The notes under the pieces are model-generated. The model was given only the letters and a program-made list of their open reading frames with translations. It was not told where the DNA came from and did no database searches. Shown here piece by piece: positions 1 through 42,429 of a stretch of DNA of 42,429 nucleotides; position 1 is the stretch's first letter; each line of letters starts with the position of its first letter. The DNA comes from Candidatus Omnitrophota bacterium (GTDB taxonomy: Bacteria > Omnitrophota > Omnitrophia > Omnitrophales > Aquincolibacteriaceae): positions 1 through 42,429 of the forward strand of contig CAIJDY010000107.1 of NCBI GenBank assembly GCA_903819565.1, in the 5' to 3' direction. The position numbers and the translations under genes were made by a program.

Positions 1-1
1 C

Positions 2-1183
2 ATCAATGATACGCTGGGCCACGTGATCGGCGATCAGCTGATCAAAGCCGTTTCTGTCAGGATCCTTAAGACCGTTTACAATTCGGATACCGTGACACGC
101 ATTAGCGGTGGCAATTTCATGATCCTTCTGCCGCATCTCGGTGCACATGAGAACGCGGAGAACGTGGCGAACAAGATCCTGACGGCGTTCAAGTCCCCGT
201 TCCGCATCAACGAGCACGAGCTTTTCACGACCTGCAGTATCGGGATCGCGATATCCCCGGGAGACGGAGCCACGAGCGGGGCGTTGATGAAGAACGCGGA
301 TGCCGCGATGCATCTTTCCAAGGAACGGGGGAAAGACCGCTACCAGCTTTTCTCTTCCGCGATCACGAATAACAGTTTTGAGCGGTTGGTACTCGAGAAT
401 AGCTTGCGGCGGGCTCTGGAACGGCAGGAGTTCAGGCTTCATTACCAGCCGCAACTTGACCTGCGGACGGGGAAGGTGACCGGGGTCGAGGCCTTGATAC
501 GCTGGCAGCATCCGGACCTTGGGTTTATTCCGCCGATGGAGTTCATCCCGGTCGCCGAGGATACGGGACTGATCCACGCGATCGGGGATTGGGTGCTTCA
601 AACCGCCTGCGAACAGAAAAGGATCTGGAACAAGATGGGTTTCAAGGATCTGAGGGTGGCGATCAATCTTTCCGCGCGGCAATTTCACTACGCGAATCTG
701 GTAGATCTTATTTCGAACGCTGTCAAGAAGGTCGATATGGACCCGCGGGGACTGGAACTGGAGCTTACGGAGAGCACCCTGATGGACCGTTTGGAAGAGA
801 CGACGGAGACGCTTCGCAAACTCAAGGACATGGGCCTGAGCATCAGCATCGACGATTTTGGTACCGGGTATTCTTCGCTGATGTACCTGAAAACTTTTCC
901 GATCGATGCGATCAAGATCGACAAGTCCTTCGTCCATGACGTCACTACCGACGTGGACGACTCGGCCATTACCCAGGCCATTATTTCCATGGCGCACAGC
1001 CTGAAGCTGGAGGTAGTCGCCGAAGGGGTGGAGACCAGTCCGCAGCTGGAGCTTCTCCGGTCGCAGGGTTGCGACATCATCCAGGGGTATCTTTTCAGCA
1101 AGGCCATTCCTCCTGAAGACATTATCCCGCTCATGAGCAACGGCGCCGCAAAAAAGGTTCTTTCGCCCACCAAACAACCCTGA
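2..1183 (+). CDS. GGDEF-EAL protein, 5'-partial; probable c-di-GMP phosphodiesterase with degenerate cyclase domain
   Basis: Frame open from the window edge (INDTLGHVIGD). The GGDEF position reads RISGGNF. EAL-domain motifs GVEALIRW, AINLS, ELTES, DDFGTGYSSL, IKID, VAEGVE and QGY are intact. Confidence 0.93.
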   Translation: MNDTLGHVIGDQLIKAVSVRILKTVYNSDTVTRISGGNFMILLPHLGAHENAENVANKILTAFKSPFRINEHELFTTCSIGIAISPGDGATSGALMKNADAAMHLSKERGKDRYQLFSSAITNNSFERLVLENSLRRALERQEFRLHYQPQLDLRTGKVTGVEALIRWQHPDLGFIPPMEFIPVAEDTGLIHAIGDWVLQTACEQKRIWNKMGFKDLRVAINLSARQFHYANLVDLISNAVKKVDMDPRGLELELTESTLMDRLEETTETLRKLKDMGLSISIDDFGTGYSSLMYLKTFPIDAIKIDKSFVHDVTTDVDDSAITQAIISMAHSLKLEVVAEGVETSPQLELLRSQGCDIIQGYLFSKAIPPEDIIPLMSNGAAKKVLSPTKQP

Positions 1184-1407
1184 TCTTCTCGGGAATTTCC
1201 GCAACGTGACCTTTCATGCCTCCAGCGTGCATTTTTCATTCTTAAGTTCGGGAAGGTTTTCTCCGATACGTGCACTGCATTACCGGAAATCTCTAAGATT
1301 TTTCGCTCCAAAAAAATCGATAATAAACCGGTAACAGGTGTAGAATAAATTAGGTTCGATAGGTGCTTTCAATGTCGAGGGCCGCGGCGAAAGCCGGGGC
1401 GAAGGAC

Positions 1408-1695
1408 ATGGCAAGATCACGAGCAAACCTTCCTTTTCGGTGTGTTTCGGTGTTGTTCCTTATGGTCGCCGCGGTTTTCTTTGGCGGGGCGGCTTTTTCT
1501 CCCGGCGCGGTCCCATTTATTTCACTCCTGAACCCCAGCGGGGTCTCTGCGGGAACAAGCGTGAATAGCATGCTGGCGTTCCAAGATACAGCGCCGGTCT
1601 TCCAGCCTGCCTTGCCGGCAGGCGGGCATGACGTTGTTTTGAGACAGGTGGACGAGATGATGCTTACCGAACGCGCGGTTTCCACCGCGGTTTAA
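1408..1695 (+). CDS. Hypothetical exported or membrane-anchored protein (~95 aa)
   Basis: GAAGGA before ATG 1408; basic N-terminus then hydrophobic stretch VSVLFLMVAAVFFGGAAF; no recognisable domain. Confidence 0.45.
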   Translation: MARSRANLPFRCVSVLFLMVAAVFFGGAAFSPGAVPFISLLNPSGVSAGTSVNSMLAFQDTAPVFQPALPAGGHDVVLRQVDEMMLTERAVSTAV

Positions 1696-1856
1696 GAAGT
1701 TCCGGACTACACTCCCTTTGACAGGATGGGTTCGTAGCCGTGACTCTTTTTCGTTTGTTTCATCGGCGCTGGCGGGACGGTCTTGCTTCGTAGACCTGCG
1801 GGTGCCGGTGGAAAACGGTGCTGGAAAATTCTTCTAAAAAAGTCATAATAGCCTCC

Positions 1857-3179
1857 ATGGCATACCGTTTTGTTTGCTCCCACTGCGGAAAATCATTCGA
1901 ACTCGACACGCCTGCTGCGAAGGAGTGTCCTTTTTGCTATTGGTCATCGACCGTGAAGCGGGAGGATGGAGATCCGTCACAGAAGAAAAAGGGTCCGGCG
2001 GCGTCAAAATTCTCACCTCCCGTAAAAGATCCGGGCGTGAAGAAGGACATTTCCGGCCGGAGCCTGGGGTATCTTCTCAGGATCGTTCTTATTCTTTTGG
2101 TGCTGGCCGGGATTGCGGTCGCAGGTTTCTGGGTATATAAAAAACTGCCGGTCTCTTCCCCAAAAGGCGAATCCTTCACGATCCAATTCCCCAAAACGGA
2201 AAAGGCCTCTTTGAAATCCCCAGCGGTCGCTTCCGGCGTGGCGGCCCTTTCTCCGGAAGACAAAGAGGCCCTTTATAAAGAGATGACCCTTCCTTCGGAA
2301 CGCGTCCCGGACGCCTCCGAGCAGGAGATCTTGAATCGGGCGGTCCGGCTGGAGACCGGCTGGGTGGAAAAAGTGCCATCCGCGAGCTGGACTGCGGAGC
2401 AATACACCCGGCTGATCGAGGATCAGGAACGCTTTTATAAAATGCCTTTCCCCCGAAGCTATAAGAAAAAGCTCCAGGAACTTTTCAAAACCCAGTACCT
2501 CGCGGGTGTCGAAGCCTTTACGAAGGGAGACCTTCTGGCCGCGCGCGACCTGTGGGTGGGGTCCCTGGCGATCCCGCTTTATTCAGAGGATCTCCGGAAG
2601 CACCGGGCCGTGGCGCTTACCATGCTCCGTCCTTTTATCAATGACACGCTGGCCAAGATCCGGGCGATGAATCAAAGCCTTGTCGACAAGGGAAAGCGTG
2701 CCCAGGAAGAGGCGTTAAGCGCGGAGTACCAGAATCTTTCTGCGTTGATCGCGCAGAAACAATGGGCCGGGGCGCTTGCGGCGATAGCGTCCCTCACGCC
2801 CCGGGTGACGCAGCTCCAGCAAAGCTCGAAGATCCGGGAGGCTCCGCCGTCGTATCCGGCGTCGTTCGGCAACGTGGATCAGGACATCCAGCGCGCGCTC
2901 ATGGATTTGATGGCGACGAATCCGTCAACGTTAGCGGACCTGCAACCGTTGCAGCAGGATCTGGTCGAAAAAAAGGAAGTTCTTGAGACTTTTACCGAGG
3001 ACTACCTGAAAGGCGTCATGACGACGTACCAGAATGCCATGGCGCTTATTCACGTACAAAAATGGGGAGAGGCGATCCAGGCGTTTGAGTCCATGGCGGG
3101 TCCGCGGGAACTTCAGGAAGATGCGGCCCGGAAGGTCGCTATCCTGAAAAAGATCGGCCAGTCTTCGATAGCTTCGTAA
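1857..3179 (+). CDS. Zinc-ribbon / single-TM / helical periplasmic-domain protein
   Basis: N-terminal CSHC...CPFC, K/P/S-rich linker, TM helix LLRIVLILLVLAGIAVAGFWVY, long amphipathic helical C-terminal part. Start placed at ATG 1857. Confidence 0.8.
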   Translation: MAYRFVCSHCGKSFELDTPAAKECPFCYWSSTVKREDGDPSQKKKGPAASKFSPPVKDPGVKKDISGRSLGYLLRIVLILLVLAGIAVAGFWVYKKLPVSSPKGESFTIQFPKTEKASLKSPAVASGVAALSPEDKEALYKEMTLPSERVPDASEQEILNRAVRLETGWVEKVPSASWTAEQYTRLIEDQERFYKMPFPRSYKKKLQELFKTQYLAGVEAFTKGDLLAARDLWVGSLAIPLYSEDLRKHRAVALTMLRPFINDTLAKIRAMNQSLVDKGKRAQEEALSAEYQNLSALIAQKQWAGALAAIASLTPRVTQLQQSSKIREAPPSYPASFGNVDQDIQRALMDLMATNPSTLADLQPLQQDLVEKKEVLETFTEDYLKGVMTTYQNAMALIHVQKWGEAIQAFESMAGPRELQEDAARKVAILKKIGQSSIAS

Positions 3180-3250
3180 TAAATGAAGCAGGGGATGAGC
3201 GCAGCCTTGATTCATCAGGGAAAACCAGCTAAGCTTTGGGGGAAGATGTC

Positions 3251-3652
3251 ATGAGCCGCGAGGCGCTAATGTTCGGAGGCGGAAAAGCCGGAAGGGTTTT
3301 GTATGCGCTGGTGCGGGATATGGTCGCGGCTTCCCGGATCGTTAAAAGTGCCGGCCCGCTTCATGTCATCGCGCGGAATTTCGACCGGGCCCAAACGCTT
3401 CTTGATCATGCCGTGAAGGAAAAGCCCTGTTTGGTGATCTTGGATCTCGAAACCTGTGAAGTGGAGGCATTTCAGGTGCTCAAAGAGTTGCGTTATAATG
3501 CCGATTTAAAGGGAGTCCCTGCAGTGGGGGTGGTGACCCAGGCGAAGGCGATGGTGAAACCGGAGGCCGAGAAGGCAGGTTGCCTGCGGGTCTATTTGAA
3601 GACGGAATTCATCAGGGAACTTCCGGATCTGATCGCGAGGTATGCCGCATGA
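3251..3652 (+). CDS. Single-domain response regulator receiver (CheY-like), atypical
   Basis: KPCLVILDL (phosphoacceptor Asp), EAFQVLKELR, VPAVGVVT, AEKAGCLRVYLK follow the REC fold pattern. Confidence 0.75.
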   Translation: MSREALMFGGGKAGRVLYALVRDMVAASRIVKSAGPLHVIARNFDRAQTLLDHAVKEKPCLVILDLETCEVEAFQVLKELRYNADLKGVPAVGVVTQAKAMVKPEAEKAGCLRVYLKTEFIRELPDLIARYAA

Positions 3653-3936
3653 TTTTTCATATAGGGAACGATATGCCCGTGGTGGAAACGAAGGTAATGG
3701 ACTGCGAGTCCTCCTCGTTCACTTCCGAAGAAACACGCATCATCAAAAGTCAGATCCGCAAGAACAGGGCTTTGATCAATGATTACATCAAGCGGATCGA
3801 TCTGTTCGTGAATCAGGAGCGTTATCCCCAGCAGGTCGATTTTGTCGCGAAGATCCGCGCGCGGTTGTTCCTTTTAATGGACGAGAACGATACTTTCCGG
3901 AAAGTCCTCTGGAAGCATTGCCAACACGGGTTTTAA
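3649..3936 (+). CDS. Hypothetical small helical protein
   Basis: ATGA overlap with the receiver-gene stop (alternative start 3673); amphipathic helical sequence. Confidence 0.65.
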   Translation: MIFHIGNDMPVVETKVMDCESSSFTSEETRIIKSQIRKNRALINDYIKRIDLFVNQERYPQQVDFVAKIRARLFLLMDENDTFRKVLWKHCQHGF

Positions 3937-4034
3937 TCAGAGACCGATCAACCCGCGATAATGAACGCGCTCCCGGTTTTTAATAAAGACCAGATGAGAA
4001 CCGGACAACAGCAAACGACAGGAATGAGGACCTT

Positions 4035-5297
4035 ATGATCGAACATCTGACAACATTGATCCTTGGCGGCGGGCAGGGGAAGCGCCTTTTTCCCTTAACA
4101 AGTTATCGTTCCAAACCGGCCGTTCCGATCGGCGGGCAGTACCGCCTGGTTGACATCCCGATCTCCAACGCCATCAACTCCGGATTGCGGCGCGTTTTCG
4201 TCCTGACCCAATTCAATTCCGCCTCGCTGCACCGGCACATTCACCGGACGTACCCTTACGAGGCTTTCACGAAGACCAGCGTGGAACTTTTAGCGGCCGA
4301 ACAGACGCTCGAGCACACCGATTGGTTCCAGGGGACGGCCGACGCGGTCCGGAAATGCATGCCGCATTATCACAGCTACGTGACCGACACGTTCCTGATC
4401 CTTTCCGGGGACCACCTCTACCGGATGGATTACCGGGAGATCCTGAAATTCCATCACGATCATGACGCGGACGTCACAGTCGCGACCATCCCGGTCCCCG
4501 AGCGCGAGATCAAGGGGCTCGGGATCATGAAGTTGAGGTCGGACGGAGCCATTACGGATTTTATTGAAAAGCCTACGAAAGATGAATCGGTCGCCTCCTA
4601 TGTTCTTCCCAGGAAGAAATGCGCCGAGATGGGGATCAAATCCAAGTCACCGACATATCTTGCGTCGATGGGGATCTATGTCTTCAAAAAAGACGTTTTA
4701 ATGGACGTTCTGGCGGGACAGGAGAAGGATTTTGGAAGGGAGATCATCCCGAAGGCCATAAAAAAGCATAAGGTGTTCGGGTACGTGTTCACCGGTTATT
4801 GGCGGGACATCGGGACGATCGGTTCTTATTTCAACGCCAGTCTGGGGCTTGCAGCGCCGGAACCCTCCTTCAGTTTTCTTTCACCGCAGGGGCGGATCTA
4901 TACCCGTCCGCGCTACCTGCCGCCTTCGAGGTTCCTGAATACCCAAATGGAGCATGTGCTCATGTCCGAGGGATGCACGTTCTACGGCGCTAAGGTCCAG
5001 GAGTCAGTGATCGGACTCCGCTCCATCGTGAATCAGGGGACCGTGATCCGCCGGAGCATTCTCATGGGGAACGACTATTACGAATGGCCCGCCTCGAACA
5101 CAGACCGCAAGCTCGGGATCGGTAAGAACTGCCTGATCGAAAACTGCATCCTCGATAAGAACGTCGGGATCGGCGACAATGTCGAGATCACGAACATCCA
5201 CAAGCTCAAGGAAAAAGATGGAGAGAATTATTTTATCCGTGACGGGATCGTGATCATTCCCAAGGGCGCGCACATTCCGCCCGGCACAAAGATCTAA
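4035..5297 (+). CDS. glgC: Glucose-1-phosphate adenylyltransferase (ADP-glucose pyrophosphorylase)
   Basis: ILGGGQGKRLFPLT, RSKPAVPIGG, LTQFNSASL, WFQGTADAV, LSGDHLYRMDY, FIEKP, ASMGIYVF, DFG, YWRDIGT; C-terminal beta-helix repeats. Confidence 0.97.
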   Translation: MIEHLTTLILGGGQGKRLFPLTSYRSKPAVPIGGQYRLVDIPISNAINSGLRRVFVLTQFNSASLHRHIHRTYPYEAFTKTSVELLAAEQTLEHTDWFQGTADAVRKCMPHYHSYVTDTFLILSGDHLYRMDYREILKFHHDHDADVTVATIPVPEREIKGLGIMKLRSDGAITDFIEKPTKDESVASYVLPRKKCAEMGIKSKSPTYLASMGIYVFKKDVLMDVLAGQEKDFGREIIPKAIKKHKVFGYVFTGYWRDIGTIGSYFNASLGLAAPEPSFSFLSPQGRIYTRPRYLPPSRFLNTQMEHVLMSEGCTFYGAKVQESVIGLRSIVNQGTVIRRSILMGNDYYEWPASNTDRKLGIGKNCLIENCILDKNVGIGDNVEITNIHKLKEKDGENYFIRDGIVIIPKGAHIPPGTKI

Positions 5298-5316
5298 CGA
5301 ACGGTCCGGTTCTTTT

Positions 5317-5625
5317 ATGAGCTCTCGCCAGTCTTTTTTCACGTTCCGGGAATGTTTCCTGCTCGCCGGCCTGCTGTTGTTCGTCGTGCCCCCGGGCCGG
5401 GCCCAGGGAAGGACGGGCGCGGAAGGAAAGGATCCGGAAGGATCGGTCGCGCAGGCCCAGGCGACGCTTTCTTCCTTGTTCGGAAAAAAGGCCACCCTGC
5501 CGATCCCGCCACGGGTCAACGGAACGATCGCCCTTCCGAGTTTCGATTCAAAGGATTTTCGGGTCGATGAGGAGTGGGTCCGGGGCCGTAAAGATTCCGA
5601 AGAAAAACAAGGACCGGGTCAGTGA
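5317..5625 (+). CDS. Hypothetical secreted protein
   Basis: Signal-peptide-like FLLAGLLLFVVPPGRA-Q; fills the gap after glgC; 3' end overlaps the convergent lptG by 7 nt. Confidence 0.45.
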   Translation: MSSRQSFFTFRECFLLAGLLLFVVPPGRAQGRTGAEGKDPEGSVAQAQATLSSLFGKKATLPIPPRVNGTIALPSFDSKDFRVDEEWVRGRKDSEEKQGPGQ

Positions 5626-6716
5626 TCCGCTCGTCCAAGCCGCAGAAAAGCCACGGTCGCGAACAGGATATTCCCGCCCCAAGCGCTAAAGAAGGGAAGG
5701 AGCTTCCCGGATTTTCCTAACGCGAGAGCCACGGCGTCAGTCACGTAATAAGCGAAGACGGATGCCGCGCAGATGAGCACGCTCATGGCAACAGCCTTGC
5801 GGTTGCGGACCGAACCGAGGAAGGGAACGGCGATGAGCATCATCACGAGCCCTTTCCAGGGTGCCGCCAAGCGGCTGTAGAGATCCACTTTTTCGGCGTA
5901 GACCGCGATGCCGTTCTCCCGGAGTTTTTGGATCGTGTATTTCAATTCGTGGTAGGATAGGAAGATGGTCTCGCTGGCGGTGTTGATGAGGTCCCGCGGT
6001 GTGATGTCGATGTCCGGATAGGTTTTTATCGGGATGACGATAGGTTTCCCGAGCACGCCTCCCTGCACGTCCGTCTGATATTCCGTAATGCCCTCGAAAA
6101 CCCAATGGTCTTCGACCCAAGCGCCTTTTTTCGCGAAGATTTTTTGAGTGGTGTGGTGGGTTACCGGATCCATCCAGATAATGATGGCATCTTCAAGGGT
6201 CTTGGGCCGGGGAGCGAATTTCCGGAAATAATACAGCGTGTTCCCGCCGGAATAATAGGTCACGTTCTTGAAGACCTTGCGGTCCTCTTTGCCCTTCTTT
6301 TTCTCGATATAGATCTCCAGCAATTCGTTGGCCGCGCGGTAAGTCTTGGGCACGATACGGTCGGCGATCAGGAAAGTGATGATGCCCAGGAGTAGCGCCA
6401 GAAAGATCAGGGGGCGGACAATGGTCAGGATCTTGATGCCTGCGGCCTTCATGGCCGTCAACTCGTTGTGGAGGCCGAGGTTAACCAGAAGGAAGATCGT
6501 TCCAAGCCAGATGGACCACGCGATGGTCTGGGTGAAAGAAAAAGGGATGAGGGAAAGGTAATAACGCAGGATGATGAGGATTGGGGTCTTGTTCCTTAAC
6601 AGCTCATCGAGATTATCAAAGAGGTCCGCGACCAAGATCAGGAAGACGAGCGTGAGAGAGCAGAAGAGGATCGGCATCAGCAGTTCTCGCACAAGGTAAC
6701 GGTCCAGGACTTTCAA
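5619..6716 (-). CDS. lptG: LPS export ABC transporter permease LptF/LptG family (LptG-like)
   Basis: MKVLDRYLVRELL, NELTAMKAAGI, three TM + periplasmic jellyroll + three TM, LPFFSAWGGN; TTG start with GAGGAG SD. Confidence 0.88.
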   Translation of the reverse strand: MKVLDRYLVRELLMPILFCSLTLVFLILVADLFDNLDELLRNKTPILIILRYYLSLIPFSFTQTIAWSIWLGTIFLLVNLGLHNELTAMKAAGIKILTIVRPLIFLALLLGIITFLIADRIVPKTYRAANELLEIYIEKKKGKEDRKVFKNVTYYSGGNTLYYFRKFAPRPKTLEDAIIIWMDPVTHHTTQKIFAKKGAWVEDHWVFEGITEYQTDVQGGVLGKPIVIPIKTYPDIDITPRDLINTASETIFLSYHELKYTIQKLRENGIAVYAEKVDLYSRLAAPWKGLVMMLIAVPFLGSVRNRKAVAMSVLICAASVFAYYVTDAVALALGKSGKLLPFFSAWGGNILFATVAFLRLGRADH

Positions 6717-6903
6717 GGGGAATCTCCTCTAATACTGCGTTCCTAGTAATTACGGGTTCGCAACCCTGATTCTCTCTCATTAAATTGATGAATGGTGTCA
6801 AGACAGCCCACGCTGCCCTTCACCGAATAAAAAGTCTGGGCAGCTAACCCTAAGCATCCAACGGAGAACGGTGCCAAGGGTCAATGATCGCGAAGTCCTT
6901 ATA

Positions 6904-7632
6904 CTAGCCGCGCGGGGTATGAATCTCAAACTGTTTTTCTCGGGAGGTTCCGGTCTGCCCGACGGTGCGGGCAAGCGTGAAGAGGTCCACGCGTCTGGCG
7001 CCGAACGATTTGAGCGTCCGGGCGGCCTCATTGGCCGTGGCACCGGTGGTGAAAACATCGTCCACAAGAAGAAAAGAGCGGCCGGCGACTCTTTGGGGAT
7101 GCCGTACTTTAAAGGCGCCGTAGACATTGATCGCCCGCTCTTCGTGGTTCAGGAACGTCTGGCTGGGAATGGGATGTTTTTTGACCAGGAGCGATCGGGC
7201 GAGCGGCGGGGTCAGCTCGGGGCTGAGAAGATCCGCCAGAATTTCGGCTTGGTTGAAGTGTCTTTTCAAAAGTTTCAGGCGGTGGATCGGGATAGGGAGG
7301 ATCGCGTGATACGCGCGGTCGGAGGTGACGGCCTGCGCAAGAGAAAGGGCCGGGCCGCGGCAAGTTTTGAGCAGATGGTCTTTTCGCGCGTATTTGACGG
7401 CGTGCAGAAGTTCTTTGAAGGGAGAACGGTAGGCATAAACGGCCCAGACATGATCCAGCGATTCGAATCGCTCTTCGACCCACGCCTCCTCGAGTGGCCA
7501 GGCGAGGCTGTTCAAGGCCCTGGAGCAATCCTCGCAGAGAATCTTCTCTTCGAGCGTGAGCATCCGGGGACAGAGGGCGCAAACCGCCGGATAGAAAAGC
7601 CGGACGAAAGCTTCTTTGTATTGACGGAGCAT
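6904..7632 (-). CDS. comF: ComF family double-zinc-ribbon phosphoribosyltransferase-like competence protein
   Basis: FYPAVCALC, LCEDC, PIPIH, RHFNQA, LLVDDVFTTGATANEAA. Confidence 0.92.
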   Translation of the reverse strand: MLRQYKEAFVRLFYPAVCALCPRMLTLEEKILCEDCSRALNSLAWPLEEAWVEERFESLDHVWAVYAYRSPFKELLHAVKYARKDHLLKTCRGPALSLAQAVTSDRAYHAILPIPIHRLKLLKRHFNQAEILADLLSPELTPPLARSLLVKKHPIPSQTFLNHEERAINVYGAFKVRHPQRVAGRSFLLVDDVFTTGATANEAARTLKSFGARRVDLFTLARTVGQTGTSREKQFEIHTPRG

Positions 7633-7737
7633 AAATAAAATGGCCGCTGTTGACTGTATGACCCCGGACCGAAGAGCCTGCTTTTATCGGTTCGACGGGG
7701 ATATGCGCACATATTTTCACCAAGAAAAGAATATAGA

Positions 7738-7760
7738 TTATTTGATTTAAAATCAAATAA
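7738..7760. promoter_or_regulatory. Perfect 11-1-11 palindrome upstream of comF (operator candidate)
   Basis: TTATTTGATTT-A-AAATCAAATAA in an AT-rich patch. Confidence 0.45.
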
Positions 7761-7839
7761 AAAATATTAATAAGGCAAATGCTGAACTTCAGACGGATCT
7801 GGGATTTATAATCCCAGGTTGAGAAGGGGAAAGCAGTTT

Positions 7840-8412
7840 TCAGGCGCGACCCGCGACCTCACCGGTTTCGGTGTTCACGCGGACAGAAGTGCCCGGCTCG
7901 ATATAGAGGGGGACCTGGACCTCGATGCCGGTTTCGAGTGTTGCTTTTTTCATGGAACGACCCGAGGAAGAGGTTCCTTTCATGACCGGATCCGTCTCGG
8001 TGACGGCCAGTTCGACGTAGACGGGCAGTTCCAGCGAGACGACGGTTCCGTTCAGCTTTAGCGCCTGGACTTCCAGGTTTTCCTTCAGGTAGAACCGCTG
8101 TTCCGCCAATTTTTCCGCGCTGAGAGAAAATTGCTCGAACGTGGCGTTGTCCATGAAACAATAATCGGAACCGGAAGCGTAAAGGAAAGCTGCCGGAACT
8201 TTTTCGACGTCCGCCAGATCGAATTTTTCCGCCGTCTTGAAGGTCTTGTCCAGAACGGCCCCGTTCAGAAGATTGCGTACCTTGGATTTCACCATGGTGG
8301 AAGCCCCGCGCGCCGTCGGGGAAGTGAACCGGACATCAAGCACGAAGTAGGGAAGTCCCTCGATCAAAATATAAAGTTTCTTTTCCAGTTCGTTCGCTGA
8401 AACCTGCGACAT
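7840..8412 (-). CDS. efpL: Elongation factor P-like protein, EfpL/YeiP type
   Basis: EF-P fold motifs (FLY..G..Y.FMD..TFEQ, LELP..VEL.V.ETDP, K.A.LETG..V.VP..I..G..V.VNT); loop SPTARGA as in YeiP/EfpL; GGAAGGAG SD before ATG 8412 (an in-frame ATG also lies at 8448). Confidence 0.85.
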   Translation of the reverse strand: MSQVSANELEKKLYILIEGLPYFVLDVRFTSPTARGASTMVKSKVRNLLNGAVLDKTFKTAEKFDLADVEKVPAAFLYASGSDYCFMDNATFEQFSLSAEKLAEQRFYLKENLEVQALKLNGTVVSLELPVYVELAVTETDPVMKGTSSSGRSMKKATLETGIEVQVPLYIEPGTSVRVNTETGEVAGRA

Positions 8413-8457
8413 GATGGGGCTCCTTCCCTGTCCGAAGTTTCGGACCATGGAAGCGTC

Positions 8458-8486
8458 ATTCTATACGAGAGACGTTCGTTTACCAA
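8458..8486 (-). promoter_or_regulatory. sigma70-type promoter for the EF-P-like gene
   Basis: TTGGTA-17 nt-TAGAAT on the minus strand. Confidence 0.5.
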
Positions 8487-8676
8487 GAGCTCCTTGAAGC
8501 GGGTTTGATGCGTCGACGGACGGGGAGAGGCCTTTGCCGCGGAAGGATGCGTGATGGAGGAGGTTCCGTCAAACATTTAAGTTGACGGCAGTGCCCCCAA
8601 GGGATTAAATCTCACTCTTGATAGGTCGTCGCGAACGGGCTGTTCTTGAAGTTAAAATGACTTAAGCGGACGGGAT

Positions 8677-9438
8677 TTGATTATGTTGTCGGAAGGAAAA
8701 ATTCGGTCACTGACGGTGGTCATCCCCATTTTAAATGAGGAAGCCATCATTGAAAAAAGCCTGACCACTCTCTCCGATGTTCTCAAGACCATATGTCTTG
8801 ATTACGAGATCGTCGTCGTGGACGACGGCAGCACGGACAGGACCGCGGAGATTCTGAAGAAACTGGCTCTTTCGATCGGACGTTTGAAGATCCTCCGGAA
8901 TTCCCGCAATGAGGGTCTCGGTGGCGCGTTGTGTCACGGCTTCAAGCACGCCGCGAAAGATGTCGTCTTCTATATCGATGCGGACATGCCTTTCCAGTAT
9001 GCCGAGGTCTTACGCGCCGTGAAGATCCTGGAAGAAAGCCGCGCGGACGGTGTTGCCGGATTCAGGAATAACCGCGAGCAGGAGCCTTTTTTCAGGCGTC
9101 TTTCGTCGATGGCTTATAACGGGTGCGTGAGCTGCCTCTACGGCATCAAGATGCTGGATATCAATTGCGCTTTTAAATTGATGAAAAGAAATGCGCTGAA
9201 ACAGCTGGATCTGAAAGCAAAGGGGTCGTTCATCGATGCAGAATGGATGGTCCGCGCGGCCTACGGAGGATATAAAATACAGGAGCTGGGAGTGGAGTAT
9301 TATCCGCGCCCTCAAAGCAGTTCGCGTTTGTTCCGGCTCCGCCCAATCGCGACGGCCTTTTGGGAGATGATAAAGTTTTTCCCCGATATCCGGCGTTTGA
9401 AAGGTCCCGCGAGTCAGGACCCCCAAGCATGCCGTTAG
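8677..9438 (+). CDS. GT2 polyprenol-phosphate glycosyltransferase (DPM1/ArnC-like)
   Basis: VVIPILNEE, VVDDGSTD, RNEGLGGAL, YIDAD, DINCAFKL. TTG start 8677 or ATG 8683. Confidence 0.9.
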   Translation: MIMLSEGKIRSLTVVIPILNEEAIIEKSLTTLSDVLKTICLDYEIVVVDDGSTDRTAEILKKLALSIGRLKILRNSRNEGLGGALCHGFKHAAKDVVFYIDADMPFQYAEVLRAVKILEESRADGVAGFRNNREQEPFFRRLSSMAYNGCVSCLYGIKMLDINCAFKLMKRNALKQLDLKAKGSFIDAEWMVRAAYGGYKIQELGVEYYPRPQSSSRLFRLRPIATAFWEMIKFFPDIRRLKGPASQDPQACR

Positions 9439-10112
9439 CCGGAATCTGTGAAAAATTCCGTCTTTTTCCATTTCGTTCCCGCATGGGGACGATTGCCCGC
9501 GGGTATCCGGCCAAAATACTGCCGCATCTTTTTGTGCGGTGGTTTTCCTGCCCTTTTGAGCTGATCGAACCCCACGTACCCAGGCAGGGGGTCATTTGCG
9601 ACCTGGGATGCGGTCACGGGCTGATGCTGCACCGTCTGGCGTCCCTTTTGCCTCCGGAAGCGACCCTTCTGGGGTTTGACATCGATAAGGAAAAGATTGG
9701 TTTTGCGCGGGCTTTTGATCATGATCATCGCATCTGGTTTGAAGCGAGAGACATTCTTGCTGCATTGGATCTGCGTGATGTGACCTGCTTGATTTTGAAT
9801 GATGTCTTGCACATGCTTTCCTATTCCCACCAGGAACTTTTGCTTCAGAGGTGCTTCGATTGCCTTGCGAAGGAAGGCGTTCTGATCCTTAAGGAAATAA
9901 ATGCCCAGGCGTCCTGGAAATATTGGTGGGCAGGCATCCAAGCGTATTTTGTAAAGGATGTCTTTCGTCTTACCCGGGGGGAAGGATTTCATCCCCGGTC
10001 CGTGGGTTGTCTGACCGGGCTGCTGGAAAAAATCGGTTTTAAAGTGGACGTTCTGCCGGCCCACCAAGGATATCCCTATCCTCACATGATCTTTCTTTGT
10101 CACAAAGGTTGA
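9429..10112 (+). CDS. Class I SAM-dependent methyltransferase
   Basis: DLGCGHG, GFDID, NDVLH, L..EGVLILKE, YPHMIFLC. Start at ATG 9429 overlapping the GT2 end (alternative 9483). Confidence 0.88.
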   Translation: MPLAGICEKFRLFPFRSRMGTIARGYPAKILPHLFVRWFSCPFELIEPHVPRQGVICDLGCGHGLMLHRLASLLPPEATLLGFDIDKEKIGFARAFDHDHRIWFEARDILAALDLRDVTCLILNDVLHMLSYSHQELLLQRCFDCLAKEGVLILKEINAQASWKYWWAGIQAYFVKDVFRLTRGEGFHPRSVGCLTGLLEKIGFKVDVLPAHQGYPYPHMIFLCHKG

Positions 10113-10121
10113 ACGCATGCA

Positions 10122-11465
10122 ATGAAAGAGACCGCTCTGCTGTTTAATCCGCCTGCTCCGCCCGGCTCGCAGTGTGTCATTCGCGACTTCTACTGCAGTT
10201 TTTCTTCGAAAGCCGATTATTATTGGCCTCCTCAGGACCTTTTGGCGCTGTCCGGGGTTCTGCGGGAAGATTATGATGTGCAGGTAATCGATGCCGTCGC
10301 TTCCGGACTCGGTCCGGCGGCCTGCCGGGAGATGATCCAGGCCAGCCGAGCCTCGGTGATGATCTTTGCCACCGGCAGCGTTTCGCTGACGGCAGATATG
10401 GCGTTTATGGGGAGCATTCCAAAGCGGGAGGGGAGCCGGTGGCTTGCCAGTGCCAGCCTGTTTCATTCCGCGAGGGAAGCCACGCTGCGCCGGTATCCGT
10501 TTTTGGATGATGTGATCTCGGATTTTACGGACCCAAGCATCCTTGACCGGCTGCGAGGCAAAGAAGCCCGGAAAGTCGTGGCCGCCGAATTCAGTCTCGG
10601 CAGGCCTCTGTATGAGCACTTCATCGGCCGCGGGAAGTCTTTACCGTTTTTCGGAGGGGCGTTTTTTTCCATCATGACAAGTTCGTTCGGCTGCGAATTC
10701 AGCTGCGGGTTTTGCACGGCGGGGACGTACCGGATCAAGTTCAGGGACATGAAGGAAGTGTTGGAGGATATCGGGTATTTGAAGAGCCGCGGCGTCGGAA
10801 AGATCTTTTTTGTCGATCCTCTTTTCACGGCGGATCCCCAAAGGGTCCTGAGGTTCTGTGATGCGGTCCGCGATCTGAAAATGGAGTGGATCTGCAATGC
10901 TCACGTGGATACGATCCAGGACGAGGCTCTGTTGTGCGCCATGGAAGCAGCGGGCTGTCGTGTTCTTTTGATTGGCGTGGAAAGCGGAGACGAAGATCTC
11001 CTGAAGCGATGGGGAAAGCGTACGGACGTCGGACGGATCAAAAAGGCGTTCGCGTTGTGCCGTAAACACCGGATCGCGACGCTCGGGTATTTTATCATCG
11101 GCCTGCCGGGGGAAGACCGGGAATCCTCCCGGAAAACGGTTCGTTTTGCCAAGGAGCTTCGGTGCGATTATGCTTCGTTTGGATATGCGACCCCCGATGA
11201 AGGAACGCGGTTGCGGAAAGAGGCGTTAGAGAAGGGATGGTGCAGTCCCTCCGAGATCTCAAGAGATTTCGACTCTTCGCAGGCGCCGGTTTTAGGGACC
11301 GAAACCTTGCCGCGCGAAGAGGCCGTTCAATTATTTCAAGAGGCTTACCGGAGTTTTTATTTTAGACCCGGATATATTCTAAGTGCATTGCTGAAAGTAA
11401 GGTCCCTGACGGGGCTAGGCGCCTTGTTCCGCACGGGGAGGGCGATATTAAAGAAAAATATCTGA
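10122..11465 (+). CDS. B12-binding radical SAM protein (HpnJ/class B-like)
   Basis: N-terminal LLFNPP..WPPQDLLALS; CxxxCxxC in SFGCEFSCGFC; IGVESG; FIIGLPGE; AYRSFYFRP. Confidence 0.9.
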   Translation: MKETALLFNPPAPPGSQCVIRDFYCSFSSKADYYWPPQDLLALSGVLREDYDVQVIDAVASGLGPAACREMIQASRASVMIFATGSVSLTADMAFMGSIPKREGSRWLASASLFHSAREATLRRYPFLDDVISDFTDPSILDRLRGKEARKVVAAEFSLGRPLYEHFIGRGKSLPFFGGAFFSIMTSSFGCEFSCGFCTAGTYRIKFRDMKEVLEDIGYLKSRGVGKIFFVDPLFTADPQRVLRFCDAVRDLKMEWICNAHVDTIQDEALLCAMEAAGCRVLLIGVESGDEDLLKRWGKRTDVGRIKKAFALCRKHRIATLGYFIIGLPGEDRESSRKTVRFAKELRCDYASFGYATPDEGTRLRKEALEKGWCSPSEISRDFDSSQAPVLGTETLPREEAVQLFQEAYRSFYFRPGYILSALLKVRSLTGLGALFRTGRAILKKNI

Positions 11466-12289
11466 TTGTGAATGCCGATGATTTCGGTCTCGATCTCGAA
11501 ATTAATCGCGGGATCGATGAAGCTTGCCTCGGAGGGATGGTGAGAAGCGTTTCTCTTCTTGCTACGGGCAAGGCCTTTGAGGATGCGGTGGGGCGTCTTC
11601 GCAGGATGCCCAGGGTCGGGGTCGGGATCCATCTGTGTTTGGTGGCTGAAAGATCCGTGCTTCCCGCGCAGAAAATCCAGAGCCTTGTTGATGAACAAGG
11701 GCGGTTTCCTTCCGCCTATCGGAATTTTCTTGTAAGGTTGTGGACCCGCCGGATTCGTCCGGAGGACATTGCGATCGAACTCGACGCCCAGTTCAGAAAG
11801 TTTCTTGATCACGGAATCCACCCGACGCATGTTGATAGCCATCAATACATTCACCTCGTTCCCGCAGTTTCAACGACCGTGATCGAACTCTCTAAAAAAT
11901 ACGGGGTAAAATGGATCCGGTATCCTTCGCGGCCGGAGCGGTTTTTCCCGCGAAGTTTACGGGCCGCGGCGAAAATGATGGGGCTGGCGTTATTTTCGAG
12001 ATCGCAAACGCGGCGTATTCGAGGATTCGGCATCCGCGTTCCGGACAATTCTCTGGGATTTCTGGAATCAGGGCGTCTGGATGCCGGGAAGATGCGGGTG
12101 TTGTTGGATCGGATGATCTGCGGCGTCAATGACCTGACGGTCCATCCCGGCTACTGTCCCCAAGAAAGGGAATACGCGGCGTGGAATTATCATTGGGAAA
12201 CGGAGCTGGCTGTTTTGAAGGATGAGAGCACGATGCGTTTGGCGCGTGAAATGCGCATACGAATAGGGAATTACGCGGAGCAATCCTAA
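11447..12289 (+). CDS. YdjC/ChbG/HpnK family carbohydrate deacetylase
   Basis: YLIVNADDFG, GVGIHLCL, ELDAQF, PTHVDSHQYIH, VHPG. The first GTG (11468) truncates the conserved first strand, so the start is placed at ATT 11447 behind GGAGG. Confidence 0.88.
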   Translation: MKEKYLIVNADDFGLDLEINRGIDEACLGGMVRSVSLLATGKAFEDAVGRLRRMPRVGVGIHLCLVAERSVLPAQKIQSLVDEQGRFPSAYRNFLVRLWTRRIRPEDIAIELDAQFRKFLDHGIHPTHVDSHQYIHLVPAVSTTVIELSKKYGVKWIRYPSRPERFFPRSLRAAAKMMGLALFSRSQTRRIRGFGIRVPDNSLGFLESGRLDAGKMRVLLDRMICGVNDLTVHPGYCPQEREYAAWNYHWETELAVLKDESTMRLAREMRIRIGNYAEQS

Positions 12290-12374
12290 AGCGGTGGATT
12301 CCCGTTTTTTTCCCGCGGATTTTTCGAAACGTTAGTTCCGGAAAGCTGGGCGCGGCATCGGGCCCCGGCGTTTT

Positions 12375-13787
12375 TCAATCGCCTCGCGTGTGGGCGGAAA
12401 CGGCTTTCCAGCTTCTATAAAACTCGCGGACTTGATTTAAGGACCGTATCCTCTTGAGGTAGGACCAATACACGCGAGGGGAAGAATAAAAATCCTTCAG
12501 GATCGATCTGTGCGCCGCGACGATCTGTTCTTTTGACAGTCCGGCGGGTATAAAGACAGGATCGAAACAGGAAAACCGGTCCCACTCCGTGTCAAGAGTC
12601 CCGAACTCGTGGATCCGGTTCCAGACCTCTGAACCGGGATACGGGGTAAAGTAGGTTAGAGAGATGTCGTCCAGGCCAAGGCTTTTGATGAAATCCGCGG
12701 TTTGCTTTAAGGTTTCGGCCGTTTCCAAAGGATTGCCGAGCATAAAGAAGCCCTTGGTGGAAAAGCCCTGTTTTTGAGTGAGCCGTATTTTGATTCTGAT
12801 CTCGTCCAGCGTGATGCCCTTATCATAGAAATCGAGTATCGGCTGGGAACCGCTTTCAATGCCGTACAGGATCTGCCAGCAGCCGGATTGTTTAGCGATC
12901 TTCAGCCTGTTTTCCGTGATGATATCGATCCGGCTCAAGGCCGACCAGGCGATCCGGATGTTCTTTTTCCTGATCAGGCGAGACAGCTCCTCCAGGCGTT
13001 CTTCGGAAAGTAAAAAATTATCATCTTCGAAAAAGATCCCCCGGATGCCGTACTCTTTTTGAAGCAGCAACATCATCTCTGCCACGTAAGCGGCGCTGTG
13101 CAGCCTCACCTGATTGCCAAAGATCGCGCGATCGCAGAAAACGCACCGGCCGGGGCACCCCCGGGAAGTGACGAGAGAAACACAGGGCATCTCTTTGATG
13201 CTTTGAGTGGGGACCCTGTAATAGCGATCCAGCCGCGGCAATAGATCAAAGGCCGGAAAAGGAAGTTCGTCCAGGTCCCGGATCCTGTCCCGGGAAGGGG
13301 TCCGTAGAAGCTTTCCGTCCGCTTTGAAGACGATCCCTTGAACCGAGGTTAAGGAGGCTCCCTCCCGCAGTGCCCGCAATAATGCTTCGAGGGTCCTTTC
13401 TCCTTCACCGAGAACTCCGATATCAAAAGCGGCATTTTCAAGCAGCGTTTTTTCAGGGAGGGCGGTGAAGTGAGGCCCCCCGATAATGATCGTTATTCCG
13501 GGTAGTTTCTCTTTGAGCTTCTTTGCAAGAGCTGAGGATGTTTTTACGGAGACTGTGGTGAGCGTGATGCCTAAAAGAGAAGGATTTTTTTCACAAATTG
13601 CCACTGCGGTTTCTTCCAGTCCGTACCCCAGCGCGGCCGCGTCCAGGAGGCTTGTCTCAAAGCCCATTTTCCGTGCAGTGGCTGCCAAAGAAGCCAGGCC
13701 CAGGGGAGGTTCCACGGCGCCGGCCTGAGATAAAATGCCGTAACGCTGATTTGCGCTCACGGGGGGATTCACAAACAGGGTTTTCAC
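12375..13787 (-). CDS. B12-binding radical SAM protein (class B methylase-like)
   Basis: LFVNPP, EPPLGLASLA, GGPHFT, GEGE, DLDELPFPAFDL, TSRGCPGRCVFC, FEDDNF, YGIESG, FMLGNPLET, TPYPGS; GTG start with GAGGAG SD. Confidence 0.93.
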   Translation of the reverse strand: MKTLFVNPPVSANQRYGILSQAGAVEPPLGLASLAATARKMGFETSLLDAAALGYGLEETAVAICEKNPSLLGITLTTVSVKTSSALAKKLKEKLPGITIIIGGPHFTALPEKTLLENAAFDIGVLGEGERTLEALLRALREGASLTSVQGIVFKADGKLLRTPSRDRIRDLDELPFPAFDLLPRLDRYYRVPTQSIKEMPCVSLVTSRGCPGRCVFCDRAIFGNQVRLHSAAYVAEMMLLLQKEYGIRGIFFEDDNFLLSEERLEELSRLIRKKNIRIAWSALSRIDIITENRLKIAKQSGCWQILYGIESGSQPILDFYDKGITLDEIRIKIRLTQKQGFSTKGFFMLGNPLETAETLKQTADFIKSLGLDDISLTYFTPYPGSEVWNRIHEFGTLDTEWDRFSCFDPVFIPAGLSKEQIVAAHRSILKDFYSSPRVYWSYLKRIRSLNQVREFYRSWKAVSAHTRGD

Positions 13788-13946
13788 GGTCCTCTCCTCG
13801 ACGCCGATAATAAGTGCGGTTTTTCGGCCGCAGCATGTCCGGTCGTCTCAGGTCAAAATGCTAACGGCGCGCGGCCTCCGGCGACTTTTTGCCGATCATT
13901 GTACTATATCCGTGAGAGGGATCGATGCAACCGTAATCTTTCGGCA

Positions 13947-13956
13947 GGGGGGGGGG
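13947..13956. repeat. G10 homopolymer tract in the divergent intergenic region
   Basis: Ten consecutive G; the longest homopolymer I noticed in the window. Confidence 0.8.
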
Positions 13957-14174
13957 ATCGCTTCCGTTCTTTTCACGGCGCTTTCTTTCGGCTATCATGT
14001 GCGGGCATGGAGCCCGTTTCCAGAGCCATCCATGCTGGCGGTTCTCGAATGGGTGCGCGGGTCCTTGATATGGCCGCGTGATCCCTTCGTGAGGGGGCCT
14101 GAATGGGTGGGCTGTTTTAAAGGATGGGGCTTTGATGTTCTTTGCGCGTGAAACACACATGAGAATAGGGAATT

Positions 14175-16442
14175 ATGCAGACTGATCAAAAAGATTTGAA
14201 TCCTTTGCCCATGGTTTTGGTCAATTTGACGGTGGCCATGGCTTTAGTGAATTATTTTTGGCTGAGGCTAAATCAGTGTCCTCCGGTGGATGACGAGGCC
14301 TATCATCTCTTGTCGGCTCTGAAATATTTCTGGCTTTTCGGCAATCCGTCCTCCGGGATGTTCGGCTCCCTATTATTCGTCGATGATCTTTACCCGCCGT
14401 TATTTCCTTTTTTGGCTGCATGGGGGGCACACATTTTCGGCGCCGTGGGAACGGTTTCGTTTTGTATGACCAACGCGATTTTTCTGGTGGTCACGTTCTT
14501 TTCCTTATACGGCATCGGCCTCAAAATGGGGGATCGGAGATTAGGGGTTTTGGCTTCGTGTTTCCTTGCTTTGTACCCGATGTTCTTTCATTTGAGCCGG
14601 ATGTTCATGCTGGAGATCGCGTTGGTCGGGATGGTGACGCTGACGGTGATGCTTCTTCTTTACTCCGAGGGATTCACCCGGACGGTGTGGAGCGTTCTGG
14701 CGGGAATTTCGCTGGGTCTCGGCATGTTGACAAAGCAGACGTGCGTCGTCTTCGTCGTGGGACCGGCCCTCTGGGGGCTCCTGGGATCCTGGAACGCGCT
14801 CGATGCTAAGCAAAAAAAAAGAAAGGTCGTTAATTTTTGTCTGTTCGTCGCGTTGGGAATCGCGATCGCGTTGCCATGGTATTTTGCGGATGGAGCGACA
14901 AAATGCCTTAATATGCGAGGCGCATTTTTGGTCAAAGACAAGGTGGATTTCAACTTCTTCGCTTCTCATCTCGGGGCACTTGTTTTTTATCTCAGGGTAT
15001 TGGTGCTTGACCAAATGGGATGGATCTTTTTTGGAGGTTTTGTTCTGGCGATTTTTACAAAATTTAGAAAGCTTTTTGAATCGTCCCTTCTTTTCGTTTG
15101 GTTTGCCGTCCCGTATGCGGTTTTTTTACTGTTTCCCAACAAATACTACTACTACACACTTGCCTCCCTTCCTGCGGTGGCCTTGATGTCGGCGGGCGGA
15201 TTGTTGTCCGTCAAAAAGGCGGTTGTCCGCTGGGTTATTATTTCCGGCTTGCTCCTTTTGGGAGTTGGGCAATTTATCCAGCTCTCATTTTTGTCCCCTC
15301 AAATCCCCTCGAAAATCCTGTCCTTTGCGCGTTTCTCTCCTCAGACGGGGAATCATCAAATTCAAACACTTTTCAGGCGCATCACGGAGGAATCCAATGT
15401 CGAGAAGCCCGTTATCGGGGTCCCGAGCGTAAACCCGAATACCTTTTCGGGAGCGAAGGACACAAAAATCGGGAGAAATTATGTCTGTGTCAATTGGGAC
15501 ACTTTAAAGTACCAGGCGGCACTTGATTTGAAACCGTGGACGATAAAAACGATCAACGGTTTGAATGAGGACGATTTCACGACGCCGCCCCATTTTATCG
15601 TTTGTCACGAGCGTATTGAAAAATTAGGTTTTCCCGCTTCCTTCAGCGCTTCTTACCGGCCGACGGATATTTTTGTGATGCCGGATACGACCCGGGTCTA
15701 TTTGTACAAACTTGAGGAGGGCCGCGGATTTGGCGGGAGGAAAGCCGTTGTTCATCAGGATGAAAACAGCACTGTCTTGGACAACGGCCTTTTACAACTG
15801 GGTCTGGAGGATAACAGGTGGCGATTGTATTGGAAAGGGCAGTCCATCGTTAAAAGACTGTCGGTGCTTGCTGCTTTCAAGCCTTTCAGGATTTGGAACA
15901 ACTCGCGGGAATGTTTCTGGAGGATCTTGTCGCGAGATAAGAACCGTCTTGTGGCGAGGGCATACTTTTGTTTTCTGATTCCTGCCCAGGAGTGGGAATT
16001 TGTGCTGGATGGTAATCGTGTCTACTGGACCGTCAAAGTATTTGAGCCTTTCATTATAAAGTCCGAATGGGAAGAGGTTCGTGTCTTGTTGGTGGATGAG
16101 TATCGCCACTGGATCACGGCGCTTGGGTCCGGAGATTTTCCGCGGGGATCTGTCGAGGGCTTCATGGAAAACTGGCTGCCCTCCTCGAGCGGTGGCGGGG
16201 TTGATTCCGGTTACGTAGGGGTCGAGCAAGTCGAGGATCATTTGCCCGCCGTGACCTTTTACTCACTCCGATCGCGGAACGGACTTAAAGGAGAGGTGGG
16301 AAGTGTGGAAGGTTACATGCACGGCAAGCTTCTGAAGTATGTTTTTCGGTGGCCCTGGCGCTATGACTATTTTCGGGGTTGCCTGCTGGTCGGGGATAAG
16401 AGCTTCAATTCCCGTTGGCGGCCCGGTCTTGAAAAAGAGTAG
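14175..16442 (+). CDS. ArnT/PMT-like (GT83/GT39) GT-C glycosyltransferase with long soluble C-terminal extension
   Basis: PPVDDEAYH, YPPLF, SRMFMLE, GMLTKQ, ALPWY; many TM helices in the first ~375 aa, then a beta-rich soluble region. Confidence 0.82.
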   Translation: MQTDQKDLNPLPMVLVNLTVAMALVNYFWLRLNQCPPVDDEAYHLLSALKYFWLFGNPSSGMFGSLLFVDDLYPPLFPFLAAWGAHIFGAVGTVSFCMTNAIFLVVTFFSLYGIGLKMGDRRLGVLASCFLALYPMFFHLSRMFMLEIALVGMVTLTVMLLLYSEGFTRTVWSVLAGISLGLGMLTKQTCVVFVVGPALWGLLGSWNALDAKQKKRKVVNFCLFVALGIAIALPWYFADGATKCLNMRGAFLVKDKVDFNFFASHLGALVFYLRVLVLDQMGWIFFGGFVLAIFTKFRKLFESSLLFVWFAVPYAVFLLFPNKYYYYTLASLPAVALMSAGGLLSVKKAVVRWVIISGLLLLGVGQFIQLSFLSPQIPSKILSFARFSPQTGNHQIQTLFRRITEESNVEKPVIGVPSVNPNTFSGAKDTKIGRNYVCVNWDTLKYQAALDLKPWTIKTINGLNEDDFTTPPHFIVCHERIEKLGFPASFSASYRPTDIFVMPDTTRVYLYKLEEGRGFGGRKAVVHQDENSTVLDNGLLQLGLEDNRWRLYWKGQSIVKRLSVLAAFKPFRIWNNSRECFWRILSRDKNRLVARAYFCFLIPAQEWEFVLDGNRVYWTVKVFEPFIIKSEWEEVRVLLVDEYRHWITALGSGDFPRGSVEGFMENWLPSSSGGGVDSGYVGVEQVEDHLPAVTFYSLRSRNGLKGEVGSVEGYMHGKLLKYVFRWPWRYDYFRGCLLVGDKSFNSRWRPGLEKE

Positions 16443-16487
16443 AGAACGAGGTTGCTTTTGAAGCCGGTTCGGGAGCGGCGGTAGCCC

Positions 16488-17234
16488 TTGGGGAAATTTT
16501 TGAGGACCGAAGAAGATCTTTACGTGGAAACGGGATACCAGATCCTTTACGAAGACGAATGTTTTTTCGTGGTGGATAAACCCTCGCCTTTGCCGGTCCA
16601 TCCGGTGGGTCGTTTTAAGGAAAAGAACCTCCTCAGTCTTTTGAAGCGGGACCTGAGGCCGGGTCCCGAAGGATTCCAGATCGTCAATCGCCTGGATTCT
16701 GAAACGAGCGGTCTTGTGATCGTTTCAAAATCGAGTTTCATGGCGGGTCGGTTGGGTCTTCTTTTTGAGAAACGGCAAGTGCTGAAGGAATACCAGGCGG
16801 TGGTGTTCGGAATACCTCCGGTTGAGGAGGGGACTATTTCGATCTCCCTTGGAATCCGGACGGAAAGCGGTCATAATATCCGCACGCCGGACCCCGACGG
16901 CGAAACGGCCCGGACGGATTATCAGGTCCTTGGGAATTTTGGCGATTACGCGCTCCTGAAGGTGGTCCCGCGAACCGGACGAACGCACCAGATCCGGGCG
17001 CATCTTGCTTTTCTGGGACACCCCGTCGTCGGCGATAAGATCTATATCGATCCGCGGATCTTTGAACGTTATATTGTCGAGGGATGGCAGGAGAACATGC
17101 GCCCGGTCGTCAAAGCCGTGAGGCTTTTGCTGCACGCGACTGCTCTGGAGTTCCGGCATCCGGTGACAGGGACCGCGATGCGGTTCGCGGCCGAGATGCC
17201 GTCCTGTTTTGATGAATTCTTGAACCTGCGGTAA
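16488..17234 (+). CDS. RluA-family pseudouridine synthase
   Basis: VVDKP..LPVHP, NRLDSETSG (catalytic Asp), KEYQAVV, TGRTHQIRAH, GHPVVGDKIY, LLHA..L.F.HP. Confidence 0.93.
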   Translation: MGKFLRTEEDLYVETGYQILYEDECFFVVDKPSPLPVHPVGRFKEKNLLSLLKRDLRPGPEGFQIVNRLDSETSGLVIVSKSSFMAGRLGLLFEKRQVLKEYQAVVFGIPPVEEGTISISLGIRTESGHNIRTPDPDGETARTDYQVLGNFGDYALLKVVPRTGRTHQIRAHLAFLGHPVVGDKIYIDPRIFERYIVEGWQENMRPVVKAVRLLLHATALEFRHPVTGTAMRFAAEMPSCFDEFLNLR

Positions 17235-17266
17235 ACGCGGGCATTTTTTCGAAGAAAGGCTGGAAC

Positions 17267-17683
17267 ATGGATACAAAAAAAATCCGGTTCATCATCGTTT
17301 TATTAGGGCTGCTTTCTCTTTGGGGGTTTGGCGGACTTCTATGGTTCATGGCTGAGGATCGCGCGATTTTTGAGATCCTTTTGACCGCGTCCTGTCTTGG
17401 GGTGTCCGTGGTTTCGTTCTTCGGGCTCTGGCATTATCGGCGGTGGGCGCTTGTGCTGAGCCGGTTTGTTGCGCTGGCGGCGATGGGGTTCGGGGGGTAT
17501 CTGGCGCATTTCGCATGGACCTTCTGGCTTTTTCAAACCCCCACCCTCGCGGACCGTATTTTTGCGGTGCTCCGGCCCCAGGTGTCCCTTTTTCTTTTCG
17601 TGCCGGTCCTCTGGCTGGTTCTGAGCTTTTTGCCCGCTATCAACACGAAGTTCCTTCCCAAGAAAAATGAAACCCTCCCGTGA
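17267..17683 (+). CDS. Hypothetical membrane protein (~4 TM)
   Basis: Four hydrophobic segments; stop overlaps the next gene (GTGA). Confidence 0.7.
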
Positions 17684-17931
17684 TACCTCGTCCGCATCCC
17701 AAGGACCCGCTTCATGGCGTGACGCTTGAGACGATCCTAGAACTTTTGGTGGCGCATTACGGTTGGGAAAAGATGGGAAGCATGATCACGATCCGTTGTT
17801 TCAATTTTGACCCGAGCATCAAGTCCAGCCTGACCTTTCTCCGGAAGACGCCCTGGGCAAGAAAGAAAGTCGAAGACCTCTACAAAAAAATTCATAAGAA
17901 ACTCAAACAACCCCTGAAAGCGAGCCGATGA
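17680..17931 (+). CDS. VF530 family (DUF2132) DNA-binding protein
   Basis: [17 protein letters not shown]..., [27 protein letters not shown]. Confidence 0.9.
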
Positions 17932-18752
17932 AGATCTCCCACACGTTGGTGGCCCTGGACGTTGAATCGACCGGTATTTGGATCGAAAAAGACAAGATCA
18001 TTGAGATCGCGCTGGTCAAATACATGCCGGACGGAAAAAAAGAGACCTACGAGAAGAAGATCAACCCGGGGATCCCGATCCCTAAGGCGGTCACGGACCT
18101 GACCGGCATTTCGAACGAGGACGTTCGGGGAGCTCCTTCTTTTGAAGCGGTGGCGCCGGAGATCCTGGCTTTTCTCGGGGATGCGGATCTGGCGGGCTTC
18201 AATATCAAAAGATTCGACCTGCCGCTCCTCACGAGGGAATTTGCGGACATCGGGGTCAAGTTCGACTGGGAAACGAAGCGGACTTACGATGCCCAAATGA
18301 TCTTCCACCTGAACGAGAAACGGGATCTTTCCGCGGCTTATCAGTTTTATTGCGGCAAGGAACTGGTCGGTGCCCATTCCGCACTGGCGGACAGTGAGGC
18401 GATCTTCGAGATTCTCGAAAAGCAGGTGGCCAAGTACGGCGAGGGGCAGGAGGACTTGTCGGTCCTGGCGAAGTACGAATACAGCTCGTTCATGGAATTT
18501 TTCGACGTGGACAAAAAGTTTTGCTGGTGGCACGGGAAGCTTTACCCGATGTTTGGAAAGTACCGCCGCAAGACCTCGGTGGAAGAGATCGCGAAAACGG
18601 ACGCGCCTTACCTCCATTGGCTCCTGAAGTCGGATTTCAAAGAGGACGTCAAAACGATGATCAAGGCGGCCCTCAAGGGCGTATTCCCGTCCCATCAAAA
18701 AAAAGGGGACGCCGCTCCGGTGAGCGGGCCCGAAGCCCCGGGATTATTTTAG
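17928..18752 (+). CDS. DEDDh 3'-5' exonuclease (DnaQ/ExoX-like)
   Basis: [30 protein letters not shown]; C-terminal MFGKY...YLHWLL module. Confidence 0.9.
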
Positions 18753-18765
18753 GGATTATTTCCCT

Positions 18766-18793
18766 TTGCTTCCCGGGAGAGTTTCCGTATAAT
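18766..18793 (+). promoter_or_regulatory. sigma70-type promoter for rpsU
   Basis: TTGCTT-16 nt-TATAAT. Confidence 0.55.
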
Positions 18794-18879
18794 ACCGCCT
18801 CCAATGAACCCACACCAAGTACCGTGGCAGTGAAGGGGTTACGCGGTACGGCAGACTGCACCAGAAAGGGTGATAACGC

Positions 18880-19059
18880 GTGTTAAAAGTTGATGTCGGA
18901 GAGCACGAGCCTCTTGAAAGGGCCCTGAAGCGCCTCAAAAAGAAAATGGAGCGCGAGGGGATCTTGAAACTTCTCAAGGCGCGTAAGAATTACGAAAAGC
19001 CCAGCGAGAAGAGGCGCCGCAAAGCCCGCACCTCGAAGTCCCGCAAATTCAGCTTCTAA
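18880..19059 (+). CDS. rpsU: 30S ribosomal protein bS21 (59 aa; absent from the ORF track)
   Basis: GTG start after AAAGGGTGA; MLKVDVGEHEPLERALKRLKKKMEREGILKLLKARKNYEKPSEKRRRKARTSKSRKFSF. Confidence 0.95.
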   Translation: MLKVDVGEHEPLERALKRLKKKMEREGILKLLKARKNYEKPSEKRRRKARTSKSRKFSF

Positions 19060-19199
19060 AAGAACTTCCGCCGCTGAATTTTCTTTTTTTGATATTCCCT
19101 CAGGAGAAGACCGTTCATTCCCTGTTGTGGAAAAAGCGGTTTTGTTTTGATATCATAGCGGCTTATGATAGATCGAAAGGGCGCTGAACTCCGGAACCT

Positions 19200-20471
19200 A
19201 TGACCTCTAAATTCCAAAGTTTTCCCGGCATGGAGGATATCCTTCCGGGAGAGATCGAAAAATGGCAATGGGTGGAAGAAAAAGCCCGTGTCTTTTTCGA
19301 AGCCGGCGGTTTTAAAGAGCTCCGCACGCCCGTTCTCGAACCCACCGAGCTTTTCGTTCGCTCCATCGGCCAGGCCAGCGATATCGTCCACAAGGAAATG
19401 TTCTCTTTCAAGGACCGCGGCGAACGCGACATGACGATGCGTCCGGAGATGACGGCTTCGGTGGCGCGCGCGGTATTGGAAAAAGGACTGCTCAAGACTA
19501 CGAAATCCCTCAGGCTTTATTACATCGGTCCCATGTTCCGCGCCGAACGGCCCCAGGCCGGACGCAAGCGCCAGTTCCACCAGATCGGCGCCGAGATCGT
19601 CAACGAAGGCGCGCACGCGGATTTCGAGATCATTTCGCTGGTGTACCGGTTCCTTCAATACGCCGGCCTCAAACTTTTGACGCTCAACCTCAATGATCTT
19701 GGCGAAGAAGAGGACCGCGCGAAAGTGCGCGAAGCACTCTTGGCTTATTTTTCCAGGGAGAAGGCGAGGCTTTGCAAAGACTGCCAGTGGCGTCTTGAGA
19801 AAAATGTTCTGCGCGTCTTTGATTGCAAGGTCCACGGCTGCCAGCCCGTGATCGAAAAAGCTCCGTGGGAAGATTTCTTCCCCCTTAGCGAACGCTTCGG
19901 TGCGCTGACTAAAAAACTGGAAGCTGATGGCATTCCTTTTCAGGTAAATCGCCGGCTTGTGCGAGGTCTCGATTACTACAACGGTGTGGTGTTTGAGATC
20001 ACGGCCGAGGGGCTCGGCGCTCAGAACGCCGTGGCGGGCGGCGGACGGTACGATCATTTGTACCAGGATCTTGGCGGGAACGCGACGCCGTGCACGGGTT
20101 TCAGTATCGGGATGGAGAGGCTGCTGACGGCTCTCGAAAGCCAGAGCCCAGGGATCTTTGAAGCCCTGACGGCGCGGAAGGTTTATATCGCGCCTCTTGA
20201 AGAAACGCCCGCGCTCCTTCGGTTTTGTCGGGAAAAAGCGGTCGCGCTGCGCGAAGCGGGGATCAAGATCGAAAGTTGCGCCGGCATCTTTTCGCTGAGC
20301 CAGCATTTGAAGAAGGCGAACCAGGCCGGGTTACGTTACATGATGATCGCGGGACCGGAAGAGCTTCAAAAAGAAAAGGTTGTAGTGAAGGACCTTGAAA
20401 AAAGGGAACAGGTCGAAGTCGGCAATGAACAAGTCGTTTCTCATTTTAAGAAAGAGATGGGCTTATGTTAA
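19200..20471 (+). CDS. hisS: Histidine--tRNA ligase
   Basis: PGMEDILP, RPEMTA, GPMFRAERPQAGRKRQFHQIGAE, LVRGLDYY, GGGRYD, GFSIGMER. Confidence 0.97.
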   Translation: MTSKFQSFPGMEDILPGEIEKWQWVEEKARVFFEAGGFKELRTPVLEPTELFVRSIGQASDIVHKEMFSFKDRGERDMTMRPEMTASVARAVLEKGLLKTTKSLRLYYIGPMFRAERPQAGRKRQFHQIGAEIVNEGAHADFEIISLVYRFLQYAGLKLLTLNLNDLGEEEDRAKVREALLAYFSREKARLCKDCQWRLEKNVLRVFDCKVHGCQPVIEKAPWEDFFPLSERFGALTKKLEADGIPFQVNRRLVRGLDYYNGVVFEITAEGLGAQNAVAGGGRYDHLYQDLGGNATPCTGFSIGMERLLTALESQSPGIFEALTARKVYIAPLEETPALLRFCREKAVALREAGIKIESCAGIFSLSQHLKKANQAGLRYMMIAGPEELQKEKVVVKDLEKREQVEVGNEQVVSHFKKEMGLC

Positions 20472-22237
20472 GGACTGTGACGTGCGGTGAGTTGAATAAG
20501 GATTTTTCGGGGAAAACGGAGACGTTGGCGGGCTGGGTGGATACCCGGCGCGATCACGGGAACCTGATCTTTGTAGACCTGCGTGACCGCTGGGGCGTGA
20601 CCCAGGTCGTCTTTAATCCGCAAGCGGATCCCAAAATGCATCAGCTGGCCGAATCCCTGCGCGGGGAATACGTGATCCGCGTGAAAGGGAAGGTTCACGC
20701 GCGGCCGGCCGGTACCGTGAACCCCAGGATCCCCACCGGGGAGATCGAGCTTCAGGCTGAAGCGCTGGAGGTTCTGAACACGTGTCTTCCGATGCCCTTT
20801 GAACTGGGAGAGAAAAATGTCAACGAAGAGCTGCGGCTCCTGTACCGTTTTCTGGACCTGCGCCGCAAAGATATGGTCGAAAGCCTCACGCTCCGTCACC
20901 GCGTGACGAAGCTCGTGCACGAATACTTGGACCGGCACTCTTTTATTGAGGTCGAGACGCCGTACCTGACGAAGAGCACGCCCGAAGGCGCCCGCGATTT
21001 TCTGGTTCCCTGCCGCCTTAACCCGGGAACGTTCTATGCGCTCCCGCAGTCCCCGCAGCTTTTCAAGCAGCTCTTGATGGTTTCCGGCTATGATCGTTAT
21101 TACCAGTTCGCGCGTTGTTTCCGCGACGAGGACCTTCGCAAGGACCGCCAGCCCGAGCACACCCAGATCGATCTTGAAATGTCCTTCATCGACGAAGAAG
21201 ACATTATGGGCGTGGTAGAAGGAATGGTGGCGCACGTGTTCCGGCATACCAAAAAGATCGACGTCCCGTTGCCGCTCCGCCGGATCAGCTACCAGGAAGC
21301 GATGGACAAATACGGCTGTGACAAGCCCGACCTCCGCTATGGGATGTTGCTTCAGGACCTGACTCCGGTCTTCGAGGGCAGCGGGTTCAAGATCTTTGAT
21401 GAAACGATCGCGAAAAGAGGGACGATCCGAGGACTTTGTTTCACGCCGCCCGCGGGCACGGAATTTTCCCGCAAGGATTTTGACGACCTGACCCAATGGA
21501 TCCGGACCTACGGTGCTAAAGGTCTCGCCTGGTTCAAAGTGACGGGGCCGGACGCGGTCGAATCGCCGATCCAGAAATTTTTTGACGCTGCGCGGACCGG
21601 GAAGATGGTCCGAACCGTCGGCGCGAAACCCGGCGATATTATTTTCGTGGTCGCGGACCAGTTCAAGACCGCGGTCGTGTCTCTGGGCGCGCTCCGGTGT
21701 TTTCTCGCGGAGAAATACAAGATGATCCCGGAAGGGAAATTTGAACTTCTTTGGGTCGTGGATTTCCCGCTTTTCGAATGGAACGAAGAAGAAAAACGCT
21801 GCGACGCGTGTCACCATCCGTTCACGTCCCCGAAGCCGGAAGACGTTCCGCTGCTCGGGACCGAACCGCTGAAGGTCCGGGCCCGGGCCTACGACCTCAT
21901 TTGTAACGGGACCGAAATGGGCGGCGGCAGCATCCGTATCCACGATCGCGCCGTTCAGTCCAAGATCTTCGAGCTTCTGAACCTGACGCCGGAACAGGCG
22001 GAGTCGCAGTTCGGATTTTTACTCAAGGCGCTGACGTACGGGGCGCCGCCCCACGGCGGTCTCGCGATCGGGTTAGACCGTTTCATCACCCTTTTGTTGC
22101 AGCGGGATTCGATCCGCGAAGTGATCGCGTTCCCGAAGACCCAAAAGGGAACGTGTCTTATGACCGATGCGCCGTCGTCCGTGAATGAAGCGCAGCTTCG
22201 GGAACTTAACATTGCGGTGAAACTGGCAAAATCGTAA
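20465..22237 (+). CDS. aspS: Aspartate--tRNA ligase, probably non-discriminating
   Basis: [64 protein letters not shown]. Confidence 0.97.
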
Positions 22238-22257
22238 TAACAGAAAAGGACCCTCTC

Positions 22258-23214
22258 TTGCAAAAGATCATCAAGCTCCGATCCAATGAAGAAGCAAGCG
22301 CCCTTTACGGCAATCTGGACCAGAATGTCCGGCAGGCGGAGAAGGATTATCACGTCAAGATCATCGCCCGCAACGACCGGCTGAAGATCATGGGCGAAAA
22401 AAAGAACGTGGAGGACGCCCAGCGGTTCTTCGGACGGCTTTTGGAGATGGTGCGGAAGGGTTATCGCGTTCCGGACCGGGCGAAAGAGGCGGTTGCGGTT
22501 GTTCCTGAAGCCAAAGTGGAGGTTCCGAACAAAGGCGGCGTGCATTTTTTTCATCGCGGGAAAGTGATCCAGGCGCGCAGCGAGAACCAGCAGGCGTACC
22601 TCAAAGCGATCCAGACCCGGGACATCGTGATCTCGATCGGTCCCGCGGGGACCGGGAAAACTTATCTGGCCATGGCCGCGGCGATCGAGGCGCTCAAGAA
22701 AAAGCACGTTGCCAGGATCATCCTGACCCGTCCGGCGGTCGAGGCCGGGGAGAATCTCGGGTTTTTGCCCGGGGACCTTGCGGCGAAGGTGAACCCGTAC
22801 CTCCGGCCGCTTTATGATGCGCTTTACGATATGCTGGAGTTCGAAGACGTCGCGCGCTACACGGAACGCGGGGCCATCGAGATCGCGCCAATTGCGTACA
22901 TGCGCGGCCGGACGCTCAACGACTCCTTCGTGATCCTTGACGAGGCGCAGAACTGCACGCACAACCAGATGAAGATGTTCCTGACCCGCCTGGGGCAGAC
23001 CTCCAAGGTCGTGATCACCGGCGACATCACTCAGATCGACCTGCCGTCGGGGAAAAAGTCGGGGCTTATCGAGATCCGCAATATCCTCGCGGACATTCCG
23101 GACATCCAGTTCATTTACCTGAACGAGACGGATGTGGTGCGCCACCCGCTTGTGCAGGAGATCATCAAGGCTTATGAAAAACACGAACGAAAAAAAGTCC
23201 AAACGGGAGAGTGA
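22258..23214 (+). CDS. phoH: PhoH family ATPase
   Basis: [57 protein letters not shown]. Confidence 0.95.
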
Positions 23215-25426
23215 CCGGTCCTCCCCGAGGCCGACGTTCTTCGGCGTTTTCCCGCTAGCTGCTTTCGCGGGAGCGGCCGCTCTTGTCTGCACGGTCCTTT
23301 TCTGGGGCCGGTCGCTGGAACTTAACCGGCAGGAATTTGTCCTCGAAGAGCCGGCGGTGAGCGCCTATTTTTCGCCGCTCGCTTTTTCTTTTGTGGACGA
23401 GCCCCGGACCGCCGCTCTCCGCGCCGAAAAGGCGAAGACCGTTCCCCTGACGTACAAGATCGACGAAACGATTAATAAAAAGATCACGGAACAGACAGGG
23501 TCCTTTTTCAAGGTCCTTCAGGAGACCCGGAAGAAAAAATCGCCGGCGGATGATGCCCGCTGGAAAGAGATCCCGTTCCAGGTGCCCGCCAGTTCTCTGA
23601 GCGCGCTTCAGGATGAACATTTGTTCGCGGAGGTCAAAACAAACGTCATCAACCTTCTCGCCCATTATTTGACGCAGGGGATCCTTGCCGCTCCGGAACT
23701 TTCGCGCCTTCGCCAGTCCGGGGAGCAGGCGATTCGGGTCGTGGCGGAGGGCGACGCGACGGGGGGGATAAGGAAGCTGAACTCTTTTTTGACGAAGGAG
23801 GCGGTCCTTGAGGAAGCGCCCACGAAATTAACTCCTGAAGCCGCCAAGAACAAGAACGCGAGGAACGTCATTCTTCAGGTCCTTGGCGCCGCGATCTACG
23901 AAAATCTCGTTCTGGATGCCGACCGGACGGAGGCCTCCCGCAAAAAAGCTGCCGCCACCATCCCACCGGTCGAGATCAAGATCAAGAAGAACGAGCTGAT
24001 CGTCCAGCGGGGCATGCTGGTCACCCAGGAGATCAAAGAGCGTCTGGACCAGGTCCACAAAAGACTTGTGAGCCGGAAGCAAATGACGCAGATTTTCGCG
24101 GGCGTGCTGCTGGTGGCGTTCCTTTACGGCCTTTCCTATTTTTATTTTTTCCTGTTTGAACCGAAGGCTTTCCTGGTGCGTTCCCGGCTTTTGCTTTTTC
24201 ACACCGTCATTCTTTCCAATGTGCTCCTTTGCAAGGCGATGGTCCTGTGGCCGGACGGCTCGATCTACCTGATGCCGACAGCTTTGGCGTCACTTCTCCT
24301 GACGCTTCTGGTTAGTAGCCGGAGCGGTCTGTGGGCCGGGGCGATGATGGTCATCATGAGCGGTTTTTTGTCCGCGTTCCATGCCGATGTGGTCCTCGGG
24401 ACCCTGCTGACCTCGGCCGCGGCAACGTTCCTGGCGTACCGGGTGCGCAAGCGCATTCATTTCCTCCGTGTCGGGTTCGGCATCGGCACGGTTTATTTTT
24501 TGACCCTCTGGGGATTCCAGGTCGCGCAGAATGTCCGCGTGGGGGAGGCCTTTTCAGCGGCTTCACTGGGGTTCGGGAACGGGTTTTTGGTGGTCGTGCT
24601 CTCTTTTCTGATGCTTCCGTTCCTCGAAGCGGCTTTTGACGTTGTTACGGACATCACGCTTCTGGAGCACTCGGACCTGAATCATCCGCTCATGCAGAAA
24701 ATGATGGTCCAGGCGCCGGGGACCTACCATCACAGCCTGGTCGTGAGCGCGTTGGCCGAACACGCTTGCGAAAAGATCGGGGCGAACGCGCTGCTTGCGA
24801 AGGTCGGCTGTTACTTCCATGACATCGGGAAGATCGAACGTCCGGAATATTTCTCGGAGAACCAGGGATATCTTTACCCGAACCTGCATGACCGGCTGTT
24901 GCCGCAATTGAGCTATGAAATCATCGTGGACCATGTCCGGAACGGCGTGCAGCTGGCCCGCAAATACAAACTCAAAAGGGCGATCACGGATTTTATCATC
25001 GAGCACCAGGGGGCCGGCGTGATCTATTATTTTTACAAGAAAGCGATCGACGGGGCGCCTGCCGCTGCGCACGTCCGCGCGGACGATTACCGTTATCCAG
25101 GTCCAAAACCGCAAAGTAAGGAAACGGCCGTGGTTCTTTTGGCGGATTCCGTTGAAGCGGCCTCGCGTTCCCTGAAGGAAATGACGCCGGAGGCTATCCA
25201 GCAGCTCGTCCGCAAGATCATTAATGACAAATTCATCGACGGCCAGCTGGATGAATGCGAACTGACCCTGGCGGACCTTTACCGGATCCAGGAAAGTTTC
25301 GTTCGGAACATGGCCGCAATGTTCCACACGCGCATGAGGTATCCGATCGTCGAAAAGATCCCCGGCGCGCCGGACCTTTTTGAGGAAAATCAGTTCTCGA
25401 AGTTTCGCGTGGAGGACACTCAGTGA
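23174..25426 (+). CDS. 7TM-HD (HDIG) phosphohydrolase, PgpH-like putative c-di-AMP phosphodiesterase
   Basis: TM, extracellular domain, ~7 TM, then [48 protein letters not shown]; synteny phoH-HD-ybeY. Confidence 0.88.
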
Positions 25427-25953
25427 CACGCCCCCCGGCGTATGAGATATGCTTTCGCCAGGAGTGCCCGCGTATCGCCGTGTCGGAGCCCACGATCCGG
25501 AAGATCGCTCGCAATATTCTCCGGGACCTCGGTTTCAAAAAAGCGGTTTTGAGCATTCTTCTGGTGGACGGTGCCGCGATGCGCGCCCTCAATAACCGTT
25601 ACCTGCGTCACGCGCGAGTGACCGACGTTCTTGCGTTCAGCCAGCCCAAACCGGAGGTCCATTCGAAGGACGCGGTTGCTTCCAAGGCCCTGCGGCGCAC
25701 GGATGTCGATTTCCTCGGGGATATCGCTCTTTGCCTTCCGACGATCCGTTCCCAGGCCAAGGAATACGGCCATTCGTTCGAGGAAGAACTCCATTATTGC
25801 CTCTGCCACGGGATCCTGCATTTGATCGGCTATGAAGACAAGACCCGCAACGCTTTTCACAAAATGCACCGCAAACAGAAATTGATCCTGAAGCGTGTGG
25901 CCGGTCCCCTAGGCGCAAGCGCGAAAAAGAAGTCCGCTTCCGGCGGTCGATGA
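25423..25953 (+). CDS. ybeY: rRNA maturation endoribonuclease YbeY
   Basis: LNNRYL, TDVLAF, LGDIAL, HGILHLIGYED; synteny. Confidence 0.92.
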   Translation: MTRPPAYEICFRQECPRIAVSEPTIRKIARNILRDLGFKKAVLSILLVDGAAMRALNNRYLRHARVTDVLAFSQPKPEVHSKDAVASKALRRTDVDFLGDIALCLPTIRSQAKEYGHSFEEELHYCLCHGILHLIGYEDKTRNAFHKMHRKQKLILKRVAGPLGASAKKKSASGGR

Positions 25954-25959
25954 CCCGCC

Positions 25960-26718
25960 ATGAGCATTCATAAAACCGAAGCGGTCGTCATCAAGACCCA
26001 GCCGTTCCGCTCGAGTTCCCTGATCGTGACTTTTTTTACGCCGCAGCTCGGGAAGATCCGTGGTGTGGTCAAGGGCGTGCACCGGGAAGGGGAGGTCCGT
26101 CAGGCAGGGTTCGAGATCTTCACTCACGCGGAATTTGTTTTCTATGAAAAGAAGCGTTCCGATCTTCACCTGATCTCGGATACCGCCATTCTGGAAAGCC
26201 GGCACGCGATCCGCAACCGCCTGGACACAATCGCCTACGGAAGCTATTTCTGTGAATTGGCGGATGAGCTCACGGAAGTCCACGACCCGCATCCGGAGAT
26301 CTTTCATCTGCTCCAATCCGGGTTTCATTTTCTTTCCGTGATCCCTCCGGCGCGGTTGGCCCTGCTTTTTGAGATCAAACTGCTCCGGGAAATGGGATGG
26401 CTTCCGTATCTTGAAAGCTGTTTCAGCTGTGGCGCCAAACCTCTCGAGCAGGGCTATTTTTCCGTCCGCCAGGGCGCCTTGATCTGCGAAAAATGCCGTG
26501 GCCAGGAACCGGGCGCGCAGCCCGTGGGAGCGCCTGTCCTGGCGGTCTTCCGCGCTTACGGCAAGGACGCATTGGAAGACTGCCTGCGCGTTTCCCACAG
26601 CAGCGTTATCGAAAACCAGATTCGGTTCCTTATTACGCAATTCCTCAACTTCCGCCTCGGGAAAGTTCTCAAATCCCGCAAGTTCCTTGAAGCGATTAAG
26701 CCTATCCTGAACCATTGA
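25960..26718 (+). CDS. recO: DNA repair protein RecO
   Basis: KTEAVVIK, IVTFFT..GKI.GVVKG, FEIKLL..MG..P.L..CFSCG...LICEKC zinc finger. Confidence 0.93.
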   Translation: MSIHKTEAVVIKTQPFRSSSLIVTFFTPQLGKIRGVVKGVHREGEVRQAGFEIFTHAEFVFYEKKRSDLHLISDTAILESRHAIRNRLDTIAYGSYFCELADELTEVHDPHPEIFHLLQSGFHFLSVIPPARLALLFEIKLLREMGWLPYLESCFSCGAKPLEQGYFSVRQGALICEKCRGQEPGAQPVGAPVLAVFRAYGKDALEDCLRVSHSSVIENQIRFLITQFLNFRLGKVLKSRKFLEAIKPILNH

Positions 26719-26847
26719 CCCACAAGTAAACTTTCGGGTTAGCCTTCAGTTTAAATATTTTTATTACCCCACAAAAAATCGACATAAATCATTCAAATCA
26801 AAAGGTTTATGTTAAAAAAATAGAAAGTAAAAATTTTTAGTATGCGT

Positions 26848-26876
26848 TTGACAATTCTAAATTGTGATGTTATGGT
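26848..26876 (+). promoter_or_regulatory. sigma70-type promoter for the unknown two-gene unit
   Basis: TTGACA-17 nt-TATGGT with extended -10 TG, in a ~230-nt AT-rich region. Confidence 0.6.
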
Positions 26877-26893
26877 TCCTTTAGAGTGTCCAA

Positions 26894-26918
26894 ATAGCAT
26901 ATAACATCTATATGCTAT
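26894..26918. promoter_or_regulatory. Perfect 10-5-10 inverted repeat downstream of the promoter (operator or 5'-UTR hairpin)
   Basis: ATAGCATATA-ACATC-TATATGCTAT; ATGCTATA recurs at 26922-26929. Confidence 0.5.
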
Positions 26919-26955
26919 AAAATGCTATATAAAGACTTGAAAGGCAAAATGTAAA

Positions 26956-27750
26956 ATGAACGGAAAAATGGAGCAGGTAAAGATCCCGTATCTGTACTTC
27001 AATTTCTCGAATGAGGAGCGCGAATCCGCGATCCACTATCTCCTCGAATGCATTCTCAAGGCGCGGGACAAAGGGCGCGGACTTCAAAAGGTTCGGGGGT
27101 TCGATGAGGATGTGAACATTTATCTCGCGCACCTGCTTTTTGCCATTACGCTTCCAGAATATCACGACATGGCGGATCCGTTCCTCTCTGCCCGACCCGA
27201 GCAGGTTTTTGAATGGGTCCGGGACACCGAGGATCCGATGCTTCGCTATTTTATCTTCAAAGTGAATGCGGATAACCTGCTGGTTCAGTCCACGGTGTTT
27301 AATCCGGATTCCGAACTTGCGAAAAGATTCCCGTTCAAAAAAGACAATACCGAAGCGGTCAACGAGGAAGCGATGGCGGCGGTTCTCTATTACAATCACG
27401 CCTCCCGCTGCCATGAAGGACTGCATGAAAAGAAGACCGGCGTGGGGGAGGTTCTGGAGAAGATCGCGGGGGACCTTGGGCTTTACCAGAAGATCCTCGC
27501 GGGCGTCCGGTCCGATTATTTCAGGTTGATCGATAGCTTTCGGGACCAGGCCTTCCAGCATTTTTATGCGAAGATGGACGGGTACGAGAAACAATACCTG
27601 AAAGAGATCAAGATGGGGCATTTTCTGGAAGCGTACCAGGGATGGCTTCTTCAACGCGATCCTGTGCAGAAAAGTAAAGTGCTGTCTTTGGCCCAAGAGC
27701 TTCAGCGGCTGGATCCGGAATTCCGTTTTGACAACACAAAACTCAACTGA
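26956..27750 (+). CDS. Uncharacterised helical protein (264 aa)
   Basis: Long ORF with genome-typical codon usage; conserved-looking motifs DEDVNIYLAHLL, FKVNADNLL, FLEAYQGW, LQRLDPEF; no function recognised. Confidence 0.85.
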   Translation: MNGKMEQVKIPYLYFNFSNEERESAIHYLLECILKARDKGRGLQKVRGFDEDVNIYLAHLLFAITLPEYHDMADPFLSARPEQVFEWVRDTEDPMLRYFIFKVNADNLLVQSTVFNPDSELAKRFPFKKDNTEAVNEEAMAAVLYYNHASRCHEGLHEKKTGVGEVLEKIAGDLGLYQKILAGVRSDYFRLIDSFRDQAFQHFYAKMDGYEKQYLKEIKMGHFLEAYQGWLLQRDPVQKSKVLSLAQELQRLDPEFRFDNTKLN

Positions 27751-27782
27751 CGAAAGGGCTCCAAGGAGTCCGTAGGTCCCCA

Positions 27783-27947
27783 ATGAGCGAAACCCACTTG
27801 CAATATGAGGTCGAATCTAAGCGGAACGAATTCTTGGATGTTTATTCGCTCTATCTAATGACCCGTATTTCGCTTATCCGGGATGAGGCTCGCTTCAAGG
27901 CGTACGAGCTCCGTTTCCTCGATCCGAAATTCGTCACCCCGTTCTAA
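27783..27947 (+). CDS. Small 54-aa protein, paralog of the C-terminal domain of the upstream 264-aa protein (absent from the ORF track)
   Basis: MSETHLQYEVESKRNEFLDVYSLYLMTRISLIRDEARFKAYELRFLDPKFVTPF; aligns without gaps to the upstream C-terminus; AAGGAG and TAGGT SD-like sequences upstream. Confidence 0.8.
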   Translation: MSETHLQYEVESKRNEFLDVYSLYLMTRISLIRDEARFKAYELRFLDPKFVTPF

Positions 27948-28064
27948 AAACCTCTCTTGAAGGGGGCTTCCCCGAACAGTGTTCCCAAGGCATGAGAAAT
28001 TTGCTATAATTCTTCCTCCTAATCCAAAAAGACATGATTGATGAACCCATAGCAGGGACCACCT

Positions 28065-29261
28065 ATGACAAAACAGCCCGTTTCTTTTGATCCTCCGGGA
28101 CGTTTGAAAAAATTGCCCCCTTATCTTTTTGCGGAGATCGACCGCAAGAAACGCGAACTGGTCGCGAAGGGAAAGGACGTGATCGACCTCGGCGTGGGCG
28201 ATCCGGACATTCCTACAGCGGATTTTATTATTGAAGCCCTCAATGCCGCGGCGAAGAACCCGCGGAACCACCGTTACGCTTTGGACCAGGGTATGCCGGA
28301 GCTGCGACAGACGATCCGGGACTGGTTCCAGCACCGTTTCGGCGTGCATCTCGATCCGGACAAAGAGATCCTGCCGCTCATCGGTTCCAAAGAAGGGATC
28401 GGGCATTTGCCGCTGGCGGTGCTGGATCCCGGACAGGTGTGTTTGATCCCGGACCCGGGTTATCCGGTCTATCGTTCGGGAACCCTTTTTGCCGAAGGGA
28501 TCCCGTACACGATGCCGCTTTTGGAGAAGAACCGTTATTTTCCGGACTTTGACATCATTCCCACCGACGTGCTTCAGAACGCCAGACTTATGTTTCTGAA
28601 CTATCCGAACAATCCGACGTCCCAGGTGGCGGACAAGGCTTTTTTTGAGAAAGCGGTGGCGTTCGCGCTCAAGCACGGGATCCTGATTGCTCATGACGCG
28701 GCTTATTCTGAAATGTGCTACGAGGGGCTCAAGTCGCCGAGCATTCTGGAAGTTCATGGCGCAAAAGACACCGCGGTTGAACTTTTCTCGCTTTCCAAAA
28801 CCTACAGCATGACCGGTTGGCGTATCGGTTTCGCGGTTGGGAACGCGCAGGTCCTTGCGCTTTTGGCCAAGGTGAAGTCGAACCTGGATTCCGGGATATT
28901 TCAGGCCATTCAGATCGCCGGCATGAAGGCGCTTCAGGAGGGGCAGATGACCCTCGAAAAAAATCTGAAGATCTACCAGGAGCGCCGCGACCTTTTGGTG
29001 CAGGGCTTTCGCGATCTCGGCTGGAAGATCGAAGCGCCGAGGGCCACGTTCTATTGCTGGATTCCCGTGCCGCCGGGCTACACCTCTTCGGAACTTGCCC
29101 TGAAATTCCTGGAAGAACTCAACGTCGTGGTGACGCCGGGGAACGGTTTTGGCCCGAACGGGGAAGGGTATTTCCGCATTTCCCTGACTGTGGCGGAATC
29201 GCGGATCATGGAAGCCCTCGACCGGATCAAAAAAAGCCATCCTCATTACTGTAAATTCTAG
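28065..29261 (+). CDS. dapL: LL-diaminopimelate aminotransferase-type class I/II PLP aminotransferase
   Basis: LPPYLFAEID, DLGVGDPD, GSKEG, DPGYPVY, NYPNNPT, HDAAYSE, SLSKTYSMTGWRIG; extended -10 TGCTATAAT at 28002-28010. Confidence 0.8.
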   Translation: MTKQPVSFDPPGRLKKLPPYLFAEIDRKKRELVAKGKDVIDLGVGDPDIPTADFIIEALNAAAKNPRNHRYALDQGMPELRQTIRDWFQHRFGVHLDPDKEILPLIGSKEGIGHLPLAVLDPGQVCLIPDPGYPVYRSGTLFAEGIPYTMPLLEKNRYFPDFDIIPTDVLQNARLMFLNYPNNPTSQVADKAFFEKAVAFALKHGILIAHDAAYSEMCYEGLKSPSILEVHGAKDTAVELFSLSKTYSMTGWRIGFAVGNAQVLALLAKVKSNLDSGIFQAIQIAGMKALQEGQMTLEKNLKIYQERRDLLVQGFRDLGWKIEAPRATFYCWIPVPPGYTSSELALKFLEELNVVVTPGNGFGPNGEGYFRISLTVAESRIMEALDRIKKSHPHYCKF

Positions 29262-29339
29262 GGGCAAGTGACCCAGGACAAGGGGCCAGCGGTCAGAACA
29301 CTTTTTCGATTTTTTCTTGTCCACCGACCCGGAGTTATT

Positions 29340-29849
29340 ATGCCTATCGTCTTCATTGGTGTCGGATCGAATCTTGGCGACCGGGAAAACTTTTTCCGGA
29401 TGGCCGCCCTGGAAATTCAAAACGAGGCCGGGATCTGTGACCTGAAGTGTTCTCCGGTCTATGAAACGGAACCCGTGGGCGGGGAGGGACAGCCGCTTTA
29501 TTGGAACGCGGTGTGGAGCTTCACAACGGAACTGGTGCCGCAGGTCCTTTTGCATAAGCTTCATGATATCGAGATGAAGGCTGGCCGCCGGAGGAAGGTC
29601 CCGAACGAAGCGCGTGTTCTGGATCTCGACATCCTTTTTTACGGGGACAGCGTTTTGAAGCAAGCAGAACTCACGGTCCCTCATCCCCGGATCCCCGAAC
29701 GGGTTTTTGTGCTGGCGCCGTTTTGCGACCTGGCGCCGGAATTCGTGCACCCGGAAGTGAAAAAGAATATGCGGCAATTGCTGGAAGCGTGTCGCGCGAG
29801 CCATGGCGGTTGCGGCGGCGTCAGGCGATTAACAGACGGGAAAGGGTAG
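29340..29849 (+). CDS. folK: 2-amino-4-hydroxy-6-hydroxymethyldihydropteridine pyrophosphokinase
   Basis: FIGVGSNLGDR, SPVYETEP, IE...GR, ARVLDLDILFY, LTVPHPR, RVFVLAP; GGAG SD before ATG 29340. Confidence 0.95.
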   Translation: MPIVFIGVGSNLGDRENFFRMAALEIQNEAGICDLKCSPVYETEPVGGEGQPLYWNAVWSFTTELVPQVLLHKLHDIEMKAGRRRKVPNEARVLDLDILFYGDSVLKQAELTVPHPRIPERVFVLAPFCDLAPEFVHPEVKKNMRQLLEACRASHGGCGGVRRLTDGKG

Positions 29850-29855
29850 GTACCC

Positions 29856-30704
29856 ATGAAAATGATCCGAAGTCCCCAGCGGCTCCAGAAGATCCTCGGG
29901 AAAGAACGTCTGCGGAAAAAGACCGTCGGTTTTGTGCCGACGATGGGGGCGCTGCACGAAGGGCACTTGTCCCTCGTGAAAGCCGCGGACCGCGAGAACG
30001 ATATCACGGTGCTCAGCATTTTTGTCAACCCCTCGCAATTCGGTCCCAACGAAGATTTCTCGAAATACCCGCGCGTGCTGGGTGCGGACAAGCGGTTGCT
30101 TCGGAAGGTTAAAGTGGATTATCTTTTTTGTCCGTCGGTCCCTGCCATCTATCCCAAGGATCACGCGACCTGCGTGGCCGTCGGAGCGGAACTGGCGGAA
30201 GTCCTATGCGGAAAATTCCGTCCGGGACATTTTCAGGGCGTGGCGACCGTTGTGGCAAAACTTCTGAATATCGTGGCGCCGAGCCGTCTTTATCTGGGGG
30301 CCAAAGACTACCAGCAAGCCACGGTCATCCGGCGGCTGGTGAACGACCTGAATATGAACGTCCGGGTCCGCGTGATGCCGACGGTCCGCGAAAAAGACGG
30401 ATTGGCTATGAGCTCCCGGAACCGCTACCTGAACCCCGAGGAAAGGCGTCGCGCTCTGGCGCTGTCGCACGCGCTTTTTGAATTGCGGCGGTGCCTCCTG
30501 AAAAAGAAAGGGACGCTCGCTTCCTTAAGGACGCAAACCGTCCGGAAGCTGGAAAAGGCGGTGGACAGGGTGCAGTATTTTGAGATCGTCGATCCCGCGA
30601 CGCTCGCGCCGCTTAAAAAGATCCAGCGGAAAATGGCCGTTCTGACGGCGTGCTTTGTGGGCAAGACAAGGCTGATCGATAATGTTATAATCTCGTTTCC
30701 TTAA
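29856..30704 (+). CDS. panC: Pantoate--beta-alanine ligase
   Basis: FVPTMGALHEGHLSL, SIFVNP.QF, RPGHFQGV, KDYQQ, GLAMSSRN, TRLIDN. Confidence 0.97.
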   Translation: MKMIRSPQRLQKILGKERLRKKTVGFVPTMGALHEGHLSLVKAADRENDITVLSIFVNPSQFGPNEDFSKYPRVLGADKRLLRKVKVDYLFCPSVPAIYPKDHATCVAVGAELAEVLCGKFRPGHFQGVATVVAKLLNIVAPSRLYLGAKDYQQATVIRRLVNDLNMNVRVRVMPTVREKDGLAMSSRNRYLNPEERRRALALSHALFELRRCLLKKKGTLASLRTQTVRKLEKAVDRVQYFEIVDPATLAPLKKIQRKMAVLTACFVGKTRLIDNVIISFP

Positions 30705-30728
30705 ACCATCCGGAGGAGTCGGGCATCT

Positions 30729-31085
30729 ATGCTTAGACAAATGCTTAGCGGAAAGATCCATCGTGTGACGGTCACCGAGGCTTGCATCGATTACGAGGGA
30801 AGCGTCACGATCGACAGTTCGCTCCTGAAGGGCGCCGGGATCCTTCCTTATGAAAAAGTCCTTATTGCCAATCTCAATAACGGTTCCCGTATCGAGAGTT
30901 ACGCCATCCCGGCCCCGGAAAGGTCCGGGGTCATTTGCCTGAACGGTGGAGCGGCCAAGCACGGGAAGGCCGGGGATACGTTGATTATCATGACCTTTGG
31001 AGTGTACTCCCCCGAGGAGATTCAAAAGCACAAACCGAAGGTCGTTTACGTTGACGCCAAGAACCGCATCGTCAAAAAGAAATGA
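30729..31085 (+). CDS. panD: Aspartate 1-decarboxylase
   Basis: KIHRVTVT, YEG/SVTID self-cleavage site, NGSRIESY, ICLNGGAA. Confidence 0.96.
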   Translation: MLRQMLSGKIHRVTVTEACIDYEGSVTIDSSLLKGAGILPYEKVLIANLNNGSRIESYAIPAPERSGVICLNGGAAKHGKAGDTLIIMTFGVYSPEEIQKHKPKVVYVDAKNRIVKKK

Positions 31086-31117
31086 TCCGCACCGGTCTCT
31101 AACGATAGGATCCCTTC

Positions 31118-31930
31118 ATGAGAAAATTTAAGGTCGGCATTGTCGGTTGCGGGACGATCGGGACGGCCCTTGCCAAAGCGCTCACCAAGGGGCTCAGCTC
31201 CCGCGCGAAACTGGTCGGGGTTTGCGAAAAGGTTCCGGAGAAAGCCGAGGCCCTTTTTGAAAAGATCGGGCGGAAATTACCGCTCCTTTCGGTGGAAGCG
31301 CTCGTGAAGAAGTGTGATTACGTGATCGAAGCCGCACATCCGAAAGTGGCGCCGCGGGTTGCGCGGCTGGCCCTCAAAAACAACAAATACGTTCTGATCA
31401 TGAGCGTGGGCGGGCTTCTCGGATTTTCGTTCCAGAGATTGATCGATAAAACTTCGGGACGCCTTTATTGCCCGTCAGGCGCTATCGCGGGGATCGACGC
31501 TCTTTTGGCCGCGCAGGTGGAGGGGTTGCGCCGGGTGCGTCTTGTGACGACGAAACCTCCGCAGGCGCTTCAAGGGGCTCCTTACTTTAAAACCCATGAA
31601 TTCCCGCCGTTCAAAGGCAAAACCGGAAAGGCGCTTGTGTTCCGCGGGTCGGCCCTCGAAGCAAGCCGTGCTTTTCCGCAGAACATCAACGTGGCTGCCA
31701 TCCTCAGCTTGGCGGGGCTTGGTCCCAAACGGACGGAAGTGGAGATCTGGGCGACGAAATCCTCGAAGGTCAACAGTCACGAGGTCATTATCGAGGGGGA
31801 TTTCGGGGAGATCCGCACGATGACCCAGAATTACCCGTCCCCGCAAAATCCCAAGACCAGTTATCTGGCCATTCTTTCCGCGATCGCGACCCTCCGTAAA
31901 GCGTTCACGACTTTACGGCTCGGGACTTGA
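31118..31930 (+). CDS. nadX: L-aspartate dehydrogenase (NAD biosynthesis)
   Basis: [43 protein letters not shown]. Confidence 0.92.
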
Positions 31931-31942
31931 TGGAAGAACGTT

Positions 31943-34732
31943 ATGCAGGAATTCCTTGAGGTCCGAGGCGCGCGCGAGCACAACCTCAAGAACCTCTCGC
32001 TAAAGATTCCCCGCAACAAACTGGTTGTGATTACCGGCCTTTCCGGGTCTGGGAAATCTTCCCTCGCTTTTGACACGATCTACGCGGAAGGCCAGCGGCG
32101 CTACCTCGAAAGTCTTTCTTCGTACGCGAAGCAATTTCTCGAGAAGCTCAAAAAGCCCGACGTGGACCATATTTCCGGGCTTTCTCCCGCTATCGCGATC
32201 GAACAGCGTTCGACGACGCACAATCCCCGTTCCACGGTTGCGACCGTTACGGAAATTTACGATTACATGCGCCTTCTTTTTGCCAAGGTTGGGACCGCGC
32301 ATTGTCCTTCTTGCGCGCGTCCGTTGCGGGGGCAGAAGCGCGACGAGGTCTTTCGGGAGATTCTCAGCCATTCCGGCGGCCGAGAGGTCCTGGTGCTGGC
32401 GCCGCTCGTGCGGGGTCGTAAGGGGGAATTTCAAAAGCTTTTTCAAGACTCCCTGAAAAAAGGTTTCGATCGCGCTCGCATCGACGGGACGGTCAAATTG
32501 CTCAAGCCGGAAATGAAGCTCCGGAAGTCCATACGTCACGATATCGAGATCGTGGTGGATGAATTGACTCTGGGGAAAGACGACGGGGACACGCGATTCA
32601 CGGATTCTTTGGCGTGCGCGCTGGACCTCAGTACAGGGCATGTCGCGATTCTGGAAAAAGAGGCCGGGGGTCCCGGGAAGGTCCGTTTTTTTTCCACGAC
32701 CAAGAACTGCCCTGTCTGCCAGATCAGCCTTCCGGACCTCACGCCAAACATGTTCTCTTTCAACAGCCCCTACGGCGCCTGTCCGAGCTGCAAGGGATTG
32801 GGGAAACTTTCCCAGATCTTCGCGAAGAGCCTGATCACCGCGCCGGAAAAGCCCCTGATGCAGGCCCTGAACAAAAAAGTGTTTTTTTCTTTCAATAAAT
32901 ATTTTTTTGAGGACCTTCTGCATGACCTGACGGCTAAATATAATTTTGACTGGGACACGCCGTACCGCGATTGGCCCGAAGAGGCGCGCGAAGTTTTTTT
33001 CCTGGGGGACGGGGACATCTCCGGCCTTGTGGAGGAATGGGAACGGCTTTTCCACGAAACGAATTCCGAGGAGGTCCGCAGTAAGATCCGGAAGTTCCTC
33101 CGCGAGGAGGAATGCAAGGAATGCGCCGGCAAGAGGCTTCGCAAGGAAAGCCTCGGAGTCTGGATCGAAAATAAAAATATTGCGGAGGTCACCGCCTTGC
33201 CGGTCGAAGAGGCGGTCCCGTTCTTTCAAAAACTGGAATTCCAGGACACACAGAGGATCATCGCCGAGCCCATTCTCCGGGAAGTGCGGGAGCGTCTGTC
33301 TTTCCTTCTCAATATCGGTCTGGGATATCTCACGCTGGACCGGACGGTCGCGACGCTGGCCGGCGGGGAACTCCAGCGGATACGGCTCGCGGCCCAGATA
33401 GGGCTCGGGCTGACGGGAGTCCTGTACGTTCTGGACGAACCCAGTATCGGGCTGCATCCGCGGGATAACGGGAAACTTTTGGACGCGCTGGAAAAACTTA
33501 GGGACCTCCATAATTCCGTGCTGGTGGTCGAGCACGACGAAGAAACGATCCGGCGGGCGGACTATGTGATCGATCTGGGACCGGGCGCGGGGCTTGAGGG
33601 CGGCCAGATCGTCGCGCAAGGCACGCCCGGGGAGCTTGTGAATTTTCCGGGATCTTTGACGGTCCAGTATCTTTCCGGGGCCCTTGCGATCGAAGTCCCC
33701 AAGGAACGAAAGGATCCCGAAATAGCGCGGAAGCTGCTTTTGAAGGGATGCCGCGATCACAATCTCAAGAATATCGACGCGACATTTCCCCTGGGCCTTC
33801 TGATCTGCGTGACGGGAGTGTCCGGTTCGGGGAAGAGCACGCTCGTTCATGACATTCTGTACAAAGAACTGCACAATCGCACCTGGAAGACGCAGTACAA
33901 GGTCGGAGCTTTTGATTCGCTCGAAGGTGCGGGACAGATCGATAAGGTCATCGAGATCGATCAGGCGCCGATTGGTCGCACCCCGCGCTCGAACCCGGCT
34001 ACTTACACCGATATTTTCGGTTTTATCCGCAAGCTTTACGGCGATCTCGAGCTTTCCAAATTGAGACGCTACTCGCAATCCCGCTTCAGTTTTAACGTGA
34101 GGGGCGGACGATGCGAGAACTGCCGCGGGGCCGGTTTTGAAAAACTCGAGATGAGTTTTATGCCGGACCTTTTCGTGGTTTGCGAGGCCTGCCGGGGAAG
34201 GCGCTACAACGAGCCGACGCTGGAGGTGCGGTACCGGGGAAAAAATATCGCGGAAGTGCTGGACCTTTCGGTCCGTGAGGCGATCGAGTTTTTCGATAAA
34301 CTCTCCATGATCCGGGAACGTCTCGAAGTCCTGGAGGCCGTCGGTCTGGGGTACGTGAAGCTGGGACAGTCCTCGACCACGCTTTCCGGAGGCGAGGCGC
34401 AGCGCATCAAGATCGCCGCCGAACTGATCAAAAAGGCCACCGGGAAAACGCTTTACCTGCTGGATGAGCCGACCACCGGATTGCATTTCAACGACATCCG
34501 GCATTTGCTTCAGGCGCTTTTTAACCTGCGGGCGCAGGGCAATACCGTGATCGTGATCGAGCACAATTTGGATGTGATCAAAATGGCGGATTACGTTATC
34601 GACCTTGGGCCTGAGGGCGGGAAGGATGGAGGAAGGGTCGTGGCCTGTGGGTCGCCGGAAGACATTGCCAGGGTATCAGCTTCTCATACCGGGCGGTTCC
34701 TGAGAAAAATTCTGAAGATCGATCCAGTCTAG
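31943..34732 (+). CDS. uvrA: Excinuclease ABC subunit A
   Basis: [82 protein letters not shown]. Confidence 0.98.
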
Positions 34733-34852
34733 CCCTCATGGTTGAGGATGCTCCTTCGAAGCAGGGGGAATAAAGTTCTTTTAAAGGGAATAATTCCTTG
34801 TTATATTATGAGTATAGGTTTGATAAAAATATGGCATCAAAAGGAGCCCCCC

Positions 34853-35056
34853 ATGATCATGGAAATAGGTATCGTCGCTGGTGAGATTTGGCACTATTTG
34901 GACAGCAAGCGTAGCGCAACGGTGGAAGAGCTTACCAAGGAGTTGAGAAGGCCGCGCGAACTTGTGCTTATGAGTCTAGGCTGGTTAGGCCGCGAGGGGC
35001 ACGTCACGCTGGGGACTCCTGAAAGCGGTTACGTGGCGACGTTGAACCGTAAGTAG
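34853..35056 (+). CDS. DUF2582-like winged-helix protein
   Basis: EIGIVAGEIWHYL...LGWLGREG; AAGGAG SD before ATG 34853. Confidence 0.8.
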   Translation: MIMEIGIVAGEIWHYLDSKRSATVEELTKELRRPRELVLMSLGWLGREGHVTLGTPESGYVATLNRK

Positions 35057-35070
35057 TTTCGTTTCTTCTC

Positions 35071-35385
35071 GTGAAGTATTGTTGCGTTCTTTGCACGGTA
35101 CCATCTTTGAAAAAGGCCCGCGAGATCGCGGGCCTTTTAGTTTCCGGGAAAGTTGCGGCCTGTGTTTCCATCCTGCCGGGTCTGGAGTCGCATTACCGCT
35201 GGCGGGGAAAACGGGAAACCTCAAAAGAATTTCTCCTTCTTATCAAGACCCAAGCGCCCCGCTACAAAAAGCTGGAAAAGGTTCTCCTGAAACATCATCC
35301 GTATGAAGTTCCCGAGATCCTTTGCCTGCCTATCACCCAAGGCAACGGGGCTTATCTCCGCTGGATCGATTGGGAGATCCGATGA
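35071..35385 (+). CDS. cutA: Divalent-cation tolerance protein CutA
   Basis: VLCTVP, AACV, S.YRW.G, LLLIKT, HHPYEVPEI, YLRWI. Confidence 0.95.
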   Translation: MKYCCVLCTVPSLKKAREIAGLLVSGKVAACVSILPGLESHYRWRGKRETSKEFLLLIKTQAPRYKKLEKVLLKHHPYEVPEILCLPITQGNGAYLRWIDWEIR

Positions 35386-35436
35386 TCCGTTACGGGTTAC
35401 CGGCGGTATAGTGTTATTCGCGATGTGAGACCCCGC

Positions 35437-37539
35437 ATGAAGCAAAAAAAAGATACAAAGGCGGTGAACCGGACGGTGAAGACGCTGCCGGCAGAGCCCC
35501 TGAGTTATTTTCAGTTCAAACGAGACGCTCTGACGCTCGGAATCATTCTGCTCATCGGCTTCTTGATTTATTCGAACACGTGGAAAGTTCCGTTCCACCT
35601 GGATGACCGCAAACAGATCGTTTACAACTGGTCGATCCGTAATCTTTCCCTGCAGACACTTCCCGACTTATATGCCACGAACCCGAATATGAACACGCGC
35701 TTCTTGCCGTATCTTTCCTTCGCGGCCAATTGGGCGTTGGGCGGACCGGATGTCACGGGCTACCATGCTTTTAATTTCGGGATCCATGCCTTCAATACGT
35801 TTTGGGTTTATTGTCTGATGTTCCTTATCTTGATGACGCCCAGGATGCGCGGGGTGTACTCTCCCAAAGCGGTTTATTATCTTTCTTCATTCAGCGCGCT
35901 TATCTTCATGGCCCACCCGCTCCAAACGCAGGCGGTGACCTATATCGTCCAGCGCATGGCGTCTATGGCCGCTTTTTTCTATCTGGGCGCGGTTGTTTTG
36001 TATCTGAAAGCGCGCTCCGGATCAGGGGCCTTGTATTATGGGGGCGCGATCGCGATGGGCGTGGGGGCGATGTTCTGCAAGGAAAACGCGATCACCTTGC
36101 CGTTGGCGATCATCATGATCGACATGCTTTTTTCCCAACCCAAGGACGCGAAGTGGAAAACGAGGCTGCAGTGGGCGCCTTTTTTGGCGACGGCCTTGAT
36201 CTCGCTTTATCTTAGCGGAATCCTTCAAAAGTTTTTTCATTTCCTCCCGCAAGGCGGGGGTATGGTGATGAAAGACGTGCTCCCGGATAGCGCGAAAGAG
36301 GGAGTGCTGCCCTGTGGCAAGTATTTTTTGACACAGCTAAGGGTTCTGTGCACGTACTTGCGCTTGTTCTTTTTTCCGGTGAACCAGAATTTGGATTATG
36401 ACTACCCGGTGGCCGGTTCCCTGATGGAGCCCCCAACGTTTTTTTGCGCGCTTGCGTTGATCGGGTTGATGGCGGTGGGCGTGAAATTTCTCAAGCGAAA
36501 CCGGTTGGTGTCTTTTGTGATCGGCTGGTTCTTTTTGACGCTGAGCGTGGAATCAAGCGTTATCCCCATTCACGATGTGATCTTTGAACACCGCATGTAC
36601 CTGCCGCTCGCCGGCTGCGCTGTGATCTTTCCGATGGTGATACTTTTGATGGAGAAAAAGCTGCTTTATGCGACCGCGGCCGGAGCCATCCTTGTGTCGG
36701 TGTTCTCGGTCGCGACTTATACACGCAATCGCGTGTGGGGGTCGGAAGTGTCGCTTTGGGAGGATGTGGTCAAAAAGTCTCCCAACAAGGCGAGGCCCTA
36801 TAATAATTTAGGAACGCTTCTCCTGAATGAAGGGAATGCCGGCAGGGCCCGCAAAATGTTTGAAAAGGCCACGGAACTGGACCCCCGTTTTGCGGCCGCA
36901 TTTTTCAACCTGGGTACGGTTTATGACAATAGCGGCGATGCGGATAAGGCTATGGCGTTGTACAACAAAGCTCTCGAGATCAGCCCCGAGTTTTCGGCTC
37001 CCTACAATGCCTTGGGAGCGCTGTATGGCCGGAAAGGTGATTTTGAGCAGGCTGAAAAAAATTTCGAAAAAACGATCCGGCTGGAACCGGCCAATGCGTT
37101 GGGGTACGAAAATCTGGGGGTCAATTACGTCCGTAAAGGATCTGTCGATAAGGCCATAGCAACCTTCGAAAAGGCCATCAAGGTCAATCCTGATCACGCT
37201 CAGGCTTATTGCCTCATGGGGAACGCGTTGCTCACCCGCGGGGACTGGGAGAAGGCCATGGGGTTTTATCAAAAGGCTTCCGCGCTGGATCCCAATTATC
37301 CCGAGCCTGTCCAGATGCTTGGTGAGGTTTACCTTCGGAAAATGGAATTGGAGAAGGCGGAGGGGCAGGTTCTGAAGCTCAGGAACATGAATGCTCCAAA
37401 AGTGGCCCAGACACTAGAGGATCTATTGGTCCGGGTCTTGAACGCGTCGGAGAAAAACCCCGAAGCGAGCACCGTAGTCAAGAGATCAGAAGAAGTCCCG
37501 CAGAGTGGTGGAGCCGCTATCCCGAAGGCAGGTACTTAG
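35437..37539 (+). CDS. TMTC-like GT-C protein glycosyltransferase with C-terminal TPR repeats
   Basis: FHLDD, YH.FN..IH..N, HPLQTQAVTYIVQR, KE, EHRMYLP, TYTRN.VW, then about six TPR units (PYNNLG, FFNLG, YNALG, YENLG, YCLMG). Start ATG 35437 or GTG 35425. Confidence 0.85.
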   Translation: MKQKKDTKAVNRTVKTLPAEPLSYFQFKRDALTLGIILLIGFLIYSNTWKVPFHLDDRKQIVYNWSIRNLSLQTLPDLYATNPNMNTRFLPYLSFAANWALGGPDVTGYHAFNFGIHAFNTFWVYCLMFLILMTPRMRGVYSPKAVYYLSSFSALIFMAHPLQTQAVTYIVQRMASMAAFFYLGAVVLYLKARSGSGALYYGGAIAMGVGAMFCKENAITLPLAIIMIDMLFSQPKDAKWKTRLQWAPFLATALISLYLSGILQKFFHFLPQGGGMVMKDVLPDSAKEGVLPCGKYFLTQLRVLCTYLRLFFFPVNQNLDYDYPVAGSLMEPPTFFCALALIGLMAVGVKFLKRNRLVSFVIGWFFLTLSVESSVIPIHDVIFEHRMYLPLAGCAVIFPMVILLMEKKLLYATAAGAILVSVFSVATYTRNRVWGSEVSLWEDVVKKSPNKARPYNNLGTLLLNEGNAGRARKMFEKATELDPRFAAAFFNLGTVYDNSGDADKAMALYNKALEISPEFSAPYNALGALYGRKGDFEQAEKNFEKTIRLEPANALGYENLGVNYVRKGSVDKAIATFEKAIKVNPDHAQAYCLMGNALLTRGDWEKAMGFYQKASALDPNYPEPVQMLGEVYLRKMELEKAEGQVLKLRNMNAPKVAQTLEDLLVRVLNASEKNPEASTVVKRSEEVPQSGGAAIPKAGT

Positions 37540-38093
37540 ATCTTTGAAGGTGATACGGCGATGAAAGCTTTGACGGTCTTTTGCCCTTCATTCATGAACT
37601 GGTGGGGAAGGGACGCGTCAAAATAAAGAGTTTCCTGGGACTTTAGGGCGATCTCCTGACTGTCGAGTTTGACCCTTAAATTGCCCTCCAGCACCCAAAT
37701 AAATTTTTCCACCCCGCGTTCATTGGTTTCCTTCGCGGTTTCACCGCCGCCCTGAAGCGTAAGGACCAAAGGGGTGATCTTCTTTTTGGAACTTTCCTGG
37801 GTCAAAAGCTCTACGGTCACGTCCTTGGTGTGGTGGGTGACCGCCCGGGTGTCTTTCTGGGATAAGTGTGCCACCTGGTCATAACGGGGGTCGATGCCTG
37901 TGTAAAGCTCCGAGAGTCCGATGCCGAGCGCTTCCGCGATCTTTTCATGGCATTCGACAGTTCCGATCATCGTCCCTGTCTCGATGCGGGAAAGAGTCGC
38001 CTGGGCGACCCCCGTTTTTTGGGAGATCTCCACCAAAGTCAGGCTTTTTTCTTTTCTGAGGCTGCGGATCCGTTGTCCCAAGTCTTTTAACAT
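37536..38093 (-). CDS. XRE-family HTH transcriptional regulator with C-terminal cupin domain
   Basis: LGQRIRSLRKEKSLTL, GVAQATLSRIETG, KIAEALG; cupin GVEKFIWVLEG, LYFDASLPHQF. Stop overlaps the convergent TPR gene. Confidence 0.92.
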   Translation of the reverse strand: MLKDLGQRIRSLRKEKSLTLVEISQKTGVAQATLSRIETGTMIGTVECHEKIAEALGIGLSELYTGIDPRYDQVAHLSQKDTRAVTHHTKDVTVELLTQESSKKKITPLVLTLQGGGETAKETNERGVEKFIWVLEGNLRVKLDSQEIALKSQETLYFDASLPHQFMNEGQKTVKAFIAVSPSKI

Positions 38094-38100
38094 GGACACT

Positions 38101-38128
38101 ATTTTAAGCAAAAAGAGAATACCGTCAA
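38101..38128 (-). promoter_or_regulatory. sigma70 promoter of the XRE regulator (probably leaderless mRNA)
   Basis: TTGACG-16 nt-TAAAAT, then 7 nt to ATG 38093; no SD. Confidence 0.55.
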
Positions 38129-38171
38129 GATGAATATGATGTAAATGAATAATAATATGGTTATTTTAATG

Positions 38172-38210
38172 AAATATAATATTGATAAATAATTATATTT
38201 ATGATAGGCT
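38172..38210 (+). promoter_or_regulatory. comEA promoter overlapped by an inverted repeat
   Basis: TTGATA (38182)-17 nt-TAGGCT (38205) with extended TG; IR AAATATAAT-N11-ATTATATTT (38172-38200) straddles the -35. Confidence 0.5.
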
Positions 38211-38240
38211 TTCCCTAACGTCAAACAGGGAGGTGTCAAC

Positions 38241-38579
38241 ATGCAGTACAGAAACAGAATCAAGAGAGCTTTAGGGGTGTTCTTGGTAGCGACTTTTCTC
38301 TTCGGGGGACTGTCCATGCTACCGTTGGAGCGGGCGCAAGCCGCGCAACCTAAGGCGACTCTGCAGTTGCAGGATCAATCTTCGATGCCGGTGATCAATA
38401 TTAACAAAGCCACGGCCGAAGAACTGGACGCTATCCGGGGGGTCGGGCCTGTTTTGGCCGACCGGATCGTGAAGTTCCGGGAACAAAACGGTGCTTTTAA
38501 AAGCGTCGAGGATCTGTCGAAGGTCCGCGGAATTAACGGCTCCAAGTTCCAGAAGATCAAAGGTCAGGTTACGGTCTGA
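38241..38579 (+). CDS. comEA: ComEA-like helix-hairpin-helix DNA-binding protein with signal peptide
   Basis: Signal peptide ending AQA; ININKATAEELDAIRGVGP.LA.RIV.FR...G.FKSVEDL.KV.GI; GGAGG SD. Confidence 0.9.
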   Translation: MQYRNRIKRALGVFLVATFLFGGLSMLPLERAQAAQPKATLQLQDQSSMPVININKATAEELDAIRGVGPVLADRIVKFREQNGAFKSVEDLSKVRGINGSKFQKIKGQVTV

Positions 38580-38582
38580 AGT

Positions 38583-38677
38583 CTGTTTGTCTCGCAATCG
38601 CCGCAGGACCGGCAGGCGGGAGGCTACGGAACTCCCCTAGGAGTGGGGACGGTTCGGCGGTGTTGCGGGATGAACAG
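38583..38677 (+). ncRNA. Candidate structured RNA (long G-U-rich hairpin) in the comEA 3' region
   Basis: 38583-38597 pairs with 38663-38677 (15 bp, three G-U); 38598-38603 with 38655-38660; 38607-38611 with 38650-38654; apical TCCCC/GGGGA hairpin. No family recognised. Confidence 0.35.
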
Positions 38678-38680
38678 GGA

Positions 38681-38716
38681 AGGCCCGCCCCGATTTTCGG
38701 GGCGGGCTTTTCTTTT
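38681..38716 (+). terminator. Rho-independent terminator after comEA
   Basis: GCCCGCCCCGA-TTT-TCGGGGCGGGC followed by TTTTCTTTT. Confidence 0.85.
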
Positions 38717-38772
38717 AAGAGAACGTTCCGGGTGTTGAAGAGGGGACGTTCTCTCCGGGTGACGGCCTTCGC

Positions 38773-38801
38773 TTGATTCGCCATGTCCTTTTTGTTACAA
38801 T
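38773..38801 (+). promoter_or_regulatory. sigma70 promoter for glyQS
   Basis: TTGATT-17 nt-TACAAT with extended TG. Confidence 0.6.
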
Positions 38802-38864
38802 GCCGGGTCTTTCGCCCTTCGAGAAAGGGTGACTCTAAACAGGAAAGTCCCGGTCGATCCAATA

Positions 38865-39770
38865 ATGCCTAAGTTTCTGACATTCCAAGAGTTAATACAA
38901 AAACTGAACGACTTCTGGAGCAAACAAGGCTGCCTTGTAATGCAGCCCTATGACCTCGAAGTCGGCGCGGGGACTTTTTCCCCGAACACCTTCCTGAGGG
39001 CGCTCGGTCCGGAACCCTGGAAGGCTGCTTATGTGGAACCTTCCCGCCGGCCGACGGACGGCCGCTACGGGGAAAATCCTCATCGCACCCAGCACTACTA
39101 TCAGTATCAGGTTATCCTGAAACCCTCTCCGGAGAATTCCCAGGAACTTTATCTCGACAGCCTGCGCGCGGTCGGGATTGACCCTCTCTCGCATGACATC
39201 CGCTTCGTGGAGGACGACTGGGAGTCGCCGACGCTCGGGGCGTGGGGCCTCGGCTGGGAAGTCTGGCTCGACAGCCTTGAGATCACGCAGTTCACGTATT
39301 TTCAGCAGTGCGGAGGCATCGATCTGGACGTCGTTTCCTGCGAGATCACCTATGGTCTGGAACGCATCGCCATGTTCCTCCAGCAGAAGGAATCCCTCTT
39401 TGAAATACAATGGAACTCTGGGGTTACTTACGGGGACGTCCACCTGCAGGGAGAACGGGAATTCTCGAAATTCAATTTTGAAGGTTCGGATCCCGAGATC
39501 TACCGTCGCCATTTCGAGGATTACGAAAAACAGGCGGCCCGGCTTCTCGAGAACGGGATGGTCCTGCCGGCCTACGACTGTTGTCTCAAGACCTCGCACA
39601 TTTTTAATTTGCTGGACGCCCGGGGCGCGGTAAGCGTGAACGAACGGCCGCGTTATATTTCCCGCGTCCGCGCGCTGGCGCGCCGTTGCGCGGAGGCGTA
39701 TCTTGAAAGCCGCAAGGCCCAGAACTTTCCTTTGATCAAACCTGCCCGGAAGGCAGGGAAGAGAACCTAA
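38865..39770 (+). CDS. glyQ: Glycine--tRNA ligase alpha subunit
   Basis: [75 protein letters not shown]. Confidence 0.98.
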
Positions 39771-41878
39771 TGCCCAATCTACTCGTTGAGATAGGAACGG
39801 AAGAGCTTCCCGTCGGGACACTGGACATCGTTTATGAGCAAATCGCCGTGCAACTGCGGCAGAAACTCGTGGACGAGAGGATCGCCTTCGAAGAGGTCAA
39901 GGTCGAGGCGACGCCGCGACGGATCGCGCTTTTTGTGCGCGGGATCGCGGCCATGCAGCAGGACCGCGAGCTTGAGATCTCCGGTCCTTCCAAGGAAAAA
40001 TGTTACGACGCCGGAGGAAATCCTACGCCGGTCCTTCAGGGTTTTTTGCGCAGCAAGCAGGCGGAGGCGAAAGACATTGAAGTGCGCGAGACGCCGAAGG
40101 GACCGTTTATTTTTCTGAGAAAAAAAGACAAAGGCCGGCCGGTCGTGCAGCTGCTCCCGGAGTTCCTGAAGCAGATCCTCACGTCGCTCCCTTTCCCGAA
40201 ATTCATGCGGTGGGAAACTTCAGGGTTCCGGTTCCCGCGGCCGGTTCGCTGGCTGGTGGTGCTTCTTGATAAAAAGCGCGTGCCCATGGATTTTGCGGGC
40301 ATGAAATCGGGGAACCGCAGCTTCGGTCACCGGTTCCTGGCTCCGCAGGGTTTCGTGATACCGCAAGCGGACTGGAAACTGTACGTCGCGTTATTGAAAA
40401 AGAAACATGTCCTGCTTGATCTTGCGGCGCGCGAAACGCTGATCCGGAACAAGCTTCGCGATGCGTTCGCTCAAAAACAGATTGACGAAGACCTTGTTCA
40501 CACGAACGCCCAGCTTGTCGAAGAACCTTATTTCCTCAAGGGGACCTTTTCCCAGCAATATCTCGAACTCCCGGCCGAAGTGCTGGCCAGTTGCATGAAG
40601 AAAAATCAAAAGATCTTCGCCTGTTATGACGCCGGGACGCGGCTCAGGAACCATTTCGTGGCCGTGATGAACGGGAAAAGGAACGGGCTCGCGAGGATCC
40701 AGAAGGACTACGAGAACGTTCTGGATTCTCGGCTGAAGGACGCTCGCTATTTTTACGAACTCGACACGAAAGAGCCGATGGAGAAGAAAAAACCCGTGTT
40801 GGCGCAGCTGGTCTATCTCGGCAAGCTGGGCTCGGTGCTCGACAAGACCGCGAGGCTCGAAAAAATGGCGCCGGAGTTCGCGCAGGCGTCGGGGCACGGG
40901 GAACTTTCCGCGGACCTCGCGCGCGTGGCGGCGCTTTCCAAGATCGATCTGGTGACCCATCTTGTTTATGAAATGCCGGACCTTCAGGGGATCGTCGGGC
41001 GCGAGTACGCCCTCGAGGCCAAGGAAAAGGAAACGGTCGCTTCCGCCATCGGCTCCCAGTACCTGCCGAAAAATCTCGCGGAAGACCGTCAAAAAGTGAA
41101 AAATTCCATGGGGCCTCTCGGCGCGCTTTTCGGGATCATGGACCGTCTGGATCTTTTGGTCGGGGCATTCGGCACCGGGATCGAACCGACCGGAAGCCAG
41201 GACCCGTTCGCGTTGCGCCGGGCCGGCGGGAGCCTGGTGAAACTTGTCCGCGCCTTTTCCGTTTCTTTTTCGCTGTCTCAACTGGTGGAAGCGAACATCC
41301 GTCTTTACGGTGAACGCCTCAGCCGTCCGGGCGAACTGAAAGCGGGGCTTTTGAAATTCCTGCAGGAGCGGGTCGCGTTTGAACTCGGCGTGAAAGCGGG
41401 GACATGGCCCGCCGAGATTCTTCAGGCGGTCTGCCGCACGGACTTTGACGATCTTGCGGGAGTTTATCGACGGTTCGACGCGCTTTGCGGGCTGTCCGAA
41501 AAGGAGCCCAAGATTTTTGTCAAGGCCGCCAAGGTGATCCAGCGGACGGCGAATATGCTCAAGGGGTACGGGAAGGCGGCTGGGGAACCCCGGCAAGAGT
41601 TGTTGATCGAAGAGCAGGAGAAAAAGATCTTTGAACTTGTCCAGACGCGGATGCACGAGGTCAAGGAGCCGTTGGATCACGGGGACTATGAAAAAGCGAC
41701 GCGCCTTTTCGCGCAGATCTTTTCAGCGCCCCTGCATGATTTTTTTGATCACGTGCTGATCAATGCGGAGAAACCGGAGCTTCGGGAGAACCGGATGGCG
41801 CTCGTGGCGAAGATTAACCGCCTTTACGCCGGGAGCCTTGCGGACCTTTCTGGACTATCCAGAATTGACGAAGAGTGA
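39770..41878 (+). CDS. glyS: Glycine--tRNA ligase beta subunit
   Basis: LLVEIGTEELP, TPRRI, FPKFMRW, PRPVRW, RLKDARYF, EMPDLQG..GREY, PTGSQDPFALRR, FFDHV, RENR; TAATG overlap with glyQ. Confidence 0.97.
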   Translation: MPNLLVEIGTEELPVGTLDIVYEQIAVQLRQKLVDERIAFEEVKVEATPRRIALFVRGIAAMQQDRELEISGPSKEKCYDAGGNPTPVLQGFLRSKQAEAKDIEVRETPKGPFIFLRKKDKGRPVVQLLPEFLKQILTSLPFPKFMRWETSGFRFPRPVRWLVVLLDKKRVPMDFAGMKSGNRSFGHRFLAPQGFVIPQADWKLYVALLKKKHVLLDLAARETLIRNKLRDAFAQKQIDEDLVHTNAQLVEEPYFLKGTFSQQYLELPAEVLASCMKKNQKIFACYDAGTRLRNHFVAVMNGKRNGLARIQKDYENVLDSRLKDARYFYELDTKEPMEKKKPVLAQLVYLGKLGSVLDKTARLEKMAPEFAQASGHGELSADLARVAALSKIDLVTHLVYEMPDLQGIVGREYALEAKEKETVASAIGSQYLPKNLAEDRQKVKNSMGPLGALFGIMDRLDLLVGAFGTGIEPTGSQDPFALRRAGGSLVKLVRAFSVSFSLSQLVEANIRLYGERLSRPGELKAGLLKFLQERVAFELGVKAGTWPAEILQAVCRTDFDDLAGVYRRFDALCGLSEKEPKIFVKAAKVIQRTANMLKGYGKAAGEPRQELLIEEQEKKIFELVQTRMHEVKEPLDHGDYEKATRLFAQIFSAPLHDFFDHVLINAEKPELRENRMALVAKINRLYAGSLADLSGLSRIDEE

Positions 41879-42090
41879 TATAATCGCCCCCTTCATCCCG
41901 TGACAACAGCCAAATTTGTTCATTTCACCGGACGAGTATTATAAGGAAGGCGGTTCACGTGGGGTTTTCTCCGGGGTTTCATCGGCTAAGTCGTGTTGCG
42001 AGGTTGGCGTTCCCTCCAGAGTCGATACGGGCTTTAATGAAATGGGGAAATTTTCATAACATCAAATAAAAAAAGGAGTTAAGAGCAAAA

Positions 42091-42429
42091 ATGAGTACAG
42101 CATCAGCCACAAAAAAGTCATCGAAATCATCTAAAACTAAATCCTCAAAATTCGTTTATTTCTTCGGAAGCGGTAAGGCCGAGGGCGACGCCAAGATGAA
42201 GCAGCTTCTCGGCGGCAAAGGAGCCAACCTTGCGGAAATGACCAATCTTGAAATTCCCGTGCCGGCCGGTTTCACGATCACGACCGAAACTTGCGACCTT
42301 TTCTATAAGAACGGCAAGAAGTGGCCCGCGGGTCTGGAGCAGCAGGTCCGCGAGAACATCGCCAAACTTGAAAAAGCCATGGGGCTGAAGCTCGGCGACC
42401 GGAACAACCCGCTTCTCGTTTCCGTGCGC
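42091..42429 (+). CDS. ppdK: Pyruvate, phosphate dikinase, 3'-partial (absent from the ORF track)
   Basis: AAGGAG upstream; KFVYFFG.GKAEG...MKQLLGGKGANLAEMT.L.IPVPAGFTITTE.C...PLLVSVR. Confidence 0.95.
   Translation, partial: MSTASATKKSSKSSKTKSSKFVYFFGSGKAEGDAKMKQLLGGKGANLAEMTNLEIPVPAGFTITTETCDLFYKNGKKWPAGLEQQVRENIAKLEKAMGLKLGDRNNPLLVSVR

Follow-up and report, generated by a model that had tools for sequence, protein, structure and literature searches.

A 54-amino-acid ORF of Omnitrophota belongs to an order-wide cassette in which a gene for a helical protein is followed by stand-alone copies of its C-terminal hairpin domain

The 54-aa open reading frame that follows an unannotated 264-aa gene in the window (the whole stretch of 42,429 nucleotides analysed here, contig CAIJDY010000107.1 of the Candidatus Omnitrophota bacterium assembly GCA_903819565.1) is a genuine gene under constraint and represents the B member of a cassette of three genes that spans the order. 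The cassette is a new unannotated family and an unusual form of a known principle, the domain-only paralogue encoded beside its parent: a large gene specifying an all-helical protein is accompanied by small genes, A and B, that encode copies of its C-terminal two-helix domain. A first-pass annotation, made from the letters of the DNA alone, had placed the two frames on the forward strand at 26956-27750 (264 aa) and 27783-27947 (54 aa), where both were found, and had called the smaller one a hidden ORF. It was indeed missed by the 60-aa cut-off used, but its homologues are already called as genes in public records, for example NCBI KTQ49_06865 beside the large gene KTQ49_06860. The features of the locus are as follows.

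26848-26876, + strand: promoter-like site TTGACA-17 nt-TATGGT with TG (consensus scan, 10/12 matches; a consensus match only)
26956-27750, + strand: large gene, ORF of 264 aa, all-helical product, unannotated family restricted to Omnitrophota
26995-27567, + strand: N-terminal helical domain, residues 14-204, with invariant polar and aromatic residues (alignments)
27583-27729, + strand: C-terminal two-helix hairpin domain, residues ~210-258, from which the small ORFs were copied (model and hhalign)
27756-27771, + strand: stem-loop around AAGGAG, 6-bp stem (one G-U pair) and 4-nt loop
27783-27947, + strand: small gene B (54 aa), encoding the hairpin domain as a separate copy (ORF, BLASTP, profiles)
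27982-28010, + strand: promoter-like site TTCCCA-17 nt-TATAAT with TG, before the aminotransferase-like gene (consensus scan)

The gapless alignment of the small ORF with the large C-terminus that the first-pass annotation had drawn is recovered by BLASTP (large residues 213-256 against small residues 7-50, ungapped, 16/44 identical, 24/44 positive, E 4e-6), and it is significant against shuffled controls: its Smith-Waterman score is 66, where shuffled versions of the small protein score 27.4 +/- 4.5 (0/5000 reach 66, z 8.6), and 0/2000 shuffles of the large protein reach it. Profile comparison with hhalign matches the large C-terminus to B with a probability of 98.3% (E 2.5e-14) and to A, a second small paralogue of ~58 aa that sits between the large gene and B in most relatives, with a probability of 97.4% (E 1.4e-11); A and B match each other at 69% (E 4.4e-5), and control comparisons against the N-terminal domain gave E 0.16 and 0.26. 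The large-family profile alone is enough to detect the small ORFs that lie downstream (many genomes, E 1e-4 to 1e-7) and, conversely, the B and A profiles match the large-gene tail in many genomes. A candidate similarity of B's N-terminal extension to the large protein's N-terminus was rejected, having no profile support (E 0.16). At other loci B is ~64 aa long (start codons of the small ORFs were chosen by rule), with a core motif FLDVYSLY ... LDPxF. It shows 8 invariant residues across 26 sequences from one order and is intact in 43/61 genomes (E 1e-20 to 1e-34), so that the small ORF does persist in relatives. A sequence identical to the 54-aa protein is present in the ESM Atlas, and lake DNA contigs identical to the window span B with 0 differences (4 runs, region 26900-28060) and yield no within-population variants. 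A search for RNA evidence listed 6 runs from 3 studies, none of them RNA.

Searches with the large protein returned 321 homologues at E <= 0.001 (among 638 candidates, 90% clusters), the named ones all being 'hypothetical protein' of Omnitrophica or Omnitrophota, and a profile search returned 379 representatives at 50% identity, nearly all ~250 aa long. Pfam and NCBIfam scans gave nothing above any cut-off for the large or the small protein, and Pfam at E up to 10 gave just Gemin6, HTH_TANC1 and ANTH, all far under their cut-offs; PADLOC assigned 0 families to 4 proteins, the PHROG scan matched neither protein, a PDB sequence search with the large-protein and B profiles found nothing below E 0.1, and matches in the ESM Atlas are unnamed Omnitrophota clusters only. 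The earlier statement that neither protein falls in a described family thus stands after Pfam, NCBIfam, PADLOC, PHROG and PDB-sequence searches, and a full-text literature search, covering listings and abstracts, returned no description of the large/A/B family. Pfam PF15739 (TSNAXIP1_N), weak in 40/59 members with a best E of 2.4e-4, was considered and rejected as sub-threshold helical similarity; in 8 members checked singly it scored 12.5-16.7 bits over residues ~152-215, against a gathering cut-off of 27 bits.

The large gene occurs in 55/61 related Omnitrophota genomes, including 34/37 of the high-quality ones. In an even sample of the phylum, near full-length matches were found in 77/201 genomes, which cover almost all of the window's order (family f1, 54/56); outside that order the gene was found in both genomes of one sister family of the same class and in a few families of other classes (f24, 4/5; f49, 1), and 4 further genomes of the 201 match the large-gene profile solely via a small stand-alone domain.

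In the window, genes for a 7TM-HD protein, YbeY and RecO lie 5' of the large gene on the same strand, and an LL-diaminopimelate-aminotransferase-like gene, folK, panC and panD follow the 54-aa ORF, all these names being a reading of the translations. recO and the large gene are separated by an AT-rich gap of 238 bp, which holds the first promoter-like site (26848-26876). In that gap (26719-26955), 3' of the promoter-like site, ATGCTATA occurs twice at ~26914-26935, possibly as an operator. recO lies upstream on the same strand in 39/40 large-gene loci, the 40th being cut at the contig start, and the aminotransferase-like gene is mostly downstream of the cassette (40 loci); the large gene occupies a single locus per genome in this recO-linked synteny. 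Its fixed place after ybeY-recO is the sole contextual hint to function and may merely reflect conserved gene order.

Among the 55 genomes with the large gene, both A and B are present in 31, B only in 10, A only in 9 and neither in 5; at least one small copy thus accompanies the large gene in 50/55. An HMM tally of 40 loci gave A and B at 20, B only at 9, A only at 7 (one at a contig end) and none at 4, numbers to be read with the A and B profiles having been built from the same loci later tallied and with the genomes being related, not independent. The gene order large-A-B is invariant across the 40 loci. B lies <=2 kb from the large gene on the same contig in 40/41 cases (in the remaining one a contig break intervenes, and B starts at base 19 of the contig that follows), and A lies <=2 kb from it in 40/40; the conserved adjacency predicted for the pair is borne out. 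The first-pass description of a protein/microprotein pair was right about homologous neighbours but overlooked A, present in most relatives and missing in this genus: the window's genome is among the 10 with B only, as are the other two species of its genus, and in the window's own assembly (84% complete) A is found nowhere and B solely at this locus. The two small proteins carry different charges: the 27 A proteins are without exception basic (net charge +2 to +9, averaging +6.1), while the 29 B proteins span neutral to acidic values from 0 to -7, averaging -3.2.

Exceptions to the cassette run in both directions. The large gene occurs without A or B in G014, G017, G029, G034 and G035 (completeness 94-97%), and G041 (91% complete) and G046 (83% complete) retain B while no large gene was detected in them; neither partner is therefore strictly obligate, and the persistence of B in the latter two genomes argues for a role of B independent of the large protein. 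In G041 (C72, locus L049, 2516-2894) recO is followed by a ~380-bp gap, B and the aminotransferase-like gene, and an HMM search found no large-gene remnant at the syntenic place; in G046 the cassette locus is rearranged. Seven loci of the distant families f11, f24 and f49 have the large gene with its tail and no adjacent small copy. The domain also occurs by itself. Three f22 genomes of another class (G186, G198 and G079; L043-L045), in which the large gene was not found, carry a lone domain ORF of 84-99 codons, which adjoins a Macro-NUDIX or NUDIX gene and has its best-scoring match (E 5e-12 to 2e-7) in the tail part of the large-protein profile. G205 has an extra stand-alone hairpin-domain ORF (C18, L046, 3029-3220) far from its large gene, flanked on one side by a gene for a helical protein of 270 aa and on the other by AAA_5, Hsp20 and CDC48 domain genes, and G040 and G152 have extra hairpin-domain copies on other contigs.

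Between the window's genome (G000) and its nearest species (G002), B has dN 0.041 and dS 1.30, a ratio of 0.03, and the large gene has a dN/dS of 0.09; dS is saturated in all pairs except this closest one, on which the dN/dS values rest. Over the hairpin core, mean pairwise identity in the same 20 genomes is 0.61 for B, 0.45 for A and 0.41 for the large C-terminus, making B the best conserved copy of the domain; that of the N-terminal domain in these genomes is 0.55. In a quick tree of 104 hairpin sequences (55 columns), A forms one clade (SH-aLRT 99) and B one clade (91), each branching by taxonomic family, with the large-protein tails unresolved around them and the B branches shortest. Since each clade branches by family, the duplications predate the diversification of the order. 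The old duplication under purifying selection proposed for the small ORF accords with both the low dN/dS and these clades that follow taxonomy. A and B each look like a partial copy of the large gene's 3' end, made separately from the other, and the comparisons support vertical inheritance of the cassette in a fixed housekeeping synteny.

The junctions between the genes suggest joint expression. In the window a 32-nt spacer separates the 264-aa and 54-aa ORFs and holds AAGGAG at 27763-27768, 14 nt before the ATG. The hairpin into which the first-pass annotation had set this motif, and from which it had drawn translational coupling, is present at 27756-27771; its fold is not notable (-16.3 kcal/mol against -12.3 +/- 2.6, z -1.55, with 14/200 shuffles folding equally well), and the large-to-B spacer is 130 nt in the nearest species, G002. 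Because the fold is not unusual and the spacer differs in this way, we do not read the stem-loop as a conserved coupling device. In many relatives A starts ~20 nt inside the end of the large gene or overlaps it by 4 nt (ATGA), and gaps between A and B are mostly 0-25 nt; coupling would be better shown by these short or overlapping junctions than by the stem-loop. A consensus scan found no promoter-like site between the large gene and B, and no terminator-like site was reported between 27947 and 28065, so that the two ORFs look like one bicistronic unit, of which the promoter-like site at 27982-28010 is likely the 3' limit.

The AlphaFold2 model of the large protein (59-row alignment) is all-helical with a mean pLDDT of 82.6, and its C-terminal hairpin consists of a long helix (174-233) and a second helix (236-252). 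Modelled alone, the N-terminal domain reached a pLDDT of 82.7 and a pTM of 0.80. Alignment shows 20 invariant residues in this domain, including H59, D93, K102, N104 and D106, for which reason we expect it to do something specific. A Foldseek search of the N-terminal domain, as the first-pass annotation had proposed, gave a best E of 0.28, and the whole model gave 0.31, so that no fold was assigned. A VIA-wide comparison of the whole model returned only generic hairpin matches to residues ~200-264, with Z up to 7.3. The N-terminal model superposes over ~75-100 residues on TPR-like and alpha-solenoid scaffolds (Acl4, FKBP52 TPR, SNAP), the best being Acl4 (Z 8.1, rmsd 2.9, 96 residues aligned) and the other repeats giving Z 6-7.5; the domain differs from them in having no Pfam TPR match, and the resemblance is at background level only, values of Z ~8 being common for helical models according to the structure-alignment tool's own description.

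The explanation we favour, and to which we give an even chance, is that B is a helical-hairpin subunit, co-expressed with its partners, in a housekeeping assembly specific to the lineage, both the co-assembly and the housekeeping role being what we infer. A and B would have arisen when part of the large gene, at its 3' end, was duplicated in tandem, and the three products share a ~45-residue helix-turn-helix hairpin ending in an LDPxF-type tail. A lone helix-turn-helix of 45 residues would be unable to bury its hydrophobic face; exposing that face, the hairpin should be stable only when bundled, and it is therefore read as an assembly module. The copies would pack together: acidic B would associate with basic A, with the large protein's tail, or with both, and the resulting bundle of four to six helices would serve as a tether for the conserved helical domain at the large protein's N-terminus. 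Co-transcribed and translationally linked as the genes would be, B would behave as a stoichiometric subunit, not as an antagonist under its own regulation. In the window's genus A has been lost, leaving B alone beside the large gene.

We favour this subunit reading because the genes are tightly linked in an operon, A and B are oppositely charged, the cassette is inherited vertically within a housekeeping synteny, and B is conserved better than the other copies; we hold it about as probable as not and place it ahead of both a SinI-like antagonist and binders of a third partner. SinR-SinI (PMC3163267) offers a precedent for helical hairpins that join in a four-helix bundle. Counting against it are the 5/55 genomes that keep the large gene without A or B, the 2 that have B without the large gene, and the 7 loci of f11, f24 and f49 that have no small copy beside the large gene. 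A more extended version, which we advance tentatively and consider doubtful, would make the hairpin an autonomous, Omnitrophota-restricted module and B the core of a housekeeping complex, into which the large protein, as an adaptor, would plug its TPR-like domain via its own hairpin, with A as a charge-matched co-subunit. If true, the lineage would possess a cellular machine of its own, assembled from three two-helix units that are paralogues of one another.

We consider it unlikely that the small proteins are instead antagonists of the SinI type, in which case the large protein would oligomerise through its C-terminal hairpin and B (and A) would cap it, breaking up the homo-oligomer or giving it another use and thereby switching the large protein's activity. 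In SinR-SinI of Bacillus subtilis, as described in PMC3163267, helices hook into an intermolecular four-helix bundle and sinI is under separate control. The architecture is alike in that a small protein, encoded beside a larger one, shares its C-terminal helix pair and is thus homologous to its neighbour's two-helix oligomerisation domain, and either small gene of the cassette can be lost without loss of the large one, as expected of a modulator. SinR, however, is of Xre HTH type, whereas the large protein has a helical domain of ~190 residues in that place, with no recognisable DNA-binding or other output domain in Pfam scans; no HTH_3-type Pfam match was found in the window protein, 10 further relatives or 59 members (among 25 of 37 families listed), and no SinI-domain match in the window proteins or in the 59 members among 25 of 37 families listed. 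The cassette further departs from SinR/SinI in its two small paralogues of opposite charge, downstream and tightly coupled, in being near-universal in one order, and in that B can outlive the large gene; the tight linkage, with no promoter-like site between the genes, is unlike the separate control of sinI. B is also more conserved than the domain it would mimic (0.61 against 0.41), and it is still present in 2 genomes in which no large gene was detected. These last two observations are likewise hard to square with the pure decoy or dominant-negative inhibitor put forward by the first-pass annotation.

The hairpin might alternatively dock onto a common third partner, protein or nucleic acid, which B, A and the large protein would bind separately and possibly in competition, without binding each other, a possibility that we also judge improbable. 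The stand-alone copies of the domain away from the large gene (f22, G205, G040, G152) and the presence of B without the large gene in G041 and G046 fit such independent small proteins, and the strongly basic A could bind nucleic acid. Strict adjacency, fixed order and the opposite charges of A and B are, in contrast, more typical of subunits that bind each other, and beyond recO and the aminotransferase-like gene the neighbourhood of the 40 loci offers no conserved candidate for the third partner.

A toxin-antitoxin or defence pair, with a toxic large protein neutralised by B, is very improbable: the two-gene unit with a small second gene and the lack of a known function for either protein would suit it, but neither protein matches a toxin, antitoxin or defence family in PADLOC, Pfam or PHROG, the genes occur as one copy per genome in recO-fixed synteny (39/40) with vertical inheritance, neither patchy, mobile nor multi-copy, and the large gene occurs without any small gene in 5/55 genomes, so that co-occurrence is not obligate. 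The antitoxin-like partner suggested for the 54-aa protein is set aside on the same grounds, each partner being able to exist alone. That the ORF is a chance frame or the decaying remnant of a duplication, for which its length of only 54 aa might speak, is refuted for practical purposes by its intactness in 43/61 genomes, a dN/dS of 0.03 and 8 invariant residues.

SlrR and SlrA are paralogues of SinR and SinI, and further domain-only paralogues that join or poison oligomers are Hha/YmoA and H-NST with H-NS, GpsB with DivIVA, and the plant 'microProteins'. The latter are alike in that a short protein amounts to little beyond a larger one's oligomerisation module and acts through it; Hha/YmoA, H-NST, GpsB and the microProteins are unrelated in sequence to the present family, and their parents have known biochemical outputs. 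We know of no fixed parent-copy-copy cassette among those truncated-paralogue systems. Omnitrophota are abundant, uncultured and very small bacteria with many conserved genes that have no assigned function. A cassette so strongly constrained, and matching nothing described, therefore appears to mark core biology specific to the lineage. It would offer a clean natural example of a bacterial gene shedding stand-alone copies of its own assembly domain and, because its three paralogues differ in charge and rate and natural 'knock-outs' of each exist, it makes the hypotheses of subunit and decoy directly testable. It also illustrates that the best conserved among a set of related genes can be an ORF of fewer than 60 codons.

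Several minor features of the family and locus were recorded. A single stop codon (TAG or TAA) interrupts the frame of the large-gene match in G024 (C229), G043 (C47), G157 (C19) and G202 (C4), and in G202 the open frame stops before the hairpin (211 aa); these cases may be pseudogenes, split genes or assembly errors. Two antisense ORFs of the window, 26908-27783 (- strand, 291 aa) and 27855-29804 (- strand, 649 aa), overlap the large and aminotransferase-like genes and, with translations that are low-complexity and arginine-rich, look like shadow frames of the + strand genes. Many divergent lake contigs (depth up to ~150) align solely with 27203-27308, where the large gene is most conserved, and several other Omnitrophota that carry the family therefore share these samples. 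B is shortened to 48-57 aa in the window's genus, in G011 and in G031 (L001-L003, L005 and L006), all of which are without A, and the shortened form lacks the ~12-residue N-terminal extension, a hydrophobic stretch followed by acidic residues, of most B proteins of 64-66 aa.
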